DNA of 64,000 bases from the NCBI RefSeq assembly GCF_032444005.1, contig NC_091283.1, positions 159,464,001 to 159,528,000 on the forward strand, read 5' to 3'. The notes beneath the pieces were generated by a model. The model ran no database searches, was not told the DNA's origin, and saw nothing but the letters and a program-made list of their open reading frames with translations. Below are positions 1 to 64,000 of this stretch, piece by piece. How positions within the stretch are numbered: position 1 is the first letter of the stretch; every line of letters begins with the position of its first letter. A program made the translations under genes and the position numbers. Origin of the DNA: Ranitomeya imitator (lineage: Eukaryota).

Positions 1-611
1 AAGACCGAGAAACAAGGCTGACACACATGAGAACAGCAGCTGTTTCCTCAAGAGCCAATGAACTTTCTGAGCAGAGGGAAGTGAGGATTGCAGACAAGAG
101 AACAAGAGCTGCTTCCTCAAGGGCCAATTAACTTTCTGAGGAGAGGGAAGTGAGGCTTGCAGACAAAAACAAGAGCTGCTTCCTCAAGAGTCAATTAACT
201 TTCTGAGGAGAGAGAAGTGAGGCTTGCAGACATGAAAACAAGAGCTGCTTCCTCAAGGGCCAATGAACTTTCTGAGGAGAGGGAAGTGAGGCTTGCAGAC
301 AAAAACAAGAGCTGCTTCCTCAGGAGCCAATTAACTTTCTGAGGAGAGGGAAGCGAGGCTTGCAGAAAAGAGAACAAGAACTGCTTCCTCAATAGCCAAT
401 AAACTTTCTGAGGAGAGGCAAGCGAGGCTTGCAGATAAGAGACGAAGAGCTGCTTCCTCAAGGGCCAATGAACTTTCTGAGGAGAGGGAAGCGAGGTTTG
501 CAGACAAGAGAACAAGAACTGCTTCCTCAAGAGCCAATGAACTTTCTGAGGAGAGGGAAGCGAGGCTTGCAGATAAGAGAAGAGCTGCTTCCTCAAGGGC
601 CAATGGGTCAT
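1..611. repeat. ~68-bp tandem repeat (~9 copies), probably internal to a non-autonomous Helitron
   Basis: Unit GAGCTGCTTCCTCAAGGGCCAATGAACTTTCTGAGGAGAGGGAAGTGAGGCTTGCAGACAAGAGAACAA recurs about every 67-70 bp. It explains ORFs 195..611, 331..603 and 429..623. Confidence 0.9.
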
Positions 612-732
612 CTGCTTCTATAAGCTTAGTTTTTGCCTTTTAATAATTACATTTCTATCTATTTGTTTTGTGGTTTTTGCGTGCAGAATAAATTTTTGTT
701 AATGCATTCTATTTTGCTAATAGCAGTTATTA

Positions 733-761
733 ACCCGGGCGAAGCCGGGTAGTACAGCTAG
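733..761 (+). mobile_element. Helitron 3' terminus
   Basis: Hairpin ACCCGG-gcgaag-CCGGGT (733-750), followed by CTAG (758-761) and then T. This is the canonical Helitron 3' signature. Confidence 0.7.
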
Positions 762-1374
762 TATATATATATAGCCACACACACATACATGTATATATTA
801 CATAGTCTTCTTTATTATGTATATTGCCGTCCCTTATTATACAGTGCCCTATCTTGTTATGTACAGCACCGTCCCTTACATATTGGATTTTATAGAGTCC
901 TGTTTTTTATTACATACCGTCGTGTCTTGTTAGCTGCATAATGCAATGATGGCTGATGGAGCATGGGAAAGCTTCTTTTCTAAAGGAGGAGCTGATGGAC
1001 TGGTAGTCTGGTCACTGGCTCCTCCATCAGTAGTCATTTTATATCTAACAAGAGAGGGGACTACGTAATAAAAGAAGGTGCTGTGAATAACAAAAATAAC
1101 AAGAATACACTGTGTAAGAGACAGCGCTGTACATAACAGCAGAGGAAGCTATATAATAAGGGAGGGCATCATATATAACTAGAGAAGATGGTACATAATA
1201 AGGGATGGTGTTATGCATAACAAAAGAGGAAACTGTATCTAAGGATGGTGTTATACATAATAAGTGAGTACACTATACACTAAGGGACTGTGCTATACAT
1301 AAGTGAGTACACTATATACTAAGGGACTGTGCTATACATAATAAGTGAGTACACTTCATACTAAGGGACTGTGT

Positions 1375-2213
1375 TAGACATAATAATCGATAATCCCATC
1401 ATTGTCCTTTCCACTGCCATCATCATTGTCTTCTCCCCCAAAACCCCCATCATTGCCCATTCCACGACCTCCATCATTTCCTCCTTCCCCACCATTGCCC
1501 TTTCCACCACCACCATCATTGTCTTTTCCCCCATCATTGCCTTTCCCCCCATCATTGCCTTTCCCCCCATCATTGCCCATTACACGGCCTCCATCATTTC
1601 CCCCTCCCCACCACCCCCATTATTGCCCATTCACCACCTACATAATTTCCTCCTCACCCATAACCCCCATTATTGTACTTTCCACCACCCCATCATTGCT
1701 TTCTCCCCCACCACCCCTATTATTGCCCTCTCCGTCAACCCAATCATTGCCTTCTGCCCCATAACCCCCATCATTGCCCTCTCTGTCAACCCAATCATTG
1801 CCTTCTGCCCCATCACCCCCATCATTGCCCTCTCCTCCACCTACACACACACAGACACACATAGCACCATTCACCTCTCTGCATACACATACACACACAC
1901 ACCTCTCTTCTGCACATGGTATGCTGAAGCACCATCACTGGCAGCTTTCTGTCTCACACAGTTGTGGCGCTGAATGATGATGCATTCCCAGCAGTTCCGC
2001 TCTACTGCCATTTTCTCTTGCATGCAGCGGAGCAGCAGGGATTGCTCCCTGCCCGCCGCAAATGAGGGTAATCTGGCCAGGGGCCCCCCGGAACCTCGGG
2101 GCTAGATAAACTGGCCAGATTGTCGTCATTATTAGCCGCCCTGCAGGGGCCCCCCCAGAGCCTCCGGGCTCCGATGCGACTGCACCGGTTGAACAGGCGG
2201 TATGTCCGTCCAT
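1375..2213. mobile_element. Non-autonomous hAT-like element fragment with C-rich (CCATCATTGCC-type) low-complexity expansion
   Basis: 1860-2213 is visibly homologous to the reverse complement of 32466-32830 (shared GAACCTCGGGGC, GGCCAGATTG, GCCCTGCA, TATGTCCG). Both copies abut the same low-complexity tract. No TSD found. Confidence 0.55.
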
Positions 2214-2739
2214 GGTGCCTATACTGTGTAGAGAGCACGCAGCTCCCTTCTGGCTGCACACAGACCCTCCACTCGCCTGACATGTAGCATCCACATTCTA
2301 TAGTTGTCTGATTCTTATAGCATGTGTATGGGCACCTTACGCCTCAGCATAATATAGGAATTGTGACAGTTTAGTTGCTCTTTAATGGGAATGAAGTTTC
2401 TTCTGACATTGCTCTCATGATGGAGGTCCCAGTGGTAACAGCCACAACCGACTCAGTGATATGGTGACTGCCTATTGCAGCCCACTGACAGGAGCTGAAA
2501 AAAAGTTTGTGTCACAGTCAGAAGTTTATTCAGTCTTTTGCTACTTATCTCAAATACTCATCTTTATTGTGAGCCCAAGTCAACAATGCAAGGAGTGACT
2601 GAATCCAGTGCAGGTGAGAAATGCGCCAGGGATAGCTGAGATCAGCAGAGGATGTGTCGGCTCTCCTGTGGTGTAGTATATAGAGGATATTATATTGTCC
2701 TGATACTCGGGGTATGGAATAATGATGCCAATACCCGGG

Positions 2740-3270
2740 TGCAGAACAACGAAGCTGGCACTCGGTATATGGGATAATGACACTGATATTCGGGGTATGG
2801 GATAATGACGCTGATATTCAGGGTACAGGATAATGACGCTGATATTCAGGGTACAGGATAATGACGCTGATATTCGGGGCACGGGATAATGACGCTGATA
2901 TTCGGGGTACGGGATAATGACGCTGATATTCGGGGCACGGGATAATGATGCTGATATTCGGGGCACGGGATAATGACGCTGATATTCGGGCAGGGGATAA
3001 TGACACATATTCGGGGCACGGGATAATTACGCTTAGGCCGGGGTCACACTTGTGTGTGCAATGCAAGAAACTCGCATCAATACCCGACACTGCCGCCGGC
3101 ACTTGGGACCATAGCGTGTGGCTACATGTATTTCTATGTAGCCGCACGCTCCAGTCCCGAGTGCCGGGTATTGATGTGCGAGTTTCTCGCATTGCACATG
3201 CAAGTGTGACCCCGGCCGTATACTCTGGATTCGGGACAATGACACTGATACTTGGAGTATAGGATAATGA
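2740..3270. repeat. 28-bp minisatellite, left part
   Basis: Unit GGGATAATGACGCTGATATTCGGGGTAC with period 28 (e.g. 2883 and 2911). Same family as 9985-11200. Confidence 0.9.
3036..3217. mobile_element. Harbinger-type palindromic MITE
   Basis: TIR GGCCGGGGTCACACTTG...CAAGTGTGACCCCGGCC, nearly fully palindromic, with flanks TTA/GTA. Same TIR as 14252-19454. Confidence 0.8.
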
Positions 3271-4234
3271 CTCTGGGGCAGTAGCGTAGCTACTGGGGGG
3301 GGCAGTGGGGGCCATCGCCCCGGGCCCTGTCACATGAAGGGGCCCACTTCTGTGACGAGGCAGAACACCGCATAGGAGCAGAGCAGTATAATGTCTGCTC
3401 CTATCTGACGGAGACTCTGCACGCTGGCGATTAGCACAGTGGCCGGCTGCAGTCTCCCTCCTGCAGTGAATGGTTTCGCCTGTCTGACCTGATCATGAAG
3501 CTTTTCCCAGGCTGCAGTTATCTTCACTCTGTGCACGCTGGGATTGGCTCAGGCACGCTGGGTCCTAGTGGCCACATCTTGCATTTCACATAGACACTTC
3601 CTGGTCCTGCCTGCAAACTTTATCAGTAAGTGTAGATGGAACAGTTTAGGTTTATTAAATTCAGGTATGTCACTGTGATGTGAATGTGAGACCATTGGGG
3701 TATTGTGGGCGCTGAAAGTGGGTGAGGGGGGACAGGCTACTGAGGGGGTGGATGTGAGATGATAGGGGTATTGGGTACTGAAGTGGGGGAGGGGAGACAG
3801 GGCACTGGGGGGGTAAATGTGAGACCATGGGGGTGTTGTGGGGGATATGATATTATATGTGCTCCATCATGTAATATTTGCTGTCTGGGGAGCCTGGAGA
3901 TGGGGGGCAGGGGGCTTTTGATGCGTACCACCAGAGTTTTTTATGAGTATTAGTATACGAAGCCCCCATACAGTAACCAAGAGCTGCATCACATTTACAG
4001 CACCACTCCAGCATTATTTTTTATTTCATTGCTGGAGCGGTGCTGAAAATCCAAGTCCCCTGCCCTCTGTCTGATACTCACCTTCTGGCGTTTTCATCTG
4101 TTTTTGTCTCTGCTCGGCTCCGTCGCCTGCAGTTTGTGACCTGTCCGCTGCTCCAGTGTTTTATGGAGCAGCGCAGAGTTCACTAATTAATGTGAGTCTA
4201 TGGGAGCCTCATTCTGGCCTCTTTCTCACTCTCA

Positions 4235-4577
4235 GGCTATGTGCACACGGTGCGGATTTGGCTGCGGATCCGCAGTGGATTGGCCATGTAAACTTATGGA
4301 AAACCAAATCCGCAGTGCACATGGTGCGAAAAATACCACGCGGAAACACTGTGTTGTATTTTCTGCAGCATGTCAATTCTTTGTGCGGATTCCGCAGAGT
4401 TTTACACCTGCTCTTGTATAGGAATCCGCAGGTGTAAAAACGCAGGCGAAATCCTCACAAAAAAACACAGGAAATCCACGGTAAATCCACAGGTAAAACG
4501 CAGCACGTTTTACCTGTGGACTTTGCAAAAACGGTGTGGAAAATCCGCATACGAATCCACAACGTGTGCACATAGCC
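4235..4577. mobile_element. Harbinger-type MITE
   Basis: TIR GGCTATGTGCACAC...GTGTGCACATAGCC with 3-bp TSD TCA on both sides. Confidence 0.85.
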
Positions 4578-4854
4578 TCATAGTCTTACATTGAGCGCTT
4601 GTGACATAGCTTCTAAATTCTGGCCAGTCAGAAGCTGCGCTCACAAGTTTGAGACGTGGGACTGCAGCAGTGCCACAAAATAGTGAATACGCCGGAGGAT
4701 GAGTAAATGACCAGGGCAGGGGACTTGTGCTTAAAACACCACTCCAGTGGTGGAAAAAAAAACCCTGCTAGAGTGGTGCTTTAGTAATTTAATAATAAGC
4801 AATTTATTACTAAAGTTGATAAAGGCTTGGAATAAATGTCTCCAGTCAATTTAT

Positions 4855-6935
4855 GGGAGCTGCAGGCCCATCATATTGTGTATAACGGAGCTGCGGGCCC
4901 ATCATACTGTGTATAAGGGAGCTGTGGGCCCATCATACTGTGTATAAGGGAGCTGTGGGCCCATCATACTGTGTATAAGTGAGCTGCGGGCCCATCATAC
5001 TGTGTATAAGGGAGCTGCGGGACCATCATACTGTATATAAGGGAGCTGCGGGTCCATCATACTGTGTATAAGGGAGCTGTGGGCCCATCATACTGTGTAT
5101 AAGGGAGCTGCGGGCCCATCATACTGTGTATAAGGGAGCTGCGGGCCCATCATACTGTGTATAAGGGAGCTACGGGCCCATCATACTGTGTATAAGGGAG
5201 CTACGGGCCCATCATACTGTGTATAAGGGAGCTGCGGGCCCATCATACTGTGTATAAGGGAGCAGCGGGCCCATCATACTGTGTATAAGGGAGCTGCGGG
5301 TCCATCATACTGTGTATAAGGGAGCTGCGGGCTCATCATACTGTGTATAAGGGAGCAGCGGGTCAATCATACTGTGTATAAGGGAGCTGCAGGCCCATCA
5401 TACTGTGTATAAGGGAGCTGCGGGCTCATCATACTGTGTATAAGGGAGCAGCGGGTCCATCATACTGTGTATAAGGGAGCTGTAGGCTCATCATACTGTG
5501 TATAAGGGAGCTGCGGGCTCATCATACTGTGATAAGGGAGCTGTGGGCCCATCATACTGTGTATAAGGGAGCTGTGGGCTCATCATACTGTGTATAAGGG
5601 AGCTGTGGGCCCATCATACTGTGTATAAGGGAGCTACGGGCCCATCATACTGTGTATAAGGGAGCTACGGGCCCATCATACTGTGTATAAGGGAGCAGCG
5701 GGTCCATCATACTGTGTATAAGGGAGCTGTGGGTCTATCATACTGTGTATAAGGGAGCTGCAGGCTCATCATACTGTGTATAAGGGAGCTGCGGGCCCAT
5801 CATACTGTGTATAAGGGAGCTGCGGGTCCATCATACTGTGTATTAGGGAGCTGCGGGCTCATCATACTGTGTATAAGGAAGCTGCGGGCCCATCATACTG
5901 TGTATAAGGGAGCTGCGGGCCCATCATACTGTGTATAAGGGAGCTGCGGGCCCATCATACTGTGTATAAGGGAGCTGCAGGCTCATCATACTGTGTATAA
6001 GGGAGCTGCGGGCCCATCATACTGTGTATAAGGGAGCTGCGGGTCCATCATACTGTGTATTAGGGAGCTGCGGGCTCATCATACTGTGTATAAGGGAGCT
6101 GTGGGCCCATCATACTGTGTATAAGGAAGCTGTGGGCCCATCATACTGTGTATAAGGGAGCTGTGGGCTCATCATACTGTGTATAAGGGAGCAGCGGGTC
6201 CATCATACTGTGTATAAGGGAGCTGTGGGTCTATCATACTGTGTATAAGGGAGCTGCGGGCCCATCATACTGTGTATAAGGGAGCTGCGGGTCCATCATA
6301 CTGTGTATTAGGGAGCTGCGGGCTCATCATACTGTGTATAAGGGAGCTGCGGGCCCATCATACTGTGTATAAGGAAGCTGCGGGCCCATCATACTGTGTA
6401 TAAGGGAGCTATGGGCCCATCATACTGTGTATAAGGGAGCTGCAGGCTCATCATACTGTGTATAAGGGAGCTGCAGGCCCATCATACTGTGTATAAGGAA
6501 GCTGCGGGCCCATCATACTGTGCATAAGGGAGCTGCTGGCCCATCATACTGTGTATAAGGAAGCTGCGGGCCCATCATACTGTGTATAAGGGAGCTGTGG
6601 GCTCATCATACTGTGTATAAGGGAGCTGCGGGCTCATCATACTGTGATAAGGGAGCTGTGGGCCCATCATACTGTGTATAAGGGAGCTGTGGGCTCATCA
6701 TACTGTGTATAAGGGAGCTGTGGGCCCATCATACTGTGTATAAGGGAGCTATCGGCTCATCATACTGTGTATAAGGGAGCTGCGGGTCCATACTGTGTAT
6801 AAGGGAGCTACTGGCCCATCATACTGTGTATAAGGGAGCTGCTGGTCTATCATACTGTGTATAAGGGAGCTGCGGGCTCATCATACTGTGTATAAGGGAG
6901 CTGCGGGTCCATCATACTGTGTATAGGGAGCTGTG
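4855..6935. repeat. 31-bp minisatellite (~65 copies, decayed copies to ~7180)
   Basis: Unit GGGAGCTGCGGGCCCATCATACTGTGTATAA with period 31 (4981 and 5012). Confidence 0.95.
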
Positions 6936-7404
6936 ATGGCATATTGTGCATATGGGAGCTGTTGGCCCATTACACTGTATATAGGGGAGCTCTGGGGGGC
7001 ATTATACTTTCTATAGTGGAGCTCTGTCAGCATTATACTGTGTAAAGGTGGGCAGTGAGAACATCATACGGTGTATCGGGGAGTTATAGAATCATCATAC
7101 TGTGTATAGGGGAGCCGTGGGGGCCTTATACTGTGTATATGGAAGCTTTGAGCTCACCATACTGTGTATAATGGAGCAGTACATGAGGGAACTTAGGGGA
7201 CATTATTAAATGTAAAGTGGGCACTTAAGCATTACTGTATTGTTATAGGGGCACTCAGAGTATTGCAACCATCAAAGTTGCATATCGTCACAATATGGCG
7301 GTAAAATCAATGTTTGTTTTTGTATATAGATTTATTTTCAATAACAGAGCGATCATATTCTGAGGTTCCACTGTATTCACAATTAGAGTGCAACCATACC
7401 TGTA

Positions 7405-9900
7405 ATTATTATTATTATTATTATTATTATACATTTTTATAGCGCCATTTATTCCATGGCGCTTTACATGTGAATACGGGGCAAATATAGACAAATACAT
7501 TAAACATGAGCAGATAACAAGGCACACGAGTACATAAGGAGGGAGGACCCTGCCCGCGAGGGCTCACAGTCTGCAGGGGGTGGGTGAGGATACACTAGGA
7601 GAGGGAAGAGCTGGCTGTGCGGCTGTTCAGTAGGTTGAGGATCACTGCAGGCTGTAGGCTTGTCGGAAGAGATGAGTCTTCAGGTTCTTTTTGAAGGTTT
7701 CTATGGTAGGCGCAAGTCTGATGTGTTGGGGTAGAGAGTTCCAGAGTATGGGGGAAGCACGGGAGAAGTCTTGGATGCGGTTATGGGAAGAAGAGATGAG
7801 AGGGGAGTAGAGAAGGAGGTCTTGGGAGGATCGGAGGTCGCGTGTAGGTAGGTACCGGGAGACCATGTCACAGATGTATGGAGGAGACAGGTTGTGGATG
7901 GCTTTGTATGTCAGTGTGAGGGTTTTGAACTGGAGTCTCTGGGCGATAGGAAGCCAGTGAAGGGCTTGACACAGGGGAGAGGCTGGGGAATAGCGGGGGG
8001 ACAGGTGGATTAGTCGGGCAGCAGAGTGTAGGATGGATTGGAGTGGTGCCAGAGTGCTAGAGGGGAGTCCAGAGAGTAGGAGGTTGCAGTAGTCGAGGCG
8101 GGAGATGATAAGGGCATGCACTAGCGTTTTTGCAGTGTTGCGGTCAAGGAAAGCACGGATCTGGGAAATATTTTTGAGTTTGAGACGACAGGAGGAGGCA
8201 AGGGCTTGGATATGTGGCTTGAAAGAGAGGGCAGAGTCGAGGATCACCCCGAGGCACCGGGCGTGTGGGACTGGGGATAGTGAGCAGCCATTGACATTGA
8301 TGGATAGGTCTGGTGGAGGGGTAGAGTGAGATGGGGGAAAGATGATGAATTCTGTTTTGTCCATGTTCAGTTGTAGAAAGCGAGCAGAAAAGAAGGCTGA
8401 AATGGCAGACAGACAGTGCGGGATTTTGGTAAGCAAGGAGGAGAGGTCAGGTCCGGAGAGGTAGATCTGCGTGTCGTCAGCGTAGAGATGGTACTGCATA
8501 CCGTGGGATTCTATGAGCTGTCCCAGGCCGAAAGTGTAGATGGAGAAGAGTAGGGGTCCTAGAACAGAGCCTTGAGGAACACCGACTGACAAGGGGCGAA
8601 GTGAGGAGGTGGTGTGGGGGAGGGAGACACTGAATGTTCGGTCTGTCAGATATGACGAGATCCAGGAAAGGGCCAAGTCTGTGATGCCAAGGGATGAGAG
8701 GATTTGTAGCAAAAGGGAGTGGTCTACAGTGTCAAAGGCAGAAGACAAGTCCAGGAGAAGGAGGACAGAGTAGTGTCGCTTGCTCCTGGCAGTTAGTAGG
8801 TCATTGGTGACTTTAGTTAGGGCAGTTTCAGTTGAGTGATGGGAACGGAAGCCTGATTGTAACCGATCAAAGAGGGAGCAGGAGGAGAAGTGGGAGGACA
8901 GTTCAAGATGGACGTGTTGCTCCAGCAATTTGGAGGCATAAGGGAGAAGAGATATTGGGCGATAGCTAGACACAGAGGATGGGTCGAGGGAGGGCTTTTT
9001 GAGGATGGGTGTGATCTTGGCATGCTTGAAGGATGAGGGAAAGACACCTGTTGTGAGTGAGAGGTTGAAGAGGTGCGTTAGGGTTGGGATGAAGACCGTG
9101 GAAAGGTTAGGGATGAGGTGGGATGGGAGCGGGTCAAGCGTGCAGGTGGTGAGGTGTGATCTTGACAGGAGGGTGGAGAGCTGATCTTCTGTCATGGTGG
9201 AGAAGCTGGTTTTGGAGGAGCAGGGTTGAGCAGCTAAGAGGGGCAGTGGGCGCTGTGGGCCAAAGCTTTCTCTGATCGTGTCGATCTTCTGTTTAAAGAA
9301 AGAGGCGAAGTCATCAGCAGAAATGAGGGGGGAGGGAGGAGGTGCGGGGGGACGGAGTAGAGAATTGAAAGTGTTGAAAAGCTGTTTAGGGTTGTGGGAC
9401 AGGGAGGATATGAGGGATGAGAAGTAAGTTTGTTTTGCGGCAGTGAGCGCAGACTTGAAGCTGGCGAGGGACTGCTTGTATGCAGTGAAGTGGTCGGCAG
9501 AGTGGGATCGCTTCCATCTCCGCTCAGCAATCCTGGAAGCCCGTCTCAATTCTTTGGTCAGGCTGGTCAGCCAGGGCTGCCTGTTAATTGTACGAGTTTT
9601 ACTATGCATGAGTGGGGTGGCCGAATCGAGTGTTGTTGTTATTGTGGTGTTATAAAAAGTGGCAGCAGCATCTGTGTCATGAAGGGAGGCTATGTCTGTG
9701 AGAGGGAGAAGGGACTCAGAGAGTGATTGTAAGTTGAGATGTTTGAGATTTCTGCGAGGGTGAGTGAGTTTGTGGAGTGGGGGTTGCACACTAGGAGAGG
9801 AGAGGGACGAGAACGTCAGTAGGTTGTGGTCAGACAGGGGGAGGGGTGTGTTAGTGAGGTTAGTAAGGGAGCAGAGGCGGGTGAAGATGAGGTCCAGCGT
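7405..9900 (-). mobile_element. 5'-truncated L2-clade LINE
   Basis: (TAA)n tail at 7405-7430. 3' stem-loop AGCGCCAT-GGAATAA-ATGGCGCT at 7441-7463. Intact RT ORF. End of the APE domain (TLDLIF...SDH) at ~9830-9900. Confidence 0.9.
7642..9789 (-). CDS. L2 LINE ORF2 reverse transcriptase (715 aa open; N-terminal endonuclease truncated)
   Basis: Motifs [40 protein letters not shown] and YADDTQ, with no internal stop. The frame stays open upstream to ~9900 and the track start is not an AUG. Confidence 0.92.
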
Positions 9901-9984
9901 AATCAGGGTTAGCTGGTTAGGGGCCCACTCAGATGTTTCGCCCCCCCCCTAAGTTGAAACCCTAGCTACGCCTCTGCTCTGGGG

Positions 9985-11200
9985 TATGAGATGATACTCG
10001 GGATATGGGATAATGATGCCAATACTCAGTGTATGGGATAATGACGCTGATACTCGGTGTACGGGATAATGACACTGATACTCGGGGTATGGGATAATGA
10101 CATTGATTCTCGGTGTATGGGATAATGATGCTGATACTCGGTGTACGGGATAATGACACTGATACTCAGTGTATGGGATAATGACGCTGATACTCGGTGT
10201 ACGGGATAATGACACTGATACTCGGGGTAGAGGATAATGACGCTGATACTCGGTGTACGGGATAATGACATTGATACTCGGTGTATGGGATAATGATGCT
10301 GATACTCGGTGTACGGGATAATGACGCTGATACTCGGTGTACGGGATAATGGCGCTGATACTCGGTGTATGGGATAATGACGCTGATACTCGGGGTACGG
10401 GATAATGACGCTGATACTCGGTGTATGGGATAATGGCGCTGATACTCGGTGTATGGGATAATGACGCTGATACTCGGGGTACGGGATAATGACGCTGATA
10501 CTCAGTGTATGGGATAATGACGCTGATACTCTGTGTATGGGATAATGATGCTGATACTCAGTGTATGGGATAATGACGTTGATACTCGGGGTACAGGATA
10601 ATAATGCTGATACTTGGGGTACGGGATAATGATGCTGATACTCGGGTATGGGATAATGAAGCTGATACTCAGGGTACGGGATAATGACGCTGATACTCGG
10701 GGTACGGGATAATGAAGCTGATACTCGGGGTACGGGATAATGACGTTGATACTCGGGGTACAGGATAGCGACGCTGATACTTGGGGTACGGGATAACGAC
10801 GCTGATACTTGGGGTACGGGATAACGACGCTGATACTTGGGGTACGGGATAATGACGTTGATACTCGGGGTACGGGATAATGACACTGACACTCAGGGTA
10901 CGGGATAACGACGCTGATACTCGGGGTACGGGATAATGACGTTGATACTCAGGGTACGGGATAACGATGCTGATACTCAGGGTACGGGATAATGACGCTG
11001 ATACTCGGGGTACGGGATAACGATGCTGATACTCGGGGTATGGGATAATGACGCTGATACTCGGGGTACGGGATAATGACGTTGATACTCGGGGTACAGG
11101 ATAATGACGCTGACACTCGGGATATGGGATAATGACACTGACACATAGGGTATGGGATAACTTTACGCTGATGCTTGGCGAATGAGATAATGACACTGTC
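9985..11200. repeat. 28-bp minisatellite, right part (~43 copies)
   Basis: Unit GGGATAATGACGCTGATACTCGGGGTAC. It explains the 'SLSRTPSISVIIPYPEYQRHYP' ORFs. Confidence 0.95.
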
Positions 11201-12491
11201 GGGTTGCGATAGATAGGACACCCCATCTTCCACTCTTCCATCTTGCCCCCAGGATTGTACATATGGTGGGTGCCCAGTTGCCCTGTGGCACATGTCTCTC
11301 CCCATCCACACATGGTGTCAGCGCTGTTTACTTGCAGAACTATGCCAGGAATGTGGATGACCGTGGGTGCTCTTGGCTTTTTCACATAGCAGGAAAATCA
11401 ATAGTGTAACACAACTGCCTTGTCCTGTGTGACTTGTATCTGTACAGACACTGCGTCACCACACATTCTGCTACCCTGCACTATACATGGAGGAGCCTGG
11501 ACACCAGAAGTGATTCCACAACCTGGGTCTGTGGCATAACCTGGTGAGAGCACTCCACCTTCCACAGTGACACGGAGGATTGCAGCCATGCCCGTCTGCT
11601 CGGAGGACTGACTGGAGGCCGTTGCCTGTCTGGGTGAGTTCTCTGTGCTGCTTGGACACCTGCACAATTTCATAGCTTTACAGGTTGGGTGACAAGTGCT
11701 GCCCACAAATCAGCCGCTTTCATAGACATTTCTGCAACTAATCTGCCATGTGGAGCGGTTATTCTCTGTGGCACCAGATGTGATGGTGGGCGGAACACGA
11801 AATAGTTATATCCAAGGGTGTGGGATTTATCTGTTATCTACAGAGGTGCTTGAAAATTTGTGAACTCTTCAGAATTTTTGTTTTTCGTACAAATGTTACT
11901 TAATATTACATCGAATTTTCATGAGACCTAAAAGTAGATAAAGAAACAAAACAAAGAAGCGAGTCAGGAAAATTAGACACTGTCAATTTTTTATTGAGGA
12001 AAAGGTTTCCATATCCCATGTCTGTGAGTTTCAGAAGTATGTGAACCTTTGCTGTCAGTATCTGGTGTAAACCCCTTCCGCACTAATAACTGCACCTTAA
12101 CATTTCTTAATTGTTACAGGACTGTGACTTGGCCGGTCCAAAATGTTATATTATAGAACAACTTGTGGCTTTGGGTCATTGTCTTGAGGTATGACCCCTG
12201 TAAACTTGAGTTTCGGCATAATTCAGAATTTAATGTTGCATTAATGATGGCAGCCGTCCTGGCCCAGATGCCACAAAATCTGTCCCAAACTATGATACTA
12301 CCACCATTGCATGTAACAGACAGTAGAAGTTTACTTTTATGTGTAATGCATGGATTTTCCTTTCTCCAAACATAATGCTTGCCATTTAAACCAAAAAGTT
12401 CTATTTTTAGTCCTATCTGTCCACCATTGTTTCAGTAGCCCTCTGGCTTGTCCAGGTGAGCTTTAGCAAGCTTCATTTGGGCGACAATGTA

Positions 12492-14103
12492 CAGGTCCTT
12501 CTCAAAAAATTAGCATATAGTGTTAAATTTCATTATTTACCATAATGTAATGATTACAATTAAACTTTCATATATTATAGATTCATTATCCACCAACTGA
12601 AATTTGTCAGGTCTTTTATTGTTTTAATACTGATGATTTTGGCATACAACTCCTGATAACCCAAAAAACCTGTCTCAATAAATTAGCATATCAAGAAAAG
12701 GTTCTCTAAACGACCTATTACCCTAATCTTCTGAATCAACTAATTAACTCTAAACACATGCAAAAGATACCTGAGGCTTTTATAAACTCCCTGCCTGGTT
12801 CATTACTCAAAACCCCCATCATGGGTAAGACTAGCGACCTGACAGATGTCAAGAAGGCCATCATTGACACCTTCAAGCAAGAGGGTAAGACCCAGAAAGA
12901 AATTTCTCAACAAATAGGCTGTTCCCAGAGTGCTGTATCAAGGCACCTCAATGGTAAGTCTGTTGGAAGGAAACAATGTGGCAGAAAACGCTGTACAACG
13001 AGAAGAGGAGACCGGACCCTGAGGAAGATTGTGGAGAAGGACCGATTCCAGACCTTGGGGAACCTGAGGAAGCAGTGGACTGAGTCTGGTGTGGAAACAT
13101 CCAGAGCCACGGTGCACAGGCGTGTGCAGGAAATGGGCTACAGGTGCCGCATTCCCCAGGTAAAGCCACTTTTGAACCATAAACAGCGGCAGAGGCGCCT
13201 GACCTGGGCTACAGAGAAGCAGCACTGGACTGTTGCTAAGTGGTCCCAAGTACTTTTTTCTGATGAAAGCAAATTTTGCATGTCATTCGGAAATCAAGGT
13301 GCCAGAGTCTGGAGGAAGACTGGGGAGAAGGAAATGCCAAAATGCCTGAAGTCCAGTGTCAAGTACCCACAGTCAGTGATGGTGTGGGGTGCCATGTCAG
13401 CTGCTGGTGTTGGTCCACTGTGTTTCATCAAGGGCAGGGTCAATGCAGCTAGCTATCAGGAGATTTTGGAGCACTTCATGCTTCCATCGGCTGAAATGCT
13501 TTATGGAGATGAAGATTTCATTTTTCAGCACGACCTGGCACCTGCTCACAGTGCCAAAACCACTGGTGAATGGTTTACTGACCATGGTATTACTGTGCTC
13601 AATTGGCCTGCCAACTCTCCTGACCTGAACCCCATAGAGAATCTGTGGGATATTGTGAAGAGAAAGTTGAGAGACGCAAGACCCAACACTCTGGATGAGC
13701 TTAAGGCCGCTATTGAAGCATCCTGGGCCTCCATAATATCTCAGCAGTGTCACAGGCTGATTGCCTCCATGCCACGCCGCATTGAAGCAGTCATTTCTGC
13801 CAAAGGATTCCCGACCAAGTATTGAGTGCATAACTGAACATTATTATTTGATGGTTTTTTTGTTTGTTATTAAAAAACACTTTTATTTGATTGGATGGGT
13901 GAAATATGCTAATTTATTGAGACAGGTTTTTTGGGTTATCAGGAGTTGTATGCCAAAATCATCAGTATTAAAACAATAAAAGACCTGACAAATTTCAGTT
14001 GGTGGATAATGAATCTATAATATATGAAAGTTTAATTGTAATCATTACATTATGGTAAATAATGAAATTTAACACTATATGCTAATTTTTTGAGAAGGAC
14101 CTG
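12492..14103 (+). mobile_element. Tc1/mariner transposon family A, copy 1 (intact, IR/DR-type ~200-bp TIRs)
   Basis: TA|CAGGTCCTTCTCAAAAAATTAGCATA...TATGCTAATTTTTTGAGAAGGACCTG|TA. TIRs at ~12492-12691 and 13904-14103, with an internal repeated AATTAGCATAT. Confidence 0.95.
12821..13825 (+). CDS. Tc1 DD34E transposase (334 aa from MGKTSDL)
   Basis: N-terminal HTH region, FSDESKF, FQHDLAP and [11 protein letters not shown], with no stops. Confidence 0.93.
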   Translation: MGKTSDLTDVKKAIIDTFKQEGKTQKEISQQIGCSQSAVSRHLNGKSVGRKQCGRKRCTTRRGDRTLRKIVEKDRFQTLGNLRKQWTESGVETSRATVHRRVQEMGYRCRIPQVKPLLNHKQRQRRLTWATEKQHWTVAKWSQVLFSDESKFCMSFGNQGARVWRKTGEKEMPKCLKSSVKYPQSVMVWGAMSAAGVGPLCFIKGRVNAASYQEILEHFMLPSAEMLYGDEDFIFQHDLAPAHSAKTTGEWFTDHGITVLNWPANSPDLNPIENLWDIVKRKLRDARPNTLDELKAAIEASWASIISQQCHRLIASMPRRIEAVISAKGFPTKY

Positions 14104-14879
14104 TAACTTTTGGAGAGCAGTGCCCCTCTGCTTGCAGTCCTACCATCTACACATGAACATAAACATGAGCTAATGTGAGAAGCCTTTAGTTGCTTAGAGG
14201 TTACCTTGGGTGCCTTTCTGACCTCACATACTATTATACGCCTTGCTCTTAGGCCGGGGTCACACTCGGCGTATGAAAATACGGTCTGTTTTTTACGGCC
14301 GTAATACGCAGAAATGTTCCAAAAATAGTGATCCGTATGTCATCCGTAGGCAGGGTGTGGCAGCATATTTTGCGCATGTCATCCTCTGTATGTAATCCGT
14401 ATGGCATCCGTACTGCGAGATTTTCTCGCTGGCTTGCAAAACGGACATACAATGGATCCAGGGGTGAACCTAGCCTCTTTGCTGCCTGAGGCGAACGGAA
14501 AAAATGGGCCCCCCCCCCCCCCCCACAGTCCCTGCTGGAAGGAGGGAGGGAGGAGGGGGGGCGGGCACTTGACCTTGGAGTTTTATTAAAAAAAAAACAA
14601 ACAAAAAAAACAAAACCTAGCAGCGCAAATCCAGTTACCGTATATACTCGAGTATAAGCCGACCCCCCCTAATTTTGCCACAAAAAACTGGGAAAACTTA
14701 ATGACTCAAGTATAAGCCTAGGGTGGAAAATGCAGCAGCTACCGGTAAATTTCAAAAGTAAAAGTAGATACCAATAAAAGTAAAATTAATTGAGACATCA
14801 GTAGGTTAAGTGTTTTTGAATATCCATATTGAATCAGGAGCCTCATATAATGCTTCATAAAGTTTGATGGGCCCCATTA

Positions 14880-15370
14880 GATGCTCCATATTAAAATATG
14901 CATATAATCCTGCATGGTAATAAGGGCCCCATAAGATGCTCCATAGAGATATTTGCCCTATATAGTGCTGCACAAGCGTTATGGCCCCATAAGATGCTCC
15001 ATACAGCCACTTGCCCCTTATAGTGCTGCACAAGTGTTATGGCCCCATACAGATGCTCCATAGAGTCACTGCCCCATATAGTGCTGCACAAACGTTATGG
15101 CCCCATAAGATGCTCCGTACAGCCACTTGCCCCTTATAGTGCTGCACAAGTGTTATGGCCCCATACAGATGCTCCGCACAGCCACTTGCCCAATATGGTG
15201 CTGCACAAGAGTTATGGCCCCATAAGATGCTCCGCACAGCCACTTGCCCCTTATAGTGCTGCACAAGTATTATGGCCCCATTCAGATGCTCCGCACAGCC
15301 ACTTACCCCATATAGTGCTGCACAAGTGTTATGGCCCCATAAGATGCTCCGTATAGTCACTTGCCCCATA
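14880..15370. repeat. ~58-bp tandem repeat (~8 copies)
   Basis: Unit GTGCTGCACAAGTGTTATGGCCCCATAAGATGCTCCATACAGCCACTTGCCCCTTATA with variants. Confidence 0.85.
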
Positions 15371-15580
15371 TGCTTTTGCTTTTTATAAAAAAAAATAAAT
15401 GACATACTCACCTCTCTTCGCTCAGGACCCCGGCACTGGCAATATTTACCTGCTCCTCGTGCGGCTCCGTCTTCGGAACTGACGTTCAGCAGAGAGCGCG
15501 CACTGACTACGTCACCGCGCCCTCTGACCTGAGCGTCACTGCCAGAGGACGCTGAAGACGAAGCCGCACTGGAAGATGGA

Positions 15581-16684
15581 ATCCATCTGAAGGGGTTAAA
15601 TAATTTTACAAGCAGGAGCCTGCTAATGCAGCTGTGCTCCGGTGTTATGGCTGGCAATCAGGCAACACAGCGTGCAGTAATCAGCGCACATACAGAGATC
15701 TGGCAATAACCAAAAACAATAGGACGAGCTCTGAGACGTGGAATCTCTGTAGACTGCAGTACCTGATCTATCCTCACACAACTATAAGCAGCAGTGGATT
15801 GCGCCTATCACTACCTATGCAACTCGGCACTGCCTGAGGAGCTGACTAGCCTGAAGATAGAAATACAAGCCTGACTTACCTCAGAGAAATACCCCAAAGG
15901 AATAGGCAGCCCCCCACATATAATGACTGTTAGCAAGATGAAAAGACAAACGTAGGAATGAAATAGATTCAGCAAAGTGAGGCCCGATATTCTAGACAGA
16001 GCGAGGATAGCAAAGAGAACTATGCAGTCTACAAAAAACCCTAAAACGAAAACCACGCAAAGGGGCAAAAAGACCCACCGTGCCGAACTAACAGCACGGC
16101 GGTGCACTCCTTTGCTTCTCAGAGCTTCCAGCAAAAGTTAATAGCAAGCTGGACAGAAAAAACAGAAAACAAACTAGAAGCACTTATCTAGCAGAGCAGC
16201 AGGCCCAAGGAAAGATGCAGTAGCTCAGATCCAACACTGGAACATTGACAAGGAGCAAGGAAGACAGACTCAGGTGGAGCTAAATAGCAAGGCAGCCAAC
16301 GAGCTCACCAAAACACCTGAGGGAGGAAACCCAGAGACTGCAATACCACTTGTGACCACAGAAGTGAATTCAGCCACAGAATTCACAACACTCCGGACTG
16401 TAAAATCTGGGGAATGAATGGAAAGCAGGGGAACGTAGCTACCTAGACTTGCGGTTCTGTGCCCCCTGCTGGTATAACCTCAGATGAACTCTGGCATGGG
16501 AATTTTTCTGAATATTTTCTCACGCTCGAGTTCATCTGAGGTTATGCCAGCAGGGGGTGAAGCACCGCAAGTCCAGGTAGCTACGTTCCCCTGCTTTCCA
16601 TTCATTCCCCAGATTTTACAGTCAGGAGCACAGCTGCATTAGCAGGCTCCTGCTTGTAAAATTATTTAACCCCTTCAGATGGAT
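15581..16684. repeat. Long inverted repeat (~157-bp arms, 36-nt spacer) with the left arm interrupted by a solo LTR
   Basis: 15581-15642 joined to 16397-16491 is the reverse complement of 16528-16684, with few mismatches. Confidence 0.85.
15643..16390 (-). mobile_element. Solo LTR (748 bp)
   Basis: Termini TGTTGTGAATT...TAACA on the minus strand. 6-bp TSD CTCCGG. Homologous to 54833-55645. Confidence 0.8.
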
Positions 16685-17403
16685 TTACAGCGTGGGACAA
16701 GACTGAACGACGGAAGGTATGGGATATTGTTGATTTTTTATTGTTCCTTTTTTACAGAACGAGGGTCTTCAATTAGATTGAGAGTATAATAAACTATTAC
16801 AACACCCTGTGTCTTTCTTTCAATAAAATACTTTTTTCATAATGTGTGTGTGTTTTATTAACCATTTACTACTATTGGATTAATAATGGATAGGTGTCTT
16901 ACTGACACCTCTCCATTATTAATCTGGCTTAATGTCACCTTACAATAGCAAGGTGACATTAACCCTTTATTACCCCATATCCCACCGCTACACGAGAGTG
17001 GGAAGAGAGAGGCTAAGTGCCAGAATAGGTGCATCTTTACAGATGTGCCTTTTCTGGGGTGGCTGGGGGCAGATGTTTTTAGCCAGGGGGGGTCTTATAA
17101 CCATGGTCCCTCTAAAGGCTATTTAGATCTGTCCTCAGTCACTGGCTTTCCCACTCTGGTGGAGAAAATTGCGCGGGAGCCCAGGCCAGTTTTTTCTGCG
17201 ATTTAACCCTTTATTTTATCAGCTAGAGCCCCCAAATTTGGCACATACACACTACTAACATTAGTAGTGAGGAATATGCCAAAAAAAGGGATATGAAATG
17301 GTTTACTGTATGTAAACCATGTCTAATATTATGTCGGGTTTGGGAAGGAGATAGTAAAAGACGGCAATTGAATTACCGGCTTTTCTGCTATCTAGCGCTG
17401 TAT

Positions 17404-17444
<41 letters not shown>

Positions 17445-17472
17445 CTCACTGACATATATATATACATATATA

Positions 17473-19078
17473 CAGTGGGGCAAAAAAGTATTTAGTCAGT
17501 CAGCAATAGTGCAAGTTCCACCACTTAAAAAGATGAGAGGCGTCTGTAATTTACATCATAGGTAGACCTCAACTATGGGAGACAAACTGAGAAAAAAAAT
17601 CCAGAAAATCACATTGTCTGTTTTTTTAACATTTTATTTGCATATTATGGTGGAAAATAAGTATTTGGTCAGAAACAAAATTTCATCTCAATACTTTGTA
17701 ATATATCCTTTGTTGGCAATGACAGAGGTCAAACGTTTTCTGTAAGTCTTCACAAGGTTGCCACACACTGTTGTTGGTATGTTGGCCCATTCCTCTATGC
17801 AGATCTCCTCTAGAGCAGTGATGTTTTTGGCTTTTCGCTTGGCAACACGGACTTTCAACTCCCTCCAAAGGTTTTCTATAGGGTTGAGATCTGGAGACTG
17901 GCTAGGCCACTCCAGGACCTTGAAATGCTTCTTACGAAGCCACTCCTTCGTTGCCCTGGCGGTGTGCTTTGGATCATTGTCATGTTGAAAGACCCAGCCA
18001 CGTTTCATGTTCAATGCCCTTGCTGATGGAAGGAGGTTTGCACTCAAAATCTCACGATACATGGCCCCATTCATTCTTTCATGTACCCGGATCAGTCGTC
18101 CTGGCCCCTTTGCAGAGAAACAGCCCCAAAGCATGATGTTTCCACCACCATGCTTTACAGTAGGTATGGTGTTTGATGGATGCAACTCAGTATTCTTTTT
18201 CCTCCAAACACGACAAGTTGTGTTTCTACCAAACAGTTCCAGTTTGGTTTCATCAGACCATAGGACATTCTCCCAAAACTCCTCTGGATCATCCAAATGC
18301 TCTCTAGCAAACTTCAGATGGGCCCGGACATGTACTGGCTTAAGCAGTGGGACACGTCTGGCACTGCAGGATCTGAGTCCATGGTGGCGTAGTGTGTTAC
18401 TTATGGTAGGCCTTGTTACATTGGTCCCAGCTCTCTGCAGTTCATTCACTAGGTCCCCCCGCGTGGTTCTGGGATTTTTGCTCACCGTTCTTGTGATCAT
18501 TCTGACCCCACAGGGTGGAATTTTGCGTGGAGCCCCAGATCGAGGGAGATTATCAGTGGTCTTGTATGTCTTCCATTTCCTAATTATTGCTCCCACTGTT
18601 GATTTCTTCACTCCAAGCTGGTTGGCTATTGCAGATTCAGTCTTCCCAGCCTGGTGCAGGGCTACAATTTTGTTTCTGGTGTCCTTTGACAGCTCTTTGG
18701 TCTTCACCATAGTGGAGTTTGGAGTCAGACTGTTTGAGGGTGTGCACAGGTGTCTTTTTATACTGATAACAAGTTTAAACAGGTGCCATTACTACAGGTA
18801 ATGAGTGGAGGAAAGAGGAGACTCTTAAAGAAGAAGTTACAGGTCTGGGAGAGCCAGAAATCTTGATTGTTTGTTTCTGACCAAATACTTATTTTCCACC
18901 ATAATATGCAAATAAAATGATAAAAAAAACAGACAATGTGATTTTGTGATTTTTTTTTTCTCAGTTTGTCTCCCATAGTTGAGGTCTACCTATGATGTAA
19001 ATTACAGACGCCTCTCATCTTTTTAAGTGGTGGAACTTGCACTATTGCTGACTGACTAAATACTTTTTTGCCCCACTG
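17473..19078 (-). mobile_element. Tc1/mariner transposon family B (intact)
   Basis: TA|CAGTGGGGCAAAAAAGTATTTAGTCAGTCAGC...GCTGACTGACTAAATACTTTTTTGCCCCACTG|TA, with ~200-bp TIRs, inserted into a TA-rich tract. Confidence 0.95.
17688..18710 (-). CDS. Tc1 DD34E transposase (340 aa)
   Basis: MVKTKELS N-terminus, [15 protein letters not shown] and [11 protein letters not shown], with no stops. Confidence 0.93.
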
Positions 19079-19654
19079 TATATACCCCTATACTATGTGT
19101 AGACATTTATTTTAGCTATTCTAGTCTAACCTGTCAGCGTGATTTTACTGTACACCGCACTGAATTGCCGGCTTTCCTATAGAACACCGCTGCGTATTTC
19201 TCGCAAGTCACACTGTTGGTCCATGTGTAATCCGTATTTTTCTCGCCCCATTGACTTTCATTGGTGGATTTTTTGCGCAATACGCTGACAAACGCAGCAT
19301 GCTGCGATTTTCTATGGCTGTACAATACTGTATAATACGGATGCGTAAAATACGGCAGATAGGAGCTGCCCCTTAGAAAATCATTGGTCCGTGTGCAATG
19401 CGTATTTTCTGCGCCTCTCATACGTCTGTTAAACTCGCTAGTGTGACCCCGGCCTTAGAATGATCTTTCTTGCTCCATCCCATATGTAGATGATGTTGAA
19501 TTCCCCCATTTATGCACAATATGTCTGACTGTCGATTGGTGAAGGTTTAGGAAATAGTTTAATAACCTTTTCAAACCAGATGAGCATCAACAACTCCTCT
19601 CCTGAGATTCTCATAAATCTCCTTTATTCACACTTCCACAAATATGTTGCTTAA

Positions 19655-20045
19655 GTCTCTTTCACATTTCTGTCGGTACAGGGCCGTCGCAAACCGTCGG
19701 CCCGACGTACCGACGGACGTTGTGCAAAATAGCGCACAACGAGGGCAGCGGATGCAGTTTTCAGACCCATCCACAGCCTATTATGAGTTCCGGGGAGGAG
19801 GGGGTGGAGTTTCGGCCGCACATGCGCGATCGAAAATGGCTGACGCGTCGCACAAAAAAAGTTACAATGAACTTTTTTGTGTTGACAGTCGGCCAATTAC
19901 CGACGCATCCAGTGCACGACGTATGCGTCGGTAATACAAGTCTATGTGCAAAAAACGCATCCTGCAGGCAACTTTGCAGGATGTGTTTTTTGCACAGAAC
20001 GACTCATTGCAACGTCTTTATAAAGACGGAAGTGTGAAAGTAGCC
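19655..20045. mobile_element. Harbinger-type MITE (GGCTACTTTCACAC family)
   Basis: Right end GTGTGAAAGTAGCC, degenerate left end, TSD TAA. Internally homologous to 22341-22735. Confidence 0.75.
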
Positions 20046-21095
20046 TAAGACCATACTTTGATAGAACCCTGTTCTTTATATAAAACAGGTCGCCCACTCA
20101 CATCTGATTTGTTATCCCATTGATTCAAAACACATGACTCTTAATATGAAGGTGAAATTATCTGCTAATCATAAAGGGTCACATACTTTTGCCACTCACA
20201 GATGTGATTTTGGATAATTTTCCTGATTTAAAAAAAAAGCAAAGTCTAATTGGTTGACCCATTTGCTTGGTTTGTTTCTTTGAGACTTGTGTAAAAATCT
20301 AATGTAGTTTTCCGTCAAATTTATGCAGAAATTTGGAACATTTGGACTTGTTTACAAACTTACGAGGACCTCTGTATCTATCTATCTATTCTGTGCCATA
20401 ATTATAAAATGATTGATCGCCCAGACATTAATGCCAGGGAGGAACCCACAGATCACTCTGCTCCGGGTGGGCTATTACGGGGACAGGGCAGCTGTCTCAA
20501 TATTTGGCTGAGCGGAAGCCTCACTGCGCCTCTGATCTATCTCTGTTTCTCTTGTGATGTGTAGCGCTAATTAATTCCCCCGTCTCCTCTCCTCGCGCCT
20601 CCGATCACAGAATATTCTTTTATTCTCCCACACACAGAATCTTTAGTCGTTTGTGGAAGAAATCTGCAGACAGGATTGACAGGCAGCATCTAATCCCCCC
20701 AGGAGACAGCTCTGGGATTATCTATAGGCTGAGGTTCCCTTTAATCTAAGTGCTAATAGGAGTGAGTACAGATAGGGATGGAGAGGTTTCCCCTTACAGT
20801 ATCACTAAATAATCAAAGGGGGGAAGGGAAGTACTACACCTCCCATCCTCCTACAAACTAGGGGTGATGGTAAACATGCTGCAACCAAGCCAAAATGTGC
20901 CGCAAATCTAGTATGTTGGGATGTCGCTAAGTGCGCACTGATGTAGGATATGGCGGCATTAAAGCTGGCGGGATCTTCCATAGGGAAAACATGGATCTCA
21001 ATGACCTGCAGATCCGCCATCCAGTGCAAGATGGAAAGGATCAGAGATTGAGGGAGAGATTTACAAGGAAGAAAACCAGTGAGAAGCTGACAACC

Positions 21096-21234
21096 NNNNN
21101 NNNNNNNNNNNNNNNNNNNNNNNNNNNNNNNNNNNNNNNNNNNNNNNNNNNNNNNNNNNNNNNNNNNNNNNNNNNNNNNNNNNNNNNNNNNNNNNNNNNN
21201 NNNNNNNNNNNNNNNNNNNNNNNNNNNNNNNNNN
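21096..21234. other. Assembly gap (139 N)
   Basis: Run of N directly preceding a satellite array. The true length is unknown. Confidence 0.99.
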
Positions 21235-22270
21235 CAGCAGTCAGTATCATACAGGATGGGATTAGATATACAGCTCAGCAGTCAGTATCACACAGGATGG
21301 GATTAGATACACGGCTCAGCAGTCAGTATCAAACAGGATGGGATTAGATACACAGCTCAGCAGACAGTATCACACAGGATGGGATTAGATACACAGCTCA
21401 GCAGTCAGTATCAAACAGGATGGGATTAGATACACAGCTCAGCAGACAGTATCACATAGGATGGGATTAGATACACAGCTCAGCAGTCAGTATCACACAG
21501 GATGGGATTAGATACATGGCTCAGCAGACAGTATCACAGGATAGGATTAGATACACGGCTCAGCAGACAGTATCGCACAGGATGGGATTAGATACACAGC
21601 TCAGCAGACAGTATCACACAGGATAGGATTAGATACACAGCTCAGCAGACAGTATCACACAGGATAGGATTAGATACAAGGCTCAGCAGACAGTATCACA
21701 CAGGATAGGATTAGATACCTGTCTCAGCAGATAGTATCACACAGGATAGGATTATATACACAGCTCAGTATACAGTATCACACAGGATGGGATTAGATAC
21801 ACAGCTCAGCACAGCACACAACATCACACAGGATGGGATTAGATACACAGCTCAGCACACTGTATCATACAGGAGAGGATTAGATACACAGCAGCTCAGC
21901 AGACAGTATCGCACAGGACAGGATTAGATACACAGCTCAGCAGACAGTAACACATAGGATAGGATTAGATACACTGCTCAGCAGATAGCATCACACAGGA
22001 TAGGATTAGATACATGGCTCAGCAGATAGCATCACACAGGATAGGATTAGATACACTGCTCGGCAGATAGCATCACACAGGATAGGATTAGATACATGGC
22101 TCAGCAGACAGTATCACAAAGGATAGGATTAGATACACAGGTCAGCAGACAGTATCACACAGGATAGGATTAGATCCACAGCTCAGCAGATAGTATCACA
22201 CACAATAGGATTAGATACACAGTTCAGCAAACAGTATCACGCGTGATAGGCATAGATATAACATCTCAGC
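21235..22270. repeat. 41-bp minisatellite (~25 copies visible)
   Basis: Unit CAGCAGACAGTATCACACAGGATAGGATTAGATACACAGCT with period 41. Also present at ~47930-48190. Confidence 0.93.
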
Positions 22271-22340
22271 AGTATATTCCCCCCCCTTCCCCCCCCCCCC
22301 CCCCCCCCCGTCAATATTGTATAAGACCCTAAGACACTAT

Positions 22341-22735
22341 GGCTACTTTCACACTTGCGTCGGCCCGACGTACCGACGCAAACTGCGGAAAAAAAAGAAC
22401 AACGGGGGCAGCGGATGCAGTTTTACAACGCATCCGCTGCCCCATTGTAAGGTCCAGGGAGGAGGGGGTGGAGTTCCGGCCGCGCATGTGCGGTCGGAAA
22501 TGGCGGACTCGACACACAAAAAAAGTTGCATGTAATTTTTTTTGTGCCGATGGTGCGCCAAAACACGACGCATCCATCGCACGACGGATGCGACGTGTGG
22601 CAATACATTGTAATGCGTCGCTAATGAAAGTCTATGGAGAAAAAACGCATCCTGCAGGCAACTTTGCAGGATGCGTTTTTTCTCCAAAACGACGCATTGC
22701 GACGTACATTAAACAACGCTATTATGAAAGTAGCC
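22341..22735. mobile_element. Harbinger-type MITE (GGCTACTTTCACAC family)
   Basis: GGCTACTTTCACAC...ATGAAAGTAGCC, with flanks TAT/TAA. Confidence 0.8.
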
Positions 22736-22829
22736 TAAGCTGACAGTGACAGTGACTAAGCCTCAGTGACAGCTGAGCCTCATACACCTGTTTGGTGGTC
22801 TGTCTTCAGCTTGTAGTTCCCCAGTTTGG

Positions 22830-23210
22830 TCAGCAGGGGCGCTGAATTCTCTTAGTGTTTGGTGTTCTGAGAATGCAGCTCCACAGTGTGACCAGCAGGG
22901 GCGCCAGATCTGCACTCAGCGGACAGTGGAGCAGCCTCAGCCTGGCAGAGCGGAGTAGAGCAGCGCAATGAGCGGACTGTGCGCCCGGAGCTCTGACCCG
23001 CCGGCTCCCGCAGCGCCCTGATCCCGGTACCAGGCTGCAGTGAGTATCCCCGGCCGTGCCGGCAGCTTTCTCTCTGTGTGGGGGGAGCAGTGCACTCTGG
23101 GGTATAGGTGACCCCTGCAGCTGGATTTTTCCGAATACTGATAAACATACCTCTAGAGTTCTGTGTGGTGCGGTGAGCGGAGCATGCTGGGACTTGTAGT
23201 TCTGGTATAG
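22830..23210 (+). promoter_or_regulatory. CpG-rich candidate promoter / non-coding first exon (donor at 23040) with a ZNF143/Staf site
   Basis: Unique GC/CpG-rich tract. Donor GCA|GTGAGT at 23040-23045. The minus strand of 23182-23202 reads GAACTACAAGTCCCAGCATGC, matching the ZNF143-THAP11 ACTACAnnTCCCAG.ATGC motif. Confidence 0.5.
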
Positions 23211-23479
23211 GACCTGGGGTCCCACAAAGTGGTAATGCGTGCTATACCCACTCCCCCATCCCCACTAGAGCTCAGGACGTCTGGGGTTTCTGATCAGCTC
23301 TGCAACTTTGTAATAGACTTTGTTCTTCACTATCTCTGCTTGCTGTTAGTGGAAACCTCATTATATCTGGTGGTGACCTGTCCTGAGTCCTGCCCTAGTG
23401 GCTGGCGCAATGTATCCGGTGTGGGCATCCTCTGTGACTGATACATTGGGCCAGGACAGGGATACCTGGGTGTAGAAGT

Positions 23480-24340
23480 GGCAGGAGTTCTGCTCCGGAG
23501 GTTGCGGCCGGAGTTCTGCTCCGGAGGTTGCGGCTAGAGTTCTGCTCCGGGGGGGAGGCTGCGGCCGGAGTTCTGCTCTGGGGGGGAGGCTGCGGCCGGA
23601 GTTCTGCTCTGGGGGGGGAGGCTGCGGCCGGAGTTCTGCTCTGGGGGGGGAGGCTGCGGCCGGAGCTCTGCTCTGGGGGGGAGGCTGCGGCCGGAGTTCT
23701 GCTCTGGGGGGGGAGGCTGCGGCCGGAGTTCTGCTCTGGGGGGGGAGGCTGCGGCCGGAGTTCTGCTCTGGGGGGGGAGGCTGCGGCCGGAGTTCTGCTC
23801 TGGGGGGGGGAGGCTGCGGCCGGAGTTCTGCTCTGGGGGGGGGAGGCTGCGGCCGGAGTTCTGCTCTGGGGGGGGAGGCTGCGGCCGGAGTTCTGCTCTG
23901 GGGGGGGGAGGCTGCGGCCGGAGTTCTGCTCTGGGGGGGGAGGCTGCGGCCGGAGTTCTGCTTTGGGGGGGGAGGCTGCGGCCGGAGTTCTGCTCTGGGG
24001 GGGGGGGGGGAGGCTGCGGCCGGAGTTCTGCTCTGGGGGGGGGGAGGCTGCGGCCGGAGTTCTGCTCTGGGGGGGGGGGAGGCTGCGGCCGGAGTTCTGC
24101 TCTGGGGGGGGGGAGGCTGCGGCCGGAGTTCTGCTCTGGGGGGGGGGGGGGGGAGGCTGCGGCCGGAGTTCTGCTTTGGGGGGGGAGGCTGCGGCCGGAG
24201 TTCTGCTCTGGGGGGGGAGGCTGCGGCCGGAGTTCTGCTCTGGGGGGGGAGGCTGCGGCCGGAGTTCTGCTCTGGGGGGGAGGCTGCGGCCGGAGTTCTG
24301 CTCTGGGGGGGGGAGGCTGCGGCCGGAGTTCTGCTCTGGA
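23480..24340. repeat. G-run VNTR (~24 copies)
   Basis: Constant core AGGCTGCGGCCGGAGTTCTGCTCT followed by a variable G run (about 7-16 G). Confidence 0.93.
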
Positions 24341-26169
24341 GGTTGTCTGGTTGGAGCCAAGATAATGTGCATACACCGTACTGATCTATTCATTGACTGT
24401 ATATTGCTGTAGGTTCTTATGGGTTCAGAGGTCAGATCTGGCTGACATGGGACTGTGTCTTGTTGTCTGCAGGGCCGTGGAGATTTGTCCCTTTCCCAGT
24501 TGCTCCTGTCCTGTGTGTGGTCCAGAGATTGCTCAGTGATTGTGGGGTATTGTCATTGCTCATTAGATACCAGGACTTGTAATTAGGGCGTGCGTTACTT
24601 TCCTAACCTCACCCTCATTGCCGCTCTCTATGTGACCCGTGGACATTGGGACTAAAATTAGGCCTAAATATACAGTGTGGTCATTTGCTATATGGAGGCT
24701 AGGCTTAGACCCGCACTTATAGGGAAGCTCCACTTTCCCAGAATAGCTTAATTAGCATCTCCATCAGTAGAATTGCTGTGTCTGAGAGTGATCAGATCTA
24801 TAGCGGGGCAGCGATCCAGACTCACCCCCTCCGTGGTGTCAGCCATTATGTAATAAGCGTGGAATTAGCCTTTTAAGTGTATGGCGCCTTTAAAAAGAAT
24901 TGCGATATCACATCCTATTGATTATGAGTTATCACAGCAATGGGCCTCATATCAAACCTGACCTAGTCCAAAGCAATCAATTATAGATCAGCTGTTATTT
25001 ATTACAGGAGAGCTCAAATCTTAGACATATGGCATATCTATAGGAAGTGCTGAAATGGGGGGTCGCTAAGTGGCACATGTATGCCTGCTCCGCTCTACCA
25101 GAGGTCTTAGACACAATTACTTGTTAAGGGGGCTATTAAGTGGCATTATTATTTATGGGGACTCCAAAAATGCATTATTACGTTATATGCAGCAGCCGAA
25201 TGTGGCGGTGGCACAGATCAGCAGGAGCCGGGCCCGGGCACACGGTGGTAGTACAGGGATGTGCTTCTGGTTTCCTGTAGGGGTCTAGCCTACACTTCAG
25301 ATCTCATCGGTGCGACCCCAAATGAGGTCAGCACTGTGCAGTATGACTTCCCATGTGCTTGTGAACAGGGCCTATTACCAGAAGCGAGCCACTTATTTGG
25401 AGGATAGGTGCCCTTAAGTGAATTTTTCTTTAACATCAATTTCCAGAAAATTTGACAACCAATAAATCGCCACTACAACTTCCTCTGTTGTGGTCTGTCC
25501 TCCACTTGTACCCCAAATCTGTCTGTGATGTGGGTGTATCAGGTGTAGCGTAAATCCTTACAGTTCCTGGATATATAGAAAAGTTTTATATCGGTGATGT
25601 CATCAACAGGGGCGGGGCTGACAACCCCTCACACAGGATATACAGAACGGTTGTCAGCAGTAATAGACGATGAGCCGCTGCTGTTATATAAGGCAGTGTT
25701 TCTCAACTCCAGTCCTCAAGACCCACCAACAGGTCACGTTTTCAGGATTTCCTTACGATTGCATAGGTGATGGAAGTAAGCAGTAATAGGTAATTATTAC
25801 AGTACATGATAGTCGGATCTCCTGGATGTGAAGTGACCACACGGCTCACCCAGCACTGGCGCGCTGTATCCTTGGCAGACCTATGTGTTGTATTTCTGTT
25901 GAGTGGGCCATCAGGGTGGTCATACAGACCTCGGGGTCATGTGTTAAGTCCCAGTGGGCCCACATGTCTGATCCTGACATAGCAGGAGAGGAGGAGGCTG
26001 CTGGTGCTGGCTGATCACTGTGAGTCTGCTGCAGAGGATGATTCATGTACTAGTGGAAAAAATCTTATCTTTGAGAATTTAACCCTTTCTCTTCTCGATT
26101 GTCTTATAACAAGAAAGATAAATATCTTGGTATCGTGTTAGCCAGTAGATAGAAAAATATTTACATTTG

Positions 26170-26787
26170 AGAGTCCTCAGTGGTTGATATTGAGGGTCCT
26201 CAGTGGTTGATATTGAGAGTCCTCAGTGGTTGATATTGAGGGTCCTCAGTGTTTGATATTGAGGGTCCTCAGTGGTTGATATTGAGAGTCCTCAGTGGTT
26301 GATATTGATTGTCCTCAGTGGTTGATATTGATTGTCCTCAGTGGTTGATATTGAGGGTCCTCAGTGGTTGATATTGAGGGTCCTCAGTGGTTGATATTGA
26401 GGGTCCTCAGTGGTTGATATTGAGGGTCCTCAGTGGTTGATATTGAGGGTCCTCAGTGGTTGATATTGAGGGTCCTCAGTGGTTGATATTGAGGGTCCTC
26501 AGTGGTTGATATTGAGGGTCCTCAGTGGTTGATATTGAGGGTCCTCAGTGGTTGATATTGAGGGTCCTCAGTGGTTGATATTGAGGGTCCTCAGTGGTTG
26601 ATATTGAGGGTCCTCAGTGGTTGATATTGAGAGTCCTCAGTGGTTGATATTGAGGGTCCTCAGTGGTTGATATTGAGGGTCCTCAGTGGTTGATATTGAG
26701 GGTCCTCAGTGGTTGATATTGAGGGTCCTCAGTGGTTGATATTGAGGGTCCTCAGTGGTTGATATTGGGGGTCCTCAGTGGTTGATA
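26170..26787. repeat. 23-bp minisatellite (~27 copies) amplified from the tail of a hammerhead-bearing element
   Basis: Unit GTGGTTGATATTGAGGGTCCTCA with period 23. It merges into GTCCTCAGTGGTTGATACCTTTTAATGGCTAA of the adjacent element. Confidence 0.9.
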
Positions 26788-26821
26788 CCTTTTAATGGCT
26801 AACTGAAAAGATAGTAACAAA

Positions 26822-26862
26822 TTGCAAGCTTTCGAGACTCCTCAGGGCTCTTCATCAGACAT
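26822..26862 (-). ncRNA. Minimal type-I hammerhead ribozyme motif (Penelope-derived element)
   Basis: The minus strand reads CTGATGA-A-GAGccctgaggagtCTC-GAAA-GCTT-GC. Core boxes are intact and stem III is palindromic (AGCT). Stem II has one mismatch and stem I is only ~3 bp. Confidence 0.65.
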
Positions 26863-26890
26863 AGAATAACACAAAATCCGAAGCATTCTT

Positions 26891-26925
26891 CTGATGAAGA
26901 GACCTGAGGAGACTCCATAGCTTGC
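26891..26925 (+). ncRNA. Degenerate hammerhead motif, inverted partner of 26822-26862
   Basis: CTGATGA-A-GAGACctgaggaGACTC-CATA-GCTTGC. The GAAA box is mutated to CATA. Confidence 0.5.
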
Positions 26926-27764
26926 TCGACTACTGAGGACTCTCAATCCTAAATATTTTTCTATGTAACAGGTGATTTCGCCTAGATAGAGGGTAATTCC
27001 ACATTTGAAAAGCAGTTGTATAAATTAACATGACTTTACATAAATTTACTTTTATGCAGATACTGCATTATATGTCTTCTCCAGTTATATCCAGAGCTGC
27101 TTTCAAAATGTTTCTGCTAGCGTAAGAGCTTCTCTGGTTTAGGGCTCATTTTTAGCTTGCAAAACTGCAGTTTATTTCCGTGAGCAGTGGATGGTAGAAT
27201 AAATGCAGCTTTGGCTGTGACTAGAGTAGAAGCAACTATAGAAGTGAAGAAGAACACATAATCATTTCCTTCCCAGTTACATCTGCCGACTGCGCCAATT
27301 CTCTATTGCTTGGGTGTGTCGTCTCTGTACTACTAACATGTACATGACATAAATCACACTGAACCCCAAGGGCAGTGAGAATTCAGAGAGTGCCAAGTGA
27401 AAACTGCAGAAAGGGAATTCTGCCCAAACTTATTGATGTCACTGCAGTATTCAGTGGGGTTACCACCCGACCGGTCCTGCTGCAATAATCACACCGCAAT
27501 ATAGGAGTGGGGGAGCTCTGAACAAGACAGGTAACATGATGCTGCCTTCTGTTTTGATATAGCAAGCTCAAAGGTGAGTCCAATTGTGCCGAGGAAGATG
27601 CTGGGAGGAAGCGATGAGAATCTGTCTGCTCTATGGACTTCTGTCACATAACTGAGATACTCAGGACTAGATACACGAGGATAAGAAGTCCATATAATGA
27701 GGTGTCTGAGTGGTAAATAGTCATAGGAAATTTTACCTAAGCAAGTCTTATAGCAGTTATATGC

Positions 27765-28470
27765 TTGTACATAGGAGCAGTATTATAGCAGTTATATTCT
27801 TGTACGTAGAGGGCAGTATTATAGTAGTTATATTCTTGTATATAGGAGCAGTATTATAGCAGTTATATTCTTGTACATAGGGGCAGTATTATAGTAGTTA
27901 TATTCTTGTACATAGGGGCAGTATTATAGTACCGTATTTATATTCTTGTACATAGGGAGCAGTATTATAGTAGTTATATTCTTGTACATAGGGGCAGTAT
28001 TATAGTAGTTATATTCTTGTACATAGGGGCAGTATTATAGTACCGTATTTATATTCTTGTACATAGGGGCAGTATTATAGTAGTTATATTCTTCTACATA
28101 GGGGCAGTATTATAGTAGTTATATTCTTGTACATAGGGGGCAGTATTATGGTAGATATATTCTTGTACATAAGGAGCAGTATTATAGCAGTTATATTCTT
28201 CTACATAGGGGCAGTATTATAGTAGTTATATTCTTGTACATAGGAGCAGTATTATAGTAGTTATATTCTTGTACATAGGGGCAGTATTATAGTAGTTATA
28301 TTCTTGTACATAGGGAGCAGCATTATAGTAGTTATATTCTTGTACATAGGAGCAGTATTATAGTAGTTATATTCTTGTACATAGTGGGCAGTATTATAGT
28401 AGTTATATTCTTGTACATAGGAGCAGTATTATAGTAGTTATATTCTTGTACATAGGGGGCAGTATTATAG
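27765..28470 (-). repeat. ~35-bp minisatellite (~20 copies)
   Basis: Unit CAGTATTATAGTAGTTATATTCTTGTACATAGGGG. It is the reverse complement of the arrays at 45.8, 58.9 and 61.5 kb. Confidence 0.93.
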
Positions 28471-31400
28471 TATTTATGTTTTTAGTCGTTTCTGGCTTGT
28501 AGGCAGTCTGAAACCCCCATACAGTATAGATAGTGGTTGGATGACTATGGTTTGGCTGACTGTTGTCTCCTGATTCCTCCATAGACAGGAGTGTTTAGCT
28601 CTGCTGAAGGCTTCTGTGCTCTCTGAGAGACATCTCTTGTGATGTCTTATCTTGCCGAGAACAAAAGGATTGGCATTTCGAGATCAGACTTGCCAGATCC
28701 TCATCTTCCCAAACATAGTATCTGGGAGGGCGTGGGAAGGTCCCCATACACATTAGAATGACTGCTGAGCTCGCTGATATTGGGGTTTGGATGACTTTAG
28801 TCTAATGTGTATGGGGCTTTATTTTTGGGGAACAGTGTCTCCTGTACCTTCGGTGTATACATATTGATCAGTGTATTACGATCCTTCCTCATGCCCTTGA
28901 TGGATTCTTGCTTGAGGTACACGCAGCCTTTGTTTGCTTTCATTATCAGGCTCTTATCACAGGGTGTATGACGTGTGTCGTGCGCGCTCAGCTGAACATT
29001 CGTCACTCTCACACCTATGTGTTGTCATATCAATAAGGAAACCTGTCGGAGCTTCGTGGTGATTTCCGTTTTTTAACGCTCCTATTATATCACTGTGTTT
29101 CGTCTATAATAATGCGCTTACATTTTCACAATGTCCCTTTAAATGTCTGGTCTCTCACCATTACAGTAGATGGTCATTATAGAGGGGCTCCTCAGCTCCG
29201 GACCGTGCTATGGCTACAGCTGTCCAATAGCGACTTTGCACATTACCCTCATGTAATACAACATGTCACCTGCAGGTGACGCTGATGGGGAAGCACCTGG
29301 CTATCCAAGTCAGGAGTGAACTGTGGCTTCTGATTGGTTTCTCTGACCAGTTTGGGCCACCATGTCTTTTCTTGACGAAACCTGTAATCCTGCGACTAGT
29401 GACGGTCTCTTACCTGCTGACTAATCCTGTCTCGGAATTGTCTGGTTACGCGCCTGTGGGTGTCAGGCCGCTCAGACCCTTCTGTAATTATCTGCACTAA
29501 TTACCTGCACTCGTTAGTCACTCGAGGAAATTTCCATTCATAAACCCGGCGGTCGCCGCTTCTCCAAGAAAATGTGATAAAGGTATAATAATGTTCTTCA
29601 CGCTAAGAGGATTCCTTACCATGGCAGCCAGTGTCCAAAGAAAAGCAGAGATTTCCCCATAATCCTATTAACTGTTTAATAACTTGTAAATCTTTGAGGA
29701 CCGGAAGAGTTTTTCTGCGTGACGCATATAATGGGTGCAGGGTGCCCCTATTGGAGCTGCATAGCATGCATCGCTACGTAAATGCGCACATACTCTGTGA
29801 TTTCAAAGTAATGCATCTGTTTATCTTCTTTGCAACAATGCTGTAAAGTGAGTCCTCTACCCATGGCAGTTCTGAAACTGGACAGTGGCGTTCTGTCCTC
29901 CGTAATGACTACTGTAGGTCACAAGTCTTAGGAACATGAGACTAGTAGGGGGTCCACTGGTTTTCAGTAAACCAATGGAGATCACATAAGACATAGCTGG
30001 AAACCTGACTCTTAACTAAAAAAAAACAGGGAGGTGCCTTATTTATAAAGAGTCATGTGGGTGGGGCTAAGCTCTTCTGGATCATATTGCCTAAAACCAA
30101 ACCAGAACCTCCATTTGCTCACATCTGTTTCGGGGTTCTTTCCATTCATCAGTGCAAGGTAGGACATTGGTTGTCTTGGCCAGAGGCCTTCAGTTGAGGG
30201 TGGGTTGAAGCTAAGGCTTGGCGAAATTTTCCCTATTAGACCTCCCATAAGGCACATGGTAGGATGTCCGTGCCCCCTGAACATGTTGGTTCTCCTTCCT
30301 CCTCTGAGATATGAGTAAGATTAGTCTAGCCCTGCCCCGACTCTTTAAGATAAGTCTCCGCCTACGTGACCTCTGTTGGTTTGCTATAAGGCAGAGAGGA
30401 TTTACAGGAAGGGGAATATCGGAAGATCCCGAGGAGATCAATGGGCTCAAATGTCTTGCGTCACATACGAGGGAAAGGTTGTGGTTTGGATAGAGCAGCA
30501 CACAATGCAGCCAACCGGCGACACCTCCGTCTGTGCCTCAGCCTAAATGACGCATTAACCCCTTTTCATCAAAGAGACTTTTCATAAGATGAACCCTCTT
30601 GTGTGACAATCTAAGAGAAGGCGGAGGAGGAAACCCATGATGTTTCGCCTGTGGAATTCTGCAGGGTACAAAGGGACCACTCTCTGCGTAGGACATCTTT
30701 ACAAGGTGCCTCGCGCTCCATCTACGGTCTCTTCTTCCACTGCTCGTGTCAAACCCCAATTTTTATTTACATTCACTCTGATTAGTGGAGAAAGACAAAC
30801 TGTTTTAGAAACTATCAACAAGTTGCTGTTGATGGAACCGTTTTCCTTGATTTGACTCTATGAATGGAGTAATGACAACACAACTATTAATGATCTACTG
30901 TTTACAAGCCCATTATGCTGACTGTATTAAAGCCTAGTCAGAATGATGGATCTGTTAACAGCAACTTGCTGACTGTTTTCTGCAAAAAGTAAAATTAAAA
31001 TTCTGCATTAAGTAAAATTAAAAGTGCAGGATTGTTTACTGACAACATGTTTTTTTAGCAGTGCCAGTGACCATGGCATCGATCTGCCTCTCCCGTACTA
31101 TTGTGCTTTTTGCTGGCATGGTTTCCTGGCATCATTCGGGCCCCTGATCTGCCTGTGCCAAGAATGGCGGCTGCCAGCATAGCCCCTAATAAATGAATTA
31201 CGCAGCCTCCAATTGTGTAAGGGGATCAGTGATGCTTTGCAGATGTCGCTAAACTTTTGTGTCTTGTTTTTTTGGCCTGATCGGGCATAGAGGGCACGGG
31301 CGCGAAAGCTTCTGTACAATGACATTGTGATACGGCTGCCCTGGTAACAAGGCAATGAGAGGGTGGAAATGCCAGCACACTGCCTGCTTCATAGAAACAA

Positions 31401-31860
31401 GCCTTTTATTGATGTCTGGATGCAGCTGGAGCAATGGATACGGTATCTGATTTTTACAAACAATATGGCTGCCATTACAGTTCTCTGTTGGCCTCCCAGC
31501 TTTCCCAGAACCCTGCATGACAAACTGACAGAAATGCTCATGTGTAACTGTGTGGTGTTATGTTCCTAATTTCTTCATATACCAAAGCAGATTCTTATCT
31601 TTAATGTTTCATAGAATATTTGTGAAAGAATGTCTGATGATATCACTTCCTTCTATCAGAGATTGTAATCCTCCAACTATATCATGCTGCAGTCACGAGA
31701 GGAATAACCCTATATAGCATCTCAACGGAACGTCCCTGCAGCTTGCCTCAGGGTGAAGGGCAGATGTGCTGCTGAGCGTAATACCACCCTCTGCTGAAAG
31801 AAAACAAGGGGGTTTGGTACCGTGTAAAAAAAGAATGCTCTCAGTGAGAAAAACAAGAAA

Positions 31861-31931
31861 AATCTTGTAGTTATTATGCCTTTTAATGTCTAACAAAAAT
31901 AAAATAAATTATGTTACAAAGCAAGCTTTCC
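31861..31931 (-). mobile_element. Truncated Penelope-derived hammerhead-element remnant
   Basis: The minus strand reads GAAAGCTTGC...TTGTTAGACATTAAAAGGCATAATAACTACAAGATT. It matches 44130-44195 and lacks the CUGANGA box. Confidence 0.55.
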
Positions 31932-32115
31932 AAACTTTCCTCCAGCATGGTGTAACAAAGTTTCTGAAGAAACACAAATATATGCACACAAAATAATAAA
32001 AAACAACAACAAAAGAGAAGTAAGGACAGACATGGCATGATAAATAGGCATTTAAATAAATAAACAAACTGAGCTCAGAGACTGAATCCTTAATTGGAGA
32101 AGGTTAGTGGTGTGA

Positions 32116-32444
32116 GGGTATGTGCACACGTTCAGGTTTTTTTCACGTTTTTTCGCAATAAAACCGCATTAGAAACTGCAGACATATGCATCCTATCATT
32201 TAGAATGCATTCTGCAATTTTTGTGCATATGATGCGTTTTTTTTCCGCGAAAAAAACGTATCGCGGTAAAAAAAAGCAGCATGTTCATTAATTTTGCAGG
32301 TTTTTTTCACATTTTTCCCGCTATTCTATGCATTTGGAAAAAACGCATCAAAAACGCGCCAAAAATGCATGCGGATTTCTGGCATAAATGTCAGGTTTAT
32401 GTAAGGAAAATTTCTGCCAGAAATCTTGACGTGTGCACATACCC
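32116..32444. mobile_element. Harbinger-type MITE
   Basis: GGGTATGTGCACACGT...ACGTGTGCACATACCC with TSD TGA on both sides. Confidence 0.88.
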
Positions 32445-32465
32445 TGAAAGTTTTATGGTCCCAAT

Positions 32466-34502
32466 CAGGGGGCGGACATAGTGCATGTGCAGCGCGTTCA
32501 AACGCACCGGAGGTGGAGGGGGACCCTTGCAGGGCAGCTATCACTTGAGGGCAATCTGGCCTGTTTCTGCGGCCCCGAGGTTCAGGGGTCCCCTAGCTAG
32601 ATTGCTTTCATGTGCGGTAGCTAGGGATCGATCCCTGCAGCTCCAATCCATTTGCGGAGTGGAGCTGTAGTGATCCATCCTGCTTGCTGGCTACGTTTCC
32701 TGTCTGACACAGCAGCGCAGCTGGATGATGTCAGCATTCAGCGCTCGGCTGTGTTAGATAGAGGAAGCTGCTGGTGACGAAGATGCTGCGGGGGAGCGTG
32801 CGGAGAGGTGAGCGGTGCTGTGTGTGTGTGTGTGTGTGAACGTGCGGAGAGGTGTGTGTATGTATCTGTGTGTGTAGGCAGGCATGCAGGCAGGGAATGT
32901 TGAGGGTGGAGGTGGAGTAGGCAATGATGGAGGTGGGGAGAAGGCAATCGTAGAGGTGATGGAGAGAGCAATGATGGAGGTGTGTTTGTGTGGAAAATGT
33001 TAGGGGCGGTGGTGGAGAAGGCAATGATGGAGGTGGTGGGGGAGAAGACAGTGGTGGAGGTGGTGATGGAGGTGGTGGAGAGGGCAATGATGGAGGTGGT
33101 GGAGAGGGCAACCTTGCAGGTGGTGGCGAGAGCAATGATGGAGGTGGTAGGGAAAACAATGATTGGTGATGGGGAGAAAAGTGATTGCGGTGGTGGAGAG
33201 GGCAATGATGGAGGTGATGGGCAGGGCAATAATTGGAGAGGGCAATGATGGAGGTGGGGGAAGGCAATGATGGAGGTGGGGGAAGGCAATGATGGAGGTG
33301 GTGGCGAAGGCAATGATGGGTGGTGGCGAGGGCAATGATGGAGGTGGTGGAGAGAGCAATGATGTAGGTGGTGGAGAGAGCAGTGATGTAGGTGGTGGGG
33401 AAAACAATGATTGGGGTGGTGGAGATGGTAATGTGGGAGAACAATGATTGGGGTGGTGGGGGAGAACAGTGATTGGGGTGGCAGGGAGAGCAGTGTTGGA
33501 GGTAGTGGGGGAGAACAATGATTGGGGTGGTGAAGTCAATGATGGGGGAGAACAATGATTGGGGTAGTAGAGAGGGCAATAATTGGGGTGGTGGAGAGGG
33601 CAAGATGGAGGTGGTGGGGGAGAACAATGATTGGGGTGGTGGAGAGGGCAATGATGGAGGTGATGGGGAGGACAATTATTGAGATGGTGGAGAGGGCAAT
33701 GATGGAGGTGGTTGGGGAGAACAATGATTGGGGTGGTGGAGATGGCAATGATGGGAGTGGGGGAGATGGCAATGATGGGGATGATGGGGGAGGGCAGTGA
33801 TGGAGGTGATGGTGAGGGCAGTGATGGAGGTGATGGGGAGGGCAGTGATGGAGGTGATGGTGAGGGCAGTGATGGAGGTGATGGGGAGGGCAGTGATGGA
33901 GGTGATGGGGGAGTGCAGTGATGGAGGTGATGGGGAGGGCAATGATGGGGGTGGAGAGAGCAATGATGGAGGTGATGGGGAGAAAAATGATTGGGGTGGT
34001 GGGGAAGGCAATGATGGAGGAGGTGATGGGGAGGACAAAGATTTGGATGGAGAGGGCAATGAGGTGGTGGGGGAGAAGGCAGTGATGGAGATAATGGGGG
34101 AGGGCAATGATGGAGGTGATGGGGAGTGCAGTGATGGGGGTGGTGGAGAAGGCAATGATAGGAGTGGTGGAGAGGGAAATGATGGGAGTGATGGAGAGGG
34201 CAATGAATGGGAGTGGTGGAGAGAGCAATGATGAGGGTGGTGGAGAGAGCAATGATGAGGGTGGTGGAGAGAGCAATGATGAGGGTGGTGGAGAGGGCAA
34301 TGATGAGGGTGGTGGAGAGGGCAATGATGAGGGTGGTGAGAGGGAAATGATGGGATGTGGGGGGAAGTCAATGAGGAATATGGGAAATTGGGATGGGAGG
34401 AAGGGGGGGCTTATGATTGACTTATGAACAGGGGAGGGAGAGGAGGACATTAGATAAAGATGTAAATTGAATTGAGTGGTGGAGGAGGGTGCTAAGCCCC
34501 TG
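32466..34502. mobile_element. hAT-like non-autonomous element with ~1.5-kb purine-rich low-complexity expansion
   Basis: CAGGGGGCGGACATA left end and a possible CCCCTG right end. GGTGGAGAGGGCAATGATGGA-type repeats at ~32900-34350. Homologous to 1375-2213. No TSD found. Confidence 0.55.
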
Positions 34503-35603
34503 ATAGTGTGCATAGGATAAGGTGCATAGGATGCTTTATAATGAATTGAAAGGTGGGAGAAGATCCTGGCAGCGACTTTTAATGAATTGTGAGGTGGCTG
34601 AGGATGCTCATTACATGATAGCGTCTTCTCCCACCCCCAAATTCATTTTGATGCTATCAAGTACTTATAATGAATAGAGGGACACATGACAGGGACTAAG
34701 GTTATGTGCACACATTCAGGATTTGCAGGAGAAAGTTCTGCTGCATGTCCTAATGTGTTGGCAGGAAGAAAGTTGCGTAAAATACATTTTTACCCTTCGC
34801 CACGACAGCACCCCACATGAGAGAGAGGGATCCGCCCATAGGAACAGGAAACCTACAGAATAAAAGGAGGCGGTCCCCTCTCCTCCTCAGTTTAGGTTTC
34901 CTGTTCCTACAGGGACCCGGCTTACCTACAGATGAAGAGGATCCCTGGGCCATGCACCCGCCTGCGCCGGTTTCTGTGGGAACGGCAGGGGCTGCGGTAC
35001 CAGAAGCAGCGGCGGGGGAGCCCCTGCATGCAGCCTCCCCCCTCGTCTGGCCAAACATCCACGGTCCGGGTCCGGTCACCGTTGGTCCGGCCGGCACTGT
35101 GAGGACGCGCGCGCTGCAGCGGCCGGCTTAATAGCCTCCGGCTGCCGCATGGTGATGAGAGCGGCGCGTCTAACCCGGAAGTCGCGGGAGCACTTCCGGG
35201 TTGGTCCGGGGAGGCAGGAGAATGGGCGGCAGTTTTAAAAATGCAGCGCTAGCGTCGGGCCGGTGTGTGTGAAATGGCTTCACCGGCCGACGAAGCGCAC
35301 CTGCCCGCAGTGCAACAGCGCTCTCCCAGCAGGGAGAGAAGCACGAGGAGCAGCACAAAGAGTGGTGGCCGACCTCCAGAGAAGAGTTCTACCACCAAAC
35401 GAATTCCGCCTCCAGAACCGGTACCTGTCAGCTTCACTGGGTGAGTTTTTGAAAGAGTCTCTTCCTATATGCTGATATATGTTCCTCCTGTATCCTTCCT
35501 CTAGACTAAGAAAAGGACACACAAATCTAAGCATAAAGAGTGTGCTTTATGTACGCAGCCCCTCCCGGATGATTATGCCAAAAAACTGTGTGCAGAGTGT
35601 ATC

Positions 35604-36728
35604 ATGCAAACTCTACGGCAGGAAAATATCATGACTCCCTCAGATGTCAGAGCTATTATCCGAGAAGAGATGCAGGGTTTGGCGCAGACAAGTAGCGCCA
35701 GTACCCGTCAGCCTAGCAGGTCCCGGTCTCCGGTTAGTTCGGAGTCAGAGGGTGTCTGTATTTCTTCAGACGAAGAGGGATCTCAGCCGAGCTCATCCGA
35801 GACTGAAGGGGGACTTTGTCTTCCCAACAGTAATGTGGACAATTTAATAAAATCTGTCAGGAGCACGATGGGGTGCCCAGATGGGAAAGAAAAGAAATCA
35901 GCACAGGACATAATGTTTGCGGGGTTAGGACAGAGGAAACGTAGGTCCTTCCCCGTCATACAAACCATCAAAGATATTGTTAAGAAGGAGTGGGACAAGC
36001 AGAATAGAGGGTTTTTACCATCATCCTCTAAAAGGCGCTATCCCTTCAGCGATGAAGACCTAAACACCTGGTCAAAGGTGCCAAAAGTTGATGCTGCGGT
36101 AGCCTCCACAACCAAACAGTCGGTCCTACCAGTGGAGGATTCAGGGGTCCTGACAGACCCGCCGGACCGTAAAGCAGAAGCTTTACTAAAGAGGTCATGG
36201 GAAGTCAATACGGGGGCGTTCAGGCCCGCCATATCTAGTACCTGTACTGCAAGATCTCTACTAGTATGGACAGAGCAATTGGAGGAACAGATTAGAGGCA
36301 AAACTTCGAGGGAATCTATCCTGCTGAAATTGCCTCAAATTAAAGAAGCAGTAGCATTCCTAGCTGATGCCTCAGTGGACTCGCTACGTCTTGCAGCCAG
36401 GTCAGCCGGCCTAGTCAACACAGCCCGGCGTGCACTCTGGCTAAAGAATTGGAAGGGGGACGCACAAGCTAAAGCGAAACTTTGTGCGATTCCCTGTCAG
36501 GGTGAGTTCCTTTTTGGGAAGACGCTGGATGAACTCCTGAATAAAGCAGGTGAAAGGAAGAAAGGCTTCCCTAACCAGTATCTTCCATCCTACAGGAGAG
36601 CCTTCAGGAGACGCCCCTTTACTAGGAACAAGCCGCTTGAACAAAGAGAGCGATGGGAGTCGAAGGACCCAAAGCAAAAAGGTGCCTTTTTTAGCGGGTC
36701 CCATAATCCGAGACGTAAATACCGCTAA
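35604..36728 (+). CDS. DIRS1 ORF1 Gag-like protein (374 aa from the first Met; frame open from 35505 including a C4 Zn-finger)
   Basis: First ORF of the element. Contains LAARSAGLVNTARRALWLKNW...LFG, typical of vertebrate DIRS Gag-like ORFs. Upstream in frame: CALC-x12-CAEC. Confidence 0.8.
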   Translation: MQTLRQENIMTPSDVRAIIREEMQGLAQTSSASTRQPSRSRSPVSSESEGVCISSDEEGSQPSSSETEGGLCLPNSNVDNLIKSVRSTMGCPDGKEKKSAQDIMFAGLGQRKRRSFPVIQTIKDIVKKEWDKQNRGFLPSSSKRRYPFSDEDLNTWSKVPKVDAAVASTTKQSVLPVEDSGVLTDPPDRKAEALLKRSWEVNTGAFRPAISSTCTARSLLVWTEQLEEQIRGKTSRESILLKLPQIKEAVAFLADASVDSLRLAARSAGLVNTARRALWLKNWKGDAQAKAKLCAIPCQGEFLFGKTLDELLNKAGERKKGFPNQYLPSYRRAFRRRPFTRNKPLEQRERWESKDPKQKGAFFSGSHNPRRKYR

Positions 36729-38613
36729 CCAGGAAGTAGGCGGCAGATTAAAATTTTTTCTTCCCCAATGGGAACAGATAACATCCAGCCAGTGGATTCT
36801 GGACATTGTGCAATACGGCCTTAAATTAGAATTTGATCGAATCCCTTGGGATTCCTTCATAATAACATCTCCAAAAGGTCAGGACCAACAGAGGGCTCTA
36901 GAAATAGAGATCCTATCTCTTCTATCTAAAAAAGTCCTGATAGAAGTTCCCCAGGATCAAAAAGGGAAAGGGTTCTACTCCCCTTTATTCCTGATTAATA
37001 AACCAGATGGTTCATTTAGAACCATCATAAATCTTAAAAAATTAAATTCTTTCCTGCGTTATCATACCTTCAAAATGGAATCCATTAGTTCTACCATAAA
37101 ACTCTTATTCCCTAGGTGTGTCATGGCCGGAATAGACTTAAAGGACGCCTATTACCATCTTCCCATACATGCCGAACATCAGCAGTACCTAAGGGTAGCA
37201 GTCACCCTGGAGGGAAAGGTTCGTCACTTTCAGTATGTTGCAATGCCATTTGGGCTTTCTATGGCTCCCCGCGTCTTCACTAAGGTGATACTAGAAGTGA
37301 TGGCTCATCTACGCCAACGAGATACCTTGATAATACCCTACCTAGATGACTTTCTAGTGGTAGGAAGCTCTGCACTTCAATGTAAAACTCGTCTATCTAA
37401 TACGATCTCGTCCCTACAGGAGTTAGGTTGGATCGTCAACTTCGAAAAATCTCGGCTGAAACCAGAAACTGTTCAGACATTTCTAGGAATCCAGCTAGAC
37501 TCCGTAAGTCAGAAATGCTTTCTTCCTCAGTCAAAGAGGTTGACTATACAATCAAAGGTATCAGACGCAATACGCAAACCCTACATGACACTAAGAAAGG
37601 CCATGTCCTTACTGGGGTCATTATCATCATGTATCCCTGCTGTACCTTGGGCACAATTCCATACCCGTCAATTGCAGTACGAAGTATTGTCGGCTCAGGG
37701 GAAAGACGGTTATCTAGAAAGTAGAATAACTCTTTCCAGTAATGTCTTAGAATCGCTATCCTGGTGGCTAGACATGGACCACCTATCACGGGGTGTGCCA
37801 TGGATAATAGACCCGTCTAAAATAATTACCACCGACGCCAGCCCTATTGGGTGGGGAGCACATATGGAAGACAATCTGGCCCAAAATACTTGGGATCAGA
37901 CAGAATTAATATGTTCCTCCAACTGGAAGGAGTTAAAAGCAATAGAATGTGCCTTATATCATTTTCTTCCGCAGATTCATGGAACAAATGTAAGAATTTA
38001 CTCAGACAATTCCACCGCAGTGGCATACTTGAACCGTCAGGGTGGTACAAAGTCAGGAAGTCTGATGACCATAGCTGCAAACATCTTTCAGCTGGCAGAG
38101 GCTCATCTAACATCCTTAACAGCCCTGCACATCAAAGGTGTAGAGAACATCAGGGCAGACTACCTCAGCAGAAACGAGTTGCGTCAAGGAGAATGGACCT
38201 TAAACAAATCCATATTCAGAAGGATAACAGAAGCATGGGGGATACCACAAATCGACCTATTTGCCACAAGAGACAACCGGCAAGTACAAAGGTTCGCTTC
38301 CCTGAACACCAGGGATCACCCAGATATGTTGGACTCTCTCCACCATCCTTGGCGGTTCAGACTGGCATATGCCTTTCCTCCAATGTCTCTGATTCCTCTA
38401 GTGATCAGAAAGATCAGGAGGGAACAGGCAAGAGTAATCATCATTGCACCATTCTGGCTGAAAAGACCATGGTTCTCTTGTCTCCAGACCATGTGCCTAT
38501 GCGATCCTTGGATCCTCCCATCAGACAAGGAGCTGCTGTACCAAGGCCCCTTTTTCCACCCGCAAGTGAAAGGTCTTCACTTGACGGCGTGGAATTTGAG
38601 AGGCAACTATTAA
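36550..38613 (+). CDS. DIRS1 ORF2: RT - RNase H - adenine methyltransferase-like domain
   Basis: IDLKDAY, MPFGL, YLDDFL (RT); TTDAS and YSDN (RNase H); IDLFAT and YAFPP (MT-like). The track start is GTG and the first ATG (37075) lies inside the RT domain. Confidence 0.92.
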   Translation: MKGRKASLTSIFHPTGEPSGDAPLLGTSRLNKESDGSRRTQSKKVPFLAGPIIRDVNTANQEVGGRLKFFLPQWEQITSSQWILDIVQYGLKLEFDRIPWDSFIITSPKGQDQQRALEIEILSLLSKKVLIEVPQDQKGKGFYSPLFLINKPDGSFRTIINLKKLNSFLRYHTFKMESISSTIKLLFPRCVMAGIDLKDAYYHLPIHAEHQQYLRVAVTLEGKVRHFQYVAMPFGLSMAPRVFTKVILEVMAHLRQRDTLIIPYLDDFLVVGSSALQCKTRLSNTISSLQELGWIVNFEKSRLKPETVQTFLGIQLDSVSQKCFLPQSKRLTIQSKVSDAIRKPYMTLRKAMSLLGSLSSCIPAVPWAQFHTRQLQYEVLSAQGKDGYLESRITLSSNVLESLSWWLDMDHLSRGVPWIIDPSKIITTDASPIGWGAHMEDNLAQNTWDQTELICSSNWKELKAIECALYHFLPQIHGTNVRIYSDNSTAVAYLNRQGGTKSGSLMTIAANIFQLAEAHLTSLTALHIKGVENIRADYLSRNELRQGEWTLNKSIFRRITEAWGIPQIDLFATRDNRQVQRFASLNTRDHPDMLDSLHHPWRFRLAYAFPPMSLIPLVIRKIRREQARVIIIAPFWLKRPWFSCLQTMCLCDPWILPSDKELLYQGPFFHPQVKGLHLTAWNLRGNY

Positions 38614-39626
38614 GTTCCAGAGGGTTCTCAACAGAACTAGTAAACACCCTCTTATTGAGCAGGAAAAGATCTACCACCCTAATATATAGTAGGGTATGGA
38701 ATACATTTTTAGACTTCTACACGGTACCGTTCACTAAGCAAGTTCCACTCACACCTATCCTAGAGTTCTTGCAAAAAGGCCGAGAGTTAGGACTATCTGT
38801 AAATACCTTAAGAGTTCAGGTCTCGGCATTAGGAGCCCTATATGGATGCAATATAGCAGCTAATAGGTGGATCTCCAGATTCATAAAATCTTGTGAACGT
38901 AGTAAACCGGTCCATATTCCCCGTCTACCTCCGTGGGATTTAAATCTAGTATTAGAGGCCTTAACAAGCTCTCCATTTGAACCATTAGATTCAATACCTT
39001 TAAAAATCCTAACATATAAAGTAGCCTTACTAGTAGCCCTAACCTCAGCTAGACGGGTTAGTGACATCCAGGCCCTATCAGTAGACCCACCTTTCTTACT
39101 GATATTTCATGATCGGATAGTCCTGAAACCAGACCCCTCATACCTCCCTAAGGTAGCGTCCACCTACCACAGGTCACAAGAAATATTTCTCCCTTCCTTT
39201 TTTGATTCACCTGTAACTCCAGAACAACATAAGTTCCACACCTTAGATGTCAGAAGAGCCATCCTGACTTATATAGAAAGGTGTCAGACATGGAGGGAGA
39301 GTAGGGCTCTGTTTATCTCCTTTCAGGGCCACAAGAAAGGACATGGGGTCACGAGAGCTACCATATCTCGGTGGATCAGAGATGCTATCTGCTTGGCCTA
39401 TACGTCAAAAGGCGAGATTCCTCCAGTGGGTATAAAAGCGCACTCAACACGAGCCATGGCTTCCTCCTGGGTGGAACAAGCAGATGTACCGATCCATTTA
39501 ATATGTAAGGCTGCAACTTGGTCTACACCTTCTACCTTATACAACCATTATAGACTTGATCTGTCCACGTCTTCTGATCTGACCTTTGGTAGAGCTGTTC
39601 TTAATACAGTAATCCCACCCAAATAA
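37851..39626 (+). CDS. DIRS1 ORF3 tyrosine recombinase (recombinase-like sequence from ~38600)
   Basis: SARRVSD (Arg), AHSTRAMA (HxxR) and YNHY (Tyr). Overlaps ORF2 by ~760 nt. Confidence 0.9.
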   Translation: MGSTYGRQSGPKYLGSDRINMFLQLEGVKSNRMCLISFSSADSWNKCKNLLRQFHRSGILEPSGWYKVRKSDDHSCKHLSAGRGSSNILNSPAHQRCREHQGRLPQQKRVASRRMDLKQIHIQKDNRSMGDTTNRPICHKRQPASTKVRFPEHQGSPRYVGLSPPSLAVQTGICLSSNVSDSSSDQKDQEGTGKSNHHCTILAEKTMVLLSPDHVPMRSLDPPIRQGAAVPRPLFPPASERSSLDGVEFERQLLSSRGFSTELVNTLLLSRKRSTTLIYSRVWNTFLDFYTVPFTKQVPLTPILEFLQKGRELGLSVNTLRVQVSALGALYGCNIAANRWISRFIKSCERSKPVHIPRLPPWDLNLVLEALTSSPFEPLDSIPLKILTYKVALLVALTSARRVSDIQALSVDPPFLLIFHDRIVLKPDPSYLPKVASTYHRSQEIFLPSFFDSPVTPEQHKFHTLDVRRAILTYIERCQTWRESRALFISFQGHKKGHGVTRATISRWIRDAICLAYTSKGEIPPVGIKAHSTRAMASSWVEQADVPIHLICKAATWSTPSTLYNHYRLDLSTSSDLTFGRAVLNTVIPPK

Positions 39627-40934
39627 TGACTCTCTGAAAATCTCTCATGTGGGGTGCTGTCGTGGCGAAGGGTAAAAAGCCGGATTACGTACCGGTAATG
39701 CTCTTTTAATGAGTCCACGACAGCACCCATATATTACCCTCCCTAAATTATGCACAGCTCTTTCCTTTAAGGTCACAAATAATGGTTGTATAGAGTTAAG
39801 AAATTTATGTGACTGAATAAGAATGAATACTAACACTTTTGCGGTTCCCTTTTTATACTCTGTAACTAAACTGAGGAGGAGAGGGGACCGCCTCCTTTTA
39901 TTCTGTAGGTTTCCTGTTCCTATGGGCGGATCCCTCTCTCTCATGTGGGGTGCTGTCGTGGACTCATTAAAAGAGCATTACCGGTACGTAATCCGGCTTT
40001 TTTTCCACATTTTTCCCATGCTTTTTGTTTTTTCCCCCATTGGTATGGTGAAATACGCTGCAAGAATTGACAATATGCAGATTTTCATCTGCTGCAAATC
40101 TGCAAGGAAAAAATAATCAGCGTGTGCATGACACTTTAGGGATCTCATTCACTTACCTTGTACTGTAAAGCCTTATTCCGAGTGTACATACATAGTGTAT
40201 TCACTTATGTATAGCACAGTCCCTTAGTATATAGTGTACTCACTTATGTATAGCACAGTCATTTAGTATATAGTGTACTTACTTTTTATGTATAGCACAG
40301 TCCCTTAGTATATAGTATACTCACTTATTATGTATAGCACAGTCCCTTCGTATATAGTAGTAGATGGTGGCCCGATTCTAACGCATCGGGTATTCTAGAA
40401 TATTTATGTATGTATATTGCAGCCACATAGTATATAGCACAGGCCACGTAGTATATAGGAGCCATGTAGTATATAGCAGACAAATACTACGTGGCCTGTG
40501 CTATATACTATGTGGCTGCTATATACATACATATTGTAGAATACCCGATGCATTAATACAGGCCACGCAATATATAACAGTGGCCACACAGTATATAACA
40601 CAGCCATGTACTATATAACACAGCCCACGCAGTATATAGCAGCCACGTAATATATAATACAGCCCACGCAGTATATAGCAGCCACGTAGTATATAACACT
40701 GCCCACGCAGTATATAGCAACCACGTAGTATGTAACGCTGCCCACGCAGTATATAGCAACCATGTAGTATATAACACTGCCCACACACTATATAGCAGCC
40801 ACATAGTATATAACACTGCCCACGCAGTATATAACAGTGGCCACGTAATATATAGCACAGCCCACGCAGTATATAGCACAGCCCACAGAGTATATCACAC
40901 AGCCCACATAGTTTATAACACTGTCTATGTAGTA

Positions 40935-42544
40935 CAGGTCCTTCTCAAAAAATTAGCATATAGTGTTAAATTTCATTATTTACCATAATGTAATGATTAC
41001 AATTAAACTTTCATATATAATAGATTCATTATCCACCAACTGAAATTTGTCAGGTCTTTTATTGTTTTAATACTGATGATTTTGGCATACAACTCCTGAT
41101 AACCCAAAAAACCTGTCTCAATAAATTAGCATATCAAGAAAAGGTTCTCTAAACGACCTATTACCCTAATCTTCTGAATCAACTAATTAACTCTAAACAC
41201 ATGCAAAAGATACCTAAGGCTTTTATAAACTCCCTGCCTGGTTCATTACTCAAAACCCCCATCATGGGTAAGACTAGCGACCTGACAGATGTCAAGAAGG
41301 CCATCATTGACACCCTCAAGCAAGAGGGTAAGACCCAGAAAGAAATTTCTCAACAAATAGGCTGTTCCCAGAGTGCTGTATCAAGGCACCTCAATGGTAA
41401 GTCTGTTGGAAGGAAACAATGTGGCAGAAAACGCTGTACAACGAGAAGAGGAGACCGGACCCTGAGGAAGATTGTGGAGAAGGACCGATTCCAGACCTTG
41501 GGGAACCTGAGGAAGCAGTGGACTGAGTCTGGTGTGGAAACATCCAGAGCCACCGTGCACAGGCGTGTGCAGGAAATGGGCTACAGGTGCCGCATTCCCC
41601 AGGTAAAGCCACTTTTGAACCATAAACAGCGGCAGAGGCGCCTGACCTGGGCTACAGAGAAGCAGCACTGGACTGTTGCTAAGTGGTCCCAAGTACTTTT
41701 TTCTGATGAAAGCAAATTTTGCATGTTATTCGGAAATCAAGGTGCCAGAGTCTGGAGGAAGACTGGGGAGAAGGAAATGCCAAAATGCCTGAAGTCCAGT
41801 GTCAAGTACCCACAGTCAGTGATGGTGTGGGGTGCCATGTCAGCTGCTGGTGTTGGTCCACTGTGTTTCATCAAGGGCAGGGTCAATGCAGCTAGCTATC
41901 AGGAGATTTTGGAGCACTTCATGCTTCCATCGGCTGAAATGCTTTATGGAGATGAAGATTTCATTTTTCAGCACGACCTGGCACCTGCTCACAGTGCCAA
42001 AACCACTGGTAAATGGTTTACTGACCATGGTATTACTGTGCTCAATTGGCCTGCCAACTCTCCTGACCTGAACCCCATAGAGAATCTGTGGGATATTGTG
42101 AAGAGAAAGTTGAGAGACGCAAGACCCAACACTCTGGATGAGCTTAAGGCCGCTATTGAAGCATCCTGGGCCTCCATAACATCTCAGCAGTGTCACAGGC
42201 TGATTGCCTCCATGCCACGCCGCATTGAAGCAGTCATTTCTGCCAAAGGATTCCCGACCAAGTATTGAGTGCATAACTGAACATTATTATTTGTTGGTTT
42301 TTTTGTTTGTTATTAAAAAACACTTATTTGATTGGATGGGTGAAATATGCTAATTTATTGAGACAGGTTTTTTGGGTTATCAGGAGTTGTATGCCAAAAT
42401 CATCAGTATTAAAACAATAAAAGACCTGACAAATTTCAGTTGGTGGATAATGAATCTATAATATATGAAAGTTTAATTGTAATCATTACATTATGGTAAA
42501 TAATGAAATTTAACACTATATGCTAATTTTTTGAGAAGGACCTG
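40935..42544 (+). mobile_element. Tc1 family A, copy 2 (intact)
   Basis: Same TIRs as 12492-14103 and TA TSD. Confidence 0.95.
41264..42268 (+). CDS. Tc1 DD34E transposase (334 aa)
   Basis: Differs from 12821-13825 at 4 residues in the ORF track (F>L, S>L, E>K, I>T). Confidence 0.93.
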   Translation: MGKTSDLTDVKKAIIDTLKQEGKTQKEISQQIGCSQSAVSRHLNGKSVGRKQCGRKRCTTRRGDRTLRKIVEKDRFQTLGNLRKQWTESGVETSRATVHRRVQEMGYRCRIPQVKPLLNHKQRQRRLTWATEKQHWTVAKWSQVLFSDESKFCMLFGNQGARVWRKTGEKEMPKCLKSSVKYPQSVMVWGAMSAAGVGPLCFIKGRVNAASYQEILEHFMLPSAEMLYGDEDFIFQHDLAPAHSAKTTGKWFTDHGITVLNWPANSPDLNPIENLWDIVKRKLRDARPNTLDELKAAIEASWASITSQQCHRLIASMPRRIEAVISAKGFPTKY

Positions 42545-44100
42545 TATATAGCAGCCACGCGGTATCTAACAGCCCACGTAGTATACAGCAGTGTGGGCAC
42601 CATATCCCTGATAACAAAATAATTAAAATAAAAAATAGTTATATACTCACCCCTGGGATCCAGTGAAGCTCCGGCGATACGCGCATGGCTGACGCCATCT
42701 TCCGTTCCCAGGATGCATTGCGAAATTACCCAGATGACTTAGTGGTCTCGCGAGACCGCTAAGTCTTCTGGGTAATTTCGCAATACATCGCCGGGAACGG
42801 AAGATGGCGGCCGGCGCCAGCGGCTCGGCGGACAACGGAGGATGAGTATAGCAGTTTTTTTTGTTTTTTTATTATTTTTAACATTACATTTTTTTTTAAT
42901 ATTGATGCCGCATAGGCAGCATCAATAGTACAAAGTTGGGGACACACAGGGTTAATAGCAGCGGTAACGTTACCCGTGGCATAACGCGGTCCGTTGCCGC
43001 CGGCATTAACCCTGTGTGAGCAGTGACCGGAGGGGAGTATGCGGGCGCCGGGCACTGACTGCGGGGAGTAAGGAGCGGCCATTTTCTTCCGGACTGTGCC
43101 CGTCGCTTATTGGTCGCGGCCAAATCAGCGACTTGGATTTCCATGACAGACAGAGGCCGCGACCAATGAATATCCGTGACAGAAAGACAGACGGAAGTGA
43201 CCCTTAGACAATTATATAGTAGATACTCACTTATTATGTATAGCACAGTCCCTTAGTATATAGTATACTCATTATGTATAGCACAGTCCCTTAGTATGTA
43301 GTGTACTCACTTATGTATAACACCGTCCTTAGCTACATAGTTTCCTCTTTTATTATGTATAACACCATCTCTTATTACGCACTATCCTCTGTAGTTATAT
43401 ATGTGCCGTCCCTTATTATATAGCTTCCTCTGCTGTTATGTACAATGCTGTCTCTTATATAGTGTGTTCTTGATATTTTTGTTATTCACAGCACCCTCTT
43501 TTAATACATAGTCCCCTCTCTTGTTAGATATAAAATGACTGCTGATGGAGTAGCTGGTGACCAGACAACCAGTCCATCAGCTCCTCCATTAGAAAAGAAG
43601 CTTTCCCATGCTCCATCAGCCGTCATTGCATTATACATGTAACAAGACGGGACCGTATGTAATAAAGACATGGCTCTATATAATCCGATATGTAAGGGAT
43701 GGTGCTGTACATAACAGGAGAGGGCACTGTGTAATAAGAGACAACAATATACATAATAAAGTAGACTATGTAAGATATATAACTGTAAGCTCTGTCGCCG
43801 TAAAAGGAGGGGGGCGTAGACAAGTTTCTTGCACAGGGGCTCCAAGCTGTCAATGTCTACCCTGGTTTCAATATCCAAGAAAGATCAGAGACCTGTGCCC
43901 TCAATGTCTCTCGAGCAGATTCCTCAGATCTTGTAGTGCATCATAAATCCTCCTGACAGATTTAGTCCTGTGTGGAGGGAATCAAATACTCTAAGTTTGT
44001 ATTCCCAAACTCTTCAATGTTTTGTGATGTAAAATTGCATTTTAATATGACAACTTTCATAGTTATGTTGTATATTTGTGTTTCTTCAGAAAATTTTACA

Positions 44101-44200
44101 CCATGAATGAGGAAGGAACCTAAAAAGTCTTGAAAGCTTGTAACATCATGTATTTTATTTTTGTTAGCTATTAAAAGGTATCATAACTACAAGATTATCT
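44101..44200 (+). mobile_element. Penelope-derived hammerhead-element remnant (degenerate core)
   Basis: ATGAGGA-A-GGAacc...TCTT-GAAA-GCTTG...TTAGCTATTAAAAGGTATCA. C3 is mutated to A. Confidence 0.5.
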
Positions 44201-44352
44201 TGTTTTTCTCACTGAGAGCACCCGCTGCTGAGTAATGCACATTATGAGCTGAAAAGAGGGGAAGGGATAACTGGTCTCTATAATACTATCCACTATAAAC
44301 CACAAGATAACTACTAGAATACTGCTCATTACGTATAAGAATATAACTACTA

Positions 44353-44946
44353 CTAGATGGTGGCCCGATTCGAACGCATCGGGTATTCTAGAATATGCCC
44401 AGCCACGTAGTATATTGCCCAGCCACATAGTATATTGCCCATCCACGTAGTATATTGCCCATCCACGTAGTATATTGCCCAGCCACGTAGTATATTGCCC
44501 AGCCACGTAGCATATTGCCCAGCCACGTAGTATATTGCACAGCGATGGAGTATACAGCACAGAGCCATGTAGTATACAGACTTAAAATAAAAAATAAACA
44601 TATACTCACCCCCCGTTGAAGTCCTGACCCTGTGTGCGGTGTACGCGGCAGCTTCCGGTCCCAGGGTTGGTATGGGCGCAGGACCTGTGATGACGTTGCG
44701 GTCACATGACCGTGACGTCATGGCAGGTCCTTCTCCCACACCATCCTTGCCACTGGAACCTGCCGCTTGCATGGAGCGGTTACCGGAGCGTCTCGAGGAG
44801 CGGGAAAGGCGCAGGAATGTGAGTATATGATGATTTTTTTAAAATTATTTTTAACATTAGATCTTTTTACTATTGAGGCTGCATAAGCCTCGACCAATCA
44901 GCGACGCGGGATTTCCGGGACAGACCGATAGAAGTACCCCTTAGAC

Positions 44947-45010
<64 letters not shown>
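44353..45010 (-). mobile_element. Non-autonomous Helitron (5' end replaced by a (TA)n expansion)
   Basis: A|CTAGATGGTGGCCCGATTCGAACGCATCGGG at the left, and CCCTTAGACAAT(TA)n at the right. Confidence 0.75.
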
Positions 45011-45776
45011 CTAGATTGTGGCCCGATTCTAACGCATCGGGTATTCTAGAATATGCATGTCCACGTAGTATATTGCCCAGCCACGTAGTATATTGCCCAG
45101 CGACGTAGTATATTGCCCAGGCATGTATGTAACAGGTTACAAAATAAAAAAGAAACATACTCATCTTCCGAAGAGCCTGTTGTAGTTCCGGCGCCTGTGC
45201 GAGGTGTACGCGGCAGCTTCCGGTCCCAGGGTTGGTATGAACGCAGGACCTGTGATGACGTCGCGGTCACATGACCGTGACATCATGGAAGTTCTTTCTC
45301 CCATAGCATCTTTGGAAGCGGAACCTGCCGCTTGCAGTGCCGAGGACAGGATGCGACGGCGGAGGGTGACAATAACGTTTTTTTTTTTTTAATTATTATT
45401 TTTAACATTAGATCGTTTTACTATTGGTGCTGCATACGCAGCATCAATACTAAAAAGTTGGTCACACAGGGTTAATAGCTGCGTAACCGGAGTGCGTTAC
45501 ACCACAGTCTGGTAACGCTGGCATAAACCCTGTGTGAGGGCTGACTGGAGGGGAGTATGGAGCGGGCACTGACTGACTGCGTGGACGAAAGAGCGGCCAT
45601 ATTGCCGCCGGACTGCGGGCGTCGCTGATTGGTCGTGGCAATGGTCGTGGGCGTTTTGCCACGACCAATCAGCGACTTGGATTCCATGACAGACAGAGGC
45701 CGCGACCAATGAATATCTGACAGAAAGACAGCCAGACAGAAAGACGGAAGTGACCCTTAGACAATTATATAGTACA
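45011..45776 (-). mobile_element. Non-autonomous Helitron, tandem to the previous copy
   Basis: A|CTAGATTGTGGCCCGATTCTAACGCATCGGG ... CCCTTAGACAATTATATAGTACA. Confidence 0.75.
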
Positions 45777-45779
45777 TAT

Positions 45780-46205
45780 AGATAATACTGCCCCCTATAT
45801 ACATGACTATAACTACTATAATACCGCCCCTATGTACAAGAATATAACTACTATAATACTGCCACCTATGTATACAGGAATATACCTACTATAATACTGC
45901 CACTATGTACATGAATATAACTACTATAATACTGCCCCCTATGTGTACAGGAATATAACTACTATAATACTGCCCCCTATGTATATAGGAATATAACTAC
46001 TATAATACTGCCCCCTATGCACAAGAATATAACTACTATAATAATGCCCTCTATGTACCAGAATATAACTACTATAATACTGCCCCCTATGTACAAGAAT
46101 ATAATTACTATAATACTGCCCCTATGTACCAGAATATAACTACTATAATACTGCCCCCTATGTACAAGAATATAACTACTATAATACTGCCCCCTATGTA
46201 CAAGA
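45780..46205 (+). repeat. ~35-bp minisatellite (~12 copies)
   Basis: Unit CCCTATGTACAAGAATATAACTACTATAATACTGC. Confidence 0.9.
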
Positions 46206-46615
46206 ATATAACGCTTCTCACCTATAATTCTATATTATTCTTCTGCCCTGCAGAGCATCTCACCTATAAACCTATATTATTCTTCTGCCCTGCAGAGCAT
46301 CTCACATATACCTGCATAATATCCCCCTGTTCTGCAGAGCATTTAACCTATAGGTCTTTGCTATTCTCTGTCCTGCAGAGCATCTCACCTATAATTATAT
46401 ATTGTTGTTCTGCCCTGCAGAGCATCTCACGTATACCTGCATAATATCCCCCTCTCCTGCAGAGCATTTAACCTATAGGTCTTTGCTATTCTCTGTCCTG
46501 CAGAGCATCTCACCTATAATTATATATTGTTCTTCTGCCCTGCAGAGCATCTCATGTATACATGCATATACTATCCCCCTGTCCTACAGAGCATTTTACC
46601 TATAATTCAGCCTGT
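46205..46615. repeat. Degenerate ~42-bp tandem repeat
   Basis: Recurrent CTGCAGAGCATCTCACCTATA core. Confidence 0.75.
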
Positions 46616-46934
46616 GGGCAATTTTCTGTGGGCATTCTTCACCTTGCACCTTAAATATCATGGATCTGAAACTTTGTGATGCTGCAATTGGCAATTTTCT
46701 GTGTGGGCAATTTTCTGTGTGGGCATTTTTCCTGTGGGCATTTTTCCTGTGGGCATTTTTCTGGTCACCGAATATAACTACTATAATACTGCCCCCTATG
46801 TATACAGGAATATAACTACTATACCACTTGAACCGTACATTCTGAATTTTTATACATTAACCCCTCCGGCACTGTCATTAGTTCACACTGTACATCACAG
46901 CTCTTGTCCTTCTTTTTCAGTGGCCGTCCCCACA

Positions 46935-47120
46935 ATGTGTGAGTCGGGGCTTTTCTCTCCTGAGCCAGCGAGTCCCGGACCATATTATGGCGAGTGCTCT
47001 GATGCCTACTACCAGGAGGACCGATGGCAGAAGCTGCGCACTGCTGTCAGGAAACTGGAATTTTGGGAGAGTTTTAGTGCTGAGCCGATAGGAAGTGGAT
47101 TCTTCTCTAAAGTTTATAAA
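46935..47120 (+). CDS. TESK/LIMK-family kinase, coding exon 1 (exon starts at 46921 after an acceptor)
   Basis: MCESG...[11 protein letters not shown] (Gly-rich loop). Donor AAA|GTAAGT at 47121, phase 0. Upstream acceptor TCTTTTTCAG at 46920. Confidence 0.88.
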
Positions 47121-47929
47121 GTAAGTGACCCCCAGGATTCATTTCTTGGGTGACATCCCTTGATGCAGCTTTTGGAGGGGCAGTTACCACAGCAGGTCCT
47201 GCATGGGAGCTCCTCTGTGTTCCTTGGCAAGTGTGACCTTTAATAATTAATCTGTGCCCACAGCCGTGGGGGTGACGTGGGGCGGTATGATAATAGGAGG
47301 GAGACATGGCGGAGGACATAGAAGCAGTAAGCGGAGATCTGCCGCTACTGAAATATTAATTGTCTCCTGTTCTTTCAGGACGCAGCATTGTGTTCTCTGC
47401 CCGAGGTGAAAAGGGCGAAGCACAGGCCGAGCGCAGCGGGTCTGGCTGAACAATGGGTCAGCATAGTAAACATGGCTGAAAGGGCTGAGTAAATGGCGAG
47501 AGCCACCAAATCAACTGCCCTTGAGGGACATTAACCCTGGGAAGACTAGGTAGAAGCAGCATGGCGGCCATTACTGGCTACAAAGATGTAAATGTATGAC
47601 TGCATTATGTGGTGGCCGTCGCCCCACTGCCCCGGTTCCCTGTAATGGATGGCATTGAGGGAAGGAGCAGGCATTTCTGTCTGCCCTGTGCTGCCTGCTA
47701 ATGTTACCCGTTCTCCAGGAGGCGTATAATGGCGGTGAGGGCAGTTTTCCCGCTGTTTGTGTATTTGCAGATCTATGGTGGATTCTCGCGCCTCTGCTGT
47801 ATCCAGGGGCCATGGCGGTTTGTTACTTCTCTGATCACACCGAGCAATGGATTATTCCACCGGCCGTCTGCTCCCTGCCCCGATGGGGAGAGTAGTGCTG
47901 GGATAGTGACACATCATAGGCGGTATCAG

Positions 47930-48190
47930 GACCACAGGACAGATACAGATCTCACAGGCAGTATCACACAGGATAGGATGAGATGCACAGCTCAGCAGAC
48001 AGTATCACACAGGATAGGATGAGCTCAGCAGACAGTATCGCACATGATAGGATTAGATACACGTCTCAGCAGTCAGTATCACACAGGATAGGATTAGATA
48101 CACAGCTCAGCAGACGGTATCACATAGGATAGGATTTGATATACAGCTCAGCAGACAGTATCACACAGGATACGATTAGATACAGCAGCT
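47930..48190. repeat. 41-bp minisatellite (~6 copies)
   Basis: Same unit as 21235-22270. Confidence 0.85.
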
Positions 48191-48463
48191 GTGATGTCCT
48201 TCTCTGTGGCCACTTTCCAGTTCTTGTGCCGTTGATGACATGTCGGACGTTGGATGTGCCCCGATGGGGGTTCAGCTTCTTTTTTGTTGGCCATTAATCA
48301 TAATTAAAATCAAGCAAGATGGCTAACCGCACTTTCACAAGCCGGAGCGCACGTCCAGGTCCAGGGAACCCACTAGGACCATCGAAAACTCGAAGAAAAG
48401 AAGTGACAGCGCTCCATCCGGGTGTAGTCCAAATCAGCAAGTTTATTTCAAGCCATAAAAGCA

Positions 48464-48513
48464 GCAGACAGCAACGTTTCGACCTATTCGGTCTTTATCA
48501 AGCATGCCTTGCA
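48464..48513 (-). ncRNA. Minimal type-I hammerhead ribozyme, U3:A8 variant (3' pLTR)
   Basis: The minus strand reads AGGCATGC-TTGATAA-A-GACCgaataGGTC-GAAA-CGTT^GCTGTCT. Stem II is 4 bp, ACGT is palindromic, and stem I is ~7 bp with one bulge. Confidence 0.75.
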
Positions 48514-49672
48514 GTGAAAGGGGCCGGCTTTAAATAGTATATGTGCCACGCAGGGCACCAATCACCAATAATCCGCCCCCCACCACACAATTCACAGTAT
48601 AAACCTAAAAAACATACCTAAAACATATACCCATTAAAAATCTCCCCACCATAGCCCTTGACATGTGTACATAATACAAAAGTTCCCCATATCAAATATA
48701 CAAAAACAACACAACTCGTCGGAATCCCAGCTGTCGGCATCAGGAGGCGTAGTCATCATGGAGTCATCTTCCAATCATCATGCCACCACATGGGGCTGTA
48801 AACAACAGGTAGCCAATCAAGCCCAAGCTCTCATGTGCGTCATAGAACCTACCGACGCAATCAGACGGATCCCCGGACCGGAAGTGTCCCTACGGCCAAT
48901 GAGGGAACCTGTAACGAAAATGCATCTCTACATCGTAGCTCAAGCCTCCAGCCCCCACGATCAGATAACGCAGGCACATCACCGCTCCGATCCGCCCCCT
49001 TTACAGGAACCAATCATGAGACGGGAGCGCCACACGCCCATCTCCCGAAGGGCACGGGGCCGGGCCAAAGCATTACCATAGTAGCAATAGCGCTAACATG
49101 TCATAGCCAGTGCGTCCAGTAACTGGCTGGGCCAGGCGCTGCAACGATGGGAATTGCGCACCCAGATCTCAGCCAGGGTCAGAACCCCACACAATAGTCG
49201 GGGAACCAATCGAAGGAAGAGCTCGCAGCACATTCGCCTCGCATGCCGCACAGGATCAGCAATCATGTTGTCTGAACGACCATAGCCTAAGCACCATACG
49301 TGCGGCAACAAGAAAAAAAAGAACATAACAATCAATCAATATAATGTCACCAGTATATGACAGTTGAGGGATACAGGGGGAGAACCCAATCTGTTCACAT
49401 CTACCAAAAATATCATGTTAACCTTCAACTGTGGCAAAATAAACCAAAATACCAAAAGACATAAATAAACAATAAAGGGATATATCATACATGACACAAG
49501 ACATGAAGAGCCCTGGTATGGGAGACATTAAAAACAAATACCGACGATAATGAGTCCATAATCCTACCGAACACAACCATGTAGGTTAAACTCAATATTC
49601 AGGCCCTTAGGTTGTAGAGACCCCAATGTGTAAATCCAACGGAGTTCCTTAGTTTTGAGCATCTGTAGTCTG

Positions 49673-52003
49673 TTACCCCCCCCTCCTAAGTACTGGTACA
49701 CTATCAATCACTCTGAACCTAAGCTGATTCACTGAATGTTTGTTATCAACAAAGTGTTTGGGTACTGGCAATTCCGTGAGGCCTGTTCTCACTGTACTCT
49801 TATGTTTATTGATGCGTGCCCTCACCTCCATGGTTGTTTCACCAACGTAGGTGAGTCCACAAGGGCACACAATCATGTATATAACGTAGCTTGAAGCACA
49901 CGTATATCTCTCCTTAAGAAATTTTTTTTTACCCGTATGCAGGTGATGAAAAAACTCCCCTTTCAACATATTGTTACAGCAAGAGCAACCCAAACAAGGA
50001 AAATTGCCATTTTTGACTGTACTTAGGGTACTTTGAACAGATTTTCTCGAGGTCCCAATATCTGACTTCACAAGTCTGTCTTTAAAGTTACGTCCCCTTC
50101 TGAATGACATCATGGGGAATAACTCAAAATTAGAGACAGAGGGCACACCACGTTGTAACAGGGACCAATGTCGTCTCAAAATATTCCCAACACGATTGCT
50201 GGCTGAACTGTAAGTGGATACAAAAGGAATCCTATCCTTGGTTGACTCGACACGAGTCTTGTTCCGAATACTCGACCTAGAGCAACTACTAGCCTTAATT
50301 TTGTATCTGGCTATCTCCCTTGTTGGATACCCCCTAGAGATGAACTTATGACACATTTCACCAAGTCTTATATCGACACGTTCCTCATCTGACACAATAC
50401 GCCTAACCCTCAAAAGTTGGCTCCACGGAAGGGAACCAACCATTTTTCTCGGGTGATTACTATCAAAGGCCAATAGTCCATTCCTATCGGTTTCCTTGAT
50501 AAAGATGTCAGTCTCTAGTTTATTACCACACCTATATACTAAGGTGTCCAAAAATTGTATCTGTGTGGTGGACTGTGTCAGGGTGAATTGTAGTTCAGGG
50601 TATATTTGGTTCAGAGACACATGGAAGGCCTCTAACTCCAAAGAGGTCCCCTCCCATATCACAAAAATATCATCAATGTATCGCCACCAGGCTCTGACGT
50701 GGCGCCAGAGGATGGAATTGTACACGAACCCATCCTCAAGTACCGCCATGTAGATGTTAGCATACGTGGGGGCCACATTGGACCCCATGGCGGTACCTCT
50801 CAATTGCAAGAAAAACTCATCCCCAAACAGAAAAAAATTCCGCCTGAGGATGAATTCAAGCAACGTGAGGATGAGCCGTGCACACTCAGGGGCCACGTCA
50901 GAGCCTGATAGCACACATGAAACTGCTTCAAGACCTTTATCATGTTCGATGGAGGTATATAAAGATACCACATCAAATGAAGCCAAAATGGTGGACTCAG
51001 AAACCGTTATATTTTCGATCTTATTCAAAAAGTCCCCCGTATCCCGGATATAGGACTTTGCTGATGTAGCATATGATCTTAATACCCGGTCCAAAAAGAT
51101 CGCAACATTGTTAAAGAGAGAACCCCTCCCCGACACAATGGGTCGCCCCGGGGGATTGTACAGATCTTTATGTATTTTTGGTAATACATATAATACCGGG
51201 ACCACCGGAGTCTCAATCATCAAGAAATCAGCCAGCTTGTGGTCAATGAGTCCCAAGGCAAGGGAGTCACTGACCACAAGCTGTAATTCCCTCTGGAAAC
51301 GGGATGTGGGATTACAGGATAATTTCTCATAGACAGCCCCATCGTCCAATTGTCTCAATATTTCCGCCCTATATTTGGCACTGTCCATGACCACCACCGC
51401 TCCACCCTTATCCGCTGGTTTAATGGTTATTAGGGAGTTATCCGCCAGAGCTTTCAGCGTATTTCTTTCGGCCACTGTCAAATTATGGACCTGGGTAGAT
51501 TTAAACTCTTTCTTCAATTTCTCAACATCCCCACATACCAGTTGCACATAAGATTCTACAAAATGATTCCTATTAGGTGGTTGAAAATTGCTTTTGCAGT
51601 ATAGGCCCACCCCTTTCAGAGTAAAGCCATTCTCAATGCTAGCTGAATTGGTATTGGGGATTTCAGAGTTCCCCGATTTCTCAGAAAAAAAGGTAGATAA
51701 TCTTAATCTCCTGAAAAAAGCCTGTAGATCTACCTCCAACGCAAACCAGTCAGGGTTGTATGTGGGGCAAAATGATAACCCCTTGGACAGTACCTTAATT
51801 TCCATATCAGACAGAGTAATAGACGAGATATTCACAACCAACTCCTTACTGTCATCTAGTTGTCCTTCCTGTTCCTTGTCCTCATAACGGCATTCCGTCC
51901 AGGCCGTTGCTCCCGGGATGTCCCTCCATTTCTTGTGTTTACGACCCCCTCTCCGACCACGTCTCCGGGAGTGGTTTTGTCCACCTTCTCTTGGCCTAAA
52001 AAA
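49673..52003 (-). CDS. Penelope-like ORF2: reverse transcriptase plus GIY-YIG endonuclease (no upstream AUG; premature stop at 49673)
   Basis: KPADKGG, LPKIHK, SFDVVSLY, GTAMG, RYIDD; linker CLGCSCC..H; VIYMIVCPCGLTYVGET and RINKH. The frame is open from 52024. An 8-G run precedes the stop. Confidence 0.92.
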   Translation of the reverse strand, partial: FFRPREGGQNHSRRRGRRGGRKHKKWRDIPGATAWTECRYEDKEQEGQLDDSKELVVNISSITLSDMEIKVLSKGLSFCPTYNPDWFALEVDLQAFFRRLRLSTFFSEKSGNSEIPNTNSASIENGFTLKGVGLYCKSNFQPPNRNHFVESYVQLVCGDVEKLKKEFKSTQVHNLTVAERNTLKALADNSLITIKPADKGGAVVVMDSAKYRAEILRQLDDGAVYEKLSCNPTSRFQRELQLVVSDSLALGLIDHKLADFLMIETPVVPVLYVLPKIHKDLYNPPGRPIVSGRGSLFNNVAIFLDRVLRSYATSAKSYIRDTGDFLNKIENITVSESTILASFDVVSLYTSIEHDKGLEAVSCVLSGSDVAPECARLILTLLEFILRRNFFLFGDEFFLQLRGTAMGSNVAPTYANIYMAVLEDGFVYNSILWRHVRAWWRYIDDIFVIWEGTSLELEAFHVSLNQIYPELQFTLTQSTTQIQFLDTLVYRCGNKLETDIFIKETDRNGLLAFDSNHPRKMVGSLPWSQLLRVRRIVSDEERVDIRLGEMCHKFISRGYPTREIARYKIKASSCSRSSIRNKTRVESTKDRIPFVSTYSSASNRVGNILRRHWSLLQRGVPSVSNFELFPMMSFRRGRNFKDRLVKSDIGTSRKSVQSTLSTVKNGNFPCLGCSCCNNMLKGEFFHHLHTGKKKFLKERYTCASSYVIYMIVCPCGLTYVGETTMEVRARINKHKSTVRTGLTELPVPKHFVDNKHSVNQLRFRVIDSVPVLRRGG

Positions 52004-52740
52004 TGTTGACGCTGTTGTATCTGTCTAGATCCTCCAGCATTGGAGTCATCCGTCGATTCTGAGTCAGCAGTAGTAAAACCAAAATTAGACTGTTTTCTTG
52101 TTTGTGGTCTCTTACGCCTCCTGGTTCCATTAGTTCTCCTGTTGCCATTGTTGGAATATTGGCCAGGTCCCATCTGCCAAGAGAAAACTCGACCCACCTT
52201 ATAATCATCTGCATCTCGGAACCACTTGGTCCTCTTAGTGATCTCTATCTCGTTCCTGAACTTCATCAGGTTCTCCTCCATCTTGGTCTTAAGAGGACCC
52301 CAATCTTGGGTTGTCATCTGGGCCTTCACCTGATCCTCAAGTTCCATGATGTTCTTCTTCACGATATTCATTTCGGCCTTTAGAAATTCAATATTCAACA
52401 ACATAACATCAAAAGCATATTTGTTAGTAATTGATTCAAATTTCATGCAGAATTGGGTATTATCCGGTAACAATGTCGGTCTAAGGTGTGGCCGTAGCCC
52501 ACGTGGAATCCTCCGTGCCTTGAAATATTCCGTAAGTGTTATAACATGCAGTTCAAAGGAAATTAGTCTCCTCCTCTCATTTTCCAATTTCCTCCTCAGC
52601 ATTTCAATAGTGGGTTTGCTAAGGAATCCAATGTCCATGTTTGCGCCGGCCAAGATACGGGCCGCATCATCATCGGTATATGAAAAGGTAATGGCATTCT
52701 CCGATTCACCCACCTCTGGAGTCATGAATCCTTCCGCCAT
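51856..52740 (-). CDS. Penelope-like ORF1 (294 aa from the first ATG)
   Basis: Intact ORF directly upstream of RT, with IPRGLR..L.PT, coiled-coil-like segments and an Arg-rich tail. It overlaps the ORF2 frame by ~170 nt. Confidence 0.8.
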   Translation of the reverse strand: MAEGFMTPEVGESENAITFSYTDDDAARILAGANMDIGFLSKPTIEMLRRKLENERRRLISFELHVITLTEYFKARRIPRGLRPHLRPTLLPDNTQFCMKFESITNKYAFDVMLLNIEFLKAEMNIVKKNIMELEDQVKAQMTTQDWGPLKTKMEENLMKFRNEIEITKRTKWFRDADDYKVGRVFSWQMGPGQYSNNGNRRTNGTRRRKRPQTRKQSNFGFTTADSESTDDSNAGGSRQIQQRQHFLGQEKVDKTTPGDVVGEGVVNTRNGGTSREQRPGRNAVMRTRNRKDN

Positions 52741-52934
52741 TGCGGTGCGGTGCAGGTTAACCAGGTTCCAACAGTCCAAATCAAGCAAGATGGCTAACCA
52801 CACTTTCACAAGCCGGAGCGCACGTCCAGGTCCAGGGAACCCACTAGGACCATCGAAAACTCGAAGAAAAGAAGTGACGGCGCTCCATCCGGGTGTAGTC
52901 CAAATCAGCAAGTTTATTTCAAGCCATAAAAGCA

Positions 52935-52984
52935 GCAGACAGCAAAGTTTCGACCTATTCGGTCTTTATCAAGCATGCCTTGCA
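52935..52984 (-). ncRNA. Hammerhead copy in the 5' pLTR with a stem III substitution
   Basis: Identical to 48464-48513 except GAAACTTT instead of GAAACGTT (plus-strand A at 52946 versus C at 48475). Confidence 0.65.
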
Positions 52985-54024
52985 GTGAAAGGGGCCGGCT
53001 TTAAATAGTATATGTGCCACGCAGGGCACCAATCACCGATAATCCGCCCCCCACCACACAATTCACAGTATAAACATAAAAAACATACCTAAAACATATA
53101 CCCATTAAAAATCTCCCCACCATAGCCCTTGACATGTGTACATAATACAAAAGTTCCCCATATCAAATATACAAAAACAACACAACTCGTCGGAATCCCA
53201 GCTGTCGGCATCAGGAGGCGTAGTCATCATGGAGTCGTCTTCCAATCATCATGCCACCACATGGGGCTGTAAACAACAGGTAGCCAATCAAGCCCAAGCT
53301 CTCATGTGCGTCATAGAACCTACCGACGCAATCAGACGGATCCCCGGACCGGAAGTGTCCCTACGGCCAATGAGGGAACCTGTAACGAAAATGCATCTCT
53401 ACATCATAGCTCAAGCCTCCAGCCCCCACGATCAGATAACGCAGGCGCATCACCGCTCCGATCCGCCCCCTTAATCATAATTAAGTGCAGTCATGAACCT
53501 GGGAGAGCTGCTGCTGTCCATTGTTGGCTTATTGTAGCATTACGGCTTTTGAATATTAGGAAAAAATGTTTGAGAAACTTAGCAAAAAATTTGGCCAAAT
53601 CATATCTGCCCATCAACCATCGTCAAGGTGGTCTCAAAAACTGCTGGGTACCTACGTGTATGAACACCTCTCTTAGGCTGATGTCTGAATTCCTGGGTGA
53701 ATGTGGTCACCTCTGTCAGCAGTGCCTGCATATAGGTGTCCACATTCACCCAGTAATTAATTTTTTGCACTTTTTATCATATCTTTTTTTTTTGCAGGAT
53801 GCCGCTAGGCCTCTTTTTGTTGGCTTGGTCTAGTAGGGCGTCTGTCCTTGTGTGTAGCATATTATGGTGTTGGGCAGCCCTCCTGATAATACAAGGGCGT
53901 GATTACTAGGCTGCAAGCCAGACACCTAGCATCACACTTACCTGTGTGACTGGCCTCCTATGCAATCTATATCAATGTGCAATTTTTTCTACTAGGCAGC
54001 CAACCCCTCCATAATCTGGTAGGG

Positions 54025-54055
<31 letters not shown>

Positions 54056-54187
54056 GGGGTGTATGTATTTATCAGTAGTTTGCACCTATGCTGCCCCCTT
54101 GCCTTTTATCAGTGGAGGCCTGCTCTATCCTGCTAGATGTGCATTTGTCATCAGACAGGGTTTTGGGAAGGCTGTATCTTATGGTAT

Positions 54188-56780
54188 GAGCTCCTACAAT
54201 GCACAACGGGGGCGTCACTATTATTAAGGAGCTCCTACAATGCACAACGGGGGCGTCACTATTATTAAGGAGCTTGCACAATGCGCAACGGGGGCGTCGC
54301 TATTATTAAGGAGCTCCCACAGTGCACAACGGGGGCGTCGCTATTATTAAGGAGCTCCCACAATGCACAACGGGGGGGTCGCTATTATTAAGGAGCTCCC
54401 GCAATGCACAACGGGGGCGTCGCTATTATTAAGGAGCTCCCACAATGCACAACGGGGGGCGTCGCTATTATTAAGGAGCTCCCACAGTGCACAACGGGGG
54501 CGTCGCTATTAAGAACCTCCCACAATGCACAACAGAAGTGTCGCTATTATTAAGGAGCTCCCACAATGCACAACGGGGGCGTCGCTAATATTAAGGAGCT
54601 CCCACAATGCATAGCAGGGGCGTCGTTATTATTAAGGAGCTCCCACAATTCACAACGGGGGTGTCGTTATTATTAAGGAGCTCCCACAATGCACAACGGG
54701 GGTGTCGTTATTATTAAGGAGCTCCCACAATGCACAACGGGGGCGTCGTTATTATTAAGGAGCTCCCACAATGCACAACGGGGGTGTCGTTATTATTAAG
54801 GAGCTCCCACAATGCACAACGGGGGTGTCGCTTGTTGTGAATTCTGTTGTCGGGCTCCCTCCTGTGGTCATGAATGGTACTTCGGCTGGTTCTGTCCATG
54901 GACTTTCTCTGGTGGCTGTGGGTGTTTCTGAGTTTCCTTCCACAGGTGACGAGGTTAATTCGTTAGCTGGCTCCTCTATTTAACTCCACTTAGATCTTTG
55001 CTCCATGCCACCTGTCAATGTTCCAGTATTGGTCTAGTTCACTCCTGGATCGTTCTTGTGACCTGTCTTCCCAGCAGAAGCTAAGTGACTGCTTGTTTTT
55101 CTCTGGTTTGCTATTTTTCTGTCCAGCTTGCTATTTGGATTGTTGTCTTGCTTGCTGGAAGCTCTGGGACGCAGAGGGAGCGCCTCCGCACCGTGAGTCG
55201 GTGCGGAGGGTCTTTTTGCGCCCTCTGCGTGGTCTTTTTGTAGGTTTTTGTGCTGACCGCAAAGCTACCTTTCCTATCCTCAGTCTGTTCAGTAAGTCGG
55301 GCCTCACTTTGCTTAATCTATTTCATCTCTGTGTTTGTATTTTCATCTTTACTCACAGTCATTATATGTGGGGGGCTGCCTTTTCCTTTGGGGAATTTCT
55401 CTGAGGCAAGGTAGGCTTTATTTTTCTATCTTTAGGCATAGCTAGTTCCTTAGGCTGTGCCGAGTTGCATAGGGAGCGTTAGGAGCAATCCACGGCTATT
55501 TCTAGTGTGGTTGATAGGATTAGGGATTGCGGTCAGCAGAGTTCCCACGTCCCAGAGCTCGTCCTATATTATCAGTAACTATCAGGTCATTCCGTGTGCT
55601 CTTAACCTCCAGGTCCATTATTGTCCTGACCACCAGGTCCTAACAGTCGCTATTATTAAGGAGCTCCCACAATGCACAACGGGGGTGTCGTTATTATTAA
55701 GGAGCTCCCACAATGCACAACGGGGGGCGTCGCTATTAAGGAGCTCCCACAATGCACAACGGGGGGCGTCGCTATTAAGGAGCTCCCACAGTGCACAACG
55801 GGGGTGTCGCTATTATTAAGGAGCTCCCACAATGCACAACGGGGGGCGTCGCTATTAAGGAGCTCCCACAGTGCACAACGGGGGTGTCGCTATTATTAAG
55901 GAGCTCCCACAATGCACAATGGGGGTGTCGCTATTATTAAGTAGCTCCCACAGTGCACAACGGGGGCGTCGCTATTAAGAACCTCCCACAATGCACAACA
56001 GGGGTGTCGCTATTATTAAGGAGCTCCCACAATGCACAACGGGGGCGTCGCTAATATTAAGGAGCTCCCACAATGCACAACAGGGGCGTTGCTATTATTA
56101 AGGAGCTCCCACAATGCACAGCAGGGGCGTCTTTATTATTAATGAGCTCCCACAATTCACAACGGGGGTGTCGTTATTATTAAGGAACTCCCACAATGCA
56201 CAACGGGGGCGTCGTTATTATTAAGGAGCTCCCACAATGCACAACGGGGGCGTCGCTATTATTAAGGAGCTCACACAATGCACAGCAGGGGCGTCGTTAT
56301 TATTAAGGAACTCCCACAATGCACAACGGGGGTGTCATTATTATTAAGGAGCTCCCACAATGCACAACGGGGGGCGTCGCTATTATTAAGGAGCTCCCAC
56401 AGTGCACAACGGGGGTGTCGCTATTATTAAGGAGCTCCCACAATGCACAACGGGGGTGTCGCTATTATTAAGGAGCTCCCACAATGCACAGCAGGGGCGT
56501 CGTTATTATTAAGGAACTCCCACAATGCACAGTGGGGGTGAGGCTATTAAGGAGCTCCCACAATGCACAGTGGGGGTGTCACTATTATTAAGGAGCTCCC
56601 ACAATGCACAGCCGGGGTGTCGCTATTATTAAGGAGCTCCCACAATGTACAGCGGGGGTGTCGCTATTATTACGGAGCTCCCACAATGCACAGCGGGGGT
56701 GAGGCTATTAAGGAGCTCCCACAATGCACAGCGGGGGTGTCGCTATTATTACGGAGCTCTCACAATGCACAGCGGGGGTG
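54188..56780. repeat. 41-bp minisatellite interrupted by a solo LTR
   Basis: Unit GGAGCTCCCACAATGCACAACGGGGGCGTCGCTATTATTAA with period ~41. Confidence 0.93.
54833..55645 (+). mobile_element. Solo LTR (813 bp)
   Basis: TGTTGTGAATT...TAACA with 6-bp TSD GTCGCT. Homologous to 15643-16390. Confidence 0.8.
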
Positions 56781-56984
56781 TCATATTCTCTCCCATTTTG
56801 CGCCTCTTTTTCTCTTGTGTCTCCGGGGAGCCAGGTGATGAGTAATATGGCTGTCACACAGCCTTTTTTGGCCGCTGTATCACTGTTATTTCGGACTTTG
56901 TAATAGATGGTGTTCCTCTTAAAGGCACCTTACACATTAACATGTCCTAGTCGTCTTACACTGACATGATATATTGTGTTGCAG

Positions 56985-57106
56985 GTGTCTCATGGCGTTG
57001 GCTCCAAGAGCATGGTGGTGAAGATCTACAAAAACGAGGTGGACGAGGAGGGGATCGTCCGAGAAATCTCCCTCCTGCAGAAATTGTCCCATCCCAATAT
57101 AGTCAG
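56985..57106 (+). CDS. TESK/LIMK-family kinase, coding exon 2
   Basis: AG|...|GT, 122 nt. [15 protein letters not shown]...[16 protein letters not shown] (catalytic Lys, alphaC Glu). Confidence 0.93.
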
Positions 57107-57895
57107 GTGAGCGCGGCTTGAGGGCGACGAGAGGGGTCCGTCCTGCCTAAAGTGACTTTATTAAAAGACCTTTATGTTACAACTCCTCATTGAATTCAAG
57201 ATCTCTGCTGTCAATAAACTAAAAACAATTCAGTTATTGGACAATCATATTCCAGCTGAAGGTTTGCTCCAATTGTATCTAGTGTGGCCAATCCTAACTG
57301 TGATCTCGTGGGCTCGAGTTGTGAGTCACGGCCCCCATGTGGACAAACCCTTTATAATTGAGGCTGTGTTGATTGTATGGTGTCATTGCCATCTAGTGGC
57401 AGATAGTGGTAGTACTGTCATTCACTTACGTGATCTTTGTAATGACAAAATAATACAATGTCTTGTTACACCCCTTTGTCTGTGACCCCCAGATACCAGT
57501 AAGTTATTTTCTTGGGGACCCAAAGTGTCCCTGCTGTTTTGTGATATAACCCTTTAAATATATCCAATTGTCTGGAACTACCCGGTTACCATCCTGAGTC
57601 ATGGTGCACCATCATGGTCCTCTGCGGGCTGTAACTTATCGCCCTGCGCCCATCCAGAGCCCTTCCCACTGCCATGCAAGCCTTGCAATGGGTGGGAATT
57701 GCGAGACTTCAAGTATTCCTCATGTTGCACCTGACGAAGGTCACAGACCGTCCCTGAAACTTGTAGTGCCATTAAACGTCCCCTCTTGTGAATAGGAATT
57801 TCTCCTCTCCTACATTGCAGCGCCCGGGACATATCTGCACCCCTTCTTTTTCCTTCTTCATCCTGAATTGTAATCATCATTTTGTAATTTTTTAG

Positions 57896-57944
57896 ATATC
57901 TTGGGATATGTGTGAAAGACGAGAAGCTGTACCCAATTCTGGAG
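57896..57944 (+). CDS. TESK/LIMK-family kinase, coding exon 3
   Basis: 49 nt, phase-compatible. YLGICVKDEKLYPILE. Confidence 0.92.
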
Positions 57945-58418
57945 GTAAATATATATTATCACTTAGCTGCACTCATCTAGAGTGAAATAATGTGTTATTT
58001 TTTTAACACCTTCAGAGCTGCACTCGTAATTCTGCTGTTTATGCAGATTATATCTCACTGCTGCCACCTCCTGGTTCAGCGCAAGTAACGAGTAAAATCT
58101 ACTTGTTCTTTATAGGGCCTCTTGTGCATTGCATTGTGGGAGATGTATATAACCTCTTACGTGCTAAGCTACATCACCCAAAATGCAACGCATCATTAGA
58201 ATCACTGTAGATTCCAGCTGGAAGGCAGCAGAATTGTGAATGCAGCTCTGGTTGTAAGTAGAGGGGGCATTAGTATGGCAGAACTTCCACCCAATCACAG
58301 CCGAGTTTTAATGATTTTGCTCTATTGGGTCCACCCCATCAATATATAATCTAAAATCTGATTGGTGGCTATGAGCAACTGTGTAATATAAGTTATATCG
58401 GTCTCTCCCCTCCCCCAG

Positions 58419-58568
58419 TACGTGAACGGAGGCTGCCTGGAGGAGCTATTGGCATGTAAAGAAATCGTCCTGAACTGGAAAGAGAAGGTCCACCTGTCGT
58501 GTGATATCAGTCGGGGAATGATCTATCTGCACTCGAAAAATATCTATCATCGTGATCTAAACTCCAAG
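58419..58568 (+). CDS. TESK/LIMK-family kinase, coding exon 4
   Basis: 150 nt. [11 protein letters not shown]...[15 protein letters not shown]. Confidence 0.95.
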
Positions 58569-58654
58569 GTAGTGATGGATGTATAAATGTACAGGGAGAC
58601 ATCCTTATAATATTCACTGTCAGTCACAGGACCATCTTCACATGTGTATTACAG

Positions 58655-58828
58655 AACTGTCTTATAAGAGTGACCCCACGGGGCCGAGAGGCTGTGGTGA
58701 CGGATTTTGGCCTGGCCCGGGAGGTGGTAGAGCTGCCACTGAAGAATGGAGAAAGAAAGTTGTCCCTTGTAGGATCTGCCTTCTGGATGGCACCTGAAAT
58801 GTTACGTGGCGAACCATACGACCGCAAG
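58655..58828 (+). CDS. TESK/LIMK-family kinase, coding exon 5
   Basis: 174 nt. NCLIR...DFGLAR...RKLSLVGSAFWMAPEMLRGEPYDRK. Confidence 0.95.
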
Positions 58829-58939
58829 GTGTGTTAATAAAATATCAAATAATTGCTGGAGGTTACTATTCACCCCCTATCAAGAGTCATGGGCTCATAT
58901 CTGCATAAAGCATACAAACTGGCCAAAGTGTAATTGCAG

Positions 58940-60455
58940 TAATATAATACTGCCCTCAATATACAAATATATAACTAGTATAATACTGCCCCTATGTACA
59001 AGAATATAACTATAATAGTGCTCCTATGTACAAGAATATAACTATATTACTGCCCCCTATGTACAAGAATATAACTACTATAATACTGCCTCCTATGTAC
59101 AAGAATATAACTATAATACTGCCCCCATGTACAAGAATATAACTGCTATAATACTGCCCCTTATGTACAAGAATATAACTAGAATACTGCTCCTATGTAC
59201 GAGAATATAACTACTATAATACTGCCCCTGTACGAGAATATAACTACTATAATACTGCCCCTATGTACAAGAATATAACTACTATAATACTGCCCCTATG
59301 TACAAGAATATGTCTACTATAATACTACTCCTATGTACAAGAATATAACGAATACTGCCCCTATGTACAAGAATCTAACTATAATACTGCTCCTATGTAC
59401 AAGAATATAACTGCTATAATACTGCCCCTTATGTACAAGAGTATAACTAGAATACTCCTATGTACAAGAATATAACTACTATAATATTGCGTGTATGTAC
59501 AAGAATATAACTAATACTGCCCCTATGTACAAGAATATAACTATAATACTGCTCCTATGTACGAGAATATAACTACTATAATACTGCCCCATGTACAAGA
59601 ATATAACTATAATACTGCTCCTATGTACAAGAATATATCTACTATAATACTGCTCCTATGTACAAGAATATAACTAATACTGCCCCTATGTACAAGAATA
59701 TAACTATAATACTGTTCTTATGTACAAGAATATAACTGCTGTAATACTGCCCATATGTACAAGAATATACCGTAACTATAATACTGCCCCCATGTACAAG
59801 AATATAACTACTATAATACAGTCCCTATGTACAAGAATATAAATACTATAATACTGCCCCTATGAACAAGAATATAACTGCTATAATACTGCCCCTATGT
59901 ACCAGAATATAACTACTATAATACTGCTCCTATGTACAAGAATATAAATACTATAATACTGCTCCTATGTACAAGAATATACCTACTATAATACTGCCCC
60001 TATATACAAGAATATAACTGCTATAATACTGCCCCCTTGTAGAAGAATATAACTACTATAATACTGCCTCCTATGTACAAGAATATAACTACTATAATAC
60101 TGCCCCTATGTACAAGAATATAATTAGTATAATACTGCCCCTATGTACAAGAATATAATTAGTATAATACTGCCCCTATGTACAAGAATATAACTACTAT
60201 AATACTGCCCCTATGTACAAGAATATGACTGCTATAATACTGCCCCTATGTACAAGAATGACTGCTATAATACTGCCCCTATGTACAAGAATATAGCTAC
60301 TATAATACTGCCCCCTATGTACAAGATTATAACTACTATAATACTACCCTATGTACAAGAATATAACTACTATAATACTGCTCCTATGTACAAGAATATA
60401 AGTAATATAATACTGCCCTTATGTACAAGAATATAAGTACTATAATACTGCCCCC
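58940..60455 (+). repeat. ~35-bp minisatellite in kinase intron 5 (left block)
   Basis: CCCTATGTACAAGAATATAACTACTATAATACTGC variants. Confidence 0.93.
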
Positions 60456-61545
60456 TATCATCAAAAAGTTAATTTATTTCAGTTCTTCAATACATAACGT
60501 GAAACTCATATTATTTCGAGTCAATAAACAGAGTTATCTATTTCAAGTGTTTATTTCTGTTAATGATGATTATGACTTACAGCAAATAAAAACACCAAAA
60601 GTCATTATCTCAGTAAATTAGAATACTTTATACCACCACCTTGAAAAAATAATTTTAAAATCGGAAACGTTGGCCTACTGAAATGTATGTTCAATAAATG
60701 CACTCAATACTTGGTCGGGGGCTTCTTTGGCATCAATTACTACATCAATGCGGCGTGGCATGGAGGCTTAGCCTGTGGCACTGCTGAGGTGTTATGGAAG
60801 CCCAGGTTGCTTTGATAGGAGGCTTCAGCTTGTCTGCATTGTTGGGTCTGGTGTCTCCCATCTTCTTCTTGAGAGAGGCACACAATCCAATCTGCTTGAA
60901 AGTCTAGTGTGCAGTTTCCACAATCAGTGATGGTTTGGGGAGTCATGTCATCTGCTGGTGTCGGTCCACTGTGTTTTATCAAGACCAAAGTCAGCGCAAA
61001 CATCTACCAGGACATTTTACAATACTTCATGCTTCCCTCTGCTGACAAGCTTACCTATACCTGGTTTACAAACCACAACATCACTGTGCTTGACTGGCCA
61101 GCAAACTCTCCTGACCTTAGAAGATGAGACACCAGACCCAACAATGCAGACGAGCTGAAGGCTGCAATCAAAGCAACCTGGGCTTCCATAACCCCTCAGC
61201 AGTGCCACAGGCTGAGCCTCTATGCCACGCCGCATTGATGTAGTAATTGATGCAAAAGGAGCCCCGACCAAGTATTGAGTGCATTTACTGAACATACATT
61301 TCAGTAGGCCAACATTTCGGATTTTAAAATCATTTTTTCAAGCTGATGTTATAAAGTATTCTAATTTACTGAGCTAATGACTTTTGGGTTTTCATTGGCT
61401 GTAAGCCATAACCATCAACATTAACAGAAATAAACACTTGAAATAGATCACTGTCTGTAATGACTCTAATATAGGAGTTTCACTTTTTGCATTGAAGAAC
61501 TGAAATAAATTAACTTTTTGATTCTAATTTTGTGAGATGCACCTG
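60456..61545. mobile_element. Defective fold-back Tc1 derivative with ~400-bp inverted arms
   Basis: 60456-60857 is the reverse complement of 61126-61520, and both include the transposase 3' end. Central transposase fragment (SVMVWG, WPANSPDL). Right TIR ...GAGATGCACCTG|TA. Confidence 0.8.
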
Positions 61546-63405
<1,860 letters not shown>

Positions 63406-63455
63406 TGAGCTTCATTATAGCGGTATCCTCTTACTCTTCCTCCATTTTTTTTTAG

Positions 63456-63542
63456 GACTTTGGTTTGGACGTAGCCGCTTTTCAAGCTCTGGTGCGGGAT
63501 TGTCCTCTTCCGGTGCTGGATGTGGCTGCGAGCTGCTGTCGG
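63456..63542 (+). CDS. TESK/LIMK-family kinase, coding exon 7
   Basis: 87 nt. DFGLDVAAFQALVRDCPLPVLDVAASCCR. Confidence 0.93.
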
Positions 63543-63910
63543 GTAGGTGTCGCCCCCATCTTTCTGTGTGCGGTATATGAGAGAATTTTTCAGCTGCCAT
63601 ATAGTGCTCATATAATCCCCTGATGGGCGATTCCTGTACCATGAGGGATCCCAGTAACTGATCCTATGGGAAGATTTATCAGAACGGTATGTAGGTTATA
63701 GTAGAAGAATAAGTGACTCTTTGGAGTTTTTGAAGACCTCTGCTTGCTGTTGGTGAATAGAAACCCTTAACATCTGCAGGCTGCCGAGCTGCCTTGATCA
63801 TGTCCAGGCGCCACAGGGGAAGGGCTGGTTACAATGTGGAGACTGGATATACTGTAACGAGCCCCGCTCCTGTATTTTGTAGGATTAACCCCTCTTTTTT
63901 CCTTTTCCAG

Positions 63911-64000
63911 CTGGAAGCATTTAAGCGACCGTCATTCTGTGAGATTCTGGATGAACTGGAGGACGTGGCAGAAACCCTGGACTCCACGGCGGAGCTGCCG
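63911..64000 (+). CDS. TESK/LIMK-family kinase, coding exon 8 (runs off the window)
   Basis: Acceptor CCTTTTCCAG. LEAFKRPSFCEILDELE (subdomain XI Arg). Confidence 0.88.
   Translation, partial: MEAFKRPSFCEILDELEDVAETLDSTAELP

What the first reader, a model, noticed from the sequence alone, without database searches (positions are those of the whole stretch)
36502..36595. Cryptic 94-nt intron that would splice DIRS Gag in frame to RT/RNase H/MT
Seen: inside gag there is a strong donor CAG G|GTGAGT (36502), a branch-point match CTAAC (36571-36575), a pyrimidine tract TATCTTCCATCCTA and an acceptor CAG| (36595). Joining 36501 to 36596 gives CAG G|GA GAG CCT, i.e. Gag ...PCQ-G-EPSGDAP..., in the ORF2 frame. 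The ORF2 frame opens only after TGA 36538-36540, inside this intron, and has no AUG until 37075, within RT. Established: DIRS ORFs overlap, and some LTR elements (e.g. copia) set Gag:Pol ratio by splicing. Inference: intron retention gives Gag and splicing gives a ~970-aa Gag-Pol. This could explain how vertebrate DIRS Pol is expressed, and I do not recall it being described.
Basis: partly seen in the sequence, partly recalled or inferred. Interest (0 to 1): 0.8.

Follow-up and report, generated by a model that had tools for sequence, protein, structure and literature searches.

The report
Possible Gag-Pol splice in frog DIRS
An intact jumping gene (DIRS retrotransposon) of a poison frog carries a very convincing 94-base intron inside its coat-protein gene. 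Removing it would fuse that gene in frame to the polymerase gene. This may replace the ribosome-slip signal that related frog elements carry, but no RNA evidence for the splice could be obtained.

Summary
**Observation: confirmed.** The window holds one intact DIRS1-like element (about 34787-40002). AGG|GTGAGT (36502), CTAAC (36571-75) and a pyrimidine tract plus CAG| (36595) bound 94 nt inside gag. Joining 36501^36596 gives a 971-aa Gag-Pol. This product is colinear without gaps with NCBI gene models from Ranitomeya and Dendrobates.

**Interpretation: partly supported.**
- For:
  - Only 2 site pairs this good occur in 128 kb.
  - Only 1.5% of synonymous recodings of gag keep such a pair.
  - Gene models place the same junction in at least four deeply diverged subfamilies that form one clade (introns of 94, 94 and 97 nt).
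- New context:
  - Six other frog DIRS families have the same +1 gag/pol layout.
  - Five of them carry an in-frame CCC_UUU_CGN; the sixth carries UUU_UUU_CGC and UCC_UUU_CGG. UUU_CGN is the influenza PA-X / amalgavirus +1 frameshift motif.
  - The window's family has CCC_UUU_ACU, and pol has no AUG before 37075.
- Against:
  - No junction contig appeared in four runs. These were contigs only, and their RNA status is a guess.
  - Gene models are noisy.
  - The "intron" encodes a conserved Gag motif.
  - The donor is absent outside the clade.

Other notes of this scan reported 5' gag introns in DIRS copies of this genome. I put about 0.5 on a real Gag-Pol splice.

The parts
34787..40002 (+). 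Full-length, intact DIRS1-like retrotransposon
   Evidence: Inverted terminal repeats and the internal complementary region were located. All three ORFs are intact. It is the only DIRS copy in the window.
34800..34895 (+). Left inverted terminal repeat; its partner is 39866-39961
   Evidence: The two 96-nt arms are 100% complementary (I1).
39641..39728 (+). Internal complementary region
   Evidence: 39641-39678 is complementary to the left end (34787-34824). 39674-39728 is complementary to the right end plus its extension (39948-40002). Both (I7, I2).
35441..35504 (+). Candidate 5' leader intron (64 nt; CTGG|GTGAGT ... CCTTCCTCTAG|A), upstream of the gag zinc-motif exon
   Evidence: The sequence is shown. 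Homologous short introns occur in L003 (58 nt) and L008, and the acceptor is present in L006. In this copy the strong donor is out of phase with the upstream ORF (ATG 35274). A weaker conserved donor, CCG|GTACC at 35421, is in phase.
35604..36728 (+). gag ORF (374 aa from the first ATG), with a LAP2alpha-type domain
   Evidence: The frame continues upstream to 35505 and encodes a CxxC...CxxC motif that has no ATG of its own.
36499..36507 (+). Donor AGG|GTGAGT, phase 1 in gag (Gly codon G|GT)
   Evidence: It is the only donor in the element that scores at least 6.0.
36502..36595 (+). Candidate 94-nt alternatively spliced intron. When retained it encodes Gag residues EFLFGKTLDELLNKAGERKKGFPNQYLPSYR.
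   Evidence: The encoded motif is conserved across frog DIRS Gag proteins. The stretch is retained in all contigs laid on it.
36571..36575 (+). Branch-point-like CTAAC
   Evidence: The A at 36574 lies 21 nt upstream of the acceptor G.
36580..36595 (+). Pyrimidine tract and acceptor CAG|
   Evidence: The gene model P0021 joins a foreign upstream exon to the homologous acceptor in another subfamily.
36541..38613 (+). pol frame (RT / RNase H / methyltransferase-like), +1 relative to gag. Its first AUG is at 37075.
36615..36623 (+). CCC_TTT_ACT at the position where six other frog DIRS families carry an in-frame TTT_CGN (five of them CCC_TTT_CGN). The +1 frameshift motif is absent here.
37821..39626 (+). 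Tyrosine-recombinase reading frame (first ATG at 37911). It overlaps the 3' end of pol by about 790 nt.
37955..37974 (+). Second strong acceptor-like site (CATTTTCTTCCGCAG|A). It is in phase with the donor at 36502 and would give an 849-aa Gag-recombinase ORF.
   Evidence: No gene model shows this junction.

Best explanation
**The element.** It is a young, intact DIRS1-like retrotransposon of a dendrobatid frog. The nearest proteins are from Ranitomeya imitator and R. variabilis.

**Proposed mechanism.**
- The unspliced RNA encodes Gag. This includes the conserved C-terminal FLFG..LD..L.KAG motif and the basic tail.
- In a fraction of transcripts the spliceosome removes the 94-nt protein-coding interval 36502-36595, an exitron-type intron. 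The donor is in phase 1 and the length is 1 mod 3.
- Translation that starts at the gag AUG then continues in the +1 frame. The result is a 971-aa Gag(1-299)-Gly-Pol fusion.
- The splice ratio, not ribosomal recoding, would set the Gag:Gag-Pol ratio.

**Evolutionary reading.** In this clade of poison-frog DIRS subfamilies the splice replaces the +1 ribosomal frameshift site UUU_CGN (CCC_UUU_CGN in most). Related frog DIRS families keep that site eight codons downstream of the acceptor position.

**Shown**
- The sites, the frames and the statistics.
- The clade-wide placement of the junction in gene models.
- The presence of the frameshift motif in relatives and its absence here.

**Inferred**
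- That splicing happens at all.
- That it yields the functional Pol.
- That UUU_CGN acts as a frameshift site in the relatives.
For: **Signals and arithmetic**
- The signals and coordinates are confirmed.
- Comparable donor/acceptor pairs are rare: 2 in 128 kb. Given the Gag protein sequence and the element's codon usage, P is about 0.015.
- The in-silico spliced product aligns over its whole length with 0 gaps to the R. variabilis model P0001 (90% identity).

**Clade-wide junction**
- The same junction codon, PC[QE]G|E.., appears in models of subfamilies only 57-61% identical to the window's spliced product.
- Gene span minus CDS gives 94 nt (P0001), 94 nt (P0004) and 97 nt (P0006). P0006's subfamily has one extra Gag codon.
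- All spliced-type families form one clade (support 100/99) with long internal branches. GGT at the Gly codon and AGR at the acceptor have therefore persisted where synonymous sites should be saturated. GGT makes up only 16-28% of Gly codons in these elements.

**No other route to Pol in this element**
- The pol frame has no AUG before 37075, which lies inside RT.
- The whole element contains no TTTCG, and the overlap holds no Ty1-, Ty3- or antizyme-type motif.

**Relatives use a frameshift motif instead**
- L002, L003, L006/7, L008 and L010 all carry in-frame CCC_TTT_CGN. All four CGN codons occur among them.
- L004/5 carry TTT_TTT_CGC and TCC_TTT_CGG.
- The chance of the CCC_TTT_CGN codon choice is 0.03-0.07 per family, given the P-F-R residues.
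- UUU_CGN is an established or proposed +1 frameshift motif (PMC5052127).

**Splicing is plausible for these elements**
- They also carry a conserved 5' leader intron.
- An earlier paper inferred that a DIRS gag sequence brought a splice acceptor into host genes (PMC4495291).
Against: - **No RNA evidence.** The dominant contigs of four runs from four studies span 36502-36595 unspliced, and no 36501^36596 joint was listed. These are assembled contigs, which drop minor forms, and their RNA status is only guessed.
- **Gene models are predictions and are noisy.**
  - An ENA model (P0089) bridges the frames with a different 46-nt intron that starts at 36550.
  - P0125 uses a donor at 36682.
  - P0038 (Pseudophryne) shows a bridging junction in a family whose relatives carry UUU_CGN.
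- **Site resemblance follows partly from the protein.** Gly-Glu-Phe gives GGT GAG T. Phe/Pro/Ser/Tyr-Arg gives a pyrimidine tract plus AG.
- **The donor is nearly perfect.** That sits uneasily with an RNA that must mostly stay unspliced to encode Gag and to serve as the template for copying.
- **The spliced Gag-Pol would lack a highly conserved Gag motif.** Frameshift-type fusions in related families would keep it.
- **Phase conservation is not independent evidence.** Indels inside gag must be multiples of three anyway.
- **DNA of the other dendrobatid subfamilies could not be read.** The assemblies were too large to be served.
Confidence: 0.5

Rival explanations
1. The splice-like sites are a by-product of Gag coding and shared ancestry, and are not used. 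Pol is made from unspliced RNA by an unrecognised +1 (or -2) recoding event somewhere in 36541-36728. Possible places are CCC_UUU_A (36615-36621) or GCC_UUU_UUU_A (36684-36693).
For: - The +1 gag/pol layout is shared with six families that carry a frameshift motif and, in five of the six, no GT at the homologous codon. Recoding therefore looks like the ancestral mechanism.
- Only retained-form contigs were seen.
- Gene predictors bridge such frames even in frameshift-type families (P0038; P0089).
- CCC_TTT is still present at the ancestral site.
Against: - The A-site codon here is ACU, not CGN.
- tRNA-Phe cannot re-pair on UUA, and no known +1 motif lies in the overlap.
- A chance origin of the site pair has P of about 0.015 given the protein.
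- Chance does not explain the persistence of GGT and AGR across a deep clade.
Confidence: 0.3
2. The sites are recognised by the splicing machinery, but not to make Gag-Pol. Examples are U1 binding that protects the long RNA from premature cleavage, or splicing that down-regulates Gag or feeds other isoforms such as a Gag-recombinase mRNA through the acceptor at 37974.
For: - The donor is the only strong one in the element.
- It is in phase with two strong internal acceptors, 36595 and 37974.
- The annotations list several isoforms at DIRS-derived loci.
Against: - No model and no contig shows the 36501^37975 junction.
- This reading still leaves Pol without a route to expression.
Confidence: 0.08
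3. This family no longer expresses its own Pol in cis and is mobilised by Pol from other DIRS families in the genome. The pol frame is then a recent relic, and the splice-like sites are irrelevant.
For: - DIRS-1 reverse transcriptase can act in trans in Dictyostelium (PMC7192593).
- Many DIRS families coexist in this genome.
Against: - The pol ORF is intact here and in dozens of gene models in three species. Identity is 81-90% within the family with no stops.
- That pattern indicates continuing purifying selection on pol in this family.
Confidence: 0.07

Closest known systems
Alternative splicing that sets the Gag:Pol ratio in Ty1/copia elements (Drosophila copia; barley BARE, PMC3735527; Arabidopsis Copia elements, PMC5580714)
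   Same: One retroelement transcript is used both unspliced and spliced. The splice ratio, rather than recoding, sets the relative amounts of Gag and Pol.
   Different: - In copia-type elements gag-pol is a single ORF, and splicing removes pol to give a Gag-only mRNA.
- Here the unspliced RNA would give Gag, and splicing would create the Gag-Pol fusion.
- It would do so by excising a short coding segment whose length shifts the frame.
- The element is a tyrosine-recombinase (DIRS) element, not an LTR/integrase element.
Foamy virus (Spumaretrovirinae) Pol expression from a spliced mRNA (from my own knowledge)
   Same: Pol depends on splicing rather than on frameshifting or readthrough.
   Different: - Foamy virus Pol is made as a separate protein from a subgenomic mRNA, using a leader donor.
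- Here the donor lies deep inside gag and the product would be a Gag-Pol fusion.
- In this element the leader donor (35441) joined to the acceptor at 36595 gives the gag frame, not the pol frame.
UUU_CGN +1 programmed ribosomal frameshifting (influenza A PA-X UCC_UUU_CGU; plant amalgaviruses; PMC5052127)
   Same: Relatives of this element (L002, L003, L004/5, L006/7, L008, L010) have pol in the +1 frame. They carry in-frame (C/U)CC_UUU_CGN, or UUU_UUU_CGC in L004/5, within the gag-pol overlap.
   Different: The window's own family has CCC_UUU_ACU at that position and no TTTCG anywhere in the element. It works differently, or has lost this mechanism.
Ty1 (CUU_AGG_C) and Ty3 (GCG_AGU_U) +1 frameshifting for Gag-Pol (from my own knowledge)
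   Same: Pol is in the +1 frame relative to gag, and a Gag-Pol fusion is the expected product.
   Different: Neither heptamer occurs in frame in 36541-36728.
Exitrons: alternatively spliced introns that lie inside protein-coding exons (from my own knowledge)
   Same: The excised interval is coding, has no stop in the retained frame, and encodes a conserved peptide. Both isoforms would be translated.
   Different: Most described exitrons that give two protein isoforms are a multiple of three in length. This one is 1 mod 3 on purpose, so that it switches to an overlapping ORF.
Intron-containing Penelope-like retroelements (from my own knowledge)
   Same: A retroelement whose genomic copies keep a spliceosomal intron.
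   Different: It belongs to a different element class, and in Penelope-like elements the intron is not used to join two reading frames.

Membership tests
DIRS1-like retrotransposon (order DIRS) | Tyrosine recombinase instead of a DDE integrase, and no protease | tested here: met
   ORF3 matches PF00589 Phage_integrase, below Pfam's own cut-off (E 3.7e-4). Its homologues are the tyrosine-recombinase ORFs of frog DIRS elements. No protease or integrase hit was found.
DIRS1-like retrotransposon (order DIRS) | RT / RNase H followed by a methyltransferase-like domain in ORF2 | tested here: met
   RVT_1 scores 63 bits. The RT_RNaseH and Dam-like matches are weak and fall below Pfam's cut-offs.
DIRS1-like retrotransposon (order DIRS) | Inverted terminal repeats plus an internal complementary region that matches both ends | tested here: met
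   The 96-nt inverted repeats are 100% complementary. 39641-39678 and 39674-39728 are complementary to the left and right termini.
DIRS1-like retrotransposon (order DIRS) | Gag-like ORF1 with a LAP2alpha-type domain, as in vertebrate DIRS (PMC9210276, PMC4495291) | tested here: met
   PF11560 matches with E 1.1e-19.
U2-type GT-AG spliceosomal intron | Consensus donor, branch point, pyrimidine tract, an AG acceptor and a workable length | tested here: met
   AGG|GTGAGT, CTAAC at -21, a pyrimidine tract and CAG|G, over 94 nt.
U2-type GT-AG spliceosomal intron | Exon-exon junction observed in RNA | tested here: inconclusive
   No 36501^36596 joint appeared in four runs. These runs are assembled contigs of unrecorded library type. 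No RNA-labelled run could be listed.
U2-type GT-AG spliceosomal intron | Splice sites conserved among diverged relatives beyond what coding requires | tested here: inconclusive
   Within the dendrobatid clade this is met, but only indirectly through gene models. It is not met in L003, L004, L006, L008 or L010, which have no GT at the homologous codon. L002 has a weaker GTGACC with an in-phase 88-nt interval.
UUU_CGN +1 ribosomal frameshift site | In-frame UUU_CGN inside the ORF1/ORF2 overlap, with ORF2 in the +1 frame | tested here: not met
   The window has CCC_TTT_ACT and no TTTCG anywhere in the element. The feature is met in six related frog families.
Exitron (coding, alternatively spliced internal intron) | The retained form is an uninterrupted coding sequence under protein-level constraint | tested here: met
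   The gag frame is open through 36502-36595. The encoded motif G[EQDK].[LF]FG..LD..L.KA....FP is conserved in Gag proteins of many frog DIRS families.

The most novel reading that the evidence does not exclude
A clade of poison-frog DIRS retrotransposons has replaced an ancestral PA-X-type +1 ribosomal frameshift (CCC_UUU_CGN, still present in other frog DIRS families) with an alternatively spliced, protein-coding intron of 94-97 nt. Removing this intron shifts the reading frame and makes Gag-Pol. The same donor may also feed a second acceptor (37974) to make a Gag-recombinase fusion. Together with the 5' leader intron, this would give these elements a retrovirus-like, splice-coded expression programme.
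Probability: 0.4. Interest if true: 0.8.

Novelty: new variant of a known kind. Interest (0 to 1): 0.6.

Why it matters
**The open question.** How DIRS elements translate their overlapping ORFs has never been established. The reviews and surveys I could read describe the overlaps but mention neither splicing nor a frameshift signal (PMC3266345, PMC9210276, PMC3783388).

**What this work offers.** It yields two concrete, testable mechanisms for vertebrate DIRS:
- a UUU_CGN +1 frameshift in several frog families;
- a frame-shifting intron in the dendrobatid clade.

**If both hold:**
- They would document an evolutionary switch between translational recoding and alternative splicing for the same task, setting the Gag:Pol ratio.
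- A tyrosine-recombinase retroelement would be shown to need an RNA that is both spliced and exported unspliced.

**Practical consequence for annotation.** Hundreds of "uncharacterized protein" gene models in poison-frog genomes are DIRS Gag-Pol predictions. Their single intron is either real biology or a systematic artefact.

Tried and rejected
1. **RNA evidence.**
   - Two run searches were made. One listed 18 runs (16 of which hold the stretch), none recorded as RNA. The second, filtered on "RNA-Seq", listed none.
It showed only intron-retaining contigs and no joint.
   - I treat this as uninformative, not as a refutation.
2. **Spliced transcripts among Logan-derived proteins.** A search with the junction part of P0001 found none. 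The two Logan hits are a gag-only protein (P0135) and an indel-fused copy (P0141).
3. **P0120 / L009.** This looked like a spliced gag-pol transcript. It is an internal gag deletion derivative without GT-AG borders.
4. **"One leader exon feeds pol".**
   - In L003 the leader donor is in phase with the pol-region acceptors.
   - It is not in phase in L008 or in the window.
   - I rejected this as a general model.
5. **Length of the gag/pol overlap as evidence for where the frame changes.**
   - Synonymous recoding leaves the +1 frame open in 44-100% of trials.
   - Openness is therefore mostly a by-product of Gag tail composition, and I dropped the argument.
6. **Phase and length conservation of the intron.** This is not independent evidence, because gag coding forces indels to be multiples of three.
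7. **Gene models as proof.** Rejected. P0089 (46-nt intron), P0125 (donor at 36682) and P0038 show that predictors bridge the frames opportunistically.
8. **DNA of the other dendrobatid subfamilies.** It could not be fetched because the assemblies were too large.
9. **Gag-recombinase junction.** No gene model shows it.
10. **Literature.** I found no description of splicing or of a frameshift motif in DIRS elements.
Full report
**1. What is in the window.**
- Positions 34787-40002 hold one complete DIRS1-like retrotransposon on the + strand.
- Its 96-nt inverted terminal repeats (34800-34895 and 39866-39961) are 100% complementary. An internal complementary region (39641-39728) matches both termini.
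- It has three intact ORFs:
  - gag, 35604-36728, with a LAP2alpha-type domain (E 1e-19);
  - an RT / RNase H / methyltransferase-like ORF, in a frame that opens at 36541 and ends at 38613;
  - a tyrosine-recombinase frame, 37821-39626.
- It is the only DIRS copy in the window.
- The closest proteins are annotated in Ranitomeya imitator (99%) and R. variabilis (90%). The host is therefore a dendrobatid poison frog.

**2.
- The exon would end ...CAG G at 36501. GTGAGT starts at 36502, CTAAC is at 36571-75 (21 nt before the acceptor), and TATCTTCCATCCTACAG ends at 36595. The interval is 94 nt.
- gag is in frame 0 and pol in frame +1. The donor is in phase 1.
- The join reads ...AIPCQ-G-EPSGDAPLL... 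and gives a 971-aa ORF.
- The pol frame has no AUG before 37075, which is already inside RT.

**3. Is it more than chance?**
- I used an approximate donor/acceptor weight matrix with values recalled from memory, for ranking only.
  - This is the only strong donor in the element.
  - Only two pairs this good, 60-150 nt apart, exist on both strands of the 64-kb window. The other is antisense to a Penelope-like ORF and is presumably chance.
- The sites overlap codons for Gly-Glu-Phe and Tyr-Arg. I therefore recoded the same Gag residues 20,000 times with the element's own codon usage. An equally good in-phase pair arose in 1.5% of recodings.

**4. Relatives inside dendrobatids.**
- NCBI gene models from R. 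variabilis, R. imitator and Dendrobates tinctorius include many Gag-Pol fusions of about 900-970 aa. Their junction lies at exactly this codon:
  - PCQG|EPS.. and PCQG|ELS.. (the window's subfamily);
  - PCEG|EPL..;
  - PCQG|ELSES..;
  - PCQ-E-GRSGS..;
  - PCRG|IPS...
- Gene span minus CDS gives a single intron of 94 nt (P0001), 94 nt (P0004) and 97 nt (P0006). P0006's subfamily has one extra Gag codon in the interval.
- The window's in-silico product is colinear with P0001, with no gap.
- In a pol tree all spliced-type families form one clade (support 100/99) with long internal branches. The subfamilies are 57-61% identical to the window's spliced product.
- So GT (Gly = GGT, 16-28% of Gly codons) and AG (Arg = AGR) have persisted where synonymous sites should be saturated.
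- Caveats:
  - I could not read the DNA of those copies.
  - Subfamilies lacking the sites would not have produced such models.
  - Phase conservation is automatic inside a coding region.

**5. The gene models are not proof of splicing.**
- An ENA model of the same family (P0089) bridges the frames with a different 46-nt interval that starts at 36550.
- P0125 uses a donor at 36682 and runs into a non-coding frame.
- P0038 (Pseudophryne) has a bridging junction in a lineage whose relatives carry a frameshift motif.
- Predictors clearly look for any GT-AG that yields a long ORF.
- One model (P0021) joins an unrelated upstream exon to the homologous acceptor. That is mildly suggestive of real acceptor use.

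**6. The interval is coding when retained.**
- The 31 residues it encodes (EFLFGKTLDELLNKAGERKKGFPNQYLPSYR) belong to the most conserved Gag motif in frog DIRS families. So does the basic tail that follows, with its ..RGFLF.. motif.
- The unspliced reading is therefore functional.
- If the splice is real, this is an exitron-type intron, and Gag-Pol would lack that motif.

**7. Relatives outside the clade change the picture.**
- Logan contigs supplied DNA for six further frog DIRS families: L002, L003, L004/5, L006/7, L008 and L010. Their pol proteins are 41-53% identical to the window's.
- In every one of them pol is again +1 relative to gag.
- The homologous Gly codon is GGG or GGA, with no GT, in L003, L004, L006, L008 and L010. 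L002 has a weak GTGACC.
- Instead, five families carry in-frame CCC_TTT_CGN at the conserved Gag "RPFR" position. Between them they use CGG, CGA, CGC and CGT, whereas neighbouring Arg codons are mostly AGR.
- L004/5 carry TTT_TTT_CGC and TCC_TTT_CGG.
- A +1 slip at that point gives an open frame into pol.
- Given the residues, the chance of this codon choice is 0.03-0.07 per family.
- UUU_CGN is the +1 frameshift motif shown for influenza A PA-X and proposed for amalgaviruses. Its measured efficiency was about 1-2% (PMC5052127).
- I found no paper that links this motif to retrotransposons.
- The window has CCC_TTT_ACT at this position (36615-36623), eight codons after the candidate acceptor. 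The whole element contains no TTTCG.
- The Gag proteins of the spliced-type subfamilies read PFT, PFG or TFN there, though one subfamily-B gag model (P0129) still reads RPFR.
- The clade that has the intron-like sites is thus the clade that appears to have lost the frameshift motif. This counts as one evolutionary event, not many.

**8. RNA evidence.**
- No run recorded as RNA could be listed.
- Contigs of four runs from four studies all cross 36502-36595 unspliced. No 36501^36596 joint was reported.
- Contigs drop minor isoforms, and the runs may be DNA. The result therefore neither confirms nor refutes a minority splice.

**9. Other splicing in the element.**
- Upstream of gag lies a short intron-like interval, 35441-35504. 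It has GTGAGT, a pyrimidine tract and TAG|.
- Clear homologues exist in L003 (58 nt) and L008, and the acceptor is present in L006.
- It precedes a CxxC...CxxC Gag motif that has no AUG of its own. That motif can therefore only be translated after splicing.
- Other notes of this scan report the same feature, and one was followed up.
- An earlier paper inferred that a DIRS gag carried a splice acceptor into host genes (PMC4495291).
- These elements are thus plausibly spliceosome substrates.
- In this copy the leader donor is not in phase with the acceptor at 36595, so only the gag-internal donor can feed pol.
- The same donor is also in phase with the next strong acceptor, at 37974. That join would give an 849-aa Gag-recombinase ORF. 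No model shows it.

**10. Verdict.**
I give it about 0.5.
- It is not a general explanation for vertebrate DIRS Pol, and it lacks any RNA proof.
- The main rival, at about 0.3, is an unrecognised recoding event in 36541-36728, with the sites being coding by-products.
- The closest known systems are:
  - splicing-controlled Gag/Pol expression in copia-type elements (PMC5580714, PMC3735527);
  - Pol expression from a spliced mRNA in foamy viruses (my own knowledge).
- Both differ from this case in direction and architecture.
- I rate the finding a new variant of a known kind, with interest 0.6. The UUU_CGN motif in sister families is an independent by-product that deserves its own test.

Noticed in passing
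L002:127-135, L003:1355-1363, L006:1180-1188, L007:1044-1052, L008:1336-1344, L010:274-282, L004:2286-2294 and 2346-2354: Six non-dendrobatid frog DIRS families carry an in-frame TTT_CGN in the gag/pol(+1) overlap: CCC_TTT_CGN in five, and TTT_TTT_CGC plus TCC_TTT_CGG in L004. This is the influenza PA-X / amalgavirus +1 frameshift motif. It is a candidate general mechanism for Pol expression in these elements, and I found no description of it.
   Followed up: partly
window 35441-35504 (also L003:142-199, L008:166-228): A short (58-64 nt) intron-like interval lies in the 5' leader, just before a Gag CxxC...CxxC motif that has no AUG of its own. A conserved CCG|GTACC lies 20-25 nt upstream of the strong GTGAGT donor and is in phase with the leader ORF in all three families. 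The GTGAGT donor itself is out of phase in the window.
   Followed up: partly
window 37955-37974: A strong acceptor-like site (CATTTTCTTCCGCAG|A) lies just after the recombinase frame opens. It is in phase with the gag donor at 36502 and would give an 849-aa Gag-recombinase ORF. The chance of correct phase alone is 1 in 3, and no gene model shows this junction.
   Followed up: partly
L009:374-3967 (Logan contig of SRR5149439): A DIRS derivative with an internal gag deletion of about 490 nt. Its truncated gag, pol and recombinase frames are fused into one 1197-aa ORF. The deletion borders are not GT-AG.
   Followed up: yes
L013:735-1844 and 1841-3886 (ENA metagenome contig): A distant DIRS-like element whose gag stop and pol start overlap as ATGA, with pol in the -1 frame and carrying its own AUG. 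It represents yet another gag-pol arrangement.
   Followed up: no
window 49851-49942 (+): The only other high-scoring donor/acceptor pair in the window. It lies antisense to a 722-aa Penelope-like ORF (49673-51841, - strand) and is probably a chance match.
   Followed up: partly
window 33500-34500 and 40200-40940: The DIRS element is flanked by tandem-repeat arrays. Upstream is a G-rich repeat with a 24-nt period. Downstream are repeats with 39-42-nt and 21-nt periods rich in GTATATAGCA.
   Followed up: no
window 34886 / 39854 and 34900 / 39948: Contigs from public runs join the right end of the element back to the left inverted repeat (with TATA between them, run X4) or skip the whole interior (run X1). 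These may reflect tandem or circle-junction forms, solo termini, or alignment ambiguity within the inverted repeats.
   Followed up: no
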